Notes under the pieces: model-generated
Told to the model about the DNA's origin: nothing
Databases searched by the model: none
The model's input: the letters and a program-made list of their open reading frames with translations, nothing else
Shown: positions 1 to 64,000 of the stretch, piece after piece
How positions within the stretch are numbered: position 1 is the stretch's first letter
Layout: each line of letters begins with the position of its first letter
Translations under genes and position numbers: made by a program
Source: a virus
DNA length: 64,000 nucleotides
Virus record (IMG/VR): IMGVR_UViG_3300024313_000004
Coordinates: 1-64,000 of that record
Reading direction: 5' to 3' (one strand)

Positions 1-2
1 GT

Positions 3-638
3 AAGTGATATTTCATTTGGTCCTATTCCACAAACTCCACTGCCTTCACCTATTAGAGTTAGTGTACTTCCTAAGTTACCTCTGTAAATACCAATTAATA
101 CCGTATCTGTTCCTGAATATCCCCATATCTTTGCTTTGCTTATGGTTCCTGTTACTTCTGATATTGTTTGATAATAGTATTGTGTTGTGGCTGAAGTAGG
201 TGCTTGGTCGCATATACCAACCGGTTGTGGTGAAAAACAAACACTATTTGAAGAATCACCACTGGATTGTGTGGCCCATCCCGTATTATAATCAATTGAA
301 TCTAACTTTACTAGTATTTGACCGATTGTACCACCACTTGGTAGTCCATATCCGGATGTTCCGTCAATACCATTAACTCCACTTGTACCAGATGTTCCAT
401 TAACTCCACTTGTACCAGATGTTCCACTTGTTGTTACGTTGGAAAAGCTTGCTGCAATAAGATCATTTATCTTAACTGATAATTCATCTAAAACCATTGC
501 ACTCTGTTGATGTAATTCGTATAATGCGTCATAAACCTCACTAATGGAATCTATACCACTTTGTGTATTTGATATAATATTGGCAAATGATTGTGATAAT
601 CCAAAAGAGTCGTATAAACTTCTAAATGTACTACTCAT
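3..638 (-). CDS. Collagen-like (GTS-repeat) tail fibre/structural protein, 3' end outside window
   Basis: Manual translation from ATG at 638: MSSTFRSLYDSFGLSQSFANII...[52 protein letters not shown]...; open to window edge; absent from the ORF track. Confidence 0.75.
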   Translation of the reverse strand, partial: MSSTFRSLYDSFGLSQSFANIISNTQSGIDSISEVYDALYELHQQSAMVLDELSVKINDLIAASFSNVTTSGTSGTSGVNGTSGTSGVNGIDGTSGYGLPSGGTIGQILVKLDSIDYNTGWATQSSGDSSNSVCFSPQPVGICDQAPTSATTQYYYQTISEVTGTISKAKIWGYSGTDTVLIGIYRGNLGSTLTLIGEGSGVCGIGPNEISL

Positions 639-676
639 AAAATTATATTTTTTCTTTATATATTAAAAATATAATG

Positions 677-922
677 TCATAATAATTTATTCAAATTATA
701 TTCTCTTAAAATTATTTTGTACTCTGGTATGGTTATCCATTTTTTATAACCTTTGAATATTTTACATTTACCTTCAATAAATATTACATCTATAAATTTA
801 TCTGCATCGGCATCATACAATTTACCTAAATAAATTATATCGACGGATTCTGATGTGAATCCGTCGATATCTGGTTTAAGAACATGTTGTTCTACTGCCT
901 TAAAATTTATTTTAATATTCAT
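677..922 (-). CDS. Hypothetical protein with C-terminal R-E-x-x-L-x-x-L-L motif
   Basis: 81 aa ORF overlapping the upstream gene stop; ends LREYNLNKLL. Confidence 0.6.
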   Translation of the reverse strand: MNIKINFKAVEQHVLKPDIDGFTSESVDIIYLGKLYDADADKFIDVIFIEGKCKIFKGYKKWITIPEYKIILREYNLNKLL

Positions 923-1422
923 TATTTTGTTCGGTCGATAACTACATAAATAGTATCGATGACTTTCCCTGTGACTTTACAACCACATTCGGTATTGGTA
1001 TTAGTTTTATTCTCTTTATTATTCTCTTTATTATTGAATATACTTCCTACTGGATTTCTGTCTAATATATCTACTGATGTTACAAAATGTGCTGTTTCAC
1101 CTCTATTATTAAACCAGTTTTTACCAAATGTTTCATGATAAACAATCTTTACTTTCCAACCATATGTTGCTGCACTATCTAAGATTGCTACGATATTTGG
1201 ATCTTCATTATCAGCATCTACAGAGAAATCGAAAGGTACTGCAGAAGATGAGTTCATTCCTGTCTGTGTTAGATTTAAATGACCTTCATGTGTTTTGAAT
1301 ATTAGACCTGTTTTTGAGAATTGTGTTACTAAACCAATTCTTTCACCATTTGAATAGTTTTCTGTACAAGATGTGATGAACAAGGTTACTACTAAACCTA
1401 AAAGTAATTTTAATTTTCTCAT
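922..1422 (-). CDS. Lipoprotein of unknown function
   Basis: Signal peptide with lipobox LFITSC; YSNGERIG...FSKTG..FKTHEGHL pattern recalled from Bacteroidota/phage lipoproteins. Confidence 0.65.
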   Translation of the reverse strand: MRKLKLLLGLVVTLFITSCTENYSNGERIGLVTQFSKTGLIFKTHEGHLNLTQTGMNSSSAVPFDFSVDADNEDPNIVAILDSAATYGWKVKIVYHETFGKNWFNNRGETAHFVTSVDILDRNPVGSIFNNKENNKENKTNTNTECGCKVTGKVIDTIYVVIDRTK

Positions 1423-1452
1423 TTTAATTTAATTATTTATTATTAGTTATTA

Positions 1453-1460
1453 CAAATATA
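1453..1460 (-). promoter_or_regulatory. Bacteroidota housekeeping-sigma -7 element (TATATTTG)
   Basis: TTTTTAGTATATTTGTA upstream of the 1422 gene; same 17-mer upstream of the 57849 gene; fits TAnnTTTG consensus. Confidence 0.6.
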
Positions 1461-1579
1461 CTAAAAATTTGGATCATCTTTGTCTAAAACTTCATAAATA
1501 TTTCTTTTAATCCATTCTTTTGGAATATAACTTACTAAAATAGTTAGGATACCAATTACTAATATTGAAAATATAAACA

Positions 1580-2122
1580 TTATTTCTTTTTTTTATTTTT
1601 TAAAGATTCTTTTGCTTTCTTAAAATTATTGATTTTTATTTGTTCTGTTTCTATTCTTCCTTCACCTCTTTTATAGTAAGTCTTTGGAATAGAAACGAAG
1701 TTATGACATCTTAAAATTGTTTGATACCACTCAACAGTATCACTCACTTCAAGTAATAGATAATTTTTAACACCTGTTGCCATGGTAGAGAATTCTTTCT
1801 TATTTAAGCCTATTATCTTTAAATTATCCATAATGTATCTTTTATTAGATGTATCTTCTGCAATTTCCTCTAACTTAACTTTGAATTTTGAGATTGCTTC
1901 TTCGTATTTATCGGTTTCTCCCAATAATGTTTTCAATTGATCATCACGTTCTCTTTTGGTTATTGTATTTTTTCTTATTTCACCTGCATTACCTGATTCA
2001 ATTAGTTCATAGATGAATACTTCTCTTGTATCATCTTCTCTTACATTGGATAAGAAGGCTTTCTCGGTTTTGAACCATTTTCCACTGCCATATCTACCTT
2101 TTACATTCCAAATTTTACTCAT
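1580..2122 (-). CDS. Hypothetical protein
   Basis: 180 aa ORF; internal RERDDQLKTLLGE motif. Confidence 0.6.
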   Translation of the reverse strand: MSKIWNVKGRYGSGKWFKTEKAFLSNVREDDTREVFIYELIESGNAGEIRKNTITKRERDDQLKTLLGETDKYEEAISKFKVKLEEIAEDTSNKRYIMDNLKIIGLNKKEFSTMATGVKNYLLLEVSDTVEWYQTILRCHNFVSIPKTYYKRGEGRIETEQIKINNFKKAKESLKNKKKK

Positions 2123-2445
2123 TATACTGATTTTATTGTATCAAATTTTTCTAAAAGATTTTCTCCTGTTATACTTTCAATTGGCTTTGCATCACTAACT
2201 ACTTGTGAGGTTACATCATTAACTTCGTATGTTATTCCATGTTTTTTTAAAACTTCTTTCATTTTTTCAATGTTAATATCATTACAGATAATGTAAGAAG
2301 TGATTATATCTTCTTTAACAACATCAACACCTAAATCTAAATCTAAATCTAAAATTTGTTGTCTATCTTCATCATTTAAACTTTGTATAAATTCTGTGTT
2401 CTTTTGTACAGTTAGGTTTGTACATACTTCAAAAATCTTTTTCAT
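2122..2445 (-). CDS. Hypothetical protein
   Basis: 107 aa ORF coupled to the downstream gene. Confidence 0.6.
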   Translation of the reverse strand: MKKIFEVCTNLTVQKNTEFIQSLNDEDRQQILDLDLDLGVDVVKEDIITSYIICNDINIEKMKEVLKKHGITYEVNDVTSQVVSDAKPIESITGENLLEKFDTIKSV

Positions 2446-2503
2446 AACTTTGTTTTTTATTATTATATAATTTTTATTGAAAAAGTTATTTAATATATAC
2501 TAT

Positions 2504-2788
2504 ATGAAATATCTAAAAGAGTTTAAGATTTTTGAGATGAATTATTCTTCTATTGATGAATATCAGAGTGAGGTATTTGGATTTTTGAAAAAATATAACT
2601 TGTTTCCACAACAGATTAGATATTTATTAGACCAATATTCTGGTGAAATAGAAGAGTGGTATAATGCAGGAAAATATTCAAAAGATTTTGCGGATAAAAT
2701 TGCAGATGATTTGAAATTAAGTACTGGAGGTATACTTCAATACAAAACTGCTGGTGGGAACCAGTGGCAAAATATATATTATAAATGA
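2504..2788 (+). CDS. Hypothetical protein with capsid-targeting-like N-terminus
   Basis: Start moved to ATG 2504 (MKYLKEFKIFE), just downstream of TAATATATA at 2491. Confidence 0.65.
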   Translation: MKYLKEFKIFEMNYSSIDEYQSEVFGFLKKYNLFPQQIRYLLDQYSGEIEEWYNAGKYSKDFADKIADDLKLSTGGILQYKTAGGNQWQNIYYK

Positions 2789-3084
2789 TGAAATATTTAA
2801 AGAAATTTGATAAGTTTTTTGAAGATGGTGATGGTGGTGGTGCTGTTGGTGGTGGTGTTGCAACCGCTAATGCTTCTAATACTGCAGGAATGGGTGCGGT
2901 TGTTTCTGCACAACCTGGTGCTTTTGCCGGAACAACTGGAACAACCGGATCTGGTGATGTAGGTTTTGTTTTAGGATCTAAACCTAAAAAGAAAAGAAAG
3001 AAAGGTAACCCTAGTCAGGTAAGTGATCTTAGAGATTTGAAAGAGGTTGATACTAAAGATGTTGATACGGTAAATATAAAATGA
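2785..3084 (+). CDS. Small Gly/Ala-rich protein with basic tail, probably virion-internal
   Basis: MMKYLKKFDKFFEDGDGGG...KPKKKRKK; resembles small E-D-(A/G) Gly-rich proteins of T4-like phages. Confidence 0.55.
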   Translation: MMKYLKKFDKFFEDGDGGGAVGGGVATANASNTAGMGAVVSAQPGAFAGTTGTTGSGDVGFVLGSKPKKKRKKGNPSQVSDLRDLKEVDTKDVDTVNIK

Positions 3085-3111
3085 TTATAAAAATAAGATA
3101 AAATCCTATTT

Positions 3112-3726
3112 TTATAATCCTTTACTTTTATTATCTAGAAATTCTTTTTCTTCTTTTGATAGAGATTCATAACCATTTTTAGAAATTTTATCTAATAATG
3201 AATCTATTGTAAAATTATTATCAATAATTTCTTCGGTATTTTTGTTTTGATTATCACTGTTTTCCTTAACTATCTCTATTTCAACAATATTTTTATCTAG
3301 TGCAGGTATTGAGTTTAATACTTCTTTATTGTTGGTATATTCTGATTCTACCATCATTTTAACTTTAGTTACTTCAGCAACAATGTCTTTTATTTTCAGA
3401 GGAATAGAACCTTTTGGTAGCCTATCCGTCATTGTAAAATGCTTTAACTTCATACTTATATTCACTCTTACTTTTGAGAGTTCTAATTCAAGTCTTTCTG
3501 GATATAATAAGTTTATATTTGATTCTAATGATTTTAAATATTCTTCTTCATTATTCTTACTTTTTGGTACAAAAAAACCATAGGAATAGTAGAATTCAAC
3601 ATCATCTTTATTGAAATCACTCTCATTAAGTTTAAGTTTTCTCATTTTCTTGATCCAATCTTTAATAATAGGAAACTCATTTATTACTTCTTTTCTATCT
3701 ACATCTATAACGAACATATCATTCAT
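3112..3726 (-). CDS. Protein with C-terminal DUF6576-like helical domain
   Basis: IDSLLDKISKNGYESLSKEEKEFL. Confidence 0.65.
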   Translation of the reverse strand: MNDMFVIDVDRKEVINEFPIIKDWIKKMRKLKLNESDFNKDDVEFYYSYGFFVPKSKNNEEEYLKSLESNINLLYPERLELELSKVRVNISMKLKHFTMTDRLPKGSIPLKIKDIVAEVTKVKMMVESEYTNNKEVLNSIPALDKNIVEIEIVKENSDNQNKNTEEIIDNNFTIDSLLDKISKNGYESLSKEEKEFLDNKSKGL

Positions 3727-3740
3727 GTTAAATTTTATAT

Positions 3741-3971
3741 TTACTTTTTAATTCTAAATTTCTTCTTAATATCATCTTCTGTATATCCTATTGATAACAT
3801 CCAGAGTGATGTTAAAAATATTAAAAATAATATACTAATTGTTAGCAAGATTGGTATCCAAATAGGTGATATAATCCACCACCAAGACCAATCAATAATA
3901 TTTTTAACTTTAAATATTAAAAGTATTATTGTTATTGATAAACTTTGTAATGCTATTAGACTTTTTATCAT
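3741..3971 (-). CDS. Small membrane protein (DWSWWW..SP.W family, TMEM185/Fragile-X-F-like)
   Basis: Two hydrophobic segments flanking IIDWSWWWIISPIWIP. Confidence 0.7.
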   Translation of the reverse strand: MIKSLIALQSLSITIILLIFKVKNIIDWSWWWIISPIWIPILLTISILFLIFLTSLWMLSIGYTEDDIKKKFRIKK

Positions 3972-4014
3972 AGTATGATATTTATACTTATTTTTAGATT
4001 TTTGTTTTAAAAAA

Positions 4015-4530
4015 TTATTTAAATTCTATTGCTATCATTTTAATCTTTTCTGGAATTCTTCCTTCTGATATGTCTTCCTTTTCTATCTGTAATCTTTTGT
4101 ATCCACCCGAGGAGTTGTCTCCTATGTAGTATGCTAAGTTGAAAATATATCCGAGTTCTTCCGTCATGTATGATACGTATGCCTGCACGTCTGCTTCTAT
4201 GCTTTTCCAGTCGAAGCTGTTGTTGTCGAAGCTGTATTCTACTGTGGATCCTGTGAATATCCTCACTAACATCGACTTAAAAAATTGAATCTGCATACCC
4301 ATGTCTCTTATTGGAAGAAGGAGTTCCATTGTATCATCTTCAAATGATTCGATAGATTCTTTTACCAATCTATATTTTAAAAGTGGTTTTCCATTTACGG
4401 TTATATCACCTTTTGAATTCTTTCCTATTTTTTTAACAAGAGTTTTTTTATTTTTAAATCTACCACCAAGAATTGTATCACCAACCTTAATAGGTATTTT
4501 TATGTCTTCGAATTTTTTAATATATTTCAT
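4015..4530 (-). CDS. Two-module hypothetical protein with capsid-targeting-like N-terminus
   Basis: MKYIKKFED; IKVGDTILGGRFKNKK module, then KES, then a second module in visibly GC-richer DNA. Confidence 0.6.
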   Translation of the reverse strand: MKYIKKFEDIKIPIKVGDTILGGRFKNKKTLVKKIGKNSKGDITVNGKPLLKYRLVKESIESFEDDTMELLLPIRDMGMQIQFFKSMLVRIFTGSTVEYSFDNNSFDWKSIEADVQAYVSYMTEELGYIFNLAYYIGDNSSGGYKRLQIEKEDISEGRIPEKIKMIAIEFK

Positions 4531-5660
4531 GTTATATCTAAATCTTTTTTATTATCGATGAATGTTATTGCATCTAATCTATTTTTCCATCCATCTATAT
4601 ACTTCTTTTTACCTAATTGGTATTTCTCCCATCTCTTATTTTTTATTGTATTGAAAAGTTTTTCTATTTTCTTTTCTGGTAATTCGTTTACATAATCTAT
4701 TAGAACATCATGGAAATCGTTCCATGTATTTATATTAGTTGTATCAATTTTAATATCATTAAGAGACTTTTTTAATATATCAAATGTTGCTCTAGGTCCT
4801 TGATTTACACAACCATCATATAGTACATTTGCCAAAGATTGACTTTTAAAGTTTTCTAATTTTTGTTTTTCCCAGTAATCTTTTTTATAGATTTTAAGTG
4901 CTAACTTATATGTTAGGTTCTCCATATCACTTTTTGTTGGTTTACCTAAATCATTACTTTGGTAATATTGAACTAATGTTGGTGCTGCAATTCCAAATTT
5001 AGTTCCTAATAATTCACCTACACCTATTTCATTTCCGGTCCAATTTCCTTTATCGTCTCTATCATCGGTATATACGCCTTCTATTCTATGTACACCATTT
5101 TGTGCAATTTCAAAAGAAGATACTTCTGGTTTTGGGTTTTCTATTTCTACTTTAATCTCTCTTAAAATTGGATCATTCTTAACCGATAAATCTGTTATAA
5201 GATTTGTTATTGGGATGATTGACATAAATAAGTATATAGATTTCTTAATGATTGATTTTCTAATTTCACTTGGTATAGATTTTAACTCTGAAATAAATTT
5301 ATCAAAGTACATCTTAACTTTTTTAGTTAGATTTTCTTTTGGTGTGTTATCAACTAATTTTTTTAGAAATTTTTCTATTTTATCAAGTGGTATTAAATCT
5401 AAATCTTTAATACTTTTAATTTTGTTTTTTATAAAACCAGTATAGTCCTTTAACTTCTTTTCTTCCATATCAAATTCAACGGTATCACCTACTTCAAATT
5501 CATTTTTATCTTTGATATTAAACTTTTTATTTTTTGGTTCTATATCCCATTCGAAAGTATTTGACCCTGTTTGGTTCTCAACAATTCTAAATATTTCCTC
5601 GATTATAGAATTGAATTCTTTTTCGAAAATATAATCATTATATCTATCAATTTTTCTCAT
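4527..5660 (-). CDS. Glycoside hydrolase family 108 (N-acetylmuramidase) with long N-terminal extension
   Basis: EGVYTDDRDDKGNWT...TKFGI (EGGY-like catalytic motif), YKKDYW, YDGCVNQG, GWKNR. Confidence 0.8.
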   Translation of the reverse strand: MRKIDRYNDYIFEKEFNSIIEEIFRIVENQTGSNTFEWDIEPKNKKFNIKDKNEFEVGDTVEFDMEEKKLKDYTGFIKNKIKSIKDLDLIPLDKIEKFLKKLVDNTPKENLTKKVKMYFDKFISELKSIPSEIRKSIIKKSIYLFMSIIPITNLITDLSVKNDPILREIKVEIENPKPEVSSFEIAQNGVHRIEGVYTDDRDDKGNWTGNEIGVGELLGTKFGIAAPTLVQYYQSNDLGKPTKSDMENLTYKLALKIYKKDYWEKQKLENFKSQSLANVLYDGCVNQGPRATFDILKKSLNDIKIDTTNINTWNDFHDVLIDYVNELPEKKIEKLFNTIKNKRWEKYQLGKKKYIDGWKNRLDAITFIDNKKDLDIT

Positions 5661-5705
5661 AATGTATATATTAAAAACATTTTGTTAAAAGCTCATATAA
5701 GATAT

Positions 5706-6068
5706 ATGGATAAGATATATACGGTTACTATAAATTTTGAATATTCTTTTAATACAATTGGATTTTTCACAGATTTAAAATTGGCTGAAGAAATTAAAGT
5801 TAAATGGGAAGGTTTCTTCGAATTTTATAATGAAAAGTTATTTAATTTTAATAGACATGATGGTGACTTTGAAAGTGATGAGGACGAGGATGAATATTAT
5901 CGTTTACAAATTATTTATGAGGAGATAACTACTTATCTTGATGTAAAAATAGAAGAGTTCCCTTTAAATACTGATATTTTTGTTAAACAGACGAGTAAAC
6001 GTTCTAAAGGAATGAAAGAACTTATTAAACAATTTGAAAGGGATTATAAAATTGATAAGTTAATCTAA
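5706..6068 (+). CDS. Hypothetical acidic protein
   Basis: ATG 5706 preferred to the track start that overlaps the opposite gene; ends ERDYKIDKLI. Confidence 0.55.
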   Translation: MDKIYTVTINFEYSFNTIGFFTDLKLAEEIKVKWEGFFEFYNEKLFNFNRHDGDFESDEDEDEYYRLQIIYEEITTYLDVKIEEFPLNTDIFVKQTSKRSKGMKELIKQFERDYKIDKLI

Positions 6069-6422
6069 TTTCTTCTTAAAACTAGATGGTAAGATTTTAT
6101 TTTCTTGTTTGAATACTTTTAGTAAAATAAAAACAAGAGTTCCACCGGGTAGTAATGTAATTGATGTTAAACCCAATACTCTAAGTATATCTACTGATTG
6201 TTCTTTTATTAGTTTAATCTCATCCTCAGTAAGTCTTCTTTTATTACCTTCTATATCAGTCAGAAGTCCTTTTGCTGCCTTGTTTAATAAATCATAAACA
6301 ACACGAGTTTCTTTCCCTTCACTTTTTAGTGCGGTAGTAAAGTCATTGTATTTCGATTTCATCTTATCAACAAATCTTGTTATGTCTCCCATATACTCTT
6401 CTATAGATTTAATATACCCCAC
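6060..6422 (-). CDS. LETM1-like domain protein
   Basis: LTEDEIKLIKEQSVDILRVLGLTSITLLPGG...KILPSSF parallels the LETM1 motif LTRRE...ADLFRL.P...P...LPSTF. Confidence 0.55.
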   Translation of the reverse strand: MGYIKSIEEYMGDITRFVDKMKSKYNDFTTALKSEGKETRVVYDLLNKAAKGLLTDIEGNKRRLTEDEIKLIKEQSVDILRVLGLTSITLLPGGTLVFILLKVFKQENKILPSSFKKKLD

Positions 6423-6510
6423 TTTTTCTTAAACAAATTTACATAAAAAATATATATTAAATACGAATAATGTAATTTATTTTTTATATATTTGTATAAA
6501 ATTTATTATA

Positions 6511-7272
6511 ATGAAAATGAGAATATTATATCTTGGTGATATACATGGAAACTTTAATCTTATACATCAATATGTTAAGCAGTATGGCATCAAAGATGCT
6601 CATATAATTCAAGTGGGTGACTTTGGTGTAGGTTTTTCTATTTTAGATAAAGAAAGACGTATGCTTGCTATGTATCATGATTTATTGGTTAAGAACAATG
6701 TTATTGTTTGGGCCATTCGTGGTAATCATGATTTTAAACCTTATTTTGATGAAGATCCATTTGGATTTAGTAATATTCGATTATTACCGGATTATACTGT
6801 ACTTGAACTTGAGGGTAATAAAATACTTTGTGTTGGTGGTGCAATTTCTGTTGATCGAGAATATAGATATACAGGTGCTCAACGTCGTGGTGATTTTGAA
6901 GTTAAGAGTGGTCAAAGTTGGTGGAAAGATGAAGTCTTTGTTTTAGAACCAGATAAATTAGTTGATTTGAGAGACATCAATATTGTTGTTACACATACTT
7001 GTCCAAGTTATTGTCCACCTGATAATACATTTGGATTTGGTCCATTTGTTGATGGTATTATTCGTGACACTGGTGATATTAAGTTAAAAACTGACTTAAT
7101 GGTTGAGCGACATGAGATGAGTGAGTTGTTTCATCTTTTAAAGTTGAATGGTAATAATGTTGATAAACATTACTATGGACATTTTCATAATAGTGAAGTT
7201 CAAAAATATGATGGTGTTACTCACCGAATGTTGGGAGTGGGTGAATTATGGGAGGAAAGAGATGAGATATAA
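6511..7272 (+). CDS. Calcineurin-like metallophosphoesterase
   Basis: GDIHG, QVGDFG, RGNHD, VTHTCP, GHFH motifs. Confidence 0.9.
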   Translation: MKMRILYLGDIHGNFNLIHQYVKQYGIKDAHIIQVGDFGVGFSILDKERRMLAMYHDLLVKNNVIVWAIRGNHDFKPYFDEDPFGFSNIRLLPDYTVLELEGNKILCVGGAISVDREYRYTGAQRRGDFEVKSGQSWWKDEVFVLEPDKLVDLRDINIVVTHTCPSYCPPDNTFGFGPFVDGIIRDTGDIKLKTDLMVERHEMSELFHLLKLNGNNVDKHYYGHFHNSEVQKYDGVTHRMLGVGELWEERDEI

Positions 7273-7456
7273 AACCGTAATTTATATAAAATGGAAATTG
7301 ACAGGTCGTTTTGAGCTTTTCATAAATCTGGGTAAACTCTATAAGAGATATGATGAAGTATCTTTAGGTGTTAGTAGACATACTCTTAATAAGAAGGATC
7401 TCTTTAGTGGTTATCATAATGATACAATAGAGATATTTAAAACTATTGTAAACTAA
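7262..7456 (+). CDS. Hypothetical protein (64 aa)
   Basis: ATG 7262 overlaps the upstream stop region; ends at the terminator. Confidence 0.45.
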   Translation: MRYKTVIYIKWKLTGRFELFINLGKLYKRYDEVSLGVSRHTLNKKDLFSGYHNDTIEIFKTIVN

Positions 7457-7488
7457 AAAAACCCATTAGTTAACTAATGGGTTTTTTT
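7455..7488. terminator. Bidirectional intrinsic terminator
   Basis: aaaaaaacccattagt-taa-ctaatgggttttttt between convergent genes. Confidence 0.85.
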
Positions 7489-7501
7489 AATTTTTGATAT
7501 T

Positions 7502-7918
7502 TTATTGAATACTTACAACTTCAATATCAAATTTTAAGTCTTGTCCTGCTAAAGGATGGTTACCGTCGATTATAACTACATCTTCTTTTACCTCTTTAAC
7601 AATGACTTGTACAACACCACCATCACCACCATCTGCTTGTAGTAATTGTCCAACTTCTACTTCACCTGGCATTTTATCTACCGGTACTTCCACCACTAAA
7701 TCTTCTCTTATTGGTCCGTAAGCCTGATCAGGTACAACAGTAACTGACACCTTTTCGCCGATATTTTTACCCATAAGTGCGGTCTCAAATCCTGGAATTA
7801 TTTGACCAGAGCCTATTTGGAATTGTAATGGATCTTTTCCTTCTGAAGTATCAAAAACTTCACCATCAATGAATCTACCTGTGTAATGTACTTCTACTGT
7901 ACTTCCTTCTGTTATCAT
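7502..7918 (-). CDS. FKBP-type peptidyl-prolyl isomerase (SlyD/FkpB-like, with IF domain, no His-rich tail)
   Basis: VHYTG...FDTS...PLQFQIGSGQIIPGFE...AYG...DGNHPLAGQDLKFDIEV. Confidence 0.93.
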   Translation of the reverse strand: MITEGSTVEVHYTGRFIDGEVFDTSEGKDPLQFQIGSGQIIPGFETALMGKNIGEKVSVTVVPDQAYGPIREDLVVEVPVDKMPGEVEVGQLLQADGGDGGVVQVIVKEVKEDVVIIDGNHPLAGQDLKFDIEVVSIQ

Positions 7919-8071
7919 ATTATTTATTATTTATTTTTATTTATATAATTTAATAAATAAAAAGTTTTATTATATGTATTTTAATATGATTTTACATTAT
8001 CAAAAAAAGACATTTTCAATGCTAAATTATCATTAAATTTAAACTTTACCTTTACTTTATATAAAAGTAAT

Positions 8072-8404
8072 ATGGTTAGTAAAACGAATAATATTCTTCA
8101 GATAGATAATATTACTAATGTTATGAAAGATGAAGGTGAATTTTACAACCACATAATCGTCTCTATGCATACTTACAACACATTGTGTATGTCAAATTAT
8201 TTCAATTCATACTTCGGTCTCGAAGAGATAGAAGGTATAACAGAAGTAGGTTCTATTTTTGGATACAAAGTTTTTCTTGATATGTATATGAGACCAGATG
8301 AGATAATTCTTTATTATGATATTGCCTTTTCAAGAAAATACAAGATAGACCTTATATTAGAAGGAAAAGAAATCATAAAAGAAAAAAGAGTCAAGATATC
8401 TTGA
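8072..8404 (+). CDS. Hypothetical protein
   Basis: 110 aa ORF; SRKYKIDLILEG motif. Confidence 0.6.
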   Translation: MVSKTNNILQIDNITNVMKDEGEFYNHIIVSMHTYNTLCMSNYFNSYFGLEEIEGITEVGSIFGYKVFLDMYMRPDEIILYYDIAFSRKYKIDLILEGKEIIKEKRVKIS

Positions 8405-8413
8405 CTCTTTTTC

Positions 8414-10063
8414 TTATTTTTTAAGACTTTTAAATTTTTCAAATTTTGCAATTATCTTTTGATTCTCATGATCAATTTTTATATTATTTGGTTCCATTGC
8501 TTTTATCACACCTGCCTCTACAAACTCATCTCTTGTTACATCTTTAGTAATGCCTTCTTTGTCTGTTATTTGGTAATCGAAATTTTCATTTGATGTTGTT
8601 GGATTTCCATATTTGTCAAGCTTAGTAACATTTTCTGCATCAATAACTTTATTATCCATTTCAGGTTCTTTACCTTTAAATTCTGATGCATCACCCCATT
8701 TTTGGTTTAAAGTAAACTTAACACCTGATAAATCATTAAATATTTTATTTTTAAACATATCGATGAATCTTAGTCCTTGGTATGCACCAACATCACAAGT
8801 TCCAAATATGTTTGATATTGATCCAATTCCACCATGACCACCAGATACTGTAATCTCATCTTGTCCGATTGTGGTATCGGGATCATGATATCCTAAGTGT
8901 TGTTTAAAGTTTGTGAGTAATGATGTCATATATGTCCCTAAATCATCGATTGGTTTACCATTTTTATATAATGGTAGATTTTCCGTTTGTGCCATTTTTT
9001 TATAAGCACATACTTGTAAAGTTCCACCATATTGAAGTAATATGAATTTAGGTTCAGAATCTATTCTACCTTCTTTAAAATCTCTTTCAACGATAGTTCT
9101 TGCTCTTAATGCATTTGCCCAAGTTCCTGTTGGTACAAATACTAAGTCTCCTAATTTTAAATATCCATCAAGTCTTAATTTGTTACCTACCCAGAATTTT
9201 TTAACAAATTCTTGTTGTGAGTTTATTGTTTGTTTAGTAATATTATTACCTCTTGTTCTTTTTTGCATTGTATTCAATCTCCACTCAGAATCTTCGATAA
9301 AATCTTTCTTCTTTCCTGCATTTGGTATGAATTTACCAAAACCTGTTCTATTTACATTATGTTCTGGGTATATTTTCTTCATTGCATTGAATATTGCATA
9401 AATAGAAGCATCTTTACAATTTGCAATAACTGCAACTAGAGTTTTAACATCAGATCTTTTTAGGAATTGATTAAATGCTGCCCCGAATTCTAATCTCTTT
9501 TTATCTGACTTTTTAATTTCTGATAAATCAAAATCCAATAATCTCTGCCAATCAACACCATAGTCTTGATATTTTGCGGCATCAATCATATCTATAACCG
9601 AAACAACCAACTCATCTTGTGGAAGTCCTAATACTATACAAAGTGCTTCATATGCAGAAGATGTTGCCAATTTTTTAACAGGTGAGTCTTTGTATTTTTC
9701 CAAGTCTTCTGCACTGAAAAGTCCGTGATGGTCTAAGTAGTAGTCTACTAGTTCATCTCTTTCATCACCTGGCATGTTAGCAAAGTCAAGAACGATATTG
9801 ATAAGTTTTGGATCAAGAGTAGTGTATTTCCATCCTTCTGAATAGTTTACAACACCATATTTAACGATTTCGAATCCGTGATCCAATAACCATTTTTTCA
9901 TCTCAATCGCACATACAATTCCATCCATGTCGTCGTGTGTGTAGAGTGCAACTTTCTTACCATCTTTCCCTTTTTTAATCCAATATTCTTCTTTAGTAGG
10001 TGGTGTTCTTAGAGCAGCCTCCTCATTTATTGAATTCCAATTATTAAATTTTTTAATTCTCAT
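8414..10063 (-). CDS. DHH-family phosphoesterase
   Basis: THDDMDG, VLDFA, LDHH, SSAYE and SGGH motifs; capsid-targeting-like N-terminus. Confidence 0.75.
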   Translation of the reverse strand: MRIKKFNNWNSINEEAALRTPPTKEEYWIKKGKDGKKVALYTHDDMDGIVCAIEMKKWLLDHGFEIVKYGVVNYSEGWKYTTLDPKLINIVLDFANMPGDERDELVDYYLDHHGLFSAEDLEKYKDSPVKKLATSSAYEALCIVLGLPQDELVVSVIDMIDAAKYQDYGVDWQRLLDFDLSEIKKSDKKRLEFGAAFNQFLKRSDVKTLVAVIANCKDASIYAIFNAMKKIYPEHNVNRTGFGKFIPNAGKKKDFIEDSEWRLNTMQKRTRGNNITKQTINSQQEFVKKFWVGNKLRLDGYLKLGDLVFVPTGTWANALRARTIVERDFKEGRIDSEPKFILLQYGGTLQVCAYKKMAQTENLPLYKNGKPIDDLGTYMTSLLTNFKQHLGYHDPDTTIGQDEITVSGGHGGIGSISNIFGTCDVGAYQGLRFIDMFKNKIFNDLSGVKFTLNQKWGDASEFKGKEPEMDNKVIDAENVTKLDKYGNPTTSNENFDYQITDKEGITKDVTRDEFVEAGVIKAMEPNNIKIDHENQKIIAKFEKFKSLKK

Positions 10064-10089
10064 TATAATGAATTATTTTTTAGTATATA

Positions 10090-11031
10090 TTAAATTTTTT
10101 TGATTATTATTCGTATATAATCATTACTAAAATCTTTGTATGTTTGTTCAATCTTCCAATCATAGTCTTCTAATCGATTATTCGCCACTTCAATCACTTC
10201 TTTGAACCTTTCATCCTCTGTCATTTTAGTCAGTAATGATTGTATCATGTTTCTGTCTGCTTGTGTTTTTCCATATTCCGGAACGGATATAGCATCTGAC
10301 TTAACTCTTACCTCTATGTATGGAAAGTGTTGAAATTGCATCACTTTATTCGACATTGGAACGTTGGACATAAGGTCTCCTTGACCAAGCATACTTTTAA
10401 ACTCTACGAATACTCTTAGCTTTTCTGGAAATATGTCAAGGTCTTGTAGGTCGTAGAACATCTCTTTAACATCTTCTGGATATAGTCCATAATGTTTCAT
10501 CGCGGTCTCATCATCTACTGATTCGTTTATATCTTCATCTTCATCTTCATCTTCGAAATATACATAGTCGTCAGGCTGTCTTTCTACTATTATGGAAACA
10601 CAATTTTTAACAATTTTACCACCTACTTTAGATTTTATAGCCCCTGCTTCATACCCCCATATATATCCAGTTGTTTGTGTATATTGTTCGTCCTTTACAA
10701 CATGAACATTATAAATTTCTTCAATGTTATTTTTTAGTTTATTATAATATTCAAATAATATATCTTTCATTTCTTCAGATGTATCAAAGTATATTTTTAT
10801 TTTATATATTCCTACACCATCGAAAGATTCGTCTACCTTTGTAGATATGTCATCACTTGTACCTATCATGTAGGTATTAGGTGCGTCAGATGCCATCTTT
10901 TCCGTTACGAAGTATTTTGCCTTTATTCCTTCATCTGATAAAATGTAATCTAATGATGAAATATCTTCTAATAAGTCTTTTATATTTACACCATTCGAAT
11001 TAAAGTCTTCGTATAATTTCAAATATTTCAT
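10090..11031 (-). CDS. Two-module hypothetical protein with capsid-targeting-like N-terminus
   Basis: MKYLKLYEDF; acidic linker ending DINES; second module. Confidence 0.6.
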   Translation of the reverse strand: MKYLKLYEDFNSNGVNIKDLLEDISSLDYILSDEGIKAKYFVTEKMASDAPNTYMIGTSDDISTKVDESFDGVGIYKIKIYFDTSEEMKDILFEYYNKLKNNIEEIYNVHVVKDEQYTQTTGYIWGYEAGAIKSKVGGKIVKNCVSIIVERQPDDYVYFEDEDEDEDINESVDDETAMKHYGLYPEDVKEMFYDLQDLDIFPEKLRVFVEFKSMLGQGDLMSNVPMSNKVMQFQHFPYIEVRVKSDAISVPEYGKTQADRNMIQSLLTKMTEDERFKEVIEVANNRLEDYDWKIEQTYKDFSNDYIRIIIKKI

Positions 11032-12422
11032 TTTTTACCTCCTAATTTTCCGAATCCTGTTATGATTCCTTTATCTTTACCTTTTTGTGGTTCCTCATTA
11101 AACTTAGTATCAAAGAAGTTTGTATTATCATTTACAATTTTAACTTCTGAATCCATAGTTGCATATGGACCAAGTTCACCTGATCTAAAAACACCACCAA
11201 ACATATCACCATTAAGATAACCTTCCATGAAGTAACAATTCGTAAGTCCTGAGTTATCTACTCTACAATTAAGAACTTTAGTATTATTTACATCACAATG
11301 TGTTAGAGATGATTTACTTACTTGTGAGTTTGTAATTTCTGTACCTAAGAAGTTACAAGTTTCGAATATACCTTCAATTGTACAATTTATGAAATCGTAA
11401 TTTCTTAGTGTTACATTACTTTTAATTGTAGTATCAACTATTTCCATAGTTTGTGATGATGTCACATAGTTTATTATACACTCTTTTAGATCATTGGTAC
11501 CATCTATTAGTGTGTAAAGTTTATCATATATTTTGCCATAATAGGCATTTATAGTATCATAATCACTAATTTGATCAATTTGTAATTGTATTGTTGGGAA
11601 ATCTATAATGAAGTTATCATACTTAGAAAAGTTTTTAAATGATTTGATATTATCTTCTAAATATTTTTCAAGTTTTTCAATATCTTCGGAATTGAAATTC
11701 TTATCTATTGAATCAAATACATTTATAATAAATCGATCCATGAAATAAATCAATTGTCCAATATTTTTTTCATAATCTTTACCACCAATATACCTAAATT
11801 CGATTCTTTGGTGTTCTTTATCATTGTTTATGTTAATAAAATTAATACCATAGTATTTATCATTTGGTACTCTTAAATTGTTTTTAACAACTTCAATTGG
11901 TATATTAAAAAAATCATATTCTTTATAAGGTATTATTTTTTTAATAGTTTTTGCATAAACATTATTTTTTCTAGATGGGAAGACTCTGTATATTTCTTCT
12001 TCATCGGTATTTAATATAAGTTTTAATATATTCAAGTCATTTAGATCCTTTTGATTATTATTGAATGATAAGTTAAAATGTATAGAACACTTATCATTTG
12101 TATAACCATAGGTTTGTATGAATTTTATTATCTTAACTAGGTAATATTTAGCATCATAATAATCAAGTGGTCCGGTAACTAGTTCGACCATATTTGAACC
12201 ACCAGAAAGGTCAGGTTCTATTTTAAAGTTATTTGAATCTGGTGTGAAATCTGAGTGGTATTGTCTGAATCCCCATACTTTAACTGGTGTCAATTCAACA
12301 TTTAAAATATCAAGTGTTTTGTAGAAAGATAGGTCTTTCATATAAAACTCAAACTCAAGACCAATCTTGGCATGTTTAAGTTTATTTGATTGATTTAAAA
12401 ATTTATCAGAGTATTTCTTCAT
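11028..12422 (-). CDS. Putative amidoligase (COOH-NH2 ligase fold) with C-terminal beta-helix-like repeats
   Basis: GLEFEF, IEPDLS, VELVTGPL, CSIHFNLS, KYYGINF, RIEFR motifs. Confidence 0.75.
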   Translation of the reverse strand: MKKYSDKFLNQSNKLKHAKIGLEFEFYMKDLSFYKTLDILNVELTPVKVWGFRQYHSDFTPDSNNFKIEPDLSGGSNMVELVTGPLDYYDAKYYLVKIIKFIQTYGYTNDKCSIHFNLSFNNNQKDLNDLNILKLILNTDEEEIYRVFPSRKNNVYAKTIKKIIPYKEYDFFNIPIEVVKNNLRVPNDKYYGINFININNDKEHQRIEFRYIGGKDYEKNIGQLIYFMDRFIINVFDSIDKNFNSEDIEKLEKYLEDNIKSFKNFSKYDNFIIDFPTIQLQIDQISDYDTINAYYGKIYDKLYTLIDGTNDLKECIINYVTSSQTMEIVDTTIKSNVTLRNYDFINCTIEGIFETCNFLGTEITNSQVSKSSLTHCDVNNTKVLNCRVDNSGLTNCYFMEGYLNGDMFGGVFRSGELGPYATMDSEVKIVNDNTNFFDTKFNEEPQKGKDKGIITGFGKLGGKK

Positions 12423-12519
12423 AGATTATATATTAAAAATATATTCTCATTAATTAATTTAGGAGAGATAAATTCTTTTATATATACTTTTAATTATTCG
12501 AAAGGTATAGTTTTTAACC

Positions 12520-12948
12520 TTGTTAAAAAATTCCGATCCAAAAACTAAATTTAAAAATATGAATTTTTTCTGTGTTTATGTAAAGACTCGTAAAAAGATG
12601 GATAAGTACATAAAAGTAAACAAGATTAAAAATAAGTACATAATAGACATCAAAAAAATAATTGAAGAAGAAGAGTTATCGGATGTTGAAGATAAGATCT
12701 ATTTGAAGATTGTTATTTTTAATAAAATACAACAGGCTATTGAGAAAAATAAGGATATTTATTATATACCTGATTTTGATAATGAGTTTTCTATTGAAAA
12801 ATTATTAAATCTTAAAAAAATATTGGGAGATAATGACTTTAATGTCTTGGTATTTTATAATGAATTTAGAAAAAATCCTGAAATTATAGATGATGTCTTT
12901 TCAAATCTTTCGAAATTTTCAAATTCGCAAATTATTCGTGACTATTAA
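12520..12948 (+). CDS. Hypothetical protein (start uncertain)
   Basis: ORF; TTG start in track, ATG alternatives downstream. Confidence 0.55.
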   Translation: MLKNSDPKTKFKNMNFFCVYVKTRKKMDKYIKVNKIKNKYIIDIKKIIEEEELSDVEDKIYLKIVIFNKIQQAIEKNKDIYYIPDFDNEFSIEKLLNLKKILGDNDFNVLVFYNEFRKNPEIIDDVFSNLSKFSNSQIIRDY

Positions 12949-12992
12949 AAGGGATTCGTTTTATTAATATATAAATAAAATAAAATTAATAG

Positions 12993-14873
12993 ATGGCAAT
13001 TTTAGGAGGTTCCCCACTTGGTCTTATTGGTCTTAGAAGTACTGCAAATGCAGGTACTGGTAGGTCTACATTTAATGGTGGTGTAAGTAGGAATGTCGAT
13101 GTCTATGAATATAATAGATCAAGAGCAGGTAGTTTATTTACGGGTCAGAGAAGATTAAGGGCATGGCCAAATATAAATGGTAAAATGACTCCTGGAGATG
13201 AAAAAAATAACGTATTACCAGAAGACGATACTACAGGAACTGCCGATGTTATATACAAAGGTAATAGTATAGTAGATGGTTATACATCACCATTTGATGG
13301 TGATGATTGGAAAAAGGGTATTAAAAATCATACCGGTCAGAATGTTCTACACAATAATGATGTTTATGACACAAGTGTTTTAAACATAATAGAAAAGTTG
13401 GCACCAACCAAAGGTGCATTAAAACCATCGGATTTTGCATATTTAAAAAATGTTGGAGTTTATCCAAATAATAGATTAATGATTTGTCGAAGATTTATGA
13501 CACCCTCTGCTGATAATATAATGGTTAATAATATTAGTAAAGATGGTAAGGCTAAAGATATACCATCTTTGGCAACTATGATTTCATGGATACCTCAGAA
13601 TGATGATTTTATAAGTATAACATTTGGAGAGACATGGGAAGAGGCAAAAGCTGATTTTACAAGTATACTTAATAGTTTAGGAGAAGACTTTGGTAAGACA
13701 AATGTTGGTGGTATAGCCGGTGCTGCCGCGGGTGCGATACCATTACCAGGATTTACTGAAATATTCCAAAGACAATTTTTAGCTAGTTTAGGTTTATTGG
13801 AGAATGATGCTGCCAATTCAATACCATCAGGTAATCCAAATCTTATAAAAGAGGCCAAGGTTAGAAAAACTATTGGGTATGGTGATGCTGGTTCTGGTTT
13901 AATAGCAAAGGTTTCCATAAAAATGATTTGTGAATATGAACTTAAATTCATATCAGGTATTGACCCTACAATTGTTTGGATGGATATATTAGGTACTATA
14001 GTTAGATTTGGTACTTCAGACTCATCAAACTATGGTTTAGGTCAAAAAGTTGCAGCAAAGATTTCCAAATGGAGTAGAGATCCTAATACCTTATTAACTG
14101 ATGTAATTAATTCTGTTCAAAATATTCTTGGTTCGGTTAAGAAGGAGATGGAAGAAGGTTTTGCAAAGATTAAAGAGGATACTGTGGCGAAGCTTACTAA
14201 AGATAAAAATACCAAAGATCCTACATTAGATGAAAATGGTAACCCAATCCCACCAACTAAGGATGATATTTATAAGAAAGGGAAGGAGGCGGCTGAGGCT
14301 GCAGAAAGAGCTTCTATTAATTTATTAGATACTCTTTTGGATGGAGTTAAAAAATCTATTAATGGTTCTGTTATGAAATATAGAGTTCAAGTTATGGGTA
14401 TAGTTTCGGCATTAACAGGTAATCCATCTACACCATGGCATATAACGGTTGGTAATCCACTTAGACCGGTTTTTTGTTCTGGTGATATGTTGGTATCGGA
14501 TACAACTTTGAAGTTAGGACCTATATTAGCGTTTAACGATTTACCATCTAATATTACGGTAGAGTTTACGGTTAGTAATGCTAGATCTTGGGGGATGCAA
14601 GAAATAATGGCAAAATTTAATTCAGGGTATCTTAGAAGTGTTGATATACAAAAAACATTTTTTGAAACTAATGGTAAATTTGATAAGAAAACTGGTAAAT
14701 TTCAAGCAGATAGACCGGGTGTTCTTCCAGGTTCAATTAATAGTACATATACAACAGAAAGTGTGACTGGTGCAACGGTAAGTACTACTGGTGTTGATAA
14801 TGGGTCCACTCCAATAGATGTAGTAAATACTACGACACAAACTAAACAAGAGGGTGGTGATAAACCAGTATAA
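12993..14873 (+). CDS. Baseplate/tail-tube-associated structural protein (gp48/gp54-like C-terminus)
   Basis: PWHITVGNPLRPVFCSGDM...LAFNDLPSNITVEFTVSNAR; position before a gp53-like gene; TAATATATA upstream. Confidence 0.5.
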   Translation: MAILGGSPLGLIGLRSTANAGTGRSTFNGGVSRNVDVYEYNRSRAGSLFTGQRRLRAWPNINGKMTPGDEKNNVLPEDDTTGTADVIYKGNSIVDGYTSPFDGDDWKKGIKNHTGQNVLHNNDVYDTSVLNIIEKLAPTKGALKPSDFAYLKNVGVYPNNRLMICRRFMTPSADNIMVNNISKDGKAKDIPSLATMISWIPQNDDFISITFGETWEEAKADFTSILNSLGEDFGKTNVGGIAGAAAGAIPLPGFTEIFQRQFLASLGLLENDAANSIPSGNPNLIKEAKVRKTIGYGDAGSGLIAKVSIKMICEYELKFISGIDPTIVWMDILGTIVRFGTSDSSNYGLGQKVAAKISKWSRDPNTLLTDVINSVQNILGSVKKEMEEGFAKIKEDTVAKLTKDKNTKDPTLDENGNPIPPTKDDIYKKGKEAAEAAERASINLLDTLLDGVKKSINGSVMKYRVQVMGIVSALTGNPSTPWHITVGNPLRPVFCSGDMLVSDTTLKLGPILAFNDLPSNITVEFTVSNARSWGMQEIMAKFNSGYLRSVDIQKTFFETNGKFDKKTGKFQADRPGVLPGSINSTYTTESVTGATVSTTGVDNGSTPIDVVNTTTQTKQEGGDKPV

Positions 14874-14888
14874 AAATAAATATTTAAA

Positions 14889-15380
14889 ATGAATATAGTA
14901 TCAATAGATGAAACAAGGTTTATTAATAATAGAGTTATTAATGGATGGGATATATCAGCACCTTCTTTTATAAATGGTGGTGATGTTACTACATTGAATA
15001 TTTATGAAGTTCAAAAGGGTGAGGATATGAGAATAGATTTAGTTATGACCTCAATATACGATGATCCATATAGTCTTAAAGATTTGGATATTATTTTATA
15101 TATAAATGATATAGATAATCCTTTAAATATTAGAGAGGGTATGTTAATATATTATCCAGAACGTGAAAATTTACTAAATTATAGATACTATGAAAATGAT
15201 GATGATACGGTTAGTAAGTCTGTTCAATCACAATTAGGTGTTTTAAATAAAACAACTAGGAAAGATGAGAATAGGAAAAAATTCTTAGATGCTAATTATT
15301 CTTTACCACCAACCGTTATGAAGGAAAGTAAATCAGCGGTTACTATATCGGGTGGTAATATATTCGTAGGAGGTCTTTAA
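14889..15380 (+). CDS. Baseplate wedge protein, LysM/gp53-like
   Basis: YEVQKGEDMRIDLV..SIY...ILYINDIDNPLNIREGMLIYYP. Confidence 0.7.
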   Translation: MNIVSIDETRFINNRVINGWDISAPSFINGGDVTTLNIYEVQKGEDMRIDLVMTSIYDDPYSLKDLDIILYINDIDNPLNIREGMLIYYPERENLLNYRYYENDDDTVSKSVQSQLGVLNKTTRKDENRKKFLDANYSLPPTVMKESKSAVTISGGNIFVGGL

Positions 15381-15395
15381 AAATTATTTTTTATA

Positions 15396-17378
15396 ATGGG
15401 TGATATTTTAAGAGAGGTTAGAGTTAGAGAATCGGTATATCAGGATCGTGATATTAAAGTGATTATTGAGAAATCGGGCTTTCTTAATAAGAAAAGAACC
15501 GTATATGCAATTCCATGGGGTAAAGTTGAAAAATCATGGTCTACTTGGGTGCCTATTGAGTTTGATGTAAACGACCTTACAGAGGACAACAATTTTGGTG
15601 ACTATTCTAAATTCTACGCAGAATATATAAAAGAAAGAGATCAACCTATAAATATATTTGGTGGTTATACTTTAGATTTTCATCAAAGGAATAATTTGGA
15701 GTTTTCATCAGAATGGAATACCGACCTGGATATAATAAAACTTTATATTCTTATAAATACTGAAAAGTATAAATCAGATGTTTATCAATGGAACTTAATA
15801 GAAGATCCCATAAAAGGTGATAAGGGTGGAATTGCACCATATTATAGAAGCTTTGGTGTTGAACCATATTATCTAAATAATGGTGTTGAGATTAAAATAG
15901 AATGGGGAGGTAATATAGGTGAGATGTGGAGTGATGATAGAGGTCGAGAACTAGATGTTCCGAACCCAAAGTTTTATAATGGTGTTAAAGAAATGTCTAA
16001 GGGTGATAAAAGAGTTTTTGGAATTTATCTAAATGATGATGTGGTCGATCCTAACCTTGATAATAAGTTTATATACTATAAATATGGTCTTATTTATACT
16101 AATAAAGATGGTAAGTCTATAAGTTCTTTTGCACCATCAAGAAATGATCCTGGTGTATCAAGGGCTTCTTTAGATGGTTATGAAAATTATGGTAGTCAGA
16201 TAGATGATGAATATATAATTAGTCAGATAATAAGAGAATGGAAAAGTAATGTAGAGGGTGGTTATGATGAACTCGATTTGGTTAGAAATGAAATTGGTTC
16301 ACCTGTTATTTATTTAGGTGATGCTGTAGATTATAAAAAAATAGAATATAAAAGTCCATTTGGTATTGATGTTGTGGAAAATAACATATCACCAACTTCT
16401 TCGGTTGTTGATCCAGTAACAATAGAACCACCGATTAAAGCTAGTTTTAAACCGACTTTCTTTGGTATAGAAGATGGGATTCAAATTTTGGCAAAAAATG
16501 ATTTACCTAGCTTTACGGTTTTTGTAGGTGATCCTGATAAAGATTGGACAAATGTAGGTGTAGGTGATTTACCACAAGGTGGTGAAAATTTTGATAATGT
16601 AGATGGTTCGGAATTATGGGATGAAGATAATGAATACCTTGAGAGTGATACTATAGCAGAGGAAGAGGCACCACCGGAAATACGTGAGTATGTACCACCC
16701 TCAATTTTTATATCTGATGATGAAAATATAGATCCGGCTAGTACCAACGCATCATCTGTTTGGGTTCCTGGTCCTAAAGTAGGAAATATTGTTGAATTAC
16801 CATCAGATTACTCACACAACAAAACACAAGGTTATAATATATTAAATGGTCAATGGATTGGAGATTTAATTGCATCTGCAAAAAGTCATATAAACCACCC
16901 AACTTGGGATATACCTGGTACTGAAAAGGGAAGTCTTGGATGTGCATCCGCGGTTTCTATTATATTTTATAGAGCATTTGGTGTACATATGAAGACCGGT
17001 AAACCGTTGAAAACTGATAAGCCTGGTGATATAAGTAACTTTGGTAGTAAAGGAACTTACCAATTAGCTGAGTGGTTCAAGGGTAATAGTATTTATCAAC
17101 AAATATCTTGGAGAGATGCAAAGCCAGGTGATATAATAAATACTTCTAGAAACTTCTCAACTGGTAAAGCAGGTCATATAGGTATAGTTATAGATGAGAA
17201 ACATAGAAATGGGTCTTGGATTATAATTTCAAATAGTTCTAAGGGATTTGCCGGTGGTGGTGGTGGTGCTATACTTAAAAATTATTCAATAAAGGCATGG
17301 GAGAAGGTTGCAACTAGGAATCCAAGTGAAACTTTCGCATATAGATATGTTGGTCCAGTGGAGTCTCCTGTTGTTTAA
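15396..17378 (+). CDS. Structural protein with C-terminal NlpC/P60-CHAP-like peptidoglycan amidase/peptidase domain
   Basis: LGCASAVSII (catalytic Cys), PGDII, GHIGIV (His), acidic linker. Confidence 0.65.
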   Translation: MGDILREVRVRESVYQDRDIKVIIEKSGFLNKKRTVYAIPWGKVEKSWSTWVPIEFDVNDLTEDNNFGDYSKFYAEYIKERDQPINIFGGYTLDFHQRNNLEFSSEWNTDLDIIKLYILINTEKYKSDVYQWNLIEDPIKGDKGGIAPYYRSFGVEPYYLNNGVEIKIEWGGNIGEMWSDDRGRELDVPNPKFYNGVKEMSKGDKRVFGIYLNDDVVDPNLDNKFIYYKYGLIYTNKDGKSISSFAPSRNDPGVSRASLDGYENYGSQIDDEYIISQIIREWKSNVEGGYDELDLVRNEIGSPVIYLGDAVDYKKIEYKSPFGIDVVENNISPTSSVVDPVTIEPPIKASFKPTFFGIEDGIQILAKNDLPSFTVFVGDPDKDWTNVGVGDLPQGGENFDNVDGSELWDEDNEYLESDTIAEEEAPPEIREYVPPSIFISDDENIDPASTNASSVWVPGPKVGNIVELPSDYSHNKTQGYNILNGQWIGDLIASAKSHINHPTWDIPGTEKGSLGCASAVSIIFYRAFGVHMKTGKPLKTDKPGDISNFGSKGTYQLAEWFKGNSIYQQISWRDAKPGDIINTSRNFSTGKAGHIGIVIDEKHRNGSWIIISNSSKGFAGGGGGAILKNYSIKAWEKVATRNPSETFAYRYVGPVESPVV

Positions 17379-18859
17379 TCACCAGTTATAGTGCTTTTAT
17401 CAGGTTTTATTATTGTAAGTACAACTCTTCTATTCATCTGTCTTCCTTCTTCACTTGAATTATCTGAAATTGGTTTACTTTCACCGAATCCTTCGGCTGA
17501 TATCATACCGTCGACAACTCCTTTATCTACTAAATAATTCTTAACTGATGTTGCTCTACTTTTGGATAAGTCTAAGTTACTTACTATAGAACCAACTGAA
17601 TCTGTATGACCTTCTATATTTAATTTCCATGATTTTTCCTTTTTAAGAAGTTCTGCTAACTTATTTAAACTTTCAAAACTTCCCGGTCTTATATCTGCCT
17701 TATTTGTATCAAAATTAAGATTTTTGAATGCAGTTACTACTACCTCCTCTGCCTCTACATCTGGTGTAGATGGTGTGCCTACTATTTTATCTTCTACTGC
17801 AAGTGTAGTTGGTTTTATTGATTCTTCTGGTACTGCTTTATTTGTTTGTACATTTTTTTGTGCAGCATCCCAATCACTTCTTGTTGATAATGTGTATGAT
17901 AGTTTATTTCCATATTTTTCTTTATGTTTCTCACATAGTGAGAAAAAATCATTTAACTCATCTGCTGTGGAGAAGACTTGTGAACCATTTTCTGACCAGT
18001 TTCCAACTTTCTTACCACCAGGGTAACCTAAATGAATATTTATATCGAAGTTGCCAGTACCATCATCATTTACCTTTAATGGTGATGTTAGATTACTAGG
18101 TAAAAATTCGGGTCTATCGTAATCTTTATCTAACCAAATCATTTGTTTAGAATCTTTATTTGTTATTAATGCGGGTGCACCACCATATTTAGATATTTCA
18201 TATACATCTAAATATTGTGATGGTACTAATATTTTAATTCCTTTTATTTTATTCTCTTCTATGGGTGCAGTACTTGTTTTCTCACTTTTATTTTTACTGG
18301 TATTTGATATTAAAACTCCTGCACCAATAGTACCTGCGACTACTCCTGTTCCTACTAATACCTTTTTGCCTAAATTTTTATCAAAGTTAAAACTATTTTC
18401 TGGAGTATTTAAAGTTTCGGTATTTGAATTTACTTCTGTTATGTTTGAATTTACTTCTTCTATAATTTTATTTGGCTCTATTGATTTCTCAACTATATTA
18501 GATTCCACTACTAATGGTTCATCTACGCTAAAGTCTATATTTAGTCCAAACTTTTCAAAAAAAGTCTGTGTTATTATGGCCAACATCTCGTTTATAAGTA
18601 TCTTTGGTGGTGAGAATAATGATGGTTCACCATTTAATATTAATGTACCATCGTTATCTAAAACAGTTTTATTAGTCTGTGGATTTATAAAGGGTATGGT
18701 AATACCATATACATACCCAACTGCAGATTTTTCAGTGAATCCACTTTCTAAAAGTACTTCATTAACTACTATTTTACCGGATAGATTCTTTTCGAATTCA
18801 TTTTGAGTACTGTTAAAGTAATTTGGGTTTGTTATATATAGTTTATATTCAGTTTCCAT
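17375..18859 (-). CDS. Protein with C-terminal half of an L,D-transpeptidase-like domain plus OmpA-like peptidoglycan-binding domain
   Basis: LVPSQY...INIH...NWSENGSQVF; NFDTNKA...IEGHTDSVGS..SNLDLSKSRA..V..YL...GFGESKP...NRRV. Confidence 0.8.
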   Translation of the reverse strand: METEYKLYITNPNYFNSTQNEFEKNLSGKIVVNEVLLESGFTEKSAVGYVYGITIPFINPQTNKTVLDNDGTLILNGEPSLFSPPKILINEMLAIITQTFFEKFGLNIDFSVDEPLVVESNIVEKSIEPNKIIEEVNSNITEVNSNTETLNTPENSFNFDKNLGKKVLVGTGVVAGTIGAGVLISNTSKNKSEKTSTAPIEENKIKGIKILVPSQYLDVYEISKYGGAPALITNKDSKQMIWLDKDYDRPEFLPSNLTSPLKVNDDGTGNFDINIHLGYPGGKKVGNWSENGSQVFSTADELNDFFSLCEKHKEKYGNKLSYTLSTRSDWDAAQKNVQTNKAVPEESIKPTTLAVEDKIVGTPSTPDVEAEEVVVTAFKNLNFDTNKADIRPGSFESLNKLAELLKKEKSWKLNIEGHTDSVGSIVSNLDLSKSRATSVKNYLVDKGVVDGMISAEGFGESKPISDNSSEEGRQMNRRVVLTIIKPDKSTITGD

Positions 18860-18874
18860 TATTTTATATTTTAT

Positions 18875-20350
18875 TTAAAGTGTGTTACTTGATGTCGGAC
18901 TTATCATTTCTAAAGTAATTGATGTTGATTTTATACTATCTGTACTTGATGTTGATCCGATTATGGTTGATGATTTACTTTTTGGATTATCTAGATTTTC
19001 ATCTTCTGGTGTGGTGATAGGACCTTTATGGAATTCTTTGAGTGTTATTTTACTACCCATTTTATCCTTCCAATATCGTTTTGTTTTACCACTAAAGTCT
19101 TTATCTTTTATCCAACCTTTAGTTACTTCAAACTCTACACCAGGTACGGTAGAGAAAACATATTGTTTTAATTGCCACTCATCTTTATCATCTTTATAGA
19201 ATGCATATAGTTTATCCACAAATTCATCGGTGTATTTATCACCAGGTGATATACATTGATTTCTTATCGATACTATGTTCAGTTCATATGGTCTTGTGAA
19301 TATTTTATATTTTTTCATTCTTAACATCTCCAACAATACATCTATATCCGGATGTTGATTAGTAGAAGGTGTATTATTGCCATTTTCATCAGTATTTTTT
19401 TCGGGTATTAAATCCACTGGGGTTACTGGTTCTGTTGAGTTTTTAGGAGGTTTTTCAAATGTTTTATTACTATTACCATCAATTGGGTTAAATTTGACAG
19501 GTTCTATTGTAGTTAAATTATTATCATCAACGGTAGATTCCCAAGTATCGCCTTTTTGTCCTTCAGATACTGATCCCTTTTCGGCACCACCATCGGTTCT
19601 TTCTTGTTTAGTAACACTATCGTTATCAACGATATAGACATTTTTAGATAATATCTTAGGATCTTTTAATGTAAAATAAAGTTGAATTTGTGCCATAAGT
19701 GCTGGTGTTGCAACGGTTGGTGCTAAAAGATTACCTAAAAATGCCCCACCTTTATCACCCATTAAGATTTTTAAAAACTCATCAAACCAATTTACAAAAT
19801 TATCACCTAATATGGCTCTCTGTGTTGAGTTCGGTGATCCTATATTTACTTTACCAAAATTATCTTTAAGATTTACATTTATACTAGATTCTTTTATGTT
19901 TATATTATTAAACTTGTGATCAATTTTCAACCCCTCTACATCATTTACATATATTTGTGTTTTGTGGTCATATATAAGTGCTTTCATTGAAAGGTAATCA
20001 GACTCTGGTAGTTGTTCAATCTTTTTCTCTAAATTGATATTATAGTGATCTGATGATATATATTCTGGTGTATTTTTATTACCATCTTCAAATATTACGG
20101 TTAAAACTTTTCCTTTATCGGGGAGATTAAATGTGTTACCATTTAAGTCTTTCCAAGGAGTTGCCCAAGGTAAATCATCAACAGAAATTTCATATGTACC
20201 ATCTTTTTTCTTTTCATCAAAAACATCTAATACACGTATCTTACATCTACCTAATCTTTTAGGATCATTATTATCTTCAACCGTACCTATATAAGTTTTG
20301 TGTGCACTTGTACCATCTAACTTATTTTCAACCCATTTTTTAGAACTCAT
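18875..20350 (-). CDS. Baseplate hub/needle protein, T4 gp5/VgrG OB-fold, with C-terminal partial L,D-transpeptidase-like domain
   Basis: YIGTVEDNNDPKRLGRCKIRV...LPWATP...LPDKGKVLTVIFEDGN..PEY. Confidence 0.8.
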   Translation of the reverse strand: MSSKKWVENKLDGTSAHKTYIGTVEDNNDPKRLGRCKIRVLDVFDEKKKDGTYEISVDDLPWATPWKDLNGNTFNLPDKGKVLTVIFEDGNKNTPEYISSDHYNINLEKKIEQLPESDYLSMKALIYDHKTQIYVNDVEGLKIDHKFNNINIKESSINVNLKDNFGKVNIGSPNSTQRAILGDNFVNWFDEFLKILMGDKGGAFLGNLLAPTVATPALMAQIQLYFTLKDPKILSKNVYIVDNDSVTKQERTDGGAEKGSVSEGQKGDTWESTVDDNNLTTIEPVKFNPIDGNSNKTFEKPPKNSTEPVTPVDLIPEKNTDENGNNTPSTNQHPDIDVLLEMLRMKKYKIFTRPYELNIVSIRNQCISPGDKYTDEFVDKLYAFYKDDKDEWQLKQYVFSTVPGVEFEVTKGWIKDKDFSGKTKRYWKDKMGSKITLKEFHKGPITTPEDENLDNPKSKSSTIIGSTSSTDSIKSTSITLEMISPTSSNTL

Positions 20351-20389
20351 AGATTATATATTATATTCCATGATTCTCATGGGATATTT

Positions 20390-23119
20390 TTAAGCACCGA
20401 ATTTTTCATTATTAACAGGGAAACTCCAAATTGTTCCGGTCTGAACTATTTGATTAAGTGTGTCACTTCCGATATTTAATGGTGCTGGATATTTAGCGGC
20501 ACCTGCTGGAAATTGAATCTTTGAATAATCTTTTGTACCAACCGGGAATTTATTATTAAGTGGTACTGAATAATTATCTATCATTAATGCGGCTTTACTA
20601 TTACCATCTGAATATATATTACCCTTTGGTTGCATAAACGAAAGTGACAAAACACCGAAACCACCACCATATTTTACATTTTCGGTAGTAAGCGGAAATT
20701 TAAATGATGTAGTTGAATTGTATATCTTATTAATCGATTGACCGGACCATTTAGTACTAAACTTGGTGTTATCAAAAAATGGCATTTTAGGTCCTTTTGA
20801 TTTCATTGCCGCAATTAGTTTACTTTCTGCATCATATGTGGAGAAACTTTTTGTTATGTTGTTAAGTGTTGCACCTACATTTGGTTGTTTAAATGGTACG
20901 TTTAATTGTGTTCCAGGTAATAATGAATCCATTCCACTAATAACACCTGATAATTCTTCACCAACAAAATTAAATAAGTCATTTCTAACATCAAAGAATA
21001 TACCAAGACTATTTGGGCTATATGGTTTAGGATAAACATTATTTGGTCCCTTTTGTAGACCACCTAATCCTAATAAATTCCTTGCTTTATTTAAAGTATT
21101 CTCAAGTAGTTTGGCTCTTATATTTATCTGACCATTTACCTCATTGAAAACAAAGTTTGCACTATTTTTGGCTAGATTTGTGGCAATTTTTTTAGAGTTT
21201 TCTTTAAACTTATCTAAACCATCCTTTGCTTTCTTTCTTCTTTCTTCTCTCTTATCTCCGAGTGCTTCTTCATCTCCTTCAACTTCAGAATTTGATGTAT
21301 TACCATTTGGTGTTGTTGATGGTATTTCATCACTTGAGGCACCGTTTGGTAGTACGGATTCCTCTCCATCGGTATCTAATGGATTTATATTAAATGCATC
21401 CATTATTATTGCTTTTGTTACTCCATTTTCTCTAAGTGTGTTTGTACTTATGGTATAAAATCTTGGAGTAGATTTATCATCTATTATAAATTGACCATCC
21501 TTAAATGCACTATCTCTCATATTTTTATTACCAATCTTCCAAATCGCACCATTATTATACCCAACATATTGACCAAACTTTTCGAGATTCTTTTCACCGG
21601 ATGGTCTTGAAACACCTGGTACCCATTTCTCAAATTTTGTTGCGGCATACTTATAGTCAAAACTAACTTCATAAGTATCTTGTGTTTTCATAGTACCCAT
21701 ATCTACTGAATCATCATGTGGCATTTTATCAAAGAAGAATTGACATTCTCTTAATTGATAAATGTATCTCGAAACATTATCTTTAACCACTTCTAAATCT
21801 CCGGTATTTGTTGATTTTCTAACTCTGTTAAAATTTCTACACTCTGAAATTATTATATCACAATTAAATCTTAGTAAGTTTTCCGGTATAATATTTTTAC
21901 CATTTGGTTTTGACCAATATAACAACTTATATAGATGTGCAAGTGTACCCATAGTTGCTGAAACATCTTCTAAGAATGTTAGTTTTATAACGTCTTTACC
22001 ATATTCGGTTAGATATTTCTTTTTATCTGAAGTATTTGACTCTGATAGGTTTGCAAGCCCGTCAATCTTTTGTAAGTAATATCCTAGATATGCTTTCTTA
22101 CCAGGTCTATATAAATTAGACGGAGAATCGGAATTGGCGTTGGTATATAAAAGTCCTTCTGTATTGGATGCCATCTTTTGACCATCTCTCTGATTATTTA
22201 TTAAGACGTTATCTGCCGAGTATGTTTTATTATTTAAGTTTAAATTACCTTTTGTTCTAAATAATTTTATAAATTGTCTTTTAAAGTCATCTATTACTAT
22301 CGCTCTTGATGCGATCTCACTAACATAAGAAAATTGGTCTATAAAGTCTTCTACTGATCCATTAAGAAGTGGTGAACTATATGTATCAAAAATTATTTCA
22401 AATCCATACATAACTGGATCATTATTTTCAAATGGTGTTCCTGGGTATGTTCCCAATCTAAAACTATCACCAGATCCATCCCATGACTCTCGACTATTTT
22501 TACCGGATTTTAAATTTGTATATCCATCTAAATGAAGACCATGTCTAAAGTAATCTGTTCTTTGGTCGTTAAATCTAAGGTAGAAATCTCTTGCACTATA
22601 TGGTTCGTTCTCGACTGGCGAAGTTGTTTCATCAATTCTTTGATTTGTATCTAGTGATACAAAACTTTTTGTAAAATCATTATACCAATCACTTTCTATA
22701 TGTGAATTTAAAAGATGTCCAATCCAAGCATTTCCTTCATTCCAACTATATTCATTTATTTTGTTAGATTTACCTAAATTCGTATCAATTATTTGTTGAC
22801 TTAAATATGATGGTGGTAAAAAACCAGGTTCATATCTCTTAGTACCACCGTTTGCAGTATTTACGGAAAGAGGTTTTAGTATTATTGAAGGGCTCCAGTC
22901 TGTTGGTTTATTTGTGTTTGCACCACCATCTGGTTTTACCAGACCACTTAAAAAATTTGAATTATTTTGTAGTAGATTGTTTTTATAGCCCGGTGCAAAA
23001 CTACCATCTGTTCTAAAAGTGCCACCTTTTACTAGGTCAATTAGTTTTCCTGAAACATTTGGATTATCAAATGTTCCAATAGAACCACCACCAAACTTAA
23101 CATCTTTAAAAAATCCCAT
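20390..23119 (-). CDS. Large tail/baseplate structural protein (tail-tube-related domain suspected)
   Basis: YYLQKIDGL...IKLTFLED...IPENLLRFNCDIIISE; located in the baseplate block with TAATATATA upstream. Confidence 0.45.
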   Translation of the reverse strand: MGFFKDVKFGGGSIGTFDNPNVSGKLIDLVKGGTFRTDGSFAPGYKNNLLQNNSNFLSGLVKPDGGANTNKPTDWSPSIILKPLSVNTANGGTKRYEPGFLPPSYLSQQIIDTNLGKSNKINEYSWNEGNAWIGHLLNSHIESDWYNDFTKSFVSLDTNQRIDETTSPVENEPYSARDFYLRFNDQRTDYFRHGLHLDGYTNLKSGKNSRESWDGSGDSFRLGTYPGTPFENNDPVMYGFEIIFDTYSSPLLNGSVEDFIDQFSYVSEIASRAIVIDDFKRQFIKLFRTKGNLNLNNKTYSADNVLINNQRDGQKMASNTEGLLYTNANSDSPSNLYRPGKKAYLGYYLQKIDGLANLSESNTSDKKKYLTEYGKDVIKLTFLEDVSATMGTLAHLYKLLYWSKPNGKNIIPENLLRFNCDIIISECRNFNRVRKSTNTGDLEVVKDNVSRYIYQLRECQFFFDKMPHDDSVDMGTMKTQDTYEVSFDYKYAATKFEKWVPGVSRPSGEKNLEKFGQYVGYNNGAIWKIGNKNMRDSAFKDGQFIIDDKSTPRFYTISTNTLRENGVTKAIIMDAFNINPLDTDGEESVLPNGASSDEIPSTTPNGNTSNSEVEGDEEALGDKREERRKKAKDGLDKFKENSKKIATNLAKNSANFVFNEVNGQINIRAKLLENTLNKARNLLGLGGLQKGPNNVYPKPYSPNSLGIFFDVRNDLFNFVGEELSGVISGMDSLLPGTQLNVPFKQPNVGATLNNITKSFSTYDAESKLIAAMKSKGPKMPFFDNTKFSTKWSGQSINKIYNSTTSFKFPLTTENVKYGGGFGVLSLSFMQPKGNIYSDGNSKAALMIDNYSVPLNNKFPVGTKDYSKIQFPAGAAKYPAPLNIGSDTLNQIVQTGTIWSFPVNNEKFGA

Positions 23120-23149
23120 AATCTATATATTAAAATTAAACTATCCTTA

Positions 23150-23872
23150 TTAAAGATTAGAAAATGATTCTGTGTATTCACTATCTAACCCTTCTATAGA
23201 TTCTTCTATCTCCTCTTTGATGATACCTTTACCTATTATTTCCAATGTCCCAAATTCTATGCTTCCTTTAAAAGTTAGTTCATCCTCAACATTGAAAGTA
23301 ATATCACCATAAATTATAGGTTCTGTAATATTATTTATAACTGTGCTAGAAGTTCCGGGTGTTGAAGATATCTCTGTGATTTTTTTAAAATCATCATTAT
23401 TTTGTGAGTTAGTTATTGATGAAGTTGAACCGATTGGTGTATCTTCCGACTTTATTAAAGTATTACTTAGTATAATATCCACACCAAATAAATCTTTATA
23501 TTTCTTTTGTATTACCTCTGAGACACCCATTACTAAATATTTTGAATATATTATTGGTTCGGTTGTTAAATCCCATCCAAAATCATCTTCAAAAGATGCC
23601 TCAATTTTCGTTTCATTAACTTCATTATTTGTTATTGGGTTAATAAATGGATTTATTAAACCTGTCAATTCTGCATTAACTTTCCAATAACCATTATTAA
23701 CTATTTGTGTTGTATTATTTCCTGAAGAATCTTGTATATAATCAGATTCTTTATATCTAATCATCGGATATACTTTACCAACTATATCTAAATATCCGCC
23801 AGATATTGTCGTTTGCCAATTCCCGGTAGAGTCTTTATATTTTTTAATTTTTAATTCCCAATAATCATTCAT
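23150..23872 (-). CDS. Hypothetical structural-region protein
   Basis: 240 aa ORF within the baseplate block. Confidence 0.55.
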   Translation of the reverse strand: MNDYWELKIKKYKDSTGNWQTTISGGYLDIVGKVYPMIRYKESDYIQDSSGNNTTQIVNNGYWKVNAELTGLINPFINPITNNEVNETKIEASFEDDFGWDLTTEPIIYSKYLVMGVSEVIQKKYKDLFGVDIILSNTLIKSEDTPIGSTSSITNSQNNDDFKKITEISSTPGTSSTVINNITEPIIYGDITFNVEDELTFKGSIEFGTLEIIGKGIIKEEIEESIEGLDSEYTESFSNL

Positions 23873-23880
23873 TTTTAATT

Positions 23881-26292
23881 TTATTGATTTTCATTTACTA
23901 TAATTATAGATGATTGTGTAACACCTGAAATGCTATCAGGGTTTGTTGTTGTTTGTTTTAAAACATAATCTATATCTCTTAACTCTCCAACAACATCTAT
24001 TCCATTATCTGAAATATTTTTTATAGTAATAACATACTTTTTACCGTTTAAATCTTTTACTGTATAAGTTTCTCCAACTTTATAGACACCATTTGGTTTA
24101 TTTGTTATTGTTTCTGATGCAGTTCCTAATATTGGATTTTCATTTTTTTCATCTTTCGTTTCGGGTTTCGTTTGTGGTTTACTAGTATCATTTTTAATCT
24201 CTTCTGGATTCTTACCCATCTCTTTTCTGGTAAGTTTAACTTCCTGTGATAACTTACCATTTGAATAATCAAATACAATATCCATTATTAACCATTCACC
24301 TGAATATCGCCATTCTATAATCTCATTGGATCCTAATGTTGCGGCCTCCTTAACAATAATTACATCTATTTTTTGATATTTATAAATATTATAATTTGTA
24401 TTTGGTAATTTTATATCCATTTGATTCTTCATCATATTATCTAGGTTTATCCTATTCTGAGTAACTGCATAATTGTAATTTTTATGAACATTATCAGTAT
24501 CTATTTTTCCTGCATATTTGGTTACAAAATTATTATCAAATGATTCTTGATCATCGGCAATACCTTTTAATATTATACTTTCTAATCCATCTGATGTCGT
24601 TGAATCCACATCGAAGACTAAAAACATTTTCTTGGACTTATCATAATATTTTGTTCTAGTTCTGTAACCCTGTTGCATACTTATCTTGGTAGAGTCATTT
24701 TTTTGACCGGTTTTTATAAAATAAAATGAACTTGTTTGTAAACCACGTTCTGATGTTAATTTCATTTTTGATATCTTATCAGTATCTTTAGTACTTGGGT
24801 TATCAAAATTACCAGTATCTATTCCAACATCATCTGATATGTTTCTTTTCATTTCTTTTTCTATATCAACATAGTTAAAACAATAGTAAAAATCAATATA
24901 GCCTGCCATAAAGGATTCATCTGATATATATGAATGTTCTATTATATCTCCGATAAATTTATAAGGTCTATCTCCAATATTTCTCCATGGCATTTCATCA
25001 TCTGTGTTTTCTATATTTGAATTGAAACCAATTTTTAAATCTTTACAAATTTTCCTTATAGCTTCAAAGGAAGTACCTCTATAAACTTTATAACTCATTC
25101 TATATAAGTTTGATATATCAATAGTACCGGTCATTGTATATAAGTTATTTTGTAGTTTTTTATGATCCTCTACTTTAAATTTTAAATGTATTGGTTTCAA
25201 ATTATTAGAAGCAGATTTTATGAATATTTCAAATTTTGTATCATCTTTTGGTGGATTTTGTGAAATAACATTATTACTATCTCTGAAAATTATCTTAACT
25301 TTTGGTATTATACCTTCATGATATAATCTCAATTGTTGTATATCTCTATCATTTATTACTGAACCATTATAGTTTAAAAGTGGTAAATTACCAATTGTTT
25401 CTGCAACTTGAATAGAATCACCTTTTGATGAATTCTGTGTCGAGAATTTCATAGGTGGTAATTCTATTTTAGGTGGATCTATTTGTGCTATTATAGGTCT
25501 TTCTCCTGTTATATTTGATTCTTCAGTACCTTTTGAATCTTGTGGTATAACATCTGGTTCTGGCAAAACTTTTATATTTATATCTCTTGGTTCTATCTCT
25601 GGTGAAGTGGATGATATAGTAATCACATAATCACCTTCTTGATCAAATTGTATTCCATTAAAGTCGGCTCTACCATTTATTATATCAACATCAGTAAGTC
25701 CTATAATAACACCTGGTCCACTTTTGACTTTTAATGTGAACTTACCTGTTATAGATTTTGGATCTATTATAGATTTTGGTTCGGATGGTTTGCCATTATC
25801 TACCGCAACTTCATTTTCTTTAACAGATTCATCTAAAATAATTGAATTCGGATCTATTACTGTTTTATTTTTTTCTTTTAGACTTATTGGTGCAATATTA
25901 GTATTCCAAGGGTCTTGTGTTATTGACCATGGTCCATCCTTAATACCTGCTTCTCTTGAAAGTGAGTTGATTATTATGGTATTTTGCATTTCTTTATTTG
26001 AAAGAAATTGCTCCATTTCGGATTTACTTTTAGATAAATTTAATGATCTATTTATTTTAAAATATAAACCATTACTATATTTCTTATAAGTTTCTCCATC
26101 TGTCTCATAGTTATTTGTATATAGAGATATCAACCGTACGGTCTTTTTATCAATTTTTACAATCCAAAATATAGCTTGTGTTTCTGAACTCCATTTTGAG
26201 TTTGGACTATCAATTCTTACACTACGTATTAGTTCCCATCCAGTATCTCCGAATTGTATATTAAAATATTCTTCAGGTGTTAAATTAGTCAT
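23881..26292 (-). CDS. Baseplate hub protein, gp27/Mu gp44-like
   Basis: TSFEAIRKICKDLKIGF...WRN...FIGDIIEHSY...YIDFYYCFNYVD; ...YSGEWLIMDI...LTRKE. Confidence 0.55.
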   Translation of the reverse strand: MTNLTPEEYFNIQFGDTGWELIRSVRIDSPNSKWSSETQAIFWIVKIDKKTVRLISLYTNNYETDGETYKKYSNGLYFKINRSLNLSKSKSEMEQFLSNKEMQNTIIINSLSREAGIKDGPWSITQDPWNTNIAPISLKEKNKTVIDPNSIILDESVKENEVAVDNGKPSEPKSIIDPKSITGKFTLKVKSGPGVIIGLTDVDIINGRADFNGIQFDQEGDYVITISSTSPEIEPRDINIKVLPEPDVIPQDSKGTEESNITGERPIIAQIDPPKIELPPMKFSTQNSSKGDSIQVAETIGNLPLLNYNGSVINDRDIQQLRLYHEGIIPKVKIIFRDSNNVISQNPPKDDTKFEIFIKSASNNLKPIHLKFKVEDHKKLQNNLYTMTGTIDISNLYRMSYKVYRGTSFEAIRKICKDLKIGFNSNIENTDDEMPWRNIGDRPYKFIGDIIEHSYISDESFMAGYIDFYYCFNYVDIEKEMKRNISDDVGIDTGNFDNPSTKDTDKISKMKLTSERGLQTSSFYFIKTGQKNDSTKISMQQGYRTRTKYYDKSKKMFLVFDVDSTTSDGLESIILKGIADDQESFDNNFVTKYAGKIDTDNVHKNYNYAVTQNRINLDNMMKNQMDIKLPNTNYNIYKYQKIDVIIVKEAATLGSNEIIEWRYSGEWLIMDIVFDYSNGKLSQEVKLTRKEMGKNPEEIKNDTSKPQTKPETKDEKNENPILGTASETITNKPNGVYKVGETYTVKDLNGKKYVITIKNISDNGIDVVGELRDIDYVLKQTTTNPDSISGVTQSSIIIVNENQ

Positions 26293-26352
26293 ATTATAGA
26301 TTATAAAGTCTTTGGTTTATATATTAAAATGTAATAGACCCGAGAAAATATA

Positions 26353-26688
26353 TTATAGATTTATTTTAAGAATTTTATATGGGTATTTTCTTTTTATATA
26401 AAATTGCTCACGTTCTTTATAGTGTTTATATAAGGTATTATTCATATCATTTGGATCAAAAATATCTACCAAGTCAAATATATTTACTTTATCTTTATCG
26501 GAGTGTAATCTCAAACCACGTCCTATTGATTGTATAATAATTTGTTCGGATTTAAAAGAATCTGCAAATATAATATTGAATATGGCATTTATAGATACAC
26601 CTGTCGATAATGTCCCATATGAAGCTACTAAAACTTTAGTAGTTCCTTCTTCTCTAATTTCTTTTCTTTTATCTACTATTCTAGCCAT
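26353..26688 (-). CDS. uvsW: UvsW-like SF2 helicase, C-terminal fragment (motifs V-VI)
   Basis: VLVASYGTLSTGVSI...QSIGRGLR...IFDLVD. Confidence 0.88.
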   Translation of the reverse strand: MARIVDKRKEIREEGTTKVLVASYGTLSTGVSINAIFNIIFADSFKSEQIIIQSIGRGLRLHSDKDKVNIFDLVDIFDPNDMNNTLYKHYKEREQFYIKRKYPYKILKINL

Positions 26689-26876
26689 TTTTTATAGTTT
26701 TTATTTTACAATTTAGTAGTATTAAATTGTTTTCATTTGGATCATTCTCTGATATTCTGTTATCAGTATCTCTATATTTTCTTATAAGGTATGTACTAAT
26801 ATTCTCTTTCGGATTTTCTCATAGTTTCCATTATAATTTCATCACCGTTAGGTTCTAAATCTATTACTTTCCACAT
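26681..26876 (-). pseudogene. 3' remnant of an endonuclease-like gene (frameshifted)
   Basis: MWKVIDLEPNGDEIIMETMRKSE then, in another frame, ENISTYLIRKYRDTDNRISENDPNENNLILLNCKIKTIKNG*; its TAG overlaps the uvsW-C start. Confidence 0.4.
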
Positions 26877-26885
26877 ATCTTTTAT

Positions 26886-27110
26886 TTATTTTTTATAAAT
26901 GGCTTTTATACTACCTCCTTCTAAATTAAAAACTTCTAATATTGAATATGTTGATATTACATAAGTATTTATAACACCATTAAAGGTATTTATTGTTGAT
27001 TGAGTCTCTTGAACTCCTTCAATTGATATGAATAACATATCATTTTCTTCTAATAAAGTACCTACATTACCAAGTACTTCTAATTCGGTTCTAACTGTTT
27101 CTATATTCAT
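26886..27110 (-). CDS. Small tail-fibre-associated protein, paralogue of 62686..62904
   Basis: INTYVISTYS...LEGGSIKAIYKK vs LESYIITKYP...LVDGIYKAQYDK. Confidence 0.7.
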   Translation of the reverse strand: MNIETVRTELEVLGNVGTLLEENDMLFISIEGVQETQSTINTFNGVINTYVISTYSILEVFNLEGGSIKAIYKK

Positions 27111-27111
27111 A

Positions 27112-27744
27112 TTATTCGTAATTTAATTTCATTATCGGTCTTCCTGTATCCAATGAGCAACCACCACTTGGATAAGTCGTATCAGTTCTTTTATATGCAA
27201 CTGATCCCGTTTTGTTTTCAATATCAAATCTTGGTCCACCAAAGTCATAACTACCATCTCTATTTTCCCACCAAATAACTATATTATCTGTTCCATTCCA
27301 AGTAAAATTAGTTCCGAAACTATAGTCTATCCAAGTATTTAATTCAGCACTTGTGTATGTTTTAGAAAATGAGAATTTAACATTTGTTGTATCTGTTAAA
27401 GTTTCTGAACTCATATCTACTGTTGGTAAAGCACCAGTCCAATTTGCTTTAGAACCGATATGTGCCATATAAATACGATTAGTAAACATTGTAAAAGATG
27501 GATCTGACATATCACCAAAATAAAGTTCTAATGATGTGAAATCAACTGACCCACCAATTGATGATAATTCAGATGCTTCAATTATCCACGCAGAAAATGA
27601 ATAGTCATACGCAAATGCAAATGGTGCTAATCCTAATGAACCACCACCTGGTGTTCCTGGTGTCCCTAATTGTATTGTTCCTGGTGGAATCGGACCACCA
27701 CTTAGTAATTGTCCGATCATTCCTGGTAATATACTATTCATCAT
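27112..27744 (-). CDS. Putative tail-tip/adhesin beta-sandwich protein, paralogue of 62059..62669
   Basis: MMNSILPGMIGQL...YDYS...SEL...FTWNGTDNIVIWWENRDGS...YP. Confidence 0.7.
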   Translation of the reverse strand: MMNSILPGMIGQLLSGGPIPPGTIQLGTPGTPGGGSLGLAPFAFAYDYSFSAWIIEASELSSIGGSVDFTSLELYFGDMSDPSFTMFTNRIYMAHIGSKANWTGALPTVDMSSETLTDTTNVKFSFSKTYTSAELNTWIDYSFGTNFTWNGTDNIVIWWENRDGSYDFGGPRFDIENKTGSVAYKRTDTTYPSGGCSLDTGRPIMKLNYE

Positions 27745-28020
27745 TATGCGAAAACTATTTTTTTAACGGGAAAGTACCATTGACTTCGGATATATTTTTC
27801 CAAAAAAATATTAGCTCTTCTTCTTTGTTCTTCTGATGATATTGTCTTCATGTTATTATACTTTTTCTTTCTACATTTTTCGTATTTATCCTTATCATTT
27901 TTAAGATTTATCCAACCTTTCTTAGCGGCATTTGATACTTCCTCGGAGTTTTTATAATAACTCATCATCCAATTTAAAGGTCTTTGATATGCTCTAATAT
28001 TTATAGATAAATTCTCTCAT
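27744..28020 (-). pseudogene. Chimeric remnant: decayed basic (endonuclease-like) gene fused to the last ~20 codons of a tail-fibre gene
   Basis: ATG at 28020 after TAATATATA is out of frame with ENLSINIRAYQRPLNWMMSYY...; C-terminus WYFPVKKIVFA matches fibre end [12 protein letters not shown] (62062). Confidence 0.55.
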
Positions 28021-28058
28021 AATTTATATATTAAATTTACACTTACTCTGTTGTAAAG

Positions 28059-29528
28059 TCATTTATATTTTTTTATAAAGTCATCATCGATATCGTCATC
28101 AGGTGTTATATCACAAGCTTTCTTATATGTACCGTCTGATAATAATATTTCAAAGTTAGATTTAAACTCAATTTCATAGTCACCAAAATTAAGTATAGTA
28201 TATTCAACCTTCTCTTTGGTTATTTCCATCTGTTTCTTTATTTCTTCCCTTTTTCTACCCTTTACTTCACCATCTATATAAAAGAATTCTTTATCTGGTA
28301 TTTCATTTTTAAGTTTATCAAAAATTCTTTGACCATTTTCTATTGTGTGAAAAAGTAATAAGGTATTATTTGTACACTTCTGTACAATGTTTCTTATAAA
28401 ATCTAACCTCTTATCCGATTGGTGTATAAATCTTTTCTCAAAATCGAATGCTGCTTTACCATCTCCACTTTTTCTAACAAGTTTTAATCTATCGTTAAAT
28501 TCACTGTGGTTATGATTCATTAAAACAACTCTAATATCCATCGGAGTAATTATACCCTTTTTCTTTAACTCATCTGCACTCACTTCTGTTATTTTTGGAC
28601 CTAAAACAGATTGTATTGTTAGTATTTCACAAGTATCTTCTAATGGAAATGTACCAGAAACACCAAATCTACAGTAAGCATTCCCAAAAGTATATTCTAA
28701 TATTTTAGTAATAGTTTTTGCTTTTGCACCATGTGCCTCATCTGTCGCGATTGTGTGAAATTGCTCGAAGAAATCTTTAGGCCATTTTTCGAGTGATTGA
28801 TATGTACCAATATAGATATTTGGATTTTCGGTACCTGAGAACTTTCTAGGTCTATCTGACATTACTTCTTCGACTCTTGTTATACAAGGTATGTGACCTG
28901 ATGATAATTCTGTTGTATTTTTTTCTTTCATTTCTAAAAGATTATTTATACCATAATTATATTCTATAATATTATCATAGAATTGTGTTACAAGTGTTAT
29001 AGATGGAACAATGATAAGTATCTTAGCATCTGGTTCTATATTTAGAAATGTATAGAACATTACTATGGATATAATAAGTGATTTACCACCTGATGTTGCA
29101 ACTTCTGCCATACAATATCTATTCTTTAGTATTTTATATGCCGCTTCTACTTGGTGATCATATGGCATAAATGGTACCCATTCTCCTTCTTTATTTTTAA
29201 CTTTATGTGTTTTGAAAAAATCTTTACAGAAGTCTTTTACTTTCTCTAAAGTAACATCTCTGTTTATCGGGAAATCTAATTTATTTTCTAATATAAAAGG
29301 CATTTCAATTTCTTTACAACCTCTCATTGCCTCTTTCCATAGACCTAGATTTATTCTACCATTCTTAAAGAATGTAATGTTTCCATCCCATGCACCAACT
29401 TTAACTGCTGGGTGATATCTCCAACCTTTTACCTTTCGTGTAAGCCAAAGTTGCATTTGGTGATATTCGATTCTTGTTGCATCCGATACTACTATTTCTT
29501 CTGTCTCTTTATCATATCTAAATTTCAT
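28059..29528 (-). CDS. uvsW: UvsW-like SF2 helicase, N-terminal fragment (motifs I-IV) with Hint-like tail
   Basis: PYDHQ, ATSGGKS, YQSL, DEAH, SGT, FYIDGEV. Confidence 0.9.
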   Translation of the reverse strand: MKFRYDKETEEIVVSDATRIEYHQMQLWLTRKVKGWRYHPAVKVGAWDGNITFFKNGRINLGLWKEAMRGCKEIEMPFILENKLDFPINRDVTLEKVKDFCKDFFKTHKVKNKEGEWVPFMPYDHQVEAAYKILKNRYCMAEVATSGGKSLIISIVMFYTFLNIEPDAKILIIVPSITLVTQFYDNIIEYNYGINNLLEMKEKNTTELSSGHIPCITRVEEVMSDRPRKFSGTENPNIYIGTYQSLEKWPKDFFEQFHTIATDEAHGAKAKTITKILEYTFGNAYCRFGVSGTFPLEDTCEILTIQSVLGPKITEVSADELKKKGIITPMDIRVVLMNHNHSEFNDRLKLVRKSGDGKAAFDFEKRFIHQSDKRLDFIRNIVQKCTNNTLLLFHTIENGQRIFDKLKNEIPDKEFFYIDGEVKGRKREEIKKQMEITKEKVEYTILNFGDYEIEFKSNFEILLSDGTYKKACDITPDDDIDDDFIKKYK

Positions 29529-29640
29529 CTATAAAAGTGAATATTTTTATTTCATGTTATATATTATAAATTGGTTATAGTTTAATAATTAAGGGGAGTT
29601 ATGATATATTATATATACAAAAAATAAAAAAATCATAATT

Positions 29641-30033
29641 ATGAAAAAGTTAATATCATTCTTTAAAAGAATTTTTTCAAAAAAGGAAAAAATTTCAAAT
29701 GTTAAAGGAAAAGTTTCAAATGTTGTTGAAGATGTTAAAGAAATTGTAAAAGAGGTTAAAGAAATTGTAAAAGAAGAACCTACTGACCAAATTGAGAAAA
29801 GATTCGTAGAAGTTGCGGATGATAAAAAAGTAACGGCAAAGGAAATTAAAGAAAAAGTTAAAAAGCCTGCTGCTAAAAAGCCTGCGGCTAAAAAACCTGC
29901 TGCTAAAAAGCCTGCGGCTAAAAAACCTGCTGCTAAAAAGCCTGCTAAAAAGGTAGATTCTGAAACTACAGAGGTAAAAAAGAAGCCCGCAAGAAGAAAA
30001 CCAGCTACTAAGAAACCAAAAAATGATGAATAA
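29641..30033 (+). CDS. Histone H1-like basic protein (KKPAA repeats)
   Basis: (KKPAA)x5 KKPAKK; amphipathic N-terminus MKKLISFFKRIFS. Confidence 0.7.
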   Translation: MKKLISFFKRIFSKKEKISNVKGKVSNVVEDVKEIVKEVKEIVKEEPTDQIEKRFVEVADDKKVTAKEIKEKVKKPAAKKPAAKKPAAKKPAAKKPAAKKPAKKVDSETTEVKKKPARRKPATKKPKNDE

Positions 30034-30051
30034 TCATTCTTCTAAAAAATT

Positions 30052-30082
30052 AAAGCCGATCAAATTTTTGATCGGCTTTTTT
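30052..30082. terminator. Bidirectional intrinsic terminator
   Basis: aaagccgatcaaa...ttgatcggctttttt. Confidence 0.85.
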
Positions 30083-30094
30083 GATGTTAGTATT

Positions 30095-30754
30095 TTAGAA
30101 AGGAAGGTCGTTCTTTTCTAAGTGTGTTTCTGGGTTGTAAATGTGTAAAGAGATTCTATCAATCTTATTGGGACTTTCTATACCATTTAGTTCAAACCAA
30201 GAATCTATGTTTGTTTTTACTCCTTTGTAAAGAGTTTTTGGTAGCTTACGGTCTCTTGAAAACCCATCAGGAGATATTGCATCAATCATAAAGTAAAAAT
30301 CCGTATTATCAATCATTTCAAGCTTTGAGAAAGCATCCTTTATATCTTCTTTGACTTCTTCGATGCTTTTATGTCTGAGTCTTTTCATCTTTATAATAAA
30401 CTCTCCTTTATCGTCATTTGAATCCTCATTCACTACATCCGTGTTGTCTATCAAATCTCTTATACAATCCTTTATCTCATCCTCATCAGAGTTTATTCGA
30501 AACATCTTGAAGAAGTCTTCGAATGAATCCTCGTTTTTAACATTTTGCTGCCAATGTATCATGGAATCCGTGTTCATACAAGAAATTAGATTTTTTAATT
30601 TCTTTCTAGTGTTAGAAGTGTATTTCTCGGATTGTAAAAGCTCTATAAGAGGTTTTACCTTTTCCCAATCTTCTGTAGATACCGTAGCATGTGGCATAAA
30701 ATCTTTATCTACATTAGATTCTGTTATTAACTTTGAGAACTTTTTCATAAACAT
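30095..30754 (-). CDS. Hypothetical protein with capsid-targeting-like N-terminus
   Basis: MFMKKFSKLITES; TAATATATA adjacent. Confidence 0.6.
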   Translation of the reverse strand: MFMKKFSKLITESNVDKDFMPHATVSTEDWEKVKPLIELLQSEKYTSNTRKKLKNLISCMNTDSMIHWQQNVKNEDSFEDFFKMFRINSDEDEIKDCIRDLIDNTDVVNEDSNDDKGEFIIKMKRLRHKSIEEVKEDIKDAFSKLEMIDNTDFYFMIDAISPDGFSRDRKLPKTLYKGVKTNIDSWFELNGIESPNKIDRISLHIYNPETHLEKNDLPF

Positions 30755-30765
30755 ATATATTAAAT

Positions 30766-30795
30766 AAAAAAGCCTCGTTTTATCGAGGCTTTTTT
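30766..30795. terminator. Intrinsic terminator
   Basis: aaaaaagcctcg...cgaggctttttt. Confidence 0.8.
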
Positions 30796-31232
30796 ATTAT
30801 GTTTAGAACATCGTCTATCTTTTTGTTTCTTTCTTCTCTTGTTCTTCTCTGTTCATCGAACACATTGGCGGACCTGAAACTTATAGACCCGTCGTTTGCC
30901 TTTAGTATGTCGTAGAAGTAAGTTATACTCGATTCGATAGATTCGGATCTCAGTATGTAGCCGATACATGTTTGTAAATCTTGAAACTTCAATGTTTGTG
31001 TCGCCACCGATTTTTTAATTAGCTTGTTGTTTACTACTTCACTAAATTCAAAAATCGGTGCGTCTGATATGTGGTCTATTCTTTCATGTACTTGTTCAAA
31101 GAAGTCTTCCAATTCTTGATCCGTAAGAGTACCTGAGTCCAAATATAACTTTTTTCTCAAAGAATTTTTAGACTTTACGTCTTTTATCAGTTCTTTAATC
31201 TTATCATCTTTTGATAGTTGTGTAAGATCCAT
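30780..31232 (-). CDS. Hypothetical protein
   Basis: 150 aa; REERNKKIDDVLN near the C-terminus. Confidence 0.6.
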   Translation of the reverse strand: MDLTQLSKDDKIKELIKDVKSKNSLRKKLYLDSGTLTDQELEDFFEQVHERIDHISDAPIFEFSEVVNNKLIKKSVATQTLKFQDLQTCIGYILRSESIESSITYFYDILKANDGSISFRSANVFDEQRRTREERNKKIDDVLNIIKKPR

Positions 31233-31237
31233 TCATG

Positions 31238-31912
31238 TTACTTTCTTTTTTGTATGATTTCGTCAATCATTCCATATTTCTTAGCTTCCGTGGCAGTCAT
31301 CCAATAATCTCTATCACCATCTTTATGAACTTTATCATATACTTGGCCGGTAGTATCAGAGATTATTTCATAAAGTTCCTTTTTCAAAGAGTTTATTTCT
31401 TTTGATTCTATTTCTATATCAACTGCTTGTGAATACCCAAGATAACCAAGTGGTTGATGGATCATGGTCCTACTTCTTTTAAGAGCTTTTCTTTTACCTT
31501 TTGTTCCTGAACAAAGTATTACAGCAGCCATAGAAGCAGCAAGTCCTGTATTTACGGTGATGATGTCTGGCTTAACAAAATCCATAACATCTAATAACCC
31601 TAATCCAGAATAAACCGAACCTCCTCCCGAGTCGATGTATATTTTGATATCTTTGTCACTTTCCATTTCAAGATAAAGAAGTTGTGCCTTTATTATATTA
31701 CACACATAGTCATCTACGTCTGTAGATAAGAATATGATTCTATCTTCTAATAACTTAGAGAAGATGTCTACGGACATCCCATTACTTTCTAATAGATATG
31801 GAGTATTATTATTTTGAGTCCTTGATACTTTTTTAAAGTAGTCATCAAACACAGAGCTAGATATGTTATTATCTCTCATATGTGACTTCAATATTCGGGT
31901 ATTTCTATCCAT
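31238..31912 (-). CDS. clpP: ATP-dependent Clp protease proteolytic subunit
   Basis: DIFSKLLEDRIIFL, QLLYLE, YIDSGGGSV, GLAASMA (Ser), MIHQP (His), DRDYWM (Asp). Confidence 0.93.
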   Translation of the reverse strand: MDRNTRILKSHMRDNNISSSVFDDYFKKVSRTQNNNTPYLLESNGMSVDIFSKLLEDRIIFLSTDVDDYVCNIIKAQLLYLEMESDKDIKIYIDSGGGSVYSGLGLLDVMDFVKPDIITVNTGLAASMAAVILCSGTKGKRKALKRSRTMIHQPLGYLGYSQAVDIEIESKEINSLKKELYEIISDTTGQVYDKVHKDGDRDYWMTATEAKKYGMIDEIIQKRK

Positions 31913-32008
31913 TTATTTGGTTTTCTTTTTTTATAAAAAAACGGATTGAAAGTTTAATATATAATGTAGTTATAAATTTAATATATACAAAAAAAAGAAT
32001 AAATATAT

Positions 32009-32284
32009 ATGAAAACTAAAGTAGAAATAAACGGATACGAGATTGAGATCGAAGAGAAAGATGGTCTTATTTCAGTAACAGCAACCTTTGATGACGAAGT
32101 AGTTGAAGAATTCCAAATTGAAACGGAAGAAGGTGAAGAAGGTCAAGAGGAAGTTCAAGGATTTGATGAATTCGGTCAAGACGAGGAAGAAGATTTTGGT
32201 CAAGACGAGGATGAAGAGTTAGAAGATGAAGAGTTAGATAGTAAATTAGAGTCTTTCCAATCTTTCATCAACAAGAAAAAATAA
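32009..32284 (+). CDS. Small highly acidic protein
   Basis: E/D-rich; ends KLESFQSFINKKK. Confidence 0.6.
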   Translation: MKTKVEINGYEIEIEEKDGLISVTATFDDEVVEEFQIETEEGEEGQEEVQGFDEFGQDEEEDFGQDEDEELEDEELDSKLESFQSFINKKK

Positions 32285-32294
32285 TATAATTATT

Positions 32295-33341
32295 ATGATG
32301 ATTAAAAAGTTTAATCAATATATTAAAGAAGATAATACAGGGGATAGACATCTCCTGTATTATGCTTTTGACTGGGATGATAATATTTTAAATATGACTA
32401 CGGTTATTCACATGGAACACTTAATTGATGGTGAATGGTTACCTGAGGATGTATCAACTTCTAAATTTGCAGAAGTTAGATCTGATAAAGATAACTGGAG
32501 AATTTTAGGTAATGATCCTGAACAAGCATTCTCTGAGTTTAGAGATAATGGACCAAGAGGTCAAGTTGCATTTTTAGAAGATGTTAAAGATTCTATTTCA
32601 AATAAGAAATTTGGACCGGCTTGGAATGATTTTATTGAGTGTTTAGTAAATGGTTCTCTTTTTTCAATAATAACTGCTAGAGGACATGAATCTGAGGCAA
32701 TGAGAACTGGTATTGAGTGGATATTAGATAATGTTTTATCTGAAGAAAGGATTTATGAGATGTATAATAACTTAATGAAGTTTGCTTATCTATTTAAACA
32801 TAATAAAGAATTTGATAGAATACTTAAAGAACAACCATCTAAAAATGAATTATTTAAAGTTTATTTAGATAATTGTGATTTTGTTGGTGTTTCTGCACCA
32901 TCAAGAGGTGGATCACCATCAAATCCTGAAAAGGCAAAAGAAGATGCACTTTTAATTTTTATTGACCGTGTAGATAAATTTGCATCATCAATAGGATATA
33001 AGGCTAAAGTTGGATTCTCTGATGATGATTTAGGTAATGTTAAACATATTGAAGATTTAACTGATAATATTCATCATGAACAATTTCCAAATCTATTATC
33101 ATTTGTAGTTAAGGGTACAAAAGATCCAGAAAACATAACAAAGAAAGTGAGAACTTTTGATGAATTTAAAGAGAGTCAGGATCCAATGGCGTCTAGTACG
33201 ATATCTATGCAAACTCCAAATGCAGCAATGTCTGGAGAATTAGATAGTAAAGATCCATATATTAAAGGAATGATTACACAATCTAAAAATTTAGCAAAAA
33301 CATCTAGAAAAATATTTGGTAAGAATAAAAAAAAAGATTAG
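32295..33341 (+). CDS. HAD-superfamily phosphatase-like protein with capsid-targeting-like N-terminus
   Basis: AFDWDDNI (motif I), IITARGH (motif II), GFSDDD (motif IV). Confidence 0.7.
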   Translation: MMIKKFNQYIKEDNTGDRHLLYYAFDWDDNILNMTTVIHMEHLIDGEWLPEDVSTSKFAEVRSDKDNWRILGNDPEQAFSEFRDNGPRGQVAFLEDVKDSISNKKFGPAWNDFIECLVNGSLFSIITARGHESEAMRTGIEWILDNVLSEERIYEMYNNLMKFAYLFKHNKEFDRILKEQPSKNELFKVYLDNCDFVGVSAPSRGGSPSNPEKAKEDALLIFIDRVDKFASSIGYKAKVGFSDDDLGNVKHIEDLTDNIHHEQFPNLLSFVVKGTKDPENITKKVRTFDEFKESQDPMASSTISMQTPNAAMSGELDSKDPYIKGMITQSKNLAKTSRKIFGKNKKKD

Positions 33342-33361
33342 GTAATAGAAATATTACAAAG

Positions 33362-33394
33362 AAAAATCCACCTAAAAAATAGGTGGATTTTTTT
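33362..33394 (+). terminator. Intrinsic terminator
   Basis: aaaaatccacct-aaaaaat-aggtggattttttt. Confidence 0.8.
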
Positions 33395-33406
33395 ATATAT
33401 AGAAAT

Positions 33407-35245
33407 ATGAGACTAAACAAATACTCCGAATTTATATTAGAAAATAGTAATACTATGATGATATTCTACTCTACTGAGTTTAGGAATATACTAACTAAAA
33501 TTGCATTAAATGATAGTAAAATTTCACCTACACAAACAATTGCTAGAATACTTCTAAGTATTGAAAATAAAGATGATATACAAGATACTTATACTTTGAT
33601 AGATAAAACCGATAAGAATGATATGATTTCATATGTTCAGACAAGTAGATTCTATAGAGAATTTCCAGAAGAAAATCTAAAGAAGTCTGGAGAAACATTT
33701 GTAAAGGGTAGTAAGTTCTGGAAAAGTGGAAGAACTCCACAGTATAGTATAGGAAGATGGGTAAGACACGTCTTTAATGATGTTCGTAAAACTCCTATAA
33801 GAGATAAGGATCTTGAAGAATTTGTAAATGATTACAAATCTACATACGATAAAATGTTAAATGTATCTAAGACTTTTGAAATAGTTAAAGGTGAAGACAT
33901 AAGATATTGGTATTTAGTAGATAATTATGATGAAATTAGGGGACAACTTGGGAGTTCATGTATGAGGTATGAGAAATGTCAACCTTATTTTGATATTTAT
34001 GTTCAAAACCCAGATGTTTGTAGTTTACTTATATTAAAAAATGGTGATAAACTAATAGGAAGAGCTTTATTATGGGTTTTAACCGATGGTAAAAAATTTA
34101 TGGATAGAATCTATACTATAGATGATAGTGATAAAAAATTATTTGAATCATATGGTGATGAGAATGGTTTTTTAAGAGATGGTCGACATGAAGTTAAAGT
34201 AAAAGAAGGAAGATATGATTATTATCCTTATATGGATAATTTTACAAATTATGATTATGAAAAAGGAATATTATCTACTAATATGGATGGTTATAAAATT
34301 TTAATACTACAAAATACAGACGGAAGTGCATCGGATAATGAAGATAGAGTTTGGAGTGATTACCATGGCGAATATATAGATGAGGATGATTCTAGATATT
34401 GTGAGGATATCGATGATTATGTTCATTATGAATGTGCGGTATGGTTAGATTACCTTGGTATATATGTATCGGATAACGCAAGTACCGTATATAGTGAGTA
34501 TACTTCAGATTCCTATTATTCTGAGGATACCGTATATTCTGAATGTATGGAAGATAGTTTACCAATAGAGTTTGTTGATTTAATAGAATTTAAAGTGAGT
34601 GATTCTGGAGACACTGATTATTGTACTAAAGAAATGAAAAAATACTATATGGAAATCGATGGTGTTTATTATTCCAAAAAGAGTTATATAAAGGACCCTT
34701 ACACAGGCGAATATAATTTTAGAGATAAAGTTATTGATGGTAATAGGTATGATAAATCATTAGAATCAAAACTTGAGAGTGAATTTGAAGTGGATGATAA
34801 ATATACACTAAGTGATGGTAGTTTTGATTTTGATAAGTATACAAAGGATCTTAAAGATTTACTTATCAAATACAAACCAAGTAAAGATTTTATTGATAAA
34901 CTTACTACTCCTACTAAATCTGGTGAAATATTGGGTGTGTTAAATGTATCATGTCTTTTACCCGGATTATACGCTTGGATAATTAGAAGTCAAAAAAGTG
35001 GGTCTATAAATGTAAATTACCAAACAAGTGGCGCATTGGCTAATTATAAAAATCAACTTTCTGATATTATATCTGATATGCCGGATGATATTTTTGATGT
35101 TGATAAGAATACAATTACTAGTTTTTATGTCGAGTTATTTAATAATAGATGGCAAAGAAGGAATCTCTTCGAGATATATGATAATATTGATATTAGTACT
35201 TTCCCAACAGAAATATACAAAAGAATTTTACTTTTAAATATATGA
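33407..35245 (+). CDS. Large hypothetical protein (SCM...GRALLW...DRIY...PYMD family) with Cys/Tyr/acidic repeats
   Basis: Start ATG 33407 (MRLNKYSEFILE); LGSSCMRY, IGRALLW, FMDRIYT, YYPYMDNF. Confidence 0.6.
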   Translation: MRLNKYSEFILENSNTMMIFYSTEFRNILTKIALNDSKISPTQTIARILLSIENKDDIQDTYTLIDKTDKNDMISYVQTSRFYREFPEENLKKSGETFVKGSKFWKSGRTPQYSIGRWVRHVFNDVRKTPIRDKDLEEFVNDYKSTYDKMLNVSKTFEIVKGEDIRYWYLVDNYDEIRGQLGSSCMRYEKCQPYFDIYVQNPDVCSLLILKNGDKLIGRALLWVLTDGKKFMDRIYTIDDSDKKLFESYGDENGFLRDGRHEVKVKEGRYDYYPYMDNFTNYDYEKGILSTNMDGYKILILQNTDGSASDNEDRVWSDYHGEYIDEDDSRYCEDIDDYVHYECAVWLDYLGIYVSDNASTVYSEYTSDSYYSEDTVYSECMEDSLPIEFVDLIEFKVSDSGDTDYCTKEMKKYYMEIDGVYYSKKSYIKDPYTGEYNFRDKVIDGNRYDKSLESKLESEFEVDDKYTLSDGSFDFDKYTKDLKDLLIKYKPSKDFIDKLTTPTKSGEILGVLNVSCLLPGLYAWIIRSQKSGSINVNYQTSGALANYKNQLSDIISDMPDDIFDVDKNTITSFYVELFNNRWQRRNLFEIYDNIDISTFPTEIYKRILLLNI

Positions 35246-35787
35246 ATAATATAAAGACATATGAAGGATTCTTAGATTTCTTCAAAAAGAAACCAAAGAG
35301 TACAGAGCCAGTTTATATGGATGATATAAAAGATTGTGGATATGATATTTTACATGATTCTAAAAATAGAATAGATGCATACATGGATAGAAGACCTGGC
35401 GGGATAAAACATGATTATGATGATATTTTTGGTATCAAGAGAGGAATGGATTCAACACACGATTATGAGGATCTTATGAATGATACTTTGGGACTACCAC
35501 CAAACGTAAGGGATAATAAGATGATTATAGAATTTCGATATTATTTATCAGGTGATAAAGGTATTTCAAAAAATGAAATGTCGGAAATACTTAAAGAATT
35601 TGTTGATAAACTACAGATATTAAATAGTACTGTAAGTTTTTACCTTTCATGGGGTTATGATGAAGGGTATATAGATAATAAAGAATATAAGAATATCGAC
35701 AAGATGATGGATGTTATATACAAAAAGGATAAAACTCCATTGATAGCTATGAAAATAACTGCACCTTCTGATATAATCGTTGATTAA
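35242..35787 (+). CDS. Hypothetical protein with capsid-targeting-like N-terminus
   Basis: MNNIKTYEGF. Confidence 0.6.
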   Translation: MNNIKTYEGFLDFFKKKPKSTEPVYMDDIKDCGYDILHDSKNRIDAYMDRRPGGIKHDYDDIFGIKRGMDSTHDYEDLMNDTLGLPPNVRDNKMIIEFRYYLSGDKGISKNEMSEILKEFVDKLQILNSTVSFYLSWGYDEGYIDNKEYKNIDKMMDVIYKKDKTPLIAMKITAPSDIIVD

Positions 35788-35827
35788 ATTTTATAAACTT
35801 AGAATGTGATTTTTTATATCATGTTAT

Positions 35828-37018
35828 ATGGATAAGGAATACATAAAGGATTTAGTTCAAAAGATACTCAATAAAGAGTTTGCGAATAAAAACAAAAGAA
35901 AAATAGTTGATTACGTTGATAGATTCAACGTGGCATGTCCTTATTGTGGTGATTCTAAAAACGAATATAAGAAAAGAGGTAACCTTTATTTAAATCGATT
36001 GATGTATGTTTGTTTCAATTGTGATAAGAGGACAAACCTTGATAGGATGTGTAGGGATTTCAACGAAATGGTTGATCCAGATAAGAAACTTGAGATGATT
36101 GAGCATCTTAATAGTGTAATGACATATTCTGATTATGAGACCAATATGTCCGATGCTAAGTTTGAAAATCTTATCGAATTAAGCGAGTTAGAGAGAGTTT
36201 TCTCTGCAAACCTTACTCAGATATCAGATTTCAAACCTATTCAAACCAACGGCGGTATATACAAGTATTTAATAGGTCGTGGAATACCCGAAGAATATCA
36301 TAAAAATATCTATCAAGCAAAATTCTGGAAAAATGAAGATGAAAGTGAATGGATAATTGTTATGTTAAATCGAAGAGATAATAAAGTATTGGGTATGCAA
36401 GTTCGTAACCTAAAAGAAGGAAAACGAAGAATGTTTAAAATTTATAACTATGAAAATCTTTTAGAGTGGATAAATATTGGTAAAGAAGAACCAATCGATA
36501 TTGATATGAATGAGATGGTTATTTATAATAAACTATCATATTATTTTAATATTTTAAATGTTGACTTAGGCAGAACTATAACTATTTTTGAAGGTTATTT
36601 AGATTCTCTTTTTTACCCAAACTCAATAGGATTAGTAGGTGTAAATACTGACTATAGAGTTATTGAAAATAATGGTTTAGATATACAGTATTTTTTCGAT
36701 AATGATGATGCAGGGTTTAATAAAACTGAGGAGAAAATGAAAAGTGGGTACCCTGTTTTTTTATGGAGAAAACTTTTTGAAGATATAGTTGAAAAAAAGA
36801 AGTCACCTGACCCAATGTTACTTTTACATAGAATAAGTAAAGTAAAGGATATAAATAGACTTGCAACATTGGTACCAAATCCATTTAAAACATTAAGGTT
36901 AGATGATTTTTTTAGTAAAGATGTTTTAGACTTAAAATGGATACCAAAAAGGAAGAAATATTCTAAGAAAGAAGATACTGATTATAATCGAAAGTTCAAC
37001 AATATTAAGTATTTATAA
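35828..37018 (+). CDS. DNA primase (T4 gp61-like)
   Basis: Zn finger CPYCGDS...CFNC; TOPRIM FEGYLDSLF, FDNDDAG, KDIN. Confidence 0.88.
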   Translation: MDKEYIKDLVQKILNKEFANKNKRKIVDYVDRFNVACPYCGDSKNEYKKRGNLYLNRLMYVCFNCDKRTNLDRMCRDFNEMVDPDKKLEMIEHLNSVMTYSDYETNMSDAKFENLIELSELERVFSANLTQISDFKPIQTNGGIYKYLIGRGIPEEYHKNIYQAKFWKNEDESEWIIVMLNRRDNKVLGMQVRNLKEGKRRMFKIYNYENLLEWINIGKEEPIDIDMNEMVIYNKLSYYFNILNVDLGRTITIFEGYLDSLFYPNSIGLVGVNTDYRVIENNGLDIQYFFDNDDAGFNKTEEKMKSGYPVFLWRKLFEDIVEKKKSPDPMLLLHRISKVKDINRLATLVPNPFKTLRLDDFFSKDVLDLKWIPKRKKYSKKEDTDYNRKFNNIKYL

Positions 37019-37059
37019 ATTTCTTTTCTGTTTTTAATATATAAAAGAAAATATTAAAA

Positions 37060-37365
37060 ATGGAAAAGAAAGTTGAGGTACCTAAAACTGATAAAAAGAA
37101 GTTCTTTTTTGGTTGGAATAATTGTAAATGGTTATTTACAGAGTTATTAAATGTTTATTCTAATAAAAAATCATATTTCTCGAAGAAGAGAGTAGAATCA
37201 GGTATAGCATTTATTATCGCACAATGGGGAATGGTTTTTTTCTTATTAGAAAAACATGTAGATTTATCGATGGGTGAATTCTTATTATGGGCAGCAGCTG
37301 AATTTGCAGTATCTGGTTATATTATAAATAAGATACAAAAAGAGAAAAATAATTTAGAGGAATGA
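37060..37365 (+). CDS. Two-TM membrane protein (possible holin)
   Basis: Two hydrophobic helices, basic N-terminus, charged C-terminus. Confidence 0.45.
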   Translation: MEKKVEVPKTDKKKFFFGWNNCKWLFTELLNVYSNKKSYFSKKRVESGIAFIIAQWGMVFFLLEKHVDLSMGEFLLWAAAEFAVSGYIINKIQKEKNNLEE

Positions 37366-38276
37366 AATACGGAGTAATCTATATAAAAATATGTCCTAAA
37401 GAAGGAACTCCCGGAGATTGGATAAAGTATTGCCAGATATTATCTGCGACTCCTAAATCGTTTCAGTTAAACGCGAAAGTGATTGCTGATGATATAAACT
37501 CTAGATATTCGGATGATATAGTAATACCTATGGACATAGATGTACATCCTGGATGTACGACAACACCTGAAAGTGTTAAAGAGATTGCGGAAGATATGTA
37601 TAATCAATTTTGTGAGTTAGTAGAAAGACAGGGCATTCCAAATTCTGTAAGATGTGTTTATTCGGTTGGTGAACTTAGAAATGTTAATGTTGATTCTACA
37701 CATCATCTAGGTAATGATAAAATTATGGTGAAATTAGGAAGATTTTTAGATGAATCTGACGAACCGGGTATATTTGAGGTAGATGGAACAGATAGGATAT
37801 TGGAATCTATCGAAGAGATGGAAGAAGATTCTGAAGATATAATGCAGGAGCTTAAAGACGAAGGATTCAAGATCAGCTTTGAAAGAGACACGTCTATTTT
37901 AGGAGTCAAAGATACATTCTTTTCAGTGTTGATTGAGCGACCATATTTTTCTCCTGCGAGAGAGATACCTGGATTACCTTCACCTCCAGGAGGATTATAT
38001 TCTGGCGACATCTTTGCCTGGAAAGAAGTTAAGGGTGCTGTAATAAGGCTGAACGATTGGTATTATTCACATTCCGGTAGAGACTATACTCCTGGAATAA
38101 ACGGTGAGATAAGCAACAAACTTACTAATATGGGAATAAAGGTAGAGACAAAGTCTCCTTTTAGGATGTTTAGCGGAGGAACAGAATTTGGAATAGGATG
38201 GAGCTCTCCAGAGGATTTCGACAGCTTAGGTGATACCATAACTTTCACTAGACTCACTATAGCGATGATGTTATAA
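37362..38276 (+). CDS. Two-module hypothetical protein
   Basis: 304 aa; second module after ILES begins EEDSEDIMQELKDEGF. Confidence 0.55.
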   Translation: MKYGVIYIKICPKEGTPGDWIKYCQILSATPKSFQLNAKVIADDINSRYSDDIVIPMDIDVHPGCTTTPESVKEIAEDMYNQFCELVERQGIPNSVRCVYSVGELRNVNVDSTHHLGNDKIMVKLGRFLDESDEPGIFEVDGTDRILESIEEMEEDSEDIMQELKDEGFKISFERDTSILGVKDTFFSVLIERPYFSPAREIPGLPSPPGGLYSGDIFAWKEVKGAVIRLNDWYYSHSGRDYTPGINGEISNKLTNMGIKVETKSPFRMFSGGTEFGIGWSSPEDFDSLGDTITFTRLTIAMML

Positions 38277-38310
38277 AATATAATATATAAAAAAAAATAA
38301 TATATAAAAA

Positions 38311-38697
38311 ATGAAAAATATTAAGAAATTTGAAAACTTCCAAGAGTCGGATCAAAAAAATATATTTGTATTTAATACAAACAAAGAGTTAAGAGGATTT
38401 GCAGAATGGAATACGCCGGAAGAAACCTTAGAAAGTTTCAAATCTGATCTTTATTTTTTGGGACATGAAGAATATGAGGGTATCTTCGTAGAAGCTAAAG
38501 TTTCGGACAATGATATTATCATATCATTGGATTCTGATTATGGTTGGAGTAATAAAGAGTTAGAAGACTACATTAGTAAGAGAGAGAAAGATTTAGAGAA
38601 GTTCTTTAGAAATGTTCTAACTGAAATTTTAAACGATGATTATATTAAATTATATTCTATTGATGGTGAAAAAATAGATATTAAAAATGTAAAATAA
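38311..38697 (+). CDS. Hypothetical protein with capsid-targeting-like N-terminus
   Basis: MKNIKKFENFQES. Confidence 0.6.
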   Translation: MKNIKKFENFQESDQKNIFVFNTNKELRGFAEWNTPEETLESFKSDLYFLGHEEYEGIFVEAKVSDNDIIISLDSDYGWSNKELEDYISKREKDLEKFFRNVLTEILNDDYIKLYSIDGEKIDIKNVK

Positions 38698-38716
38698 TTC
38701 TACATTTAATAAAACT

Positions 38717-38747
38717 AAAAAAACCACTCATTTTTGAGTGGTTTTTT
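38717..38747. terminator. Bidirectional terminator (CACTC/GAGTG family)
   Basis: aaaaaaaccactca-tttt-tgagtggtttttt. Confidence 0.85.
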
Positions 38748-38761
38748 ATATTTAATTTTTA

Positions 38762-39352
38762 TTAAAACTTTCTTTTGAATGTTCTGTTTTTGTAACTTTT
38801 AGATTCGCCAATTTTTTCAATATCTACTGCTTGTGCTTTAAGTGCTTGTGCTTCAGGATCTAAGCCAGTTTCAGTTTTATCTGGACCTTGTTCGAATTCA
38901 CCTTGAGCTTGAGCTCTTCTTTGTGCTTGAGCTTGAGCTCTTCTTTCTTTTTTACCTTGAGCTTCTTTTTGTGCCTCTGGGTTATTAAGGTAAGCAACAA
39001 CTTTTTCGATATCATCTGTTTTCAAATCAATATCATCAACTCTAAATTTACCAGTTTCTGATGGTTGATCAATTTTATGACCTTCGTAGTTGATTACATT
39101 TCCTGATACCGAAGTACCTAGTAATTCTGCCAATCCTGCTAATCCACCTTCTACTGCATCTAATTCATCACCATATGCTAATGGATTATCCTTTACACCT
39201 GGTTCTTCTGTAGGAATAACAGATGGCCTAGATGGTCTCGGTGTTGACGGAGTTTCTGTTGGTGCTGGAATTGTTTCAGGAGTAACACTTGGTCTTGAAG
39301 GAGTAGGTGCGTTCTCATTTGTTTTTACAAATTGATTATATTTTTTAATCAT
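38762..39352 (-). CDS. Pro/Thr-rich protein with capsid-targeting-like N-terminus
   Basis: MIKKYNQFVKTNENAPTPSRPS... Confidence 0.6.
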   Translation of the reverse strand: MIKKYNQFVKTNENAPTPSRPSVTPETIPAPTETPSTPRPSRPSVIPTEEPGVKDNPLAYGDELDAVEGGLAGLAELLGTSVSGNVINYEGHKIDQPSETGKFRVDDIDLKTDDIEKVVAYLNNPEAQKEAQGKKERRAQAQAQRRAQAQGEFEQGPDKTETGLDPEAQALKAQAVDIEKIGESKSYKNRTFKRKF

Positions 39353-39472
39353 CTTTTTAGACTTATTTTTTTAGTATATATTAAAATATTTTTTCCTTTT
39401 TTACTCTTCTTCACTTGCTTTTGAATGTCGCCAATTATCTTTGACTCTATTTTAGTGTTTCTACTTCTTGTA

Positions 39473-39523
39473 CTATTTTCCCAATTGACTACCCATGAAG
39501 GACTCGAATTTTATTGTCTTCAT
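39473..39523 (-). pseudogene. 16-codon remnant beginning with the capsid-targeting-like motif
   Basis: MKTIKFESFMGSQLGK*, coupled by TAATG to the upstream gene; GC-richer decayed sequence continues to about 39390. Confidence 0.4.
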
Positions 39524-40014
39524 TATTCTTCGTTTTTATTTTCTAACTCACTGACTACATAGTCAATAAAGCTATCTAGTTCATATTCGTATCCTTCACA
39601 AAAGTCAAAAATGTCAAATTCATCTAAATTAAAAACACTTATAAAATCAGGTATTGTCATTTTAGTATTTGTATTATATATTATCTTACCTTCTAATCTA
39701 CCACTAATACTTTTACCACCCTTTAATATTAAATCGGGACAGTTTAAAATTCCAAAGTAATGTTTTTCATTATTATGGTATTCTATATGGTCAAATTCGA
39801 ATTTGAATAATCCTGAATCATCTTCAAAGAATCGTTCGCTTTCTATTTTATTTAATTCTTGGTGTACGTTTTCTTCACCGCCATATTTGTGTGCATCTAA
39901 GAAATCTTTTTCTAAATTGGAAAGTGACTTAATACCATGTTTTGATATTTTATCTAAAATATCATCGACTCTTTGTGCGGTTGTATATCCTTCGTATCTC
40001 ATCAAGTGTTTCAT
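39523..40014 (-). CDS. DUF6576-like domain protein
   Basis: Preferred start 40014 MKHLMRYEGY; RVDDILDKISKHGIKSLSNLEKDFL. Confidence 0.6.
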   Translation of the reverse strand: MKHLMRYEGYTTAQRVDDILDKISKHGIKSLSNLEKDFLDAHKYGGEENVHQELNKIESERFFEDDSGLFKFEFDHIEYHNNEKHYFGILNCPDLILKGGKSISGRLEGKIIYNTNTKMTIPDFISVFNLDEFDIFDFCEGYEYELDSFIDYVVSELENKNEE

Positions 40015-40055
40015 AATTTTCATTGGTTTATATATTATTTTTGAGAAACTTTTTT

Positions 40056-40409
40056 TTATAAAATCGTCGTTTTCCAATTGTTTTGATAATCCGTCTCTAT
40101 AATCTTTTTCTTTACTGCCTCATAAACTGGTATAAGATTACCTGAGGTTTGATATATAGCAATATTATTTTTTTGATATTTTTCTGAATTGAAATCTTCT
40201 GGATCTTTATTATAAAGTATAGAGTCTATTTTATTTTCTCGATCACGAGTCTTTATAACATCAACATAACTATCTATAAAGAATATTATAAAACCATCTT
40301 CTACTTTGTGATTTTTAATCATATCAAAATCTATTCCTTCATAGAAATAAGTGGTTACATCATTTATTTCTATCTTTTCAATCAAAGTCAAATCCATCAA
40401 ATAAATCAT
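40056..40409 (-). CDS. Hypothetical protein (start uncertain)
   Basis: RDRENKIDSILYN motif. Confidence 0.5.
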   Translation of the reverse strand: MIYLMDLTLIEKIEINDVTTYFYEGIDFDMIKNHKVEDGFIIFFIDSYVDVIKTRDRENKIDSILYNKDPEDFNSEKYQKNNIAIYQTSGNLIPVYEAVKKKIIETDYQNNWKTTIL

Positions 40410-40617
40410 CTATTTTTTTATCTCTAAAAGAACCTTTTTGTTTACCTTCAAATTCTTCATCTTTTTCGAATTTATTTTTAAATTCTTCAAATGCTGTTCT
40501 TGATATTTTAGAAAGTGCCATAGCACCGGTTGATATTTTACCTTCATTTAATTTGTCTGTTAGATAACTTACAAACATTGGATATAGTTTTTCATTTTTC
40601 ATAGAATATATATCCAA
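40378..40617 (-). CDS. Hypothetical protein
   Basis: FRDKKIDDLFD near the C-terminus. Confidence 0.55.
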   Translation of the reverse strand: MDIYSMKNEKLYPMFVSYLTDKLNEGKISTGAMALSKISRTAFEEFKNKFEKDEEFEGKQKGSFRDKKIDDLFDGFDFD

Positions 40618-40655
40618 TAAGTACTTTCCGAAAATAATTTATTTATATATACACT

Positions 40656-41387
40656 ATGATAAAAGATTTAAGTTTAGGACCAGTTTTCACAAGTAAGTAT
40701 GGTGATGTGAATTCAATAAATTGGTTGAATGGAATCATCAAAAAGTATATTGCAGAGGTTTATAGACCTTTTGGATATTATTATGGATGTCCTAATAAAG
40801 ACATTGATGTGGATGGTAGAAAAATAAATACAGAATATATTGCGAAGATGGTGAATAATTATACCGTTTTCAAAGGTATAATAGAGAAAGTTGGTATAAC
40901 GACTGAGGAAGAATTTTATGATTATATGACTAATAATTTATTTGATGTGTATAACTACAAAGGTCTTTACTTTGATGAAAAGACTTTACCAATTCTTATA
41001 GCAACCACCAGAAGAGGTAATAAAGGTGAACAAGATTCTTTAATTTTCTTTAAAAATGAATTACTTAAAAAGGGTATTCAATGTGTAATGATATCACCTA
41101 CACCAGAAGAAGATTTATCAGGTATAGATGGTAAATTCATTTGGAATGGTAAAGAATTGACTATACAAGTAAAGCCTTATGATAATATTATGGAGAATGA
41201 TGGTTTAGTGAGTGCGTACTCTCAAGGGTCGTTATCACTTAAAATAGTAGGATCTAGTAAAAATGTAGATTATTTAGTATTATATAAACTAGAAAAAAAT
41301 AGCTTTATTATTGTTCGTTCAAGTAATACTACTGTACAAGGTAATCTATTTAAATTCCCAAAAGATAAGATAATTTCAATGAAATAA
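40656..41387 (+). CDS. Putative PD-(D/E)XK-fold endonuclease
   Basis: EEDLSGIDGKF...LTIQVKP pattern. Confidence 0.5.
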   Translation: MIKDLSLGPVFTSKYGDVNSINWLNGIIKKYIAEVYRPFGYYYGCPNKDIDVDGRKINTEYIAKMVNNYTVFKGIIEKVGITTEEEFYDYMTNNLFDVYNYKGLYFDEKTLPILIATTRRGNKGEQDSLIFFKNELLKKGIQCVMISPTPEEDLSGIDGKFIWNGKELTIQVKPYDNIMENDGLVSAYSQGSLSLKIVGSSKNVDYLVLYKLEKNSFIIVRSSNTTVQGNLFKFPKDKIISMK

Positions 41388-41416
41388 AAAAGTCACTCAT
41401 TCTGAGTGACTTTTTT
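41386..41416. terminator. Bidirectional terminator (CACTC/GAGTG family)
   Basis: aaaaaagtcactca-ttc-tgagtgactttttt. Confidence 0.85.
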
Positions 41417-41430
41417 ATATTTTCTAAAGT

Positions 41431-42898
41431 TTATATACCTCCAAAGCCATTGAATATATCCATTACGACTGACAATCTCTCAGTTATTTCTGGCATTCCC
41501 AACGGTTCGATAATCTTATTTATCGGTGCCAAAATACACTTAGCGAATTGAATATCATAATTTATTTCAGGTGCAATCTCAATAGGATAAGAACCTCTGA
41601 TATATGCAAATATATCACCGTTATGTGTATCTTTACAATAATAATATTTTATCTTTGTTCCTGATTTTATAAACTCATATTTTGTTTGTAATAGTTTATT
41701 TTGATTTAATAAGTAATTATGATAAGCACTTGCCTTAACTGCAAAGTGTGCTCCATTTACAAACTTTAATGGTAATGATTTATCGTCAATTACTTTAGCA
41801 TCATAGTTCGAACAAGAAGATTGCATCGCGATATCGTCGATATCTGCTAACTCAAATTCTTTACGTAATGCTTTTATGAGTTTAAGTAAATCTTTGATGT
41901 TGAATGTATTTGAATTCTCAAATAAATATTTAACAATATTGATAATTTTCTCCCTAGCGAAAAGTGGTGTTGATGATCTAACAAGTTCCACTCCTTTTGG
42001 GTATAAGTATGATAATCTTTCATAAGGTATACCATCTTCAAAAGAAACATGTTGTATGTATTTCTTCTTAGCCAGAGATATAATAGATTCTGATATTCTT
42101 TCTAACTCAAAATCTTCTTTATTATCTACTCCAAATCCTGCAGCATAATCTTCTAAACACTGTTTGAAATATCCACCATATCTGTAATGGTCCATTCCGT
42201 GTATATAGTCTACTTCTCTTGACCAGTTCCATTTTACATCACAGGTAAGAGAACCACTTGAAACTAAGTTCATAAAATCTCTATCTTTTATGAATAAACC
42301 ATCTACAATTACCATTTCATAGTCCATTGTTAAAAGCTTTTCAAAGTCATTATAGTTTTCTGCACCACCAAGATAATTTGGATTATCAGTATTGATTTTT
42401 TTTGGTGATAAAACGATAAATTTCTTATCAATCTCACTTAATGATTTTGGATTTAGAAATAAATTCTCCCATTCTGAATGTTCTATTGCAGGTAGGAATG
42501 ATACAAATAAAGAATCGGTATCTGCATATATTGATACTGCTTCATTATTATTTATCTGTGTAACATTTCTAATACAAAGATTTTTATGGAATTCTTCATC
42601 TAAATGCCATTGATTATACCAATAATCTTCATTTACCATATCCATAGTTTTTGTTAAATCCCTTCCTTGTGCTGTAATTGTGCCTGCAACATGATTATTA
42701 TATAATATGAAGTAGGCTGTCGCGAATGCTCCGTAAGAGCCGTTCAGTACTAATTTTAGTCTTTTTGCCCCCAGTAAAAAATACCGGGGGCTAAACAAGA
42801 GCGAGCTGAAGTGCGTTGTAGTATTCCGCTTCCTTCTTTAGCTCGCTCGCTTGTTTTTTTAAAGACTCGATTTTTGATATTTTATCTTCTCGTGTCAT
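41431..42898 (-). CDS. polB: Family B DNA polymerase, C-terminal subunit (gp43B-like), interrupted by a 40-nt coding gap near the 5' end
   Basis: ATG 42898 gives MTREDKISKIESLKKQASELKKEAEYYNALQLAL[V*]; +1 frame gives KLVLNGSYG (motif B), YADTDS (motif C), KKKY, KGVE..RSSTP. Confidence 0.85.
42760..42800 (-). other. GC-rich RNA hairpin making up the coding gap in polB
   Basis: mRNA UCUUGUUUA-GCCCCCGGUA-UUUUU-UACUGGGGGC-AAAAAGA; 10-bp core with one G-U, extended by a 7-bp basal stem. Confidence 0.85.
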
Positions 42899-42978
42899 AT
42901 AATTTATATACTTTTTATTAAATAAGTTCTAAATGGAACTTATACTATTTGATATATATTTAAAATAGTATTATTTAT

Positions 42979-44082
42979 ATGGTAAAGGAGAAAGAAGTTT
43001 TAATTAAAATAAACATTAGAAATAGAGTTCATTTTGAAAGATTGGGGTATTCTATTGATGATGAGATATATGTTTCGGTTGTTGATTTGTTACCTGGTTC
43101 TAAATTTAAAGTCACTGCAATTTGTAAAATTTGTGAATCAGAAAATATACTACCATATAGTAAATATCTGGTAAATAAAAACAGAAATGGTAAAAATTAC
43201 TATTCTTGCTTTCGTTGTAAAACACATGTTAAGGAAAAAACTTGTATGGAAAGATATGGTGTAAAATCATATTCAATGACTAATGAATTTAGGGTATCAG
43301 AAAGTATAAAATGGAGAGGTATTAAAAAGGGTGGAGATAAAGGTGAAAAAACAATGTTGGAAAGGTATGGTGTAACATCATATTTTAAAACCGATAAGAG
43401 TAAAGAATATAATAGTAAATGGATGTCATCTGATGAGTTTAAAGAGAAGTCTAAGAGGACGATGTTGGAAAGATATGGAGTAGATCACTATTCAAAATCA
43501 AGTAAATTCAAAGAGTATATATCCTTAAATAAGGATCATATAGTTAATAAAATTAAAGAAACGTTTATTAATAAATATGGTGTGGATAACGCATTTAAAT
43601 TAGGAAGTTATAAAAAGAAAATGTTAGATTGTAGAGATAGTATTGAATGTAGTAAAAGGGAAACTTGTATGGAAAGGTATGGTGTGGATAATGTATCAAA
43701 AGTGGATATTATTAAAGAAAAGAGGAAAAAAACATTATTAGGTAATGGTCAAATTGTACCGGATGATAAAATAACCTCCTGGGAACTTTATAAAAAAAAT
43801 GTTAGAAATATGACTAAACGGAATAAAAAAATACTATATGAAGTATGGAACGGATTTGACTATTATGATAATGAATTTATTAAAGGTTATCTATCTCATA
43901 CACATACACACCGGTTTTATCCGACGATTGATCATAAAACTTCGGTATATTTTGGGTTTATAAATAAAATAGATCCAAATATAATTGGATCTATTGAAAA
44001 TTTATGCATAACCAAAAGGTTCATAAATTCAACTAAATCTAAAATGTGTGAAGAAGAGTTTTTAAAAATATTAAAGTCTTAA
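42979..44082 (+). mobile_element. Free-standing HNH homing-endonuclease-like gene with (E/K)RYGV repeats
   Basis: N-terminal CKIC/CFRC Zn motif, repeated ERYGV/KYGV units, C-terminal TIDH...NL...NSTK; opposite strand between polB and clamp. Confidence 0.7.
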
Positions 44083-44083
44083 A

Positions 44084-44872
44084 TCACTCATCTTCTTCTT
44101 CAAAGTCTTGTTCAAAGCTCAACATTAAATTTGAGTCTTCATGTTTTACTAACATAAAGTTATCAAATATATGAAATTTAACATCACCGGAATCATTTAC
44201 ACATGATAGAAATTTCTTATTAAGTATTAGATTAGAATTTCTTTCATCATCTATTTTATCTATCTCAAGTTCCCATGCCGATGTTTCTGATACAACAACT
44301 TTACCGGAACTTACACCAATTTGTAATATCTTATCACCATTTATATTAGATAGTTTTTTTATATCTGTGAAATCATCTTTACTTATATTGAATGACCATC
44401 TACTATTTTTAATATTAAGACCTTGGTTTAGTTTACTTAAACTCATGTCTTTTATTTCATAATGTTCACCACCAATCCAATTGACTTTTAGTTTACCACC
44501 AACGATTTGTAATGCTCTTGCATCCATTATATCTTCATCATCTTGTGATTCTTTATGTGTTATTTCAATAGTGACTTTCTCATTATCTTTTAAAAAATTT
44601 AAATTTTTAACAAATTTCTTTGCATTTAGGATAATAATATCTATACCATATTCTAAGTCTTCTTTTATTTCAAATAGATCGTTAGTTTTTATAATGTAAT
44701 TTTTAAATGCTAGAATTGTTGCTTTCCCTAGAATAGAATACATCATAATATTCTCACTATCTATCTTAATTTTAATATTATCAGATATCTTAGTAAGGTC
44801 TTCTAACTTAGATATAAACTCTGAAAATTTTTCTGATTTTATTCTAAATTTATCTTTTCCTGATTTTGCCAT
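44084..44872 (-). CDS. DNA polymerase sliding clamp (gp45/PCNA-like)
   Basis: 262 aa, alternating helix/beta pattern, FTDIKKLSNI, next to polB, shares upstream motif with primase and uvsW. Confidence 0.6.
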   Translation of the reverse strand: MAKSGKDKFRIKSEKFSEFISKLEDLTKISDNIKIKIDSENIMMYSILGKATILAFKNYIIKTNDLFEIKEDLEYGIDIIILNAKKFVKNLNFLKDNEKVTIEITHKESQDDEDIMDARALQIVGGKLKVNWIGGEHYEIKDMSLSKLNQGLNIKNSRWSFNISKDDFTDIKKLSNINGDKILQIGVSSGKVVVSETSAWELEIDKIDDERNSNLILNKKFLSCVNDSGDVKFHIFDNFMLVKHEDSNLMLSFEQDFEEEDE

Positions 44873-44942
44873 AAGTAAATTTTATTTCTACACATGATAT
44901 AAAGAAAGTCAAATTTTGTTTATTTTTTTTAATATATAACTT

Positions 44943-45461
44943 ATGATTAAAAAATATAACCAATTTATAAGAGAGTTTATTGAAACAACTGGCTTTGTTG
45001 ATACCAAGATGCAAGAATTAAAGGATCTAATAGATGGTGTGTCCGATGGGGAGAACATTATATATGAGTGGGAGAATAAAGAGGATCATCAATTATTAGT
45101 AAACTTTACAACTGGTGAACTTTCACTTAGATATGAATTTGATATAGATGATTTAAATGTAACTAAGATTGCAGGTGACACCGTGGACTTCAAAACTGAT
45201 GTAGAATCTATAGAAGAAGGATTGGATCTAATAGAGAAAGATATTCAGTCTATATTAGGTATTGATGAAAAAGGTAAAATACCAAAGAAGTATCTTACTA
45301 GAAAACCAAAGGCTATGAAAAAGGAAATTGAGAAATTCAAAGGTAAGAAAGAATATAAAAAGGATTGGGAAGCAGACTACGACAAAAGAAGTGGTAAAAG
45401 GATAAAGACTAAAAAGTCGAGTTCGACTAAGGCGTACCAAAAAATGTTTGGCAAAAAATAA
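44943..45461 (+). CDS. Protein with capsid-targeting-like N-terminus and basic DUF5824-associated C-terminal module
   Basis: IPKKYL...MKKEIEKF...WEADY...KTKKSSSTKAYQKMFG. Confidence 0.55.
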   Translation: MIKKYNQFIREFIETTGFVDTKMQELKDLIDGVSDGENIIYEWENKEDHQLLVNFTTGELSLRYEFDIDDLNVTKIAGDTVDFKTDVESIEEGLDLIEKDIQSILGIDEKGKIPKKYLTRKPKAMKKEIEKFKGKKEYKKDWEADYDKRSGKRIKTKKSSSTKAYQKMFGKK

Positions 45462-45469
45462 ATGATCAT

Positions 45470-45739
45470 ATGAAATATATTAAAAAATATAACGAATTGA
45501 TAAAAGAAAATACTAATCAATCAGAAATTAAAGAATTAGATTCTAATATATTAGATATCTATAATAAAATTTATAAAGAACAATTACTTAAATGTATTAA
45601 ACATTCTATAAAATATAATTTAGGTAGAAATTATAATGAAAAACATGATGCGATTGGTCTAACATATTATAAAATAAAAGAGCTTTATTCTGATAATAAA
45701 GAATTGGTTGAATATGCATATAAAAGGTTTTTAAAATAA
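45470..45739 (+). CDS. Hypothetical protein with capsid-targeting-like N-terminus
   Basis: MKYIKKYNELIKE. Confidence 0.6.
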   Translation: MKYIKKYNELIKENTNQSEIKELDSNILDIYNKIYKEQLLKCIKHSIKYNLGRNYNEKHDAIGLTYYKIKELYSDNKELVEYAYKRFLK

Positions 45740-45750
45740 ATCATTGTAAT

Positions 45751-46119
45751 ATGAAAAATATATTAACATTCGAATCATTTTCAGAAGAAGTTGATTATGA
45801 AAAATACTTCTATTTAGTAGAAGATATACTTATACTTGAAGAGGTCACTGCGGGTTCAATTGATAATCCCGATTCAAAAGCTGGTAAAATGATTAAAAAC
45901 AAATCAAAACAGAGTGGGATTCCGGTTGGAATTCTTAAAAAGGTTTATAAAAAAGGCCAAGCTGCCTGGAATTCTGGTCATCGTCCAGGGACACCACAAC
46001 AAGCCTGGGCAACTGGTCGTGTAAATAGTTTTATTACTGGGTCTGGTGGTGCAAGAAAAGCTGATGCTGATTTATGGAAAAAGGCAAAGGCAGCTAAAGC
46101 AAAAAAGAAAAAGAAATAG
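45751..46119 (+). CDS. DUF5824-like protein
   Basis: SGIPVGILKKVYKKGQAAWNSGHRPGTPQQAWATGRVNSF. Confidence 0.7.
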   Translation: MKNILTFESFSEEVDYEKYFYLVEDILILEEVTAGSIDNPDSKAGKMIKNKSKQSGIPVGILKKVYKKGQAAWNSGHRPGTPQQAWATGRVNSFITGSGGARKADADLWKKAKAAKAKKKKK

Positions 46120-46121
46120 AT

Positions 46122-46445
46122 ATGAAATATTTAAAATTATATGAAAACTTTGATAACTTAAAAAAGGAAGTTATTGATTTTATAGAGAAAAACTATGATG
46201 AGGTGAAAACTGCAGAAATGTTCGATGATGAAATTTTTAGTAGTAACTGGGTAGATAATGATTGGGATGAAGATGGTGAATATGAATCAGAATATGATTG
46301 GTATGTTGATCATGGAAGAGGTGAAGTAGAGTATGCGGTTATCGAGACCATCAAGGCTGACATTATTAGTAAAATACCTGGTTCTGAAAAATTAGATTTA
46401 CATGATATTATTGTGGATCTTAGAGATTTATTAAATACATATTGA
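46122..46445 (+). CDS. Acidic protein with capsid-targeting-like N-terminus
   Basis: MKYLKLYENF. Confidence 0.6.
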   Translation: MKYLKLYENFDNLKKEVIDFIEKNYDEVKTAEMFDDEIFSSNWVDNDWDEDGEYESEYDWYVDHGRGEVEYAVIETIKADIISKIPGSEKLDLHDIIVDLRDLLNTY

Positions 46446-46451
46446 AATATG

Positions 46452-46478
46452 AAAAGCCACTCAAATGAGTGGCTTTTT
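46452..46478. terminator. Bidirectional terminator (CACTC/GAGTG family)
   Basis: aaaagccactca-aa-tgagtggcttttt. Confidence 0.85.
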
Positions 46479-46480
46479 CT

Positions 46481-47551
46481 TTATACGTTATATTTAAAGT
46501 TATGATTCTCTTCTATATTAAGAAGTGTTTGATAAATCAACTTAATAACATTCTTAACATCTTCTTTATGTACGGTCTCCACCGTAGTATGCATGTAACG
46601 AAGTGGTAATGAAATCAATACAGAAGGAACTCCACCATTTGAATATGCGAATGCGTCTGTATCTGTTCCTGTGGATGTTGAACTGGCTGCTAACTGGAAA
46701 GGAATTTTATTTTTATCTGCAACATCCAGTACTAATTTTCTTAGTTTGTTATGAACAGCTGGTGCTCTTGTGATAACACCACCATTACCTGCAATAAATT
46801 CACCTTCTTTACTTGGAGTATAACAAGGTGATGATGTTTCATGACAAACATCTGTAATTATCGCTACATTTGGTTTAATTGTTTGTGTAATCATTTGTGC
46901 ACCTCTTAGTCCAATTTCTTCTTGAACAGAATTTACTATATAAAGTTTGAATGGTAATTCTTTACCTTTCTCTTTTAGCTTTCTGGCAACTTCTGCAATC
47001 ATGAATCCACCGATTCTATTATCTAGTGCTCTTCCTGTGTAGTAATCAGTTCCAAGTTTCATAAATTGATCTTTGAAAGTAATTACGGTACCAATATTGA
47101 TACCCATTTGTATAACTTCTTCCTTACTTGATGCACCAACATCAATAAAGATAGAATCTAAATCCGCTTCTTTCTTTCTATAAGAAATATGAATTGCTGG
47201 GTGTCCAAAGATACCATCTACTGGACCTTTATCACCCCAAAGTGTAACTCTCATAGATGGTGCGATTGTCGCATCTGATCCACCATTTCTAATTACTTTG
47301 ATATAACCTTTTGAGTCAATGTGGTTTACCATCCAACTGATTTCATCGCAATGTGCTTCAATTACTACTTTAAAGTCTGAGTCCATATTACCCATAACAC
47401 CATATGCGGTTCCATAGTTATCTAGTTCTACTTTATCAACATATTTAGAGATGTGATCCATCCACATTTTCTGACCACCCAATTCGTATTCGAATCCAGT
47501 TGGTGCATTACTATTTAGGTACTTTTCTAAAAATTTTTCGTCTATTTTCAT
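46481..47551 (-). CDS. M42-family metallo-aminopeptidase
   Basis: AHCDEI, ALDNRIG, VQEEIGLRGA, DVCH, GTDTD, YMHT. Confidence 0.92.
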   Translation of the reverse strand: MKIDEKFLEKYLNSNAPTGFEYELGGQKMWMDHISKYVDKVELDNYGTAYGVMGNMDSDFKVVIEAHCDEISWMVNHIDSKGYIKVIRNGGSDATIAPSMRVTLWGDKGPVDGIFGHPAIHISYRKKEADLDSIFIDVGASSKEEVIQMGINIGTVITFKDQFMKLGTDYYTGRALDNRIGGFMIAEVARKLKEKGKELPFKLYIVNSVQEEIGLRGAQMITQTIKPNVAIITDVCHETSSPCYTPSKEGEFIAGNGGVITRAPAVHNKLRKLVLDVADKNKIPFQLAASSTSTGTDTDAFAYSNGGVPSVLISLPLRYMHTTVETVHKEDVKNVIKLIYQTLLNIEENHNFKYNV

Positions 47552-47654
47552 TTATTTAAGTTTAAGTTTACTTTATTTTATATGTATTTTTTTAATTTTG
47601 TTTACTGAACAAATAGTATTGTATAATATATAAACAGAGTAAACTTAAATTATA

Positions 47655-48026
47655 ATGAAATTTAGATTAAAAGAAGATTGGTATATTTATAACTTTTTTG
47701 ATAAAGTAAAAATCTATGATAAGGGAGAAGTATTTTTACCTGACGATGATGGTAGATATATGATGAAGGATTTTGATGGTAAAGAAATGTTCCTAAGGTT
47801 TGATGATATGTTAAGTGTTAAAGGTATTGGTGAAGATGGTTTACCTGGAGAACCAATATTTGAGGTAATTGATGAACAAGAGATTGAGTTACTTGTTGAG
47901 GAAGTTCCTGAGGATAAAGATAATGAGATAAAGAACTGGCGAATACAGTTGGATGTTAAAACATCTTTGAAAAATCTTAAAAAGATAGAAATTTTTATTA
48001 AAGAAAATATTAAAGAAATGTTATGA
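47655..48026 (+). CDS. Hypothetical protein
   Basis: 123 aa ORF overlapping the aminotransferase start. Confidence 0.55.
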   Translation: MKFRLKEDWYIYNFFDKVKIYDKGEVFLPDDDGRYMMKDFDGKEMFLRFDDMLSVKGIGEDGLPGEPIFEVIDEQEIELLVEEVPEDKDNEIKNWRIQLDVKTSLKNLKKIEIFIKENIKEML

Positions 48027-49108
48027 ATATAAATACTGCGAATGTGAGTTATTCTTCCATAGTACAAATAGGGGAAAATATAACCAAAATTGAAAAAGAA
48101 ACTGGTGAAAAATATCTAAAACTACACCGAGGTGTAATGGATGTTACTACATTAGATATTGATTCTTTAAAATTGGATCTTAATCTAAATAATACAAAGA
48201 CTCAACAATATAGTGGTAATGATGGTAGTTTAGAATTGATTGATACTATAAAAGAAGAGTTTGGTTTAGAAGGTCATGTCGTTATGACACCTGGTGGAAT
48301 GGCAGGTTTAGATTTGATTATAAACTCTTTAGGTGACCAAACTATCTGGATCCCTAACTATCATTGGGGTTCTTGGAATAAGATACTTACAACACATGGA
48401 AAGGATATTAAAACATTTGATGATCTTAACATTGATGATTTCATGCCTAAAGATGGTGTGGTTATGCTTTGTTATCCATCAAACCCTACTGGTTATTGTC
48501 CAGATTCTGAGATTATTAAAAGTTTCCTTATAAGAGCTAGAGAAGCGGGTGTTACGGTTATATTAGATTTACCATATTACTATCTTTTTAATGATGTAAA
48601 TGATGGTTTATCTGATTTCTTTTTTGATAATGTTATTTTAGTATCTTCTTTTTCTAAATCTATTGGTCTTTCAGGATATCGAGTTGGATTTATATCAACT
48701 AAAAATGAAGAATTGTATCAGACACTTAGAATAAGGTCATTATATAAATATAATTCAATTTCAAATTTACCACAATTTATAATAAATGAACTTCTTAAAG
48801 AAAAGACTGCTATAACTGAATATAGAAAGAAGACTGTTGATAGTATCAAAAAAAATATAATGGTTCTTGAGATGCACGGACTTCTATTTGATGAATATCC
48901 AGTATTACCAACTGGTCCATTTGCGGTTGTAAATGTTTCATATGATGAATTATTGAAATATAAAATATCTAGTGTACCTTTAAGTAAGTTTACTTTGAAT
49001 AAACAACTGAAACATGAAAATTGTAGTAGGATATCGGTGGCGGTTGATCATAAAGTGTTCTGGGAGTATTTTGAGAAAATGTTTGTAAATGAAAAAACCA
49101 CTTTTTAA
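48023..49108 (+). CDS. PLP-dependent aminotransferase class I/II
   Basis: TPGG, PSNPTG, DLPY, SFSKSIGLSGYRVG (PLP lysine). Confidence 0.88.
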   Translation: MNINTANVSYSSIVQIGENITKIEKETGEKYLKLHRGVMDVTTLDIDSLKLDLNLNNTKTQQYSGNDGSLELIDTIKEEFGLEGHVVMTPGGMAGLDLIINSLGDQTIWIPNYHWGSWNKILTTHGKDIKTFDDLNIDDFMPKDGVVMLCYPSNPTGYCPDSEIIKSFLIRAREAGVTVILDLPYYYLFNDVNDGLSDFFFDNVILVSSFSKSIGLSGYRVGFISTKNEELYQTLRIRSLYKYNSISNLPQFIINELLKEKTAITEYRKKTVDSIKKNIMVLEMHGLLFDEYPVLPTGPFAVVNVSYDELLKYKISSVPLSKFTLNKQLKHENCSRISVAVDHKVFWEYFEKMFVNEKTTF

Positions 49109-49120
49109 GTGGTTTTTTTT
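49092..49120 (+). terminator. Intrinsic terminator (CAC/GTG family)
   Basis: aaaaaaccactt-tt-taagtggttttttttt. Confidence 0.75.
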
Positions 49121-49131
49121 ATATATAGTAT

Positions 49132-49278
49132 ATGAAGCATTTAAAATCTTATAAGTTATTTGAAAATTTGGGATCGCTACCAGTTAAGAGATTTCCTACT
49201 GGTCCGGCAATTCATTTTAATTATTTAGAGGGTATACTAAAATCGGCTGGTATCGATATGTATAGAGATTCGAACTGA
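49132..49278 (+). pseudogene. 48-aa ORF with capsid-targeting-like N-terminus, apparently truncated at the methyltransferase cassette
   Basis: MKHLKSYKLFENLGSLPVKRF...YRDSN*; stop lies at the left edge of the attC-like hairpin. Confidence 0.45.
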
Positions 49279-49281
49279 TGG

Positions 49282-49351
49282 AACGTTTATAAAGGAATAA
49301 CATACGAGGGTATGACATCGTTTTAATGTGCTATACACGTTGTTAGCCACA
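49282..49351. repeat. attC-like imperfect palindrome ending in a GTTAGCC core site
   Basis: aacgtttata...catac-gagg-gtatg...tatacacgtt followed by gttagccaca. Confidence 0.55.
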
Positions 49352-49388
49352 GTAATTTAACAGATAAAATTAAATAGAATTAAATAGA

Positions 49389-50090
49389 ATGAAATACTTA
49401 GGAAGTAAAAATAGAATAGCAAAACACATATTACCATTAATGCTTGAAGGTAGAACCAATGAAACTTGGGTAGAGCCTTTTGTTGGGGGTGCTAATATTA
49501 TTGATAAAGTAAAAGGGAATAGAATAGGTGCAGACAAGAATGATTATTTGATACATCTATTTAAGTCATTACAGAAAGGATACGAGCCACCTAAAGAAGT
49601 TAGTAAAGATTTCTTTTTTGAAGTTAAGGCAAATGAAGATAAGTACCCTAAAGAGTTGTATGCTTATTTAGGTTTTGGATTAACTTTTGGTTGTGAATGG
49701 TGGGGCAGTTTTAGAAGGGATAATACAGGTAAAAGAAAATATGACTTAGAAGCATATAATAATGTGATGAAACAAGACTTAAACGGTATTAATTTTATTT
49801 GTAGTGACTATAAAGATTTAGAGGTACCTAAAAATAGTATAATTTACTGCGACCCACCATACGAAGGTGTTAGAAAATATATCGGATTTAAGGATTTTAA
49901 CCACAATGATTTTTGGGAATGGTGTAGAATTAAGACAAAGGAAGGTCATAAGGTTTTTATTTCTGAATATAATGCTCCAATAGACTTTAAATGTATTTGG
50001 GAGAAAGAAATATCTGCAAGTGCAAATAACTCTATAAAAAACGGACAAGGTAAAAAAGCAACTGAGAAGCTATTTATGTATTGTGGCTAA
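49389..50090 (+). CDS. DNA adenine methyltransferase (Dam/D12 class)
   Basis: MKYLGSK, EPFVGGA, YCDPPY, VFISEY. Confidence 0.9.
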   Translation: MKYLGSKNRIAKHILPLMLEGRTNETWVEPFVGGANIIDKVKGNRIGADKNDYLIHLFKSLQKGYEPPKEVSKDFFFEVKANEDKYPKELYAYLGFGLTFGCEWWGSFRRDNTGKRKYDLEAYNNVMKQDLNGINFICSDYKDLEVPKNSIIYCDPPYEGVRKYIGFKDFNHNDFWEWCRIKTKEGHKVFISEYNAPIDFKCIWEKEISASANNSIKNGQGKKATEKLFMYCG

Positions 50091-50094
50091 CAAC
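50082..50094. repeat. 13-bp inverted repeat (inverse core GGCTAAC containing the stop codon)
   Basis: tgtggctaacaac is the exact reverse complement of gttgttagccaca at 49339-49351. Confidence 0.75.
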
Positions 50095-50159
50095 CATATA
50101 TACGTACTTTAACTAAAAATTAGATTATTATAAAGAAATTTAAAAAAAATAGTAAAATT

Positions 50160-50492
50160 ATGAAAAATTTGAAAAAATTTGAGTCATTTAACCCATATGA
50201 TGATGAACCATTGACAAGAGGTGAAGAGATGTTTGGTAAAAAAACAAGATTAGAAAAACAATTTTCTAAAATAGTTGTGAAAGGATTGATAGATGATGAT
50301 ACTGGATATTGGTCAACATTCAATGCACTTAAAATTGAATTAAAGGATGAATGTGATGAAGTCACATTTAAAGAACTACAAACAAGAGTTGTTGAAGATG
50401 AAAATCCAACAGAAGTTATGAATGATATTTGTTCAAGAATTGAACAAAATTCTGAAATAAAAAGATTATTGAAAAAGTTAAACTCTTTTTAA
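50160..50492 (+). CDS. Hypothetical protein with capsid-targeting-like N-terminus
   Basis: MKNLKKFESF. Confidence 0.6.
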   Translation: MKNLKKFESFNPYDDEPLTRGEEMFGKKTRLEKQFSKIVVKGLIDDDTGYWSTFNALKIELKDECDEVTFKELQTRVVEDENPTEVMNDICSRIEQNSEIKRLLKKLNSF

Positions 50493-50497
50493 GAGAG

Positions 50498-50523
50498 AAC
50501 CACTCATAAAGAGTGGTTTTTTT
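50498..50523. terminator. Terminator (CACTC/GAGTG family)
   Basis: aaccactc-ataaa-gagtggttttttt. Confidence 0.8.
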
Positions 50524-50568
50524 ATTTGAATCTATTTACGTCTTTTGTTGTTGTCTCTTGTTTACATA

Positions 50569-51072
50569 TTATCTACCTAAATAGTTCATAAGTTCAATCA
50601 TATTCTTTATTGCAAATCCGAAAGATTCAAGGTTTTTAACAGTATCTCGTAAGAATGTTATATAAGATTCTATTAGTTCGATACATCTATCATTTTCTGC
50701 AATATGTGCATCTATTAGAATCGCCTTTTCACCGGTGTTAGTCTTTACTTGAAAACCGATTGCATAGAATACAAACTTATCTTGTCTTAATTTTTTAATT
50801 TTTGTTGTTTCCTTACTCCTTTTATTTAGAAAAAAGTTTATATTTTCATTTATTTGTTGTCTAAATGATAAAGCGGTTGCTTGTGCATCTAATATAACAC
50901 CTGAATTTGATGGATTAGATAAATCAACGGTAAGTGATTTGAATAGTGGCTCTACTTGTTTATTCCATTCTGCACGTTTATCATTGAATAATTCTTCCAA
51001 TCTATCATTGGTTTCTTTAGTCTTTTGTATTCTGTCTAGTTCTTCTTGATTATAAAGATTCATCTTTTTCAT
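50569..51072 (-). CDS. uvsY: UvsY-like recombination mediator
   Basis: C-terminal FLRDTVKNLESFGFAIKNMIEL matches the UvsY consensus ..I.NRGFAIKNAID. Confidence 0.6.
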   Translation of the reverse strand: MKKMNLYNQEELDRIQKTKETNDRLEELFNDKRAEWNKQVEPLFKSLTVDLSNPSNSGVILDAQATALSFRQQINENINFFLNKRSKETTKIKKLRQDKFVFYAIGFQVKTNTGEKAILIDAHIAENDRCIELIESYITFLRDTVKNLESFGFAIKNMIELMNYLGR

Positions 51073-51478
51073 CGAATATTTTTTTCATCTTCCATTCTCT
51101 ATGGATATCTTTATTATGACAACTTGATAATGTCTGTTCGACCATCATTTTGAAATTACTTTTTATATTACTATTTATATAATCTTCTATTATACAACAC
51201 CACTTTTCTAAAAGGACTTTATCCTCTATTGTAATGTCAGATATATCTGTATTATCAGATGAGAAAACGATTGCCGAGTTCCTATTATCAAAATGAATGG
51301 ACATTCTTCCTGAGAGAGAACCCCAATGTATATTGTTGTTTGTTTTAGGTTCTTCATCAATATCAAAACTTATCCAGTAATTCTTATAACCATACTTTAG
51401 TTCTTTCTGTATCGTCACACGCTCATCATCTTTATGTTTCATCAAAAACGTAATGAACTCATCTATTTCTTCTCTCAT
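51050..51478 (-). CDS. Hypothetical protein
   Basis: 142 aa; HREWKMKKIFDE near the C-terminus. Confidence 0.55.
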   Translation of the reverse strand: MREEIDEFITFLMKHKDDERVTIQKELKYGYKNYWISFDIDEEPKTNNNIHWGSLSGRMSIHFDNRNSAIVFSSDNTDISDITIEDKVLLEKWCCIIEDYINSNIKSNFKMMVEQTLSSCHNKDIHREWKMKKIFDEKDESL

Positions 51479-51532
51479 AGTTCGGATATTTGTTTTTTAC
51501 CTTATTCTATCAAAATATATGATGAATGTTTA

Positions 51533-51564
51533 CAAAAAATCCTCTCGATTTGAGAGGATTTTTG
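51533..51564 (-). terminator. Intrinsic terminator
   Basis: caaaaaatcctctc-gatt-tgagaggatttttg. Confidence 0.8.
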
Positions 51565-52164
51565 TTATTTTATGTCTTTTGATTCAATCAGTGTATATGT
51601 GAAAGAATTTCCGTGTAGCTTTGATGCTTTTTTACAAATTTTCATGAACTCATCAAAATCTTTAACTCTTTTAAAAACTGAACAACCTTCTGACCAGTTT
51701 TCAACCCAAGTAGAATCTCTTCCTGCTTTATGAATATTAATACCAAACATACCAGTATTAGTTTTAGTTTCGTCATATACTAAATCTCGGTTAGCATCTC
51801 TATAAACTGTAACTGATTTTAATCTTTGACATAATGCATCATATTTACCTTGATGTTTAGAAATAGTATACGTTCCTCTGTATTGATTAGGTACTAATCT
51901 AGCTACTCCTGCTTTGTTATGAAATTGTTGAACGCCTTTTTTACCTGGATCTGTTGTTGCTGCCCAAATGAAAAACTTCCATTCACCATTTTCTTTGAAT
52001 GATACTGTAAGGTGGTCATCAAAAACATTAGTTACTTTTTCCCCTGTTGATGAGTTTCTTACTCCAACGATATTTACATCGTATCCTTTGTTTGCATCAT
52101 CCGCAAACCATACGTAGCCTTTTGATTTTACGGCTGCTTCGATTTGTTCTCTTGTATAAGACAT
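51565..52164 (-). CDS. L,D-transpeptidase-like (YkuD-related) peptidoglycan enzyme, intact
   Basis: NIVGVR...TTDPG...LVPNQY...GINIH...NWSEGC (His/Cys dyad)...FTYTL. Confidence 0.7.
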   Translation of the reverse strand: MSYTREQIEAAVKSKGYVWFADDANKGYDVNIVGVRNSSTGEKVTNVFDDHLTVSFKENGEWKFFIWAATTDPGKKGVQQFHNKAGVARLVPNQYRGTYTISKHQGKYDALCQRLKSVTVYRDANRDLVYDETKTNTGMFGINIHKAGRDSTWVENWSEGCSVFKRVKDFDEFMKICKKASKLHGNSFTYTLIESKDIK

Positions 52165-52186
52165 ACTTTTTTATTTAATTTTTTAA

Positions 52187-52498
52187 TCAATATGGTGGTT
52201 CGCCTTGTTCTGTTGCTATACCATTCCATCTTTTAACGTGATTATCGCCTAATGGTTTTTTAGTTTCTTCGGATCCAGCTAAAAAGTTAAATACTTCTTC
52301 TACATCATCTTTAGATGTGGCGATGTGATCTACAGCCCAGTTGTGTCCGTTCGTAAGCATAGCGTCAACTTCTGCCTCATCCATTTCTAACATCTTATCT
52401 ACCAATCTTTTGATTGTTTTAAGGTTTCCAAAGAACATATAGTTTTGTGTACCACCATCATGATTCTCATTAAATGAACTAAATTTTTTTATACTCAT
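52187..52498 (-). CDS. Conserved phage protein with capsid-targeting-like N-terminus
   Basis: NYMFFGNL...NGHNWAVDHI. Confidence 0.6.
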   Translation of the reverse strand: MSIKKFSSFNENHDGGTQNYMFFGNLKTIKRLVDKMLEMDEAEVDAMLTNGHNWAVDHIATSKDDVEEVFNFLAGSEETKKPLGDNHVKRWNGIATEQGEPPY

Positions 52499-52515
52499 AT
52501 CTTTTTTTTATTTTT

Positions 52516-53415
52516 TTATATTTTTTTATCAAATAGATAAAGGTCGTATAAGGTGTTTCCCTTTACGTTCTTTATATTTTTAAGAACTTGTCCTGTAACT
52601 GAGTCTAAAACTTTGAAGACTCCTACTTGTGTTCCTTTATCTGATTGAATTTTAACCGTATTTCCTGGTTGTCCTAATGCACCCAGAACTGCAACGTATT
52701 TATTACCATAAACACTTTTAAGGAAAGAAACTCTTAATGTACTTGTATCTTTAATATTATTGATATAAGAATTATCCATAACTTTTGTTAGGTCTAATTG
52801 ACTTTCAGTATCTGTTACAATTATGGTTGCGAATTTTCTATCATCACCTAAGGTAACTTCTTCTCTATTTTGGATTTTGTTTTGATTGACCAGGCTTTGT
52901 TGATTTCTTCTAATCTCACTAAAATCTGCTTTTGCTATAATACCACCACGCATTCCTTTATCATTCATATTATAACCATTTGGGGCTAATCTGTAGAACG
53001 AACCAGTAAAAGTCATAGAAAGTATTCTATCTGTTCTAAAAAGCCTCCATATCTTATTTATGTGTCTTTTTTGTGACACTGACCATCCATTAAGATGCCA
53101 CCCTCTAAGTAAAGTCTTTCCTTTTGAAGACCTTCCTAAAACCATTGGATAAATTACTCTTTCATGGCCGGCAAAGTGACTATCTTCTTCACCTTTATAA
53201 TTAAGTAGGAATATCATTCCATACTTAATTGCCTTTATCATAGTCTGTTCATTGTACTTTATAGGTTCGTTGATAGGTATATTAGCAATATCTTTTACAT
53301 TTTTTAATGAGAATCTAGGTATAAACTCATTATCTTCTATAAGTTCATATCTTTCTTTGATAACAAATTCAACTGGTTTGTTATTATAATATGCTTTTGT
53401 TTGTGCTAGATTCAT
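52516..53415 (-). CDS. WYL-domain-like protein
   Basis: LNYKG...ERVIYPMVLG...LRGWHLNG.S...WRLFRTDRI. Confidence 0.65.
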   Translation of the reverse strand: MNLAQTKAYYNNKPVEFVIKERYELIEDNEFIPRFSLKNVKDIANIPINEPIKYNEQTMIKAIKYGMIFLLNYKGEEDSHFAGHERVIYPMVLGRSSKGKTLLRGWHLNGWSVSQKRHINKIWRLFRTDRILSMTFTGSFYRLAPNGYNMNDKGMRGGIIAKADFSEIRRNQQSLVNQNKIQNREEVTLGDDRKFATIIVTDTESQLDLTKVMDNSYINNIKDTSTLRVSFLKSVYGNKYVAVLGALGQPGNTVKIQSDKGTQVGVFKVLDSVTGQVLKNIKNVKGNTLYDLYLFDKKI

Positions 53416-53511
53416 AAAATATATATTATTTATTCAGTATATATTATTTTTCGGTAGTGTAAAATAAAAGATATTTATTTTAATATATAAAGAACAATAT
53501 AAATTATAATT

Positions 53512-54273
53512 ATGTCAATAAGAAACAGTGATGATGCTAACAGATACTACCAATTATTAAATGAATTAGTAGATGAATATATGGAGAAAGGTAAAATAAG
53601 GCCTTCTAATCTTAGAAGATATCTTGAACCAGGTAGTGAAAGATTCAAAAAGTTTCTAATTAGAAATAAATTAAATGAAATAACTGGAATTGATAGAGTT
53701 CTTTCTGATGTTATAGAGGATAGAGTAAGTATGGAATCTGATGGTGTTCTTACTTTTGAAAGTTTTAAATTCTTTGAATCTGATGAATTTAAAACATCTA
53801 GTTTAAAGCAGTGTATTTATAAGGATTTGGAAAAGGCTGATATAGGAATGGAAAAGGCACTTGCGGATTTTTTTGATACAAATCTTGGATCTATAGATGT
53901 TGTTGATTCTGATAAACATATATTCTATATAGAAGATGTTGAAAATGATGTGGTGTGTTTATCTGAAGAAGATATTGAGTTAATAAAGGAAAATATGTGT
54001 GACTACCTTTGCACAGAACTTAAGAAGAAAGAAATAGAACTTATAGATAATTCTATAGGAAATCTTAGTATAAACTTAGGTGAATTTATAGAAAGTCAAG
54101 ATGGTTATCAAGGGAGTGATAATACTATTTATAATTCATTTAAATCAACAATAATGAAAAAACTTGAAAATGGTGTTCTAGAGGACATAATAGAAAATCT
54201 AATTGGTGATGATTTCAATGGTGATGTAAAAGTAGGTAAGATAAGAAATTACCAGATATTTTATTGGGGTTAG
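53512..54273 (+). CDS. Hypothetical protein
   Basis: 253 aa; internal LTFESFKFFES motif; TAATATATA upstream. Confidence 0.6.
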   Translation: MSIRNSDDANRYYQLLNELVDEYMEKGKIRPSNLRRYLEPGSERFKKFLIRNKLNEITGIDRVLSDVIEDRVSMESDGVLTFESFKFFESDEFKTSSLKQCIYKDLEKADIGMEKALADFFDTNLGSIDVVDSDKHIFYIEDVENDVVCLSEEDIELIKENMCDYLCTELKKKEIELIDNSIGNLSINLGEFIESQDGYQGSDNTIYNSFKSTIMKKLENGVLEDIIENLIGDDFNGDVKVGKIRNYQIFYWG

Positions 54274-54361
54274 TAGTAAAAACATGCAACATCATGATAT
54301 ACTAATACTATAATTGAATTTGGTTTTTCTTAATTTGTATATAAAAAATTAAACTGTAAAT

Positions 54362-55168
54362 ATGTTATTAAAAATTGGATCATCTGGAGAAGGTGTTAAA
54401 AAATTACAAAGAGCTTTAGGATTAAAAGATGATGGTGACTTTGGTCCTATGACTGAAAATGCTGTTAAGAAATGGCAATCCGAAAATGGATTAAATGATG
54501 ATGGATTGGTTGGTAAAAAAACTTGGGCCAAATTATTCCCTAGTGAAGTTTATACTCTACCAGATAGTAATTTTAAATTGGAAAAATTGAAAGGTCATAT
54601 ACCTGATTCTGTAATAGTTCAGATACCTGAAGTTGCAGAGAAGTTTAATATTACTAATTCTTTAAGATTAGCACACTTTTTATCACAATGTGGTCACGAA
54701 TCTGGTAATTTTAGAGCGGTTAAAGAGAATTTGAATTATTCTTCTAAAGGGTTACAAGCAATATTCGGGAAATATTTTCCTGGTAATTTAGAAGATTCAT
54801 ATGCAAGACAACCAGAAAAAATAGGTTCTCGTGTTTATGCAAATAGAATGGGTAATGGTAATGAAGCATCAGGTGAGGGATTTAAATTTCGTGGAAGAGG
54901 TTATATTCAATTAACTGGTAAAAATAATTACGATGCATTTAGTAAGTTTATTGGTGAAGATTGTGTTTCTAACCCTGATTTAGTTTCAACTAAATATCCT
55001 TTGGCATCAGCAGCATTCTTTTTCGATAAAAATAATTTATGGTCTACTTGTGATTTAGGTTCAAGTGATGATGTTGTTACTAAAGTAACTAGAAGAGTAA
55101 ACGGAGGAACCAATGGACTTGAGGATCGAATCAAACATTTTAAAGAATTCTTTAATTTATTGAAATAA
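54362..55168 (+). CDS. Modular endolysin: PG-binding domain + GH19 chitinase/lysozyme domain
   Basis: LQRALG...DGDFGPMTENAVKKWQ; AHFLSQCGHESG, FRGRGYIQLTGKNNY, VNGGTNG. Confidence 0.92.
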   Translation: MLLKIGSSGEGVKKLQRALGLKDDGDFGPMTENAVKKWQSENGLNDDGLVGKKTWAKLFPSEVYTLPDSNFKLEKLKGHIPDSVIVQIPEVAEKFNITNSLRLAHFLSQCGHESGNFRAVKENLNYSSKGLQAIFGKYFPGNLEDSYARQPEKIGSRVYANRMGNGNEASGEGFKFRGRGYIQLTGKNNYDAFSKFIGEDCVSNPDLVSTKYPLASAAFFFDKNNLWSTCDLGSSDDVVTKVTRRVNGGTNGLEDRIKHFKEFFNLLK

Positions 55169-55175
55169 ATAAACT

Positions 55176-55205
55176 AAAAAGAGAGCCAAAAAGCTCTCTT
55201 TTTTT
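55176..55205. terminator. Bidirectional terminator
   Basis: aaaaagagagc...gctctctttttt. Confidence 0.85.
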
Positions 55206-55803
55206 ATGATAATATATCTTCGATTTTAGCATCCCTGATTAGAATCTTTGATAGATTAGTAGAATACTTATCAATTGATTCAAATATATCTTTCTTTGAG
55301 AAGAATCCGTTATATATTGTTTTTAATTCATTTTCATTCTGAATCATAATTTTTAAAAATAAGTTAGGTTGTAATCTGATGATAAATTTTTCAATATCAT
55401 CATCTTCTCTTAACTCTAAGATATAAGATTGTTCCATTTCGGGACCAAGGTTAAATTCTGATGGTAAAAATCCTAAATTTTTAATAAAATTAGTTACTAA
55501 AGAGTATTTCTTATAACGACATTTTAATTTAGTCTCTGTATCATAATATGAAAATCTAGATGGCATTCTATCAAACTCTTTAATTGTTCCTATATGATAT
55601 ACTTCACTTTCTAATATTTCCGATAAGAGAGAATCTCTTTTATCTTCTTTATCGTAAATATTATTTCTTTTTATGTAGTGTGATAGTTTCGTATCGAATA
55701 AAAAGTGTATTTCACCTGTATCTTTGCTTCTTTTCTCACATTCATCAATAAAGTATTGATCTATTTCAGATTTTTCATAAGTAAAGTTTTCTTCTTTATT
55801 CAT
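55204..55803 (-). CDS. Hypothetical protein
   Basis: KRDSLLSEILE and C-terminal IRDAKIEDILS motifs. Confidence 0.6.
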   Translation of the reverse strand: MNKEENFTYEKSEIDQYFIDECEKRSKDTGEIHFLFDTKLSHYIKRNNIYDKEDKRDSLLSEILESEVYHIGTIKEFDRMPSRFSYYDTETKLKCRYKKYSLVTNFIKNLGFLPSEFNLGPEMEQSYILELREDDDIEKFIIRLQPNLFLKIMIQNENELKTIYNGFFSKKDIFESIDKYSTNLSKILIRDAKIEDILS

Positions 55804-56036
55804 AAAAGTTGGTAATTTTTTTCATGGTCAAATCTTTCTTTTGAAAAATCTAATAATATTTTACATTTTTCAAACTCTTCAATACCCTCAAAATAGAATA
55901 TGATTCTATCAATAAAATCTTTGTCATATGGTTTTAAATTTGAGTCATAGTATTTACCAAGAGATATTCTTTCGAAGGTGTTATTCATTAAATAGCCGTA
56001 ACTATGTATAACAATTTTATCTATCATTTCCATCAT
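55800..56036 (-). CDS. Small protein with UVR-like helical hairpin
   Basis: YFEGIEEFEKCKILLD. Confidence 0.5.
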   Translation of the reverse strand: MMEMIDKIVIHSYGYLMNNTFERISLGKYYDSNLKPYDKDFIDRIIFYFEGIEEFEKCKILLDFSKERFDHEKNYQLL

Positions 56037-56659
56037 TTATTACTCTGTGTTTTTAAAAAAATTAATTCTTCTTTTGTTAGTTTATCCATACCAACTTTAT
56101 TTATTTTATCTAAAATAATGTCAATATCTAATCTTTTTTCATTTTCTTCAATTATTTCTTCAATATCAGATATTTCCTTTTTATTGAATTTAGTCATATC
56201 TATTTTTGGATATTTATCTTCGAATTCTTTTAATTTTGAATCAAGTTCAACTCTAGAAATTGTTACACCTAGTATATCAACTACATCATTTATTTCACTA
56301 CCAAATTTTTCATGAATCTTATTCATTAGATTATCATTAAAGTCTTTTTCTAATAAATCGGATGTATAGATGCATTTATTATCTTTAAAAATACAAACCA
56401 TTTCTTTGTCCATTAAATAAACAATATTTACCGAGCCGATTATATTTAAATCGGTCTCTAAAATTACGGTTTGATTAACTCTACTTAAAAAAGTTACTCT
56501 AGATTTAGATAGTTTTTTAAGTAAGTCATTAAATTTTTCCTTAGTTTCTTTTAATATTTTTATATCATTTCTATTTTTTTTTAAAATATCGATTTTAATC
56601 TTAAAAATGAAACCTAGTATAAAAAATAAAGTTGGTATAATTATATCTGTAATATTCAT
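56033..56659 (-). CDS. Membrane-anchored protein with C-terminal DUF6576-like domain
   Basis: N-terminal TM; IDIILDKINKVGMDKLTKEELIFL. Confidence 0.65.
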   Translation of the reverse strand: MNITDIIIPTLFFILGFIFKIKIDILKKNRNDIKILKETKEKFNDLLKKLSKSRVTFLSRVNQTVILETDLNIIGSVNIVYLMDKEMVCIFKDNKCIYTSDLLEKDFNDNLMNKIHEKFGSEINDVVDILGVTISRVELDSKLKEFEDKYPKIDMTKFNKKEISDIEEIIEENEKRLDIDIILDKINKVGMDKLTKEELIFLKTQSNK

Positions 56660-56661
56660 AG

Positions 56662-57849
56662 TTATATGTTATATATATTTTTCCTTATTTTGATTAGTAA
56701 ATCATTTAAAAAATTTTCATCCACCTTATCAGGGAGATTAGATTTTTCGAAAATTTCATCAATTTCAAGTATTTCTTTCTCAACTTGATCGATAAGAGTT
56801 TGTAAATCAATCTTACCTTTTCTGATGTCTATAAGTTCTTTTGCATTCTCTCTATATACATTTATGCCTTTACCTTCTCCGATCTCTCTCGCCATATCCA
56901 TCAGTCTTCGAGAATGCATCATATTCTTCCCATCGATTTTTTGACCGTGAGATTTAACATCAACCCATCTTGCATCATTTTTATTATCTAACCAATCTTG
57001 ATAAGATTTGAAATCTTTACAGTGTTCGGAATAACCATCTTTGTTATAAACAATATTACATATTGGTGTTTCACCTTTTGGGATAGAAGATAATCTAAGT
57101 GCATTCGATTCTGCAACGTTAACACCTTCACCGGTTTTAACTAAACCTTTGTAACCAAAACCTAATGTTAGATTAGATTCGGTTCTTAAAATCTTAGCAG
57201 ATTCTCTTAAATTATATGGTACCGACTCACTGAAACAATTATAAGAAATCTTATCAAAATAAACAGCATATAGATCTCTAGCATTTGGAACATTTACAAC
57301 ACCACAAAACTTTTCTTCAAAGCCCTTATCAGAGTTCCATTTTTTCCAAGGAATAGATTTAGATCCATCAATAACATAAACAAAATCAAGTATATCTTTA
57401 CGAGTTATTTTATCTTTCTCCCAGTTTTGTTTTTTGTTTTGACCTTTTGCCTTTTTTATTTGCATTTTCCCATAACCTCCGAAAGATTTTCCACAAACCT
57501 TAGTGATGAATTTATCTCGGTTTTCTAATATAAGATCGAAAATCGGATCTTTATAGATTATACAATCTTCGGGTGTGTTAAGTAGTTCTAGAACGGTTGG
57601 ATTATTAGTACCTAGTAATTGTAAAAATCTTTTAATTTCATAAATAACAATATCATTGCTATCATCATTTATTTGTTCTTTGTAATTGAATCCAAGTATA
57701 TCTTCTTTAGATTGTATGAATACACCTGCATAATCAGTATCGGATGTTTCGATATTAGTACCATATGCATGAGATCCTCTTATTACTAATAATAAGGGTT
57801 TAGCACCTGGTGATTTTTCTTCTATTAATTTTAATAAATCTTCTTTCAT
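56662..57849 (-). CDS. DNA polymerase beta-superfamily nucleotidyltransferase (RlaP-like)
   Basis: RGSHAYG...SDTDYAGV, NNPTVLELL, GYDGK-like KIDGKNMMHSRRL. Confidence 0.82.
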   Translation of the reverse strand: MKEDLLKLIEEKSPGAKPLLLVIRGSHAYGTNIETSDTDYAGVFIQSKEDILGFNYKEQINDDSNDIVIYEIKRFLQLLGTNNPTVLELLNTPEDCIIYKDPIFDLILENRDKFITKVCGKSFGGYGKMQIKKAKGQNKKQNWEKDKITRKDILDFVYVIDGSKSIPWKKWNSDKGFEEKFCGVVNVPNARDLYAVYFDKISYNCFSESVPYNLRESAKILRTESNLTLGFGYKGLVKTGEGVNVAESNALRLSSIPKGETPICNIVYNKDGYSEHCKDFKSYQDWLDNKNDARWVDVKSHGQKIDGKNMMHSRRLMDMAREIGEGKGINVYRENAKELIDIRKGKIDLQTLIDQVEKEILEIDEIFEKSNLPDKVDENFLNDLLIKIRKNIYNI

Positions 57850-57862
57850 ATATTATTTTCTA

Positions 57863-57870
57863 CAAATATA
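57863..57870 (-). promoter_or_regulatory. Bacteroidota -7 promoter element (TATATTTG)
   Basis: TTTTTAGTATATTTGTA upstream of the nucleotidyltransferase; same as at 1453. Confidence 0.6.
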
Positions 57871-57938
57871 CTAAAAAAGTAAGTAAATAAAAATAAAGCA
57901 CCAAGGAAATTTAATATATAACAAAAAAGAAGAATTAC

Positions 57939-59060
57939 ATGGCCACACAGAGTTACAATACCGGTAATGATTTATATGATTTATATGGAAATCCAAATGT
58001 TGTTGCAGATTATAGGTTTATAACTGATTTACTGGATAATATTCCGGACAATACCGCGAATTTAATTGATGCGAGTGATGTTAGAGATGCGGTTTGGACT
58101 CTTTGGAGTAGACTTGATGAAGTTATTATTGGTTTATCATCTTCAGGTACATTTTCTGCTAATGTTAACTATGATAGAACTAGATTATCTAGTGCACCGG
58201 CTGTTGGTGGCGTACCAACTGGCTCTACTTTTAGTGGAAGTATACAAGATGTTTTAGATAGAATATTTTATCCATATTCACCACCAACTTGTTCTTTGAG
58301 TGGTGGTGGTACGAGAGAGTTTGGTTCATCAACTTTAGTAACTTTGAATTTTACTCTTAATAAAAATGAAAAACCTATTAATACAGCTTCGATGCAATTA
58401 CTTGGTGGTGTAACACAATTAATAACACCATTACCATCAGTTATAACACAACCTGATACGATACCTGCAACGTTTGGTCCTAGTACTTTATCAACAACTC
58501 CTGCATCAGTAGTTACTTATGCAACACATAGTGCAACACCAACTTCTACAAGTTCGGTGAATACATATACTTTGAATGTTGGAGATGGTACGAGTACTGC
58601 GAGTGGTTCCACTTCGGTTACTTGGATGAATAGAATATATTATGGTACTATAAATCTTAATACATTACCATCAAATCCAAATCCAGATTTGAATATTAGA
58701 CCAGATGGATCTAATTCTGGACAAGTTGCAACCTCAATAGTTCAAATAGATTCTTTTATAACAGATTCTATAATAAGAACAACAACAGTAACAAGTATTA
58801 GACCAATAGTTAATAGACCATTGTCAACTACGAGAGTATTAACACTTACTGATTTTGATGCTGGTGGCAACTATCTATTTTTTGCATGGCCTACGATATT
58901 TGGAACACCTGTATTTAAAATTAATGGATTGACAAATACATCTTTTACAAAGGTTAAAAGTAATTTTGTATTTACAAATAGTTTAGGTTTTTCGGGTGTT
59001 AATTATGATGTTTGGATTAGTAATACTTCTTATGGAACATCAACTATAAATATAAGTTAA
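57939..59060 (+). CDS. Tail-fibre-associated structural protein (Thr/Ser-rich, Ig-like)
   Basis: IQDVLDRIFYPY, RIYYG, YLFFAWP..FGTP.F, YDVWIS; upstream of the fibre gene. Confidence 0.55.
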   Translation: MATQSYNTGNDLYDLYGNPNVVADYRFITDLLDNIPDNTANLIDASDVRDAVWTLWSRLDEVIIGLSSSGTFSANVNYDRTRLSSAPAVGGVPTGSTFSGSIQDVLDRIFYPYSPPTCSLSGGGTREFGSSTLVTLNFTLNKNEKPINTASMQLLGGVTQLITPLPSVITQPDTIPATFGPSTLSTTPASVVTYATHSATPTSTSSVNTYTLNVGDGTSTASGSTSVTWMNRIYYGTINLNTLPSNPNPDLNIRPDGSNSGQVATSIVQIDSFITDSIIRTTTVTSIRPIVNRPLSTTRVLTLTDFDAGGNYLFFAWPTIFGTPVFKINGLTNTSFTKVKSNFVFTNSLGFSGVNYDVWISNTSYGTSTINIS

Positions 59061-59077
59061 AAATTAAAAAATAGAAT

Positions 59078-62062
59078 ATGGCTCAGAATATAGGAACATT
59101 AGTAGGTTCTGCAATAAGACCGATAGATAGTACAATGCCAATTGCATCAGCATTTGCATTTGAAATAAATGGTGGACACCATCAGGTTGGTACTTTAGTT
59201 GATAGAAATAATATAATGGTTCAGAGAAGGCAATGGGGTATGTTATGTACGGTTTATAATGACTCTGTTAACAATGGAACATATCAACTTAAATATGGTT
59301 ATAGTAGTACAGATTCAATGGATAATAGTAATTGGGTTTTATTTGGTGGTGGATCTGTCGGATCTGGAGTTTCCAATTGGAATGATCCTGTTATATCAAT
59401 TTCCACGACACCACCTACATATCCAGTTGATGGTGATAGATACCTTGTTGGTAAAAGTTCGACGGCTTCTTTAAGTGGTATATTTTCTAGTTTAACTAAT
59501 ACAGGATATGTTGGGAATCTAGTTGGTGGATATATTGCTGAATATAAAGATGCACTTAGTGGTTGGGAAACAACTCTACCTACTAATGGGATGACTATAA
59601 GAGTTAATAATGATGATAATTCATTTTATAGATATGAGGGAACATATTCGACTGGTCAATGGTATAAGGAAAGAGTTAATCAAGTTAGATCATTATTTGC
59701 AACAAGTGTTAATAAAATAGATTATACGGTAAGTACTGGTGACTTCTTCACATATTCAACCGAAGTAGTTTATTTGGTACAATTTGCAACTGCTAATTCA
59801 GGTGGTACTGCGTCTATAAATATCAATAGTTTGGGTACTAAGAATATGAAAAAGCAAACATCTACTGGAATTGTTGATTTGGATGCAAATGATTTAAATA
59901 CTACAGGTTTTTATCAACTCATATATGATGGTACATATTTTCGAGTAAATATTATAGGTGGTTCTAATACCGGTTCATCGTCTTTGAAGTATAAAATTGT
60001 CGAGGATGAAAGGATTGTTGTGCCTGCAAACTCTGAATATCTTTTATATGGTGATCTTGAGGTTAATGGTGTTTTAGATATTAGTTCAACAGGAAAAGTT
60101 GTTATAATAAACGGTGCATTAAATGTTAATGGTGGTACTGTTTCTAATTCTGCGAATGTATCATTAATTACTTTACCTACTTCATTAACAAGTGGGACTT
60201 CGGGAACAAGTGGGACTTCGGGAACAAGTGGGACTTCGGGAACAAGTGGGACTTCGGGAACAAGTGGTATAGCAGGTGATAGATATTTAACATTTACAAA
60301 TTCAAATCTAACAATAACAGATGTATTTGATACGATTTTATCATTTACTATAGAAACCGGATTTGCATATTCTATAAATCAATCTATAATAGTCACTCTA
60401 TCGTTAGGAAATTATATGGAGGCTATAGTAACAAGTTATGACTCTGGAACAGGTGCAATGACCGCAAAGGTTATAAATGGATATGGTAGTGGGAGTGGTA
60501 CAGGACCTTGGATTATAAATCTTGATGGTGCATCTGGTGGAGATGGAACTTCAGGAATTGATGGAACAAGTGGAACCTCGGGAATTGACGGAACTTCTGG
60601 AACAAGTGGAACCTCAGGAATTGATGGAGCTTCTGGAACAAGTGGAACTTCAGGAATTGATGGGGCTTCTGGAACAAGTGGAACCTCAGGAATTGATGGA
60701 GCTTCCGGAACAAGTGGAACTTCAGGAATTGATGGAGCTTCCGGAACAAGTGGAACTTCAGGAATTGACGGAACTTCTGGAACAAGTGGAACTTCTGGAA
60801 CAAGTGGAACCTCAGGAATTGATGGAGCTTCTGGAACAAGTGGAACTTCAGGAATTGATGGAGCTTCCGGAACAAGTGGAACCTCAGGAATTGACGGAAC
60901 TTCTGGGACAAGTGGAACCTCAGGAATTGACGGAACTTCTGGGACAAGTGGAACCTCAGGAACTTCTGGAACAAGTGGAACCTCAGGAATTGACGGAACT
61001 TCTGGGACAAGTGGAACTTCTGGAACAAGTGGAACCTCAGGAATTGACGGAACTTCTGGAACAAGTGGAATAACTTGGAATGGTGGAACGGTATCTAACC
61101 CAGTCTTCTTCACAAACACGGTTAGTTTAAATGGGTCGGTTGTTGGTGATATAGAATACCTCACGGATTATTCATCAACTTATACAAACAGAAGTTTAGT
61201 TGATAAAGAATATGTTGATACAAATATTTTATTCGAAACTGGTGGTGGATTAAACTCAACACAAAGAAAGAGTTTTGGAAATGCATTAGGTGCAAAGTCG
61301 TTCGCGTTGGGTACTGGAAACACAGCATCTGGTGAAAACTCTTCTATTCTTGGAGGACAAAATAATATTGTTAGTGGATTAAATGGTATTATATTAGGTG
61401 GTCAAATAAATAATGTTACAAATCAAGAAGGGTCTATCATTGGTGGTAATAATAACTCAGTTACAGCAAATAGGTCATCTATTTTAGGTGGTCGTGAGAA
61501 TGAGATAACTCAATCTGATGGTGTTATAATTGGTGGTATATTTAATACTGTTAGTGGTGCTAATTCAGTTATTATTGGTGGAACTGGAAGTTTCGTCAAT
61601 GGTATCAACTCTGTAATCATTGGTGGTGTGGGACTTACAAATAGTGTAAATAATACGGTTATGGTTCCAGATTTAAATGTTCAAGGTGGGGCATATGTAA
61701 ATAATAATTTAGATGTTGATGGACAAATATCAGTAGGAACAAGTTATTCGAACGCATTCACATCCAACACATTTAACTTTGACTGTGACCAAGGGATGGT
61801 GCAACATGTAGATGCACAAGGTATGTCAGCGAATGGTACTATCACTTTTAGTAATCAAAAAGAAGGTAGTACATATACATTATTATTCGTACAAGGAAGT
61901 GGTACATATGATGTAGTTTTACCAAGTGGTTATTGGTTAAACGATACAGCACCATTTGACTTTTCAACTGAGTTAGTCGATGATGAGAGAGCAATAATTA
62001 CAGCAACCTATATATTTAATGCTTGGTACTTTGCTGTTAAAAAAGTAACTTATGTTGCATGA
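59078..62062 (+). CDS. Long tail fibre: DUF2793-like domain, collagen-like GTS repeats, beta-helix head
   Basis: [13 protein letters not shown]; (GTS/GID/GAS)n; [18 protein letters not shown]-type repeats. Confidence 0.75.
60188..60267 (+). repeat. Coding tandem repeat, 18 bp x 4.4
   Basis: acaagtgggacttcggga repeated perfectly four times (TSGTSG). Confidence 0.9.
60541..61070 (+). repeat. Coding tandem repeat of 9/27/36-bp units ([12 protein letters not shown])
   Basis: ggaacaagtggaac(c/t)tcaggaattga(t/c)gg(a/g)(g/a)cttc(t/c) units. Confidence 0.9.
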
Positions 62063-62669
62063 TAAATAGTATATTACCTGGAATTATAGGACAATTACAA
62101 TCAACACCTTGGTGTTCTCCAATAGTTGGAACAACTTGGGACACTACCGTAGGGACTTCTAATAATTCATTCTCCCTGCTTATGGTTTATATGATTACTC
62201 ACAGAGTATGATGATTTTTAAACAATCTGAAATAGGTTCTGGAGAAAAGCAAATAAATTCAATATCATTCCAACTTAGTAATTATTCAGGTGGTTATACT
62301 ATGAATACTCAAGTAATAAAATTAGCACACATAACAGATAGTCAATTCGGAACTTCTGTAAAAAGTGATTTGACAGGTATTGGTGGGTTGGCCGACTTAA
62401 CAACGGTAAAAAGTTTTAATTGGTCAACTTCAAATGGTTGGGTTACATTTACTTTTGATGATAATTTTTGCTATAATGGAGTTGACAACTTAATGGTTGT
62501 GTGGGAAAACAGAGATGGTAGTTGGGAAAGTGGCTACGGATGGGCTGAATCTCATACTACAGGAGGAGAGTTTTTATCGTGGTATGTATATCAAGATAAT
62601 ACCTACCCAACTAGTGAATTTGGTACAAGAAGTTCTGCTAGTAGAGCTAATACAAGATTAGGTTATTAA
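62059..62669 (+). pseudogene. Tail-tip/adhesin beta-sandwich gene with a 1-nt frameshift near 62173
   Basis: ATG 62059 overlaps the fibre TGA and gives [13 protein letters not shown]...SNNSFS, stopping at 62211; the homologous continuation PAYGLYDYSQSMMIF... is in the -1 frame. Confidence 0.7.
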
Positions 62670-62685
62670 AAAATAAATAGATAAA

Positions 62686-62904
62686 ATGATAGATTTAGTA
62701 GGTTTAATAAATGATTTATCGACAAACGGTGTTGTTGATTTAATAGGTGAGAATAACACACTTTCTTATATTTTAGTAATGAGTGATGTTACTGAAATAA
62801 CTGTTGTAGAAAATATATTAGAAAGTTATATAATAACAAAATATCCAAATAGAGTTACATCGACATTGGTGGATGGTATCTATAAGGCCCAATATGATAA
62901 ATAA
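62686..62904 (+). CDS. Small tail-fibre-associated protein, paralogue of 26886..27110
   Basis: Shared pattern ending (I/V)..Y.I..Y....L.GG/DG..KA.Y.K. Confidence 0.65.
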   Translation: MIDLVGLINDLSTNGVVDLIGENNTLSYILVMSDVTEITVVENILESYIITKYPNRVTSTLVDGIYKAQYDK

Positions 62905-62954
62905 AGAAGTGTAATATCGATAATGATTATATTAATCAAAAATTCGTACTAATA

Positions 62955-63221
62955 TTATTTTATTATTTTTATTATATTTTCTAATGAAAATCCATCTAAT
63001 GGTTTTCCTCCATTTTTAAGATATTCTCCATAGATGTTATTATAATCATCTATAGTATAAAACTTTGAATCTATATCACAGAATATAACATTTGTGTCAT
63101 GTGACGTGATGGTTTTATTTTGTAATCTAGTTTCACCATAACCAGGTCCTATTGGTCCGATAAGTTCGGTTCCATTTACTTCTTCTTTAATGAAGTCGTT
63201 AAATCTTTTAATTATCATCAT
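62955..63221 (-). CDS. Hypothetical protein with capsid-targeting-like N-terminus
   Basis: MMIIKRFNDFIKEE. Confidence 0.6.
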   Translation of the reverse strand: MMIIKRFNDFIKEEVNGTELIGPIGPGYGETRLQNKTITSHDTNVIFCDIDSKFYTIDDYNNIYGEYLKNGGKPLDGFSLENIIKIIK

Positions 63222-63702
63222 CGTTACTAACTTCTATTTTTTCAAAATATTCATCTTGTTCTTGTAATGAATATTCTCTTTTTTTATTATTAAAAATTAT
63301 ATTGTATAAGAATCTATCTTCTAATTCATGTTTTTCATCACCTTTCATGTATATGGTACAAACATCCTCTTCAAATATATTTTCAACTCTTATTATCTCC
63401 AATCCAAATTTGCCATATTTATCATTTAGGTCACATATAACTTTTTTCTTTTCTGAAAGAAGTTCCTTTAACTTTGAAAAGGTTGAGTTCTTTGATAGAT
63501 ACATAAAGTCCTTTGAGTTTTTATCATTAAAATCTTTGGTTTCTTTATATAAATTTAAAAAACCTATTTCCTTATTGGTTAATCCTTTATTATTATCAAC
63601 CTTATCTAATATTCTATTTAACTCAATCTCTTTCATAGATTTGCCAAATATATAATATTTTATGAGTTTTTTAATCTTCATACTATCTCTATTTTCTATC
63701 AT
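63208..63702 (-). CDS. Protein with divergent DUF6576-like helix pair
   Basis: LNRILDKVDNNKGLTNKEIGFL. Confidence 0.55.
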   Translation of the reverse strand: MIENRDSMKIKKLIKYYIFGKSMKEIELNRILDKVDNNKGLTNKEIGFLNLYKETKDFNDKNSKDFMYLSKNSTFSKLKELLSEKKKVICDLNDKYGKFGLEIIRVENIFEEDVCTIYMKGDEKHELEDRFLYNIIFNNKKREYSLQEQDEYFEKIEVSNDDDN

Positions 63703-63766
63703 ATATATTAATAAGTGTAAATGATTTTTTTATATATAGTTTATATACTAAAATTTATAGTAGGAA

Positions 63767-64000
63767 ATGGATCAAAAGTTATTAAATGCATTAAATAATC
63801 TATCAGAGGCACTTCAGGAGATATCGGATGCTCTTAAAAGTAAAGGTGGTAATTCCGCAACTGCTAACGCATTACAAAGTGGTGACTTTATTTCTGAGAT
63901 AAAGGAAATAAGTGTTGGTATAAAACAACTTCAAATTGATAATAAAAAGATATTAAAGAATCAAGAGACTATAATACAACTTTCTAAAAAGGCCGCGGGT
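63767..64000 (+). CDS. N-terminus of a helical protein (possible tape measure), truncated by window edge
   Basis: MDQKLLNALNNLSEALQEISDALKSKGG...; open to 64000; absent from the track. Confidence 0.45.
   Translation, partial: MDQKLLNALNNLSEALQEISDALKSKGGNSATANALQSGDFISEIKEISVGIKQLQIDNKKILKNQETIIQLSKKAAG

Follow-up and report, generated by a model that had tools for sequence, protein, structure and literature searches.

A splicing-dead half-intein tail at the break of a split UvsW-like helicase gene in a giant phage

Introduction

Selfish endonuclease genes often land in essential phage genes. Rescue of such genes is known to occur through RNA splicing, through protein splicing and, in a single studied case (Aeh1 NrdA), through tails that lack an explanation. 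The MobA element of T4, with its gene 39/gene 60 split and its bypass, was reportedly described by Bonocora in 2011. The gene 39/gene 60 split is accompanied by C- and N-terminal extensions and by a 50-nt translational bypass (bioRxiv 10.1101/2022.08.31.505936). The tails of NrdA-a and of NrdA-b in Aeh1 derive from mobE and are essential for activity; the two halves associate without them, and only higher assembly requires them. The authors put forward degenerate split inteins as a speculative origin, with no matching sequence found (PMC3045599). Charge-driven capture is described for split inteins (PMC11766414). Dassa et al. (2009) listed eight host enzymes with fractured genes, with UvsW-type helicases not among them (PMC2677866).

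Here we analyzed the first 64,000 nucleotides (the window) of the IMG/VR virus record IMGVR_UViG_3300024313_000004, which comes from a giant phage and encodes a UvsW-like SF2 repair helicase in two pieces. The original prediction, made from the sequence alone, proposed that an intein-like Hint remnant at the break holds the two pieces together as a non-covalent clasp.

Results

The helicase is encoded by two ORFs on the same strand

The helicase consists of an N-part of 489 aa with motifs I-IV, encoded at 28059-29528(-), and a C-part of 111 aa with motifs V-VI, encoded at 26353-26688(-), with the two ORFs separated by 1,370 nt. The ORF list and the placement of the Pfam and PHROG domains agree with the original prediction of two separate helicase ORFs 1.37 kb apart, and the N-part end and C-part start that it quoted were read correctly. 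ResIII/DEAD and UvsW_N were assigned to the N-part and Helicase_C to the C-part, with the UvsW_N match falling under the Pfam cut-off in the window and over it in relatives. The N-core (N-part residues 1-441; 28206-29528(-)) comprises a UvsW_N-like domain, RecA1 (motifs I-III) and the beginning of RecA2 (Pfam ResIII 7e-15, DEAD 4.5e-13, UvsW_N 2.5e-4), and is 59-89% identical to intact and split relatives. The C-core (26353-26637(-), stop codon included) comprises motifs V and VI and the end of RecA2, matches Pfam Helicase_C and phrog_9690 (4.6e-30), and is 70-86% identical to relatives. The helicase profile phrog_9690 is spanned by the two ORFs together, with N-part residues 237-441 covering profile positions 21-214 and C-part residues 7-111 covering positions 202-306. 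The UvsW N-terminal domain, two RecA-like domains and motifs I-VI of a UvsW-like SF2 helicase are all present across the two ORFs, at 26-31% identity to the annotated uvsW of T4-like phages.

The gene is uninterrupted in the relatives LR745206, LR756502 and LR756504 and in 40 IMG/VR contigs, where a single ORF encodes 524-546 aa (~536 in close relatives). Alignment with these intact alleles revealed that N-part residues 442-489 (the tail) and C-part residues 1-17 (the head) have no counterpart in them. The survey of related uvsW alleles proposed with the original prediction returned intact, split-intein-bearing and fractured alleles, so that sister phages hold one helicase gene in three states: intact, with a working split intein, and with a dead half-intein. 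The tail-bearing N-part recurs in 77 clusters of a 5.8-billion-protein collection and on more than 70 independent metagenome contigs, indicating that the split is not a one-off assembly error, a possibility raised with the original prediction. Sliding identity of the window's gene to the nearest intact allele (L010) and to split alleles, examined as a check for a co-conversion tract, showed only a weak trend near the break, and a scan of the break for sigma-70 promoters and terminators gave scores no better than shuffles.

The break contains a decayed endonuclease gene and a tail-fibre cassette

The break is filled by a decayed Mob-type HNH homing endonuclease gene, which is interrupted by a tail-fibre accessory cassette; neither figured in the original prediction. 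Intact 325-aa HNH endonuclease genes lie between the helicase halves at two related loci (L049 and L058) and at many metagenome loci, and the full 325-aa proteins match phrog_12434 (HNH endonuclease) at 1e-17 as well as T-even mobile endonucleases. A tblastn search with the L049 and L058 endonucleases identified a middle remnant at 27804-28007(-), corresponding to residues 88-155 of the 325-aa gene (62-74% identity, E 5e-23 and 3e-27); the catalytic HNH portion has been deleted. The 3' remnant at 26684-26870(-), corresponding to residues 267-325, is broken by a frameshift and gave tblastn matches in two frames (45-68% identity, E 2e-9 to 4e-11). The window thus has the arrangement of a fractured gene, with same-strand halves and an endonuclease gene between them, the latter retained as two remnants.

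The middle endonuclease piece is fused, in a chimeric 74-aa ORF at 27744-27968(-), to the final ~20 codons from a tail-fibre gene (27750-27809), as indicated by 80% DNA identity over 75 nt to the fibre-gene end at 62024-62098. Next to it, at 27112-27744(-), lies a fibre-associated cargo gene of 210 aa that belongs to no Pfam or PHROG family and has 22 homologues; a paralogue is found at 62175-62615(+) (36% identity), and a homologue directly follows a fibre gene at the related loci L090-L092 (69-92% identity). Its partner, a second cargo gene of 74 aa at 26886-27110(-), has homologues after the 210-aa gene in L090-L092 (66-71% identity) and at 62686-62904 of the window. A 92%-identical copy of the cargo gene sits on a 132.9-kb contig.

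The N-part tail descends from a split N-intein

The tail occupies 28062-28205(-), followed by the stop codon at 28059-28061, and has a net charge of -7. In sister phages, the same helicase carries a genuine split intein at a different site, following the DE of motif II, consisting of a 100-aa N-intein and a 35-aa C-intein (Pfam Hint 1.4e-8, Intein_splicing 1e-6 and 2e-5); these loci also carry a free-standing endonuclease. Comparison of the tail family with the genuine N-inteins by hhalign revealed an alignment to N-intein positions 57-95, with E values of 2.8e-5, 5e-7 and 2e-8 for profiles of 9 tails, 58 tails and 40 representatives (<=50% identity), and with z values against column shuffles of 8, 11 and 15, respectively; the probability was 95% for the last of these. 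The pairwise score of the tail against the N-intein was 65, versus 31.7 +/- 5.1 for shuffles. The hhalign alignment sets the tail's KSNF against TxxH of N-intein block B, exactly the pairing proposed from the sequence alone. Direct searches with the tail, by Pfam scan (E <= 10) and against PDB sequences with the profile of 9 tails, returned no intein; control searches with genuine inteins detected them. A second degenerate remnant, at a third site (the site-1 remnant), aligned with the N-inteins better still (E 6e-8, z 14), and its head matched the C-intein start (p <= 0.006).

To model the remnant, we used an alignment without intein columns as input for AlphaFold. The resulting model had pLDDT values of 77-89 over residues 11-60, and its matches were almost exclusively inteins, at Z <= 4.4 and over about one third of the Hint domain. 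Ranks 1-11 of a Foldseek search were all inteins, at E >= 2; in a wide VIA search, 35 of 48,161 PDB representative chains reached Z >= 2 (maximum Z 4.4), and the top 11 matches were inteins, including residues 47-99 of the Npu DnaE N-intein. The hhalign result (E 2e-8, 15 SD over shuffles), with which these low-scoring fold matches agree, bears out the original prediction of a degenerate Hint remnant: the tail descends from the C-terminal half of a split N-intein. Its membership in the Hint superfamily follows from profile similarity to the genuine N-inteins of sister alleles, and the link depends on this single intein family and on structural matches with low Z scores.

A different origin was suggested by a MAFFT alignment, in which the tail faced two parts of intact helicases, the region of motif V and their C-terminal segment, with few identities. 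On this view, the tail would be a decayed duplicate of the helicase's own 3' region that remained after integration by a single crossover. Local alignment of the tail with the helicase C-region scored at shuffle level (p 0.26), whereas that with N-inteins lay far above it, and the same tail occurs at other insertion sites and on another gene. We therefore rejected the duplicate, which is barely credible beside intein descent.

The tail lacks the residues required for splicing

Comparison with the genuine inteins revealed that the remnant has lost the whole splicing apparatus. The tail comprises 48 residues versus ~100 for a split N-intein and lacks the first ~50, including block A; no conserved Cys/Ser is present at the junction across 58 tails. 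TxxH is also absent, the aligned positions being KSNF in the window and variable across the tail family. The genuine C-inteins of sister alleles have 35 residues and end in Ser-Asn, followed by Cys, whereas the C-part has only 16-17 non-helicase residues and no terminal His-Asn. The absence of the Cys/Ser block and of the terminal His-Asn had been noticed before, and that of TxxH is now added. Lacking Cys1, TxxH and the terminal HN, the tail cannot splice, and the locus is not a trans-splicing split intein.

Introns are common in phage replication genes. This background, together with the genuine trans-splicing inteins in the same gene of sister phages, raises the idea that the two pieces do become joined, by an atypical intein or by removal of the intervening RNA as a self-splicing intron. 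An Rfam scan for group I or other introns yielded nothing relevant in the break (E <= 10), and no intron family was found in the window or in 12 related loci (the latter at gathering thresholds). As the intein residues are missing and the tail is conserved at the protein rather than the RNA level, we consider such joining highly improbable.

The tail is a selected and portable module

Analysis of the tail alleles gave a pN of 0.20 against a pS of 0.68, that is, a pN/pS of about 0.3 with synonymous sites saturated, indicating that the tail is under strong purifying selection and is conserved as protein rather than RNA. For the C-part as for the tail, pN/pS lies at about 0.2-0.3, with synonymous divergence saturated. 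The tail family comprises at least 77 protein clusters. In 45 divergent representatives, which include other insertion sites and a radical-SAM-like fragment, the tail match is always C-terminal. The occurrence of the tail at other insertion sites and in one other gene indicates that it is a portable part of a mobile element and travels with it. No IMG/VR relative of two very divergent tail-bearing helicases (P0116 and P0128) carried the tail.

The pattern of selection also bears on whether the helicase is a pseudogene killed by the insertion, with another helicase perhaps encoded outside the sequenced part to replace it. In favour of this, the endonuclease gene in the break shows clear decay and has received a foreign cassette. 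The 134.6-kb record represents ~23% of the genome, and an intact second helicase gene may lie elsewhere; the record itself contains no second copy. Death of the gene is nevertheless improbable in view of the two intact ORFs with all motifs, the constraint on the tail and C-part, and the persistence of the split form, which spans at least 77 clusters and shows no disabling mutations in the more than 50 alleles examined. A functional helicase made of two chains is the more likely reading.

The C-part head is a basic segment associated with a hairpin in relatives

The head (26638-26688(-)) provides a new start codon and a basic segment (+3 over the first 12 residues), is supplied by the cassette, and is 83-96% identical among split alleles. 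The charges of tail and head (-7 and +3) are close to those of genuine split inteins (-4 to -8 for the N-intein half and +2 to +4 for the C-intein start). Both segments resemble Aeh1-type extensions in being absent from intact homologues, element-supplied and opposite in charge. The proposed likeness of the C-part start to a C-intein first strand did not hold up: the head aligned no better than shuffled sequence (p 0.17-0.9), and its region was not confidently modeled. In a full-length AlphaFold model of a natural fused form (L027), the remnant region had pLDDT values of 34-52, strand pairing between tail and head was not predicted, and the head was poorly modeled, with low confidence, as helical or coiled. 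The poor coverage of the head in the remnant model described above arose because MAFFT had misplaced the short heads in the remnant alignment. Given the head's lack of significant C-intein similarity and of predicted pairing with the tail, a tail-head clasp in the strict sense is unsupported.

Most split relatives carry, in the C-part, a stop-containing coding gap of 4-21 nt together with a strong hairpin (44 alleles with a gap), suggesting a ribosome hop over the gap. The gap follows a Tyr codon and the hairpin lies upstream of the take-off codon. In the window, the C-part is a continuous ORF of 111 codons with no gap, so a bypass of the T4 gene 60 type does not apply to it; a degraded counterpart of the hairpin remains at 26617-26664(-), with a fold energy of -8.5 kcal/mol compared with -15.5 to -24.5 in the 44 gap-bearing alleles. 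Synonymous divergence of the head is reduced in relatives (pS 0.47 vs 0.77 downstream), and the extreme conservation of the head there may stem from the hairpin and gap, not from binding between the proteins.

These features of the head are what would be expected if the tail, though Hint-derived and selected, did not clasp the head but instead capped or stabilized the cut RecA2 domain of the N-part, made a higher-order contact as in Aeh1 NrdA, or served the element, with the head providing only a start codon and, in relatives, part of the recoding signal. The dispensability of the Aeh1 tails for heterodimer formation fits the same picture. However, the opposite charges mirror those of real split-intein halves, the head is retained in gap-less and fused alleles, and the head of the site-1 remnant is significantly C-intein-like. 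On this evidence, this alternative seems rather unlikely, and aid to the assembly or stability of the two chains remains our preferred role for it.

Discussion

The locus is best explained as a gene in pieces, created by a homing-endonuclease cassette and now in a late stage of decay, with the helicase probably still active as two chains and the tail aiding their assembly or stability. A mobile element would have inserted between motifs IV and V, inside the second RecA domain, bringing a C-terminal extension of 48 residues that ends at a stop codon, the gene for a Mob-type HNH endonuclease, and a new start codon followed by a short, basic extension of the C-part. The 48-residue extension derives from the C-terminal half of a split N-intein and lacks the ~50 first residues and all splicing residues, so the two polypeptides are not ligated. 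We infer that the chains associate into an active two-chain enzyme, in which motifs I-IV would come from the N-part and motifs V-VI from the C-part. The tail, which is acidic and beta-rich, may contribute by aiding the assembly of the halves or by stabilizing the cut RecA2; it would thereby reuse the section with which a split intein normally attracts its other half through charge. In the window phage, the endonuclease gene is dead (HNH domain deleted, 3' end frameshifted), a 1-kb tail-fibre accessory cassette has been inserted into it, and the coding gap and hairpin kept by most relatives have been lost.

It is conceivable, at somewhat less than even chance, that the tail is one member of a large portable family of splicing-dead half-Hint modules, carried by HNH homing cassettes so that the host protein works as two chains. 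Such modules would be a stable end state of split-intein evolution and would provide sequence evidence for the 2011 speculation on Aeh1. In most relatives, the cassette would also force a hop over the 4-21-nt gap helped by a 13-bp hairpin, making it a second, independent T4-MobA-like element family that combines a split gene, tails and bypass. The three allele states show a path by which a splicing element is reduced to a simple docking or stabilizing piece, and the 2011 speculation on the origin of Aeh1-like tails becomes a testable hypothesis. The tail and head may offer a compact natural peptide pair for non-covalent protein assembly, and the gap-plus-hairpin relatives would add a new, very short case of natural translational bypassing. 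Annotation pipelines should not label such halves pseudogenes.

Comparison with Aeh1 nrdA-a/mobE/nrdA-b (Friedrich 2007; Crona et al. 2011, PMC3045599) revealed that, in both cases, a Mob-type HNH endonuclease interrupts an essential gene of DNA metabolism within a domain, the tails come from the mobile element, and neither RNA nor protein splicing is involved. The Aeh1 tails are short and have no database match, whereas the window tail has 48 residues that are homologous, and apparently similar in fold, to an N-intein's C-terminal half. It also belongs to a large portable family, while an intein origin of the Aeh1 tails is speculation only. The charges are reversed relative to Aeh1, the window tail being acidic and the head basic, and tail function is proven in Aeh1 but only probable in the window.

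The fractured genes of Dassa et al. (2009, PMC2677866) share with the window the order of N-half plus intein piece, endonuclease gene, and intein piece plus C-half, and likewise affect phage replication and repair genes. Sister alleles of the window's helicase, with the insertion after the DE of motif II, are canonical members of this type. In contrast, the window remnant is non-splicing and lacks block A with Cys1, TxxH and the C-terminal two thirds of the C-intein with His-Asn. The endonuclease is HNH (Mob-like) in the window but Vsr or PD-(D/E)xK-like in the canonical loci.

The T4 MobA element is similar in that its HNH endonuclease comes with a split host gene, with conserved tails and, as in the window's relatives, with a stop-containing gap near the start of the downstream half. 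The two systems show the same decay series, in which the endonuclease is lost and then the gap, with the split and tails kept (the window), or secondary fusion occurs (L027 and P0064). They differ in the host gene, and their cassettes share no sequence relationship. The gap measures 50 nt in T4 but 4-21 nt in the window's relatives, the window itself being gap-less, and in those relatives, unlike T4, the gap follows a Tyr codon and the hairpin lies upstream of the take-off codon. The T4 MobA tails have so far not been linked to inteins, whereas the window tail derives from one.

A UvsW-like helicase encoded in two pieces

Analysis of the ORF calls, the Pfam and PHROG matches and the intact relatives confirmed the original prediction of a helicase gene split into ORFs 1.37 kb apart. 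The N-part (28059–29528, minus strand, 489 aa) matches ResIII, DEAD and, weakly, UvsW_N, and the C-part (26353–26688, minus strand, 111 aa), separated from it by 1,370 nt, matches Helicase_C (Pfam, PHROGs). One PHROG helicase profile is spread over N-part residues 237–441 and C-part residues 7–111, and by these matches the two products make up one UvsW-like SF2 helicase. An uninterrupted ORF of 524–546 aa with the same neighbour genes is found in LR745206, LR756502, LR756504 and 40 IMG/VR contigs. The intact genes have no equivalent of N-part residues 442–489 (the tail) or of the C-part's opening ~17 residues (the head). The break lies within the second RecA domain, with motif IV on one side and motif V on the other. 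The IMG/VR record whose first 64 kb form the window is 134.6 kb long and is put at 23% of the genome, which gives a source phage of about 600 kb, and the window's closest GenBank relatives are uncultured phages of 634–735 kb.

Two neighbouring ORFs were also recorded. Divergent and upstream of the helicase, 29641–30033 (plus strand) encodes a 130-aa Lys/Ala/Pro-rich product with repeated KKPAA units and a weak match to the histone-H1-like HC2 family, and both LR745206 and LR756502 have comparable Lys-rich ORFs at that position. At 31238–31912 (minus strand), a 224-aa ORF resembles, by eye only, a ClpP-type serine protease subunit; a homologue is encoded close to the LR756502 helicase (L002:2317–3039).

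A decayed endonuclease and fibre-associated cargo in the break

In the related loci L049 and L058 and in many metagenome loci, the helicase halves are separated by a gene for a 325-aa HNH endonuclease, which matches phrog_12434 (1e-17) and shares 25–45% identity with T-even mobile endonucleases. In the window this endonuclease is without its HNH catalytic part, and only two pieces are left on the minus strand: residues 88–155 at 27804–28007, and residues 267–325, in two frames, at 26684–26870. Between them lie the final ~20 codons of a tail-fibre gene, together with genes for proteins of 210 aa and 74 aa. This cargo is paralogous to the cassette that follows the 994-aa collagen-like fibre gene (window 59078–62904), and its orthologues (69–92% identical) occur in cassettes after the fibre genes of L090–L092.

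The 994-aa tail-fibre-like protein itself (59078–62062, plus strand) carries Gly-Thr-Ser and Gly-Ile-Asp-Gly triplet repeats in one long stretch, and it is the end of this gene that is repeated inside the helicase break. The resident paralogue of the 210-aa gene (62059–62669, plus strand) is broken into 50-aa and 153-aa ORFs in different frames; the copy in the break is intact and 92% identical to the post-fibre-gene copy in L090.

Three insertion sites and their alleles

A survey of 80 loci, obtained from an IMG/VR search with the C-part followed by tblastn, revealed three distinct insertion sites in this helicase and recovered uvsW alleles in intact, canonical split-intein and dead-remnant forms. 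Site 2 follows the DE of motif II; there, the N-half ends with a 100-residue N-intein with an initial Cys and TxxH, followed by a free-standing PD-(D/E)xK-like endonuclease gene and a 35-residue C-intein whose last residues are Ser-Asn, the next residue being Cys. Pfam matches (Hint 1.4e-8; Intein_splicing 1e-6 and 2e-5) cover both halves of this intein. Site 2 is a textbook fractured gene with a canonical split intein, carried by sister phages (L015:4264–5517, L031:1607–2854, L057:4053–5302 and L069:2079–3538). The L057 helicase is in three pieces, because both the site 2 intein and the site 3 split are present. At site 1, after motif Ia, a Vsr/DUF559-like endonuclease lies between a tail of ~40 residues and a 14-residue head, and tail and head are another catalytically dead Hint remnant (L036:3925–5370 and L061:4246–5337; also L073, L084 and L089).

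Site 3 is that of the window, whose tail and head are common to nine distinct IMG/VR alleles; the tails are 61–88% identical to the window's, with 20 of 48 positions invariant. By helicase sequence the window is closest to L010 (89%), whose gene is intact, yet the HNH cassette is present in much more distant phages (59–62% helicase identity), so that the cassette is either mobile or repeatedly lost. In two independent cases, L027:4483–6300 (= L171, L178) and protein P0064, secondary fusion produced single-chain helicases of ~600 aa; the tail and a linker resembling the head persist as an insert within the chain, and stop, endonuclease and gap are all absent.

Intein ancestry of the tail

The splicing residues are missing, as had been noted for the window's Cys/Ser block and C-terminal His-Asn: 58 distinct tails, 77 clusters and 45 divergent representatives contain no junction Cys/Ser, conserved TxxH or longer N-intein, and terminal His-Asn is absent from every C-part examined. 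Protein splicing is thus excluded on sequence grounds. No intron was found by Rfam.

Direct searches with the tail, against Pfam (E ≤ 10) and, as a profile, against PDB sequences, gave no Hint match; genuine N-inteins in the same searches matched Hint families and DnaB inteins. Profile–profile comparison of nine tails with six genuine N-inteins scored 30.5 with E 2.8e-5 (200 column shuffles: 10.7 ± 2.4). With 58 tails the values were E 5e-7 and z 10.8, and with 40 representatives, taken from the hits when 1.84 billion proteins were searched exhaustively by HMM, probability 95%, E 2.2e-8 and z 14.9. The last alignment is almost free of gaps, spans N-intein positions 57–95 and bears out both the reading of the tail as a Hint remnant and the pairing of its KSNF with intein block B, setting KSNF against TGNH. 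The site 1 tail aligns to N-intein positions 56–93 (E 6e-8, z 13.8), and its 14-aa head resembles a C-intein start (p ≤ 0.006). The alternative that the tail is a degraded copy of the 3' end of the helicase itself was rejected, as its similarity to that region is at the level of shuffles (p 0.26). A Hint origin of the tail has good support.

In a full-length model of L027, the in-frame fusion with tail and head inside a 606-residue helicase, pLDDT of the remnant was 34–52, too low to inform on its structure. A second model, of the 83-residue remnant alone, built from 76 tail-bearing proteins with no intein columns, reached pLDDT 77–89 over residues 11–60, with four short strands and a helix. 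Foldseek returned nothing at E ≤ 0.001 for this model, and ranks 1–11 were inteins only. Foldseek-independent comparison with 48,161 PDB representatives gave Z ≥ 2 for only 35 chains, the top 11 being inteins and about two thirds of the 35 being Hint-superfamily members. Residues 47–99 of the Npu DnaE N-intein aligned to the remnant model, and the best hit of a second structural comparison (Z 3.9, rmsd 2.1 Å, 43 residues) covered intein residues 45–89. Taken alone the structural match is weak because Z values are low; even so, the predicted structure places the tail on that portion of the intein to which the profile alignments also assign it.

A coding gap and hairpin in relatives

Comparison of split or fused alleles revealed that the C-part is interrupted directly after codon 24, always Tyr, in 44 of 52 (for example L059:6001–6090, L057:6001–6100, L087:2486–2570 and L230:4180–4270; window counterpart 26617–26664). 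The 24 distinct gap sequences are 4–21 nt long and represent all three length classes modulo 3; a stop codon opens 22 of them, and the final triplet never differs from a Tyr codon at more than one base. Downstream, 87 codons remain under purifying selection (pN/pS 0.21). An 11–13-bp hairpin with compensatory changes has its end at the Tyr codon, and its energy separates the groups with no overlap (p 8e-6): −15.5 to −24.5 kcal/mol where a gap is present, −3.8 to −11.1 in the eight gap-less alleles, in all of which the hairpin is degraded. The window, with no gap, a continuous C-part ORF and a hairpin of −8.5 kcal/mol, falls in the gap-less group. A single +1 slip fails to read all the variants. 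A short hop of peptidyl-tRNA(Tyr) could decode them all, and gap and hairpin together suggest a short ribosomal hop linked with the HNH cassette. The alleles form a series from endonuclease with gap, through loss of the endonuclease and then of the gap with split and tails kept, to secondary fusion, in agreement with the stages of decay published for the MobA element of T4 (bioRxiv 10.1101/2022.08.31.505936).

The tail as a putative clasp

Across the nine alleles the tail shows pN 0.20 vs pS 0.68 (synonymous sites saturated), with omega 0.05–0.2 in pairs with the window, and it is kept in endonuclease-less alleles and in both secondary fusions. The exhaustive HMM search also placed it at the C-terminus of N-fragments of very divergent UvsW-like helicases, of helicase fragments cut at another site (P0132 and P0144) and of a CxxxCxxC radical-SAM-like fragment (P0130). 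The tail thus belongs to the mobile element rather than to the gene that it ends, and as a portable module it moves between insertion sites and host genes.

The net charge is −7 for the tail and +3 for residues 1–12 of the head, paralleling genuine split inteins (−4 to −8 in the C-half of the N-intein; +2 to +4 where the C-intein starts), whose assembly starts by electrostatic capture between an anionic, disordered part of the N-fragment and a cationic C-fragment (PMC11766414). The proposed C-intein likeness of the C-part start did not hold: head similarity to C-inteins is at the level of shuffled sequences (p 0.17–0.9), and neither structure model places the head confidently. Its near-invariance in relatives is likely caused by the coding gap and hairpin. 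It is reasonable to infer that the tail may act as a non-covalent clasp for the helicase halves.

Comparison with known systems

The fractured-gene paper covers eight host enzymes, with no UvsW-type helicase and no mention of degenerate inteins (PMC2677866), and we found no description of dead split-intein tails on fractured genes in the literature searched. The closest studied system is Aeh1 NrdA-a/NrdA-b, in which, as here, the tails come from a mobile element; those tails, derived from mobE, are essential, and its authors, finding no database match for them, speculated on degenerate split inteins (PMC3045599). Mobile-element tails that rescue split genes are already known; the present tail, which may act in this way, has an intein origin that can be traced.

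Follow-up and report, generated by a model that had tools for sequence, protein, structure and literature searches.

A likely translational bypass cassette in the split DNA polymerase gene of huge phages

The C-terminal gene of a split, T4-like family B DNA polymerase, here termed pol-C, is interrupted after its 34th codon by 40 nucleotides that contain a stop codon and a stable hairpin, and whose removal restores the canonical polymerase motif B. We consider it likely (probability roughly 0.7) that these 40 nt are a programmed translational bypass ('hop') cassette of a huge marine phage, gene-60-like without being homologous to gene 60; the behaviour of the ribosome and the protein spanning the junction are inferred, and there is no protein or reporter evidence. 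The gene lies in a stretch of 64,000 nucleotides, termed the window, which comprises positions 1–64,000 of the virus record IMGVR_UViG_3300024313_000004 (134.6 kb in total, G+C content 29.6%, estimated to be 23% complete). In phage T4, gene 60 contains a 50-nt translational bypass associated with the HNH homing endonuclease MobA (Huang 1988; Bonocora 2011; Manning and Atkins, bioRxiv 10.1101/2022.08.31.505936). Efficient long-range bypassing in bacteria and viruses has rested on the T4 gene 60 family, and has been called an 'isolated phenomenon' (10.1101/2022.08.31.505936). In the literature searched, bypassing is described for the T4 gene 60 family (all topoisomerase genes), for Magnusiomyces mitochondria and for a Streptomyces-phage candidate; no description of a polymerase bypass was found in the full text of that literature. 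The features of the locus are as follows.

42797–42898, minus strand: pol-C codons 1–34 (MTREDKISKIESLKKQASELKKEAEYYNALQLAL), the last of which is the proposed take-off codon CUU (42799–42797); intact relatives share the same start Met and run directly into KLVLNGSYG.
42757–42796, minus strand: the 40-nt coding gap of pol-C, consisting of GUU (42796–42794), UAG (42793–42791), the hairpin, the A-rich CAAAAAGA and the proposed landing codon CUA (42759–42757); defined by comparison with relatives and kept in RNA contigs.
42767–42791, minus strand: the gap hairpin, G-CCCCC-GGUA / UAC-U-GGGGG-C with loop UUUUU; identified by folding, with 34 of 34 family variants folding alike.
41431–42756, minus strand: pol-C codons 35–475 and the stop codon, comprising motif B (K-LVLNGSYG), motif C and the thumb; matches PF00136 and phrog_262 (positions 514–839 of 856), with relatives 60–86% identical.
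42979–44082, plus strand: a free-standing gene, divergent from pol-C, for a predicted HNH homing endonuclease of 367 aa; assigned by PHROG homing-endonuclease match, DUF7487, catalytic motif and fold comparison.

The minus strand of the locus reads ATG(42898)...TAC AAC GCA CTT CAG CTC GCT CTT, then GTT TAG CCCCCGGTA TTTTT TACTGGGGG C AAAAAGA CTA, then AAA TTA GTA CTG AAC GGC TCT TAC GGA. Frame 0 from the ATG at 42898 therefore encodes ...YYNALQLAL-V-stop, and K-LVLNGSYG is found in the +1 frame (ORF 41431–42798), which is open across the gap in the window and yields 455 aa when read from TTG 42798. The downstream ORF matches both the family B DNA polymerases (PF00136) and the T4-type polymerase profile phrog_262, and when an intact homologue (L010) is aligned with Sulfolobus PolB1 (1s5j), the stretch spanning the junction pairs with motif B. 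Five near-complete relatives have two polymerase genes, more than 100 kb apart, which specify an N-terminal part of approximately 510 aa and a C-terminal part of approximately 480 aa. ATG 42898 is therefore the genuine start of pol-C, the C-terminal gene of a split T4-like polB, and the gap falls at codon 34. Searches of the 134.6-kb record with PF03104, PF00136 and phrog_262 matched the C-terminal gene only and did not find the N-terminal half, the record being 23% complete. Some relatives, such as L050, have a split intein and a free-standing gene at motif C.

The relatives are huge phages of 440–640 kb from marine or freshwater sources, and include the GenBank 'uncultured phage' entries LR745206 and LR756502. 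In near-complete carriers of a gap such as G003 (98% complete), the pol-C gene is the sole copy. Shine-Dalgarno sequences precede 3 of 100 ORFs in the window's record, against 6% in a control, and the leaders are A-rich. No tRNA genes were found in the window or in the record, so the tRNA-Leu that reads CUU and CUA cannot be identified there.

The borders of the gap were set by scoring every possible deletion against uninterrupted homologues. The best deletion is of 40 nt (42796–42757), and cuts shifted by up to 4 nt tie with it at the protein level. The hairpin has 10 bp including one G.U pair, a 5-nt loop and a folding energy of -21.9 kcal/mol (z = -4.74), and none of 200 shuffled sequences was equally stable. 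The gap is flanked by a U-rich 5′ side and an A-rich 3′ side, where weak pairing brings take-off and landing together; these weak basal pairs link the take-off CUU to the AAG immediately 5′ of the landing codon. The 134.6-kb record contains no second CCCC...GGGG hairpin, so that of pol-C is unique there. A search of positions 42500–43050 against Rfam at a permissive threshold gave nothing except a sub-threshold L17DE hit (21 bits against 37), which we take to be chance; there was no ribozyme or intron match in Rfam for the gap region, and seven relatives with larger insertions gave no match to any Rfam family. An earlier sequence-only reading of the window had placed the gap, the hairpin and the CUU/CUA pair at these coordinates, and they held to the base. 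The 40-nt deletion that it proposed (42796–42757) does restore motif B, with an equal-score shift of up to 4 nt where it had allowed 3 nt. Its framing of ATG 42898 simply as the point from which the broken polymerase frame is read is corrected here, as this is the true start of a separate pol-C gene whose N-terminal half lies elsewhere.

The gap is real DNA and not an assembly artefact, because it is identical in DNA contigs and in the contigs of three RNA libraries. Nine seawater metatranscriptome runs contain most of the sequence words of pol-C, and the contigs of three of these, together with those of one DNA run, were compared with the window (Logan contigs). Each of the three RNA runs yields one contig of 1428–1474 nt, against a gene length of 1468 nt. 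These contigs cover positions 42400 to 42866–42900 with no gaps and no differing letters, and so span 42757–42796. They end near the start codon, and the DNA contig (21 kb) extends beyond it. The RNA contigs are likely to be genuine transcripts because they are gene-sized and lack cover over the intergenic region and the endonuclease side. No joint skipping the gap was present in the contigs of the three metatranscriptome runs, although a minority of spliced RNA would escape detection in contigs. The predominant RNA thus appears to keep the 40 nt and efficient RNA splicing is unlikely, with the provisos that contigs show only the predominant form and that RNA libraries can contain DNA.

Comparison with relatives places the window's gap in a family. 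Among 78 related loci that were retrieved, 17 distinct sequences are uninterrupted (M-TKEEK...YYNALQLALKLVLNGSYGAFAT) and 34 distinct sequences are interrupted. The 34 gaps are 36–48 nt long and follow codon 33, 34, 37, 40, 41 or 42, all within the ten most conserved codons. Their lengths fall into all three classes modulo 3 (10 in class 0, 14 in class 1 and 10 in class 2), each of the 10 in-frame gaps contains an in-frame stop, and in 23 of the 34 no single frameshift joins both frames. In these 23, either the downstream frame is closed within the gap, often by a UGA that directly precedes the landing codon, or the gap keeps the frame but contains a stop; no in-frame start follows. Since the lengths fill every modulo-3 class and 23 of 34 gaps cannot be joined by one frameshift, it is the whole gap that must be skipped. 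The closest homologous gap to that of the window, in the carrier L073, shares its site and its GUUUAG and has a similar stem, but measures 41 nt. Every carrier has some 440 open, conserved codons downstream of the gap (34 diverged variants), and the gap sequences themselves show no conservation at the amino-acid level.

The gaps share a common order: take-off codon, 5–7 nt, hairpin, 5–17 A-rich nt, a triplet and the resume codon. The 5′ spacing from take-off to stem is nearly fixed (5–7 nt), and the distance from the stem to the 3′ junction varies (5–17 nt). A hairpin of 9–19 bp and -17.5 to -34.6 kcal/mol is present in all 34 gaps; the 19-bp stems of L021 and L038 take in the take-off codon. 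The five base-proximal pairs are almost always C-G across the family, and the distal stems vary (UCAAA/UUUGA, UCUGA/UCAGA, ACUAC/GUGGU, AAUAC/GUAUU, UGGUGA/UCAUCA and others) with all remaining paired; at least 12 distinct stem sequences stay paired through double (compensatory) changes. The stems contain 41 G.U pairs and no A.C pairs, and in 32 of 34 variants the sense strand folds more stably than the other. The hairpin is selected as a structure in the mRNA strand, because G.U pairs occur without A.C pairs and the sense strand is stabler in all but two variants.

An in-frame stop (TAA, TAG or TGA) lies no more than two codons from take-off in 28 of the 34 gaps and is seen at all six sites. 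It follows take-off directly in 4 of 34 and stands one codon further in 24 of 34; in the window and in these 24 variants, take-off and stop are separated by GUU or UUU, sense codons that are common here (about 3% of codons; GUU 3.1%). At five of the six sites, the flanking codons are synonymous and can be read by one tRNA: GCU/GCA or GCU; CUU, CUG or CUC/CUA; GUU/GUA or GUU; GGU/GGU; and UCU/UCA. At site 34, both Leu CUN codons are invariant in 17 of 17 distinct variants while neighbouring bases of the gap vary. The protein has a single Leu at this site, which uninterrupted relatives encode also with UUA and UUG. One of the two CUN codons would thus be non-coding and yet conserved, which a take-off/landing pair predicts and a splice junction does not, an inference from sequence alone.

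The nine variants at site 42 lack a landing codon that matches. They take off from UAU or UAC, but AAC, GAC, AGC, UAA or CAA stands immediately ahead of the resume codon, and this triplet is followed by a conserved GGA GCA. Re-pairing of the tRNA therefore cannot explain everything. T4 bypassing involves pairing of 16S rRNA with a mini Shine-Dalgarno sequence (GAG, GGG, GGA or AGG) positioned 5–7 nt upstream of the landing codon. In most variants the G-run of the 3′ arm of the stem ends 5–9 nt short of the landing codon, at a distance of 8 nt in the window; we infer that a T4-type 'mini-SD' role for this run is doubtful, because the genes of the record lack Shine-Dalgarno sequences. Across the 34 variants, the conserved features of the gap are those that matter to the translating ribosome and not to the protein.

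Directly upstream of pol-C and divergent from it, at 80 nt from the start codon and approximately 180 nt from the gap, is the putative HNH gene. Its 367-aa ORF matches PHROG homing-endonuclease families and DUF7487, and has an invariant motif D-H...N...N (D318, H319, N341 and N350). The structure model has a mean pLDDT of 85.8, and in VIA-align its residues 263–367 match the HNH nicking endonuclease 4h9d (Z 7.7, rmsd 4.5, 88 aligned residues); the same C-terminal domain matches the HNH domains of Cas9 and GVE2 with Z 5.5–5.9. A Foldseek search with the model returned weak HNH rows only. By sequence, Pfam gave DUF7487 alone, and sequence and profile searches of the PDB were empty. The HNH assignment is a prediction from a model, resting on the VIA-align fold match and the invariant D-H...N...N, without cleavage data. 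The closest relatives of the protein in databases are DUF7487 and phrog_3339-type proteins from huge, Vibrio and Lactococcus phages. T4-type MobA was absent from the listed database matches, no direct comparison with MobA having been made.

The endonuclease gene and the gap are associated. Of 35 distinct gap carriers, 23 have the gene upstream of pol-C, at full length in 17 and partial or truncated in 6, as against none of 17 uninterrupted sequences (Fisher's test, 2.7e-6, uncorrected for relatedness). Twelve carriers have the gap without the endonuclease, giving 23/12/0/17 for gap and HNH, gap only, HNH only and neither. The lineage of the endonuclease follows the site of the gap, those at sites 33–37 being 48–62% identical to the window's and those at sites 40–42 being 29–40% identical. 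Codons 1–34 of the window's pol-C have 94% nucleotide identity to the carrier L073 and 65% to L004, which is otherwise the closest non-carrier; in the rest of the gene this order is reversed (74–83% to L004 against 62–72% to L073). This mosaic identity shows that the segment between endonuclease and gap travels with both, as homing with co-conversion would give, where homing itself is argued by analogy. The features of a mobile cassette are met in the nuclease fold and motif, the presence/absence polymorphism and the co-inherited flank, cleavage specificity being inferred. As to a nascent-peptide signal in the exit tunnel, which belongs to the T4 system, there is a single lead: a serine at leader position 12 (IESLK) occurs in 26 of 33 carrier leaders and in none of 17 non-carrier leaders; it could be an adaptation of the nascent peptide or merely hitch-hike with the cassette. 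Two lineage-42 carriers that lack Ser12 (L021 and L038) own the longest stems, of 19 bp.

The proposed mechanism would proceed as follows. The ribosome would translate 34 codons, with the whole nascent chain still within the exit tunnel, and would stall with peptidyl-tRNA-Leu on CUU because the hairpin, with its five G-C basal pairs, starts 6 nt downstream. The UAG two codons past take-off would halt ribosomes that fail to hop. The peptidyl-tRNA would then unpair, and the compact hairpin would be passed without decoding. Re-pairing would occur on CUA, which follows an unstructured A-rich tract and which the base of the stem would keep near the take-off codon. Decoding would restart at AAA, the catalytic Lys of motif B, to give ...NALQLAL-KLVLNGSYG. 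The hop product would carry the junction ...NALQLALKLVLNGSYG..., with the junction peptide ...EAEYYNALQLALK / LVLNGSYGAFATAYF.... Judged by analogy with the T4 pair mobA and gene 60, the probable target of the endonuclease is the highly conserved motif-B DNA in phages that do not carry it, which is an inference; the gap may disrupt this target in its own genome and so act as the immunity half of the cassette, and endonuclease, 5′ gene segment and gap would spread jointly by homing. The hop reading has a limit, in that the sense codon GUU or UUU precedes the stop in the window and in 24 of 34 variants; the constant feature is the spacing of 5–7 nt to the hairpin and not the position of the stop. 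Support for a contiguous protein across the gap is indirect only, being inferred from the conservation of both flanks in 34 diverged carriers.

Three other explanations were weighed. The gap might be excised from the mRNA after transcription, guided by the hairpin, through an unknown endonuclease and ligase or by self-cleavage, leaving translation ordinary. Such excision would remove the whole gap whatever its length modulo 3, a structure-guided cut would need no matched landing codon, as at site 42, and since contigs drop rare variants, a minority of spliced RNA could have gone unseen. We nevertheless regard it as unlikely: three RNA libraries gave contigs with the gap and without a joint, Rfam offered no ribozyme or intron match, the distance from the stem to the 3′ junction varies while the 5′ distance is fixed, and the in-frame stops and the two conserved synonymous codons are left unexplained. 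To our knowledge, mRNA splicing of 40-nt hairpins is not known in phages or bacteria. It is similarly unlikely that there is no rescue, and that a 35-residue peptide assembles non-covalently with a C-terminal protein started internally (UUG 42798, reading through the hairpin), or that a +1 frameshift at CUU-GUU-UAG adds 13 residues. In favour of these, the +1 frame is open over the window's gap in the 455-aa ORF from TTG 42798, and the polymerase already functions from separate N- and C-terminal genes, and in relatives it puts up with a split intein. Against them, 23 of 34 variants are closed or in frame with a stop and no in-frame start follows, the closest gap (L073) is one base longer, the break would hit the motif-B helix at six different places, and the gap sequences lack amino-acid conservation. 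Frameshifting is thus excluded for the family, as shown for 23 of 34 gaps, and a +1 shift is possible in the window by accident alone. The products expected under these rivals are ...LALVSPRYFLLGAKRLK... for the frameshift and a peptide ending ...LALV, or ...LALVSPRYFLLGAK.

The carriers could also be defective, the cassette having damaged pol-C, with the genomes persisting as parasites of intact relatives or using another polymerase. Selfish insertions can be harmful, and as the record is 23% complete a second polymerase is not excluded. This is the least credible of the alternatives, and we consider it very unlikely: all 34 diverged variants keep some 440 conserved codons downstream, near-complete carriers such as G003 (98%) have no other pol-C, the gene is seen in RNA libraries as a gene-sized contig, and covariation in the hairpin indicates selection on the gap itself. 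Part of the remaining probability is assigned to something not yet imagined.

Several narrower readings were rejected. The window lacks the slippery site seen in some relatives (U UUU UUA), which stands 2 nt from the hairpin. Take-off from the stop-adjacent GUU or UUU fails, as a matching landing codon is nonexistent or would delete the motif-B Lys. A hungry codon is ruled out for most variants, since UUU and GUU are common, and a spreading hairpin repeat is ruled out by the uniqueness of the gap in its genome. A search for CCCCC-N(8-22)-GGGGG in five near-complete relatives found nothing but the pol-C gap in the carrier G003, four intergenic hairpins in G001, and none in the non-carriers G002, G004 and G005. 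The four G001 hairpins have the order A-run, hairpin, T-run between genes and are ordinary bidirectional terminators. The pol-C hairpin is not an intrinsic terminator: what comes after it is CAAAAAGA on the sense strand and CUAAACAA on the opposite one, its flanks are opposite to those of the G001 terminators, and the RNA contigs read through it.

A programmed bypass was also what the sequence-only reading had proposed, and each of its suggested checks that was run supports it, although the junction protein remains unshown. The insert is present in DNA and RNA contigs, the RNA contigs are unspliced, and the gaps of relatives vary in sequence, length (36–48 nt) and position, with the stem kept by compensatory changes. 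Its expectation that gap lengths would be kept at 3n+1 failed, as all three modulo-3 classes occur. The take-off CUU and landing CUA that it named are conserved as Leu CUN in 17 of 17 distinct site-34 gaps while the interior drifts. As for the alternatives it had listed, a +1 shift is formally possible in the window but inapplicable to 23 of 34 relatives, and the L073 gap is 41 nt; excision and ligation were not seen in RNA contigs; and an inactivating insertion conflicts with the approximately 440 open conserved codons downstream in every carrier. The likeness to T4 that it had claimed held in part, as the stop here, unlike that of T4, lies one codon beyond take-off.

The T4 gene 60/MobA system and the cassette described here share a non-coding gap of tens of nucleotides; in each, an essential replication enzyme is encoded by a split gene, and the gap lies 34–46 codons into its downstream part. 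Both systems use synonymous codons for take-off and landing, and the gap has an in-frame stop at its start, a stable stem-loop on the take-off side and an A/U-rich 3′ part. In both, an adjacent free-standing HNH endonuclease (predicted, in the present case) co-travels with the 5′ gene segment and the gap, and some variants keep the gap with the endonuclease lost; in T4, a flanking segment likewise moves with the MobA element (Bonocora 2011; 10.1101/2022.08.31.505936). A T4-type take-off stem-loop with covariation is found here, and in the window weak basal pairs take in CUU. There are also differences. The gap lies in motif B of polB, and in T4 in ORF2 of the topoisomerase II large subunit, and the two gaps are not homologous. 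The carriers are huge phages (440–640 kb) of marine and freshwater origin without Shine-Dalgarno sequences. The stem here has a CCCCC/GGGGG base, where T4 has a CC-UUCG-GG tip; a stop or rare codon is immediate in T4 and usually one codon later here; and there are six insertion positions instead of one (plus or minus one codon), one of which (site 42) lacks a matched landing codon. Moreover, the split of the gene is older than the endonuclease, which did not cause it, and the 34-residue leader is native polymerase sequence and not an element-borne extension.

The 'byps' of Magnusiomyces capitatus mitochondria (Lang 2014; Nosek 2015, as summarised in 10.1101/2022.08.31.505936) resemble these gaps in being G+C-rich hairpin gaps of 27–55 nt in an A+T-rich genome, at varied positions in essential genes, with an A/U-rich 3′ part and no Shine-Dalgarno sequence. 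They differ in numbering 81 per genome and in spreading like GC-cluster mobile elements, whereas here each genome has a single gap, which never lies outside the same 10 codons and is linked to an endonuclease; translation is mitochondrial in the one and bacterial in the other. Homing endonucleases that fragment genes (T4-type MobE in nrdA, Aeh1 43A/43B and split inteins) are also selfish nucleases beside or inside conserved replication genes, and can leave a polymerase in pieces; 'fractured genes' with split inteins have been described (Dassa 2009, PMC2677866), as has the split gene 43A/43B in Aeromonas phage Aeh1. Unlike the present case, function in these systems is restored at the protein level, by assembly or protein splicing, and there is no untranslated hairpin gap in the ORF.

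A bolder version of the bypass reading can be entertained as a possibility, namely that this is a second, independently evolved hop system with rules unlike those of T4. The hairpin with its five G-C base pairs might bridge take-off and landing, such that elongating 70S ribosomes of a non-Shine-Dalgarno host skip it. Skipping could then occur without an adjacent stop and, at site 42, without codon–anticodon re-pairing, in which event it might be geometry, or the incoming A-site tRNA, that sets the frame. The cassette may, on the same footing, be a portable immunity against its own homing endonuclease that can be placed at six or more positions in an invariant enzyme motif.

For annotation, the consequence is that polymerase genes of huge phages get called truncated or frameshifted at the gap. 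If the bypass reading is true, the pol-C cassette would hold high interest for those who study recoding and mobile elements, as a second natural hop system like that of T4 gene 60, non-homologous to it and in another essential gene. The 34 variants, with their six positions, three stop codons, stems of 9–19 bp and gaps of 36–48 nt, would form a natural mutational series. Such a series could separate the general needs of hopping from the idiosyncrasies of T4: the A-site stop, the matched landing, rRNA pairing and the nascent peptide. The notion of a bypass gap as the immunity half of a homing-endonuclease cassette would then become a general idea.

The leader of pol-C (the C-terminal gene of the split polB), that is, the residues encoded ahead of the 40-nt gap, carries a serine that distinguishes most gap carriers from their uninterrupted relatives:

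42863-42865, codon 12 of pol-C, Ser12 (in IESLK)

Ser12 is present in 26 of the 33 distinct gap-carrier leaders versus none of the 17 from uninterrupted relatives. Two related loci of the lineage with the gap after codon 42, L021 and L038, are exceptions that lack Ser12, and their 19-bp stems take in the take-off codon.

Beyond the gap, pol-C is interrupted elsewhere in some relatives, where motif C forms a second break point (L050:1098-4077; also L053, L059 and L066). At motif C of L050, an ORF ending in the N-terminal part of an intein is followed by a free-standing 371-aa gene and then by an ORF opening with the C-terminal part; the two parts are PF14890 halves, and this layout is that of a 'fractured gene' carrying a split intein. 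In L053, L059 and L066 the insertions are of ~1.6 kb, at pol-C codon ~115. Shorter insertions, of ~390 nt in L054-L056 and ~475 nt in L068, all lie near codons 113-158; their nature is unknown, and an Rfam search of them matched no family.

Two genes and one compositionally distinct stretch lie elsewhere in the window:

44084-44872, minus strand, 262-aa gene adjoining the endonuclease gene
46481-47551, minus strand, homologue of M42 glutamyl aminopeptidase carried by the phage (PF05343, E 6.5e-77)
59078-62062, local G+C raised to 0.385 versus ~0.29

The 262-aa gene is kept upstream of pol-C in most relatives, and gave no match in Pfam and PHROG searches. The stretch of raised G+C covers a 994-aa ORF, and both of its strands hold long overlapping ORFs.

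Across the whole record, genes lack upstream Shine-Dalgarno motifs (3 of 100 ORFs of ≥150 aa, versus 6% in the control). Gene leaders are A-rich, as in translation initiation of the Bacteroidota type, and the closest polymerases from cultured phages belong to Chryseobacterium, Flavobacterium and Tenacibaculum phages.

The gaps of L054 and L056, 41 versus 42 nt long, are identical but for a single G of the 3′ G-run, and this difference reflects either a tolerated change in length or a homopolymer sequencing error. G001, a near-complete relative genome with an uninterrupted pol-C, contains intergenic bidirectional terminators composed of an A-run, a CCCCC...GGGGG hairpin and a T-run:

G001:C1:404009, terminator (L091)
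G001:C1:422940, terminator (L093)
G001:C1:539788, terminator (L094)
G001:C1:554759, terminator (L096)

The stem base of these hairpins is similar to that of the gap hairpins, and terminators of this type may have been the evolutionary source of the gap hairpin.

Follow-up and report, generated by a model that had tools for sequence, protein, structure and literature searches.

A long stem encoded by the first codons of the interrupted DNA polymerase gene of a huge marine phage probably serves as a functional component of a device for ribosome hopping that resembles the one in phage T4 gene 60. The stem exists as a structure, is under selection and is confined to alleles of the gene that carry a coding gap, and RNA copies of the gene retain this gap. 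On balance, we favor its identification as the 5' stem-loop of a translational-bypass cassette in the polymerase gene, from which it would follow that ribosomes hop over the gap instead of decoding it.

The window, a stretch of 64,000 nt, comes from an IMG/VR virus contig of 134.6 kb with an estimated completeness of 23%. Among named relatives, uncultured huge phages of 634 to 735 kb are the nearest, and Bacteroidota phages provided more distant polymerase matches. A giant-virus origin, hinted at by some DUF families, was dropped once the huge-phage relatives emerged. The following features of the locus were delineated.

41431..42756, minus strand: what remains of the C-terminal gene of the family B DNA polymerase, beginning at the motif B lysine codon (42756) and read in the +1 frame.

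42797..42898, minus strand: leader exon of the polymerase C-terminal gene, 34 codons (102 nt) from the ATG at 42898, lying in the mobile cassette.

42797..42799, minus strand: putative take-off codon CUU (Leu34), within the outer 3' arm of the stem.

42757..42796, minus strand: 40-nt coding gap, consisting of GUU, a UAG stop (42793-91), a hairpin, an A-rich spacer and the landing codon CUA (42759-57).

42767..42791, minus strand: GC-rich gap hairpin of 10 bp with a 5-nt loop, beginning one base past the 5' stem, with pair probabilities of 0.98 to 1.0.

42979..44082, plus strand: homing-endonuclease-like gene of the cassette, divergent from the polymerase gene and matching PHROG homing-endonuclease families and DUF7487.

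The C-terminal gene matched Pfam DNA_pol_B (E = 4.6e-16) and a PHROG DNA polymerase profile (positions 517 to 839 of 856). Searches with PF03104 and phrog_262 detected no N-terminal half in the window's own contig, which holds an estimated 23% of the genome. In five near-complete relatives, the N-terminal half was a separate gene located 100 to 170 kb away and the C-terminal gene was present once per genome, the gap-bearing copy being that gene. A split polymerase is the normal state for this clade and, as each near-complete relative has a single C-terminal gene, the interrupted gene must work.

The leader exon ends with Gln-Leu-Ala-Leu and is followed by one GUU codon and the UAG stop. Exact skipping of 42796-42757, joining CUU (42799-97) to the codon after 42757, restored the motif B spacing and yielded the motif B sequence that 19 distinct gapless alleles carry. 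Of 22 gaps, 17 contain a stop in the landing frame and 11 are closed by stops in all three frames. The landing frame of the window's own gap is open throughout, and for this allele alone a +1 shift adding ~13 residues is conceivable. The take-off and landing codons of the window (CUU/CUA) are synonymous, not identical. A GT...AG intron was considered and rejected, as its boundaries would give 36 or 47 nt, neither of which restores the frame. The leader peptide is nearly identical in gapless alleles, and no cassette-specific nascent-peptide signal was visible in it. No tRNA genes were detected in the window, so no candidate Leu tRNA can be named there.

The leader exon, together with the first bases of the gap, encodes the stem. 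The two arms of this stem, 42856-42840 and 42807-42793 on the minus strand, are complementary and form 15 bp with a 2-nt bulge that can be drawn as either CG (42849-48) or GC (42850-49), and 22 bp when the inner pairs GAAG/CUUC (42836-33 with 42811-08) and GCG/CGC (42829-27 with 42815-13) are counted. These pairings had been described in the initial annotation and were found as stated; the MFE and centroid structures predicted by ViennaRNA both correspond to exactly this helix. Its parts are as follows.

42850..42856, minus strand: outer 5' arm AAACAAG, A-rich, in Lys-Gln codons, with pair probabilities of 0.32 to 0.97.

42840..42847, minus strand: core 5' arm AGCGAGCU, in rare Ala-Ser-Glu-Leu codons, with pair probabilities of 0.95 to 1.0, covarying with the core 3' arm.

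42808..42839, minus strand: apical part of the MFE structure, comprising the inner GAAG/CUUC and GCG/CGC pairs and the loop.

42800..42807, minus strand: core 3' arm AGCUCGCU, in Gln-Leu-Ala codons of motif B, supported by covariation, its last base directly preceding the take-off codon.

42793..42799, minus strand: outer 3' arm CUUGUUU, made up of the take-off codon and 4 nt from the beginning of the gap, as seen in the sequence, the fold and the pair probabilities.

The 3' arm thus includes both the take-off codon (CUU, 42799-97) and GUUU (42796-93), as had been proposed, and the U at 42793 is at once a base of this arm and the first base of the UAG stop. A 71-nt piece containing the stem folded with an energy of -25.6 kcal/mol (z = -4.6), a value equaled by none of 200 dinucleotide shuffles. 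The 161-nt context reached -53.4 kcal/mol (z = -7.3) with the gap hairpin, the sole C5...G5 hairpin in the window, folded alongside the stem. Pair probabilities were 0.95 to 1.0 in the stem core and 0.32 to 0.97 in the outer part. Folding against synonymous controls, a check suggested at the outset, gave far weaker structures: recoding according to the codon usage of the window produced -7.9 ± 2.9 kcal/mol (0 of 2,000 equal to the observed -25.6), and permutation of synonymous codons within the leader produced -12.6 ± 3.0 kcal/mol (1 of 2,000 as good). The GC-rich arm codons, flagged earlier as unusual, proved to be rare in this genome, with AGC accounting for 2% of Ser codons, CUC for 2% of Leu, GCG for 10% of Ala and CAG for 15% of Gln. 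The GC island originally placed at 42720-42860 is real and has a somewhat wider span, with a GC content of 0.40 to 0.46 across ~42650-42850 versus ~0.27 in the surroundings. An Rfam search produced no family match and a single sub-threshold chance hit. Pairing of GAGUCA (codons 11 and 12) with sequence past the landing site was not conserved in the window's gap class.

Alleles with and without the gap were compared. When viral contigs were searched with the C-terminal protein, 78 loci were recovered, all of which begin with a similar short leader. The gene is uninterrupted through motif B at 26 loci (19 distinct sequences), and a gap is present at the window's site at 30 loci (22 distinct), as an insert of 38 to 44 nt with a C5...G5 hairpin of variable stem sequence. 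Take-off at this site is predicted either from a Leu codon, with landing at CUA, or from the preceding GCU, with landing at GCU or GCA. The mean MFE of the 70-nt stem region was -24.4 kcal/mol in the 22 gap-bearing alleles versus -7.7 kcal/mol in the 19 gapless alleles, with disjoint ranges, and means of 10.8 and 5.4 of the 12 core base pairs, respectively, could form. Leader GC content was 0.358 in gap-bearing alleles versus 0.289 in gapless ones. Metagenome contigs were then scanned with a pattern that is blind to the leader (hairpin, spacer, landing codon and downstream codons); 19 further distinct alleles were detected, all with the stem (mean of -23.9 kcal/mol). Overall, the stem was present in 41 of 41 distinct alleles with a gap at the window's site and in 0 of 19 gapless alleles, and the gapless homologues carried neither the stem nor its GC-rich codons.

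Covariation was counted over 19 base pairs in 38 distinct gap-bearing alleles, with shuffled alignments and alignments in which the partner was slid by 1 to 3 columns as controls. The covariation score was 0.177 compared to 0.108 ± 0.009 in shuffles (0 of 500 as high) and at most 0.090 with slid partners. Nine of the 19 pairs had changed on both sides (5.1 in shuffles; at most 5 when slid), as had 42 individual cells (19.6 and at most 8, respectively), and 84.2% of cells were paired (80.4% and at most 47.4%). When the same structure was imposed on gapless alleles, 44.9% of cells were paired, a value equal to that of shuffles. The covariation that the initial annotation had proposed to look for in homologues was, then, detected among gap-bearing alleles and not in gapless ones. 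In one example, covariation links position 3 of the Gln codon to position 1 of a Leu codon 35 nt upstream, with C-G in 19 alleles and U-A in 12. In four alleles (L034, L123, L051 and L112), amino acids were altered in both arms and 9 to 12 contiguous pairs were retained. Synonymous sites gave a similar picture: third-position entropy in gap-bearing alleles was 0.81 bits in paired columns and 1.24 bits in loop columns, versus 1.40 and 1.21 bits, respectively, in gapless alleles. In the gap-bearing set, the unpaired columns are as diverged as those of the gapless set and constraint is confined to the arms.

Further hairpin gaps were observed in relatives a few codons downstream of the window's site, following Lys-Leu-Val, Asn-Gly-Ser or the motif B Tyr. 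Most of these alleles fold a longer stem, in which Glu-Ser-Leu-Lys codons pair with Leu-Asn-Gly-Ser codons and the 3' arm again reaches the take-off codon. The corresponding regions had energies of -24.6 to -33.5 kcal/mol versus -17.3 kcal/mol in gapless regions of similar length. When a structure was assembled from the individual folds of gap classes B, D and E, 75% of this longer stem was paired in those classes versus 55% in gapless alleles. In this small set, covariation was not above that of shuffles and RNAalifold returned no consensus structure for the mixed B, D and E alleles; covariation is therefore claimed only for the window's site. Two alleles, L020 and L037, had weak stems only, with the gap hairpin instead extended over the take-off codon. 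In all six gap classes, the 3' end of the stem fell between -5 and +8 nt relative to the take-off codon's first base, and in most alleles the hairpin started 5 to 6 nt past that codon. Matching take-off and landing codons were found at five sites (CUN/CUA, GCU/GCU or GCA, GUU/GUA or GUU, UCU/UCA and UAC/UAC). Class B, with a Tyr take-off codon, has mismatched landing codons (AAC, AGC, GAC or UAA), which are awkward for simple re-pairing of an anticodon.

The positions of these elements relative to the take-off codon (core 3' arm at -8 to -1, 5' arm at -57 to -41 and hairpin at +8 to +32) suggest how such a device might operate. A homing-endonuclease cassette would have put an untranslatable 40-nt hairpin into motif B of the split polymerase and, at the same time, would have supplied the first 34 codons of the gene, chosen to allow pairing between the Ala-Ser-Glu-Leu codons and the Gln-Leu-Ala codons, the latter ending at the take-off site. 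The translating ribosome would melt the stem. Once CUU occupied the P site, the 3' arm would lie inside the ribosome, the 5' arm would be free behind it and the GC-rich hairpin would stand at the mRNA entrance. The stem, with its end at +6 and a single base separating it from the hairpin, could re-form only during sliding of the mRNA, when the emerging 3' arm would zip to the 5' arm (~19 to 22 bp, ~-25 kcal/mol). This zipping would conceal the take-off codon, stop backward sliding and draw the mRNA forward. The gap hairpin, one base on, would refold likewise until the peptidyl-tRNA re-paired at CUA, and translation would restart at the motif B lysine codon. Pairing of the exiting mRNA could be nearly continuous from ~-12 to +32, with the landing codon at +40. 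A more tentative proposal, to which we give somewhat less than even credence, is that the stem and the gap hairpin form one continuous zipper whose refolding strips the take-off codon from the peptidyl-tRNA and powers the whole 40-nt slide.

A role in ribosome pacing was also considered, in which the stem either slows an approaching ribosome or refolds to hold back the next one; in both cases, the leading ribosome would bypass without a push and structures behind it would stay unmelted. The stem lies wholly within translated codons and is unwound by every ribosome, which would suit such a role, and spacing of ribosomes has been discussed as important for the T4 5' stem-loop (bioRxiv 10.1101/2024.12.09.627546). 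Ribosome loading would be reduced by a further small helix, specific to gap-bearing alleles, that joins the region of the start codon to codons 11 to 13 and has an energy of -4.0 kcal/mol in these alleles versus +0.1 kcal/mol in gapless ones. A pacing element could, however, be placed anywhere upstream, whereas the 3' arm ends at the take-off codon or overlaps it at every gap position, and pacing as the whole explanation is unlikely. Pacing is compatible with the bypass explanation and does not exclude it.

The stem could alternatively be a functionless passenger, copied with the cassette by co-conversion from a common ancestor during endonuclease-driven homing. The leader does travel with the cassette. 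Between the window and L073, the leader DNA is 94% identical and the gap nearly identical, and the polymerase proteins are only 69% identical. The nearest polymerase relative, L003 (85% protein identity), is without the gap, the stem and the endonuclease gene, and its leader is 65% identical. A polymerase tree built from the sequence past residue 40 requires 16 changes of gap state, at least 13 of them forced by well-supported branches. Homologues of the endonuclease gene, annotated as HNH or homing endonucleases, were found only beside gap-bearing alleles and never beside gapless ones in the set, and the gene was lost or reduced to remnants at about one-third of gap-bearing loci. These comparisons indicate that the leader, gap and endonuclease gene belong to one mobile unit, whose downstream end lies at the landing site. 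The proposal that exon and insert had coevolved holds in that leader and insert belong together, but not as adaptation in place, since the whole 102-nt leader travels.

As the leader moves with the cassette, repeated gains of the gap on the polymerase tree do not count as separate origins of the stem, and an independent-pairs test on this tree (7 in the same direction, 0 against; median p of ~0.016) was for the same reason not taken as independent evidence. The independent support for the stem consists solely of the compensating changes and the synonymous-site contrast. Both count against a passenger: common ancestry predicts conservation rather than pairing-preserving changes on two sides (9 pairs, 42 cells), and it predicts equal conservation of synonymous sites, whereas the loop has diverged as in gapless alleles and the arms are constrained. 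Shared ancestry alone does not account for this contrast between arms and loop, and we regard the passenger explanation as improbable. The earlier view that this is not a fresh random insertion also stood, given the covarying pairs, the absence of the stem from gapless homologues and the poorer folding of synonymous shuffles.

Very little probability was assigned to a role in DNA or in an antisense transcript, with the inverted repeat acting as a cruciform, as a recognition feature for the endonuclease or recombination, or as an antisense RNA fold. The repeat is located 120 to 190 nt upstream of the divergent endonuclease gene, and a wobble test on the core (10 G-U versus 17 A-C cells) does not favor the sense strand or fix the strand of action. 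Transcription of the endonuclease gene from its best promoter-like site (42874-42903, plus strand), however, would begin beyond the repeat. The repeat is placed relative to the take-off codon, a landmark of translation, and we know of no homing mechanism that needs such a repeat.

Processing of the RNA, with the stem and hairpin marking the 40 nt for excision and religation as a tiny intron and no bypass taking place, would suit gaps of 36 to 48 nt with a conserved hairpin and would accommodate the landing codons of class B, which mismatch their take-off codons. RNA contigs from four seawater metatranscriptomes, however, extended from 41439 to 42863-42900 with the gap intact and without joints, and ended in the intergenic region, as expected of transcripts. 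These contig-level data argue against removal of the gap from bulk RNA, leaving room for a minor spliced form; efficient excision is thereby disfavored and a translational mechanism favored. Matching codons at five sites would not be required by excision and no Rfam family was matched, making RNA processing a poor prospect as an explanation.

The initial annotation had inferred a two-state RNA switch, in which the outer stem and the base of the gap hairpin would be competing folds, with bypass controlled by the change from one to the other. The outer 3' arm does hold the first 4 nt of the gap and stops one base before the hairpin. The two helices nevertheless coexist in the MFE structure, the centroid and the thermodynamic ensemble; bases 42796-42793 had pairing probabilities of 0.81 to 0.97 upstream and at most 0.03 downstream, and the hairpin pairs had probabilities of 0.98 to 1.0, in disagreement with the claimed competition. 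The outer 7 bp, which pair into the gap, are the least conserved part of the stem. The outer 5' arm, whose partner is the take-off codon followed by the U-rich first bases of the gap, was conserved only among alleles with a Leu take-off codon, and the outer pairing was missing in GCU-take-off alleles and in L071; the gap hairpin was kept across alleles with differing stem sequences. A switch of this kind is extremely unlikely.

Long-range bypassing has, to our knowledge, essentially one studied bacterial example, T4 gene 60. The role of the T4 5' stem-loop is disputed, as it helps bypassing in vitro and is unconserved among gene 60 homologues. Upstream hairpins that refold behind the ribosome are also known to modulate frameshifting, an example being the coronavirus 5' attenuator hairpin, and resemble the stem described here in being exit-side mRNA helices that influence mRNA movement at a recoding site. 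Such attenuator hairpins act on one-base shifts, usually reduce -1 frameshifting and are not associated with the crossing of a coding gap.

Several features are shared with T4 gene 60. In both cases, a hairpin of translated codons lies just upstream of the take-off codon, a short leader (46 codons in T4 and 34 here) follows a split by a homing-endonuclease cassette, and the 5' stem is succeeded by a hairpin at take-off, accompanied by a stop codon, and then by a landing codon, which here matches the take-off codon at five insertion sites but not in class B. The differences are in the host gene (DNA polymerase here and topoisomerase in T4), gap length (40 versus 50 nt) and codons (CUU/CUA versus GGA/GGA). 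The stem described here has an energy of ~-25 kcal/mol and overlaps the take-off codon; that of T4 is weak, with an energy of ~-10.8 kcal/mol in our own fold, and ends ~12 nt before GGA. The take-off codon here is 5 to 6 nt before the gap hairpin, whereas that of T4 is within it. Neither an insertion in the large-subunit gene of topoisomerase II (39/60 junction) nor a 50-nt GGA...GGA gap, which characterize the T4 gene 60/MobA family, was found here.

The T4 5' stem-loop forms on mRNA leaving the ribosome and has been proposed to drive the first steps of bypass (bioRxiv 10.1101/2022.08.31.505936; bioRxiv 10.1101/2024.12.09.627546; Samatova 2014 and Chen 2015, as cited in the first of these). 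Its lack of conservation among gene 60 homologues (bioRxiv 10.1101/2022.08.31.505936) makes it a weak precedent for the importance of such a structure, unlike the conserved and covarying stem of the polymerase cassettes. Wills et al. proposed pairing of exiting mRNA as a driver for T4, where continuous pairing is not evident (bioRxiv 10.1101/2024.12.09.627546). The MobA gene 60 homologues are likewise mobile endonuclease cassettes with repeated gap insertion at one conserved site and hit-and-run loss of the endonuclease gene, but they appear to have no sequence relationship to the present cassettes, are reported only in topoisomerase genes and have upstream structures that vary freely (Manning and Atkins, bioRxiv 10.1101/2022.08.31.505936). 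The mitochondrial byp elements of Magnusiomyces capitatus are also short (27 to 55 nt), skipped, GC-cluster-like hairpin inserts with matching end codons; as summarized in the same source (bioRxiv 10.1101/2022.08.31.505936), they differ in being mitochondrial, in occupying many sites per genome and in having neither an endonuclease cassette nor a reported conserved upstream stem. In a full-text literature search, bypass cassettes were reported only in topoisomerase genes and none was reported for polymerase genes of huge phages.

These findings point to a cassette family, apparently unrelated to that of gene 60, which resides in the polymerase gene of huge aquatic phages and shows its clearest selection in the upstream stem; this stem is kept by compensating changes, partly at the expense of amino acid substitutions. 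The combination of a rare-codon stem and a GC hairpin in motif B provides an annotation signature that flags polymerase genes which would otherwise be called broken. Dozens of natural variants are available for testing whether pairing of the exiting mRNA drives bypassing. If it does, this would be the first natural system in which such pairing has demonstrably been selected as the driver of bypass.

A UGA triplet in the landing frame, immediately 5' of the landing codon at which translation would resume after the proposed bypass, was detected in most alleles (most class A loci, which share the insertion site of the window; spacers end in AAAUGA or GAUGA). In the window, this UGA is replaced by AGA (42760-42762 region), and the landing frame is therefore open across the gap. 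At the 5' end of the gene, the start codon region AUGAC (42898-42894, minus strand) is able to pair with GUCAU in codons 11 to 13 (approximately 42866-42862). Comparison of the window and the same places in relatives indicated that this pairing is limited to gap-bearing alleles (-4.0 kcal/mol versus +0.1 kcal/mol in gapless alleles), and GAGUC occurred in 17 of the 22 alleles with a gap and in 0 of the 19 without one. The start-region helix could reduce ribosome loading or may be a remnant of the longer stem used by cassettes at downstream sites.

The homing-endonuclease-like gene of the cassette (42990-44082, plus strand) was covered by contigs from all four RNA libraries. It appears to be transcribed, which makes a dead remnant unlikely. 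Positions 42874-42903 (plus strand) form a strong promoter-like site.

The family B polymerase is encoded by two separate genes, one for its N-terminal and one for its C-terminal half, that lie 100 to 170 kb apart (L082 to L091, in the near-complete relatives G001 to G005 of 436 to 597 kb), and two of the N-terminal-half matches contained an internal TAA. In L049, L052, L058, and L065, the polymerase match picks up again only at residue 81, approximately 1.9 kb downstream of motif B, which points to a putative second large insertion in the C-terminal gene (another mobile element, an intron, or an intein).

Additional independent gap insertion sites were detected in the relatives, all within approximately 30 nt of motif B and with matching flanking codons at each; a second class of hairpin gaps had unmatched codons.

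Gap insertion sites in homologous polymerase loci
3' of Lys-Leu-Val; L031, L049; flanking codons GUU/GUA or GUU
3' of Asn-Gly-Ser; L036; flanking codons UCU/UCA
3' of Tyr; L074 to L077; flanking codons UAC/UAC
3' of the motif B Tyr codon, second class of hairpin gaps; approximately 3990-4060 in most loci; L016, L020, L027, L028, L029, L037, L050, L070

In L077, the take-off UAC is replaced by AAC and the motif B Tyr would be lost; this copy may be decaying, or the AAC may be a sequencing error. Throughout the second class, the final gap codon (AAC, AGC, GAC, or UAA) is a mismatch to the take-off Tyr codon, whereas codons match in the other gap classes. Landing in this class would have to be near-cognate or determined by spacing alone.

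Two of these loci, L020 and L037, had a 19-bp gap hairpin (approximately 4000-4050) with the take-off Tyr codon and a stop codon within its base, as in T4 gene 60, and weak upstream stems of -17.1 and -13.9 kcal/mol, respectively. These two loci suggest that the upstream-stem design and the take-off-codon-in-hairpin design may be interchangeable.
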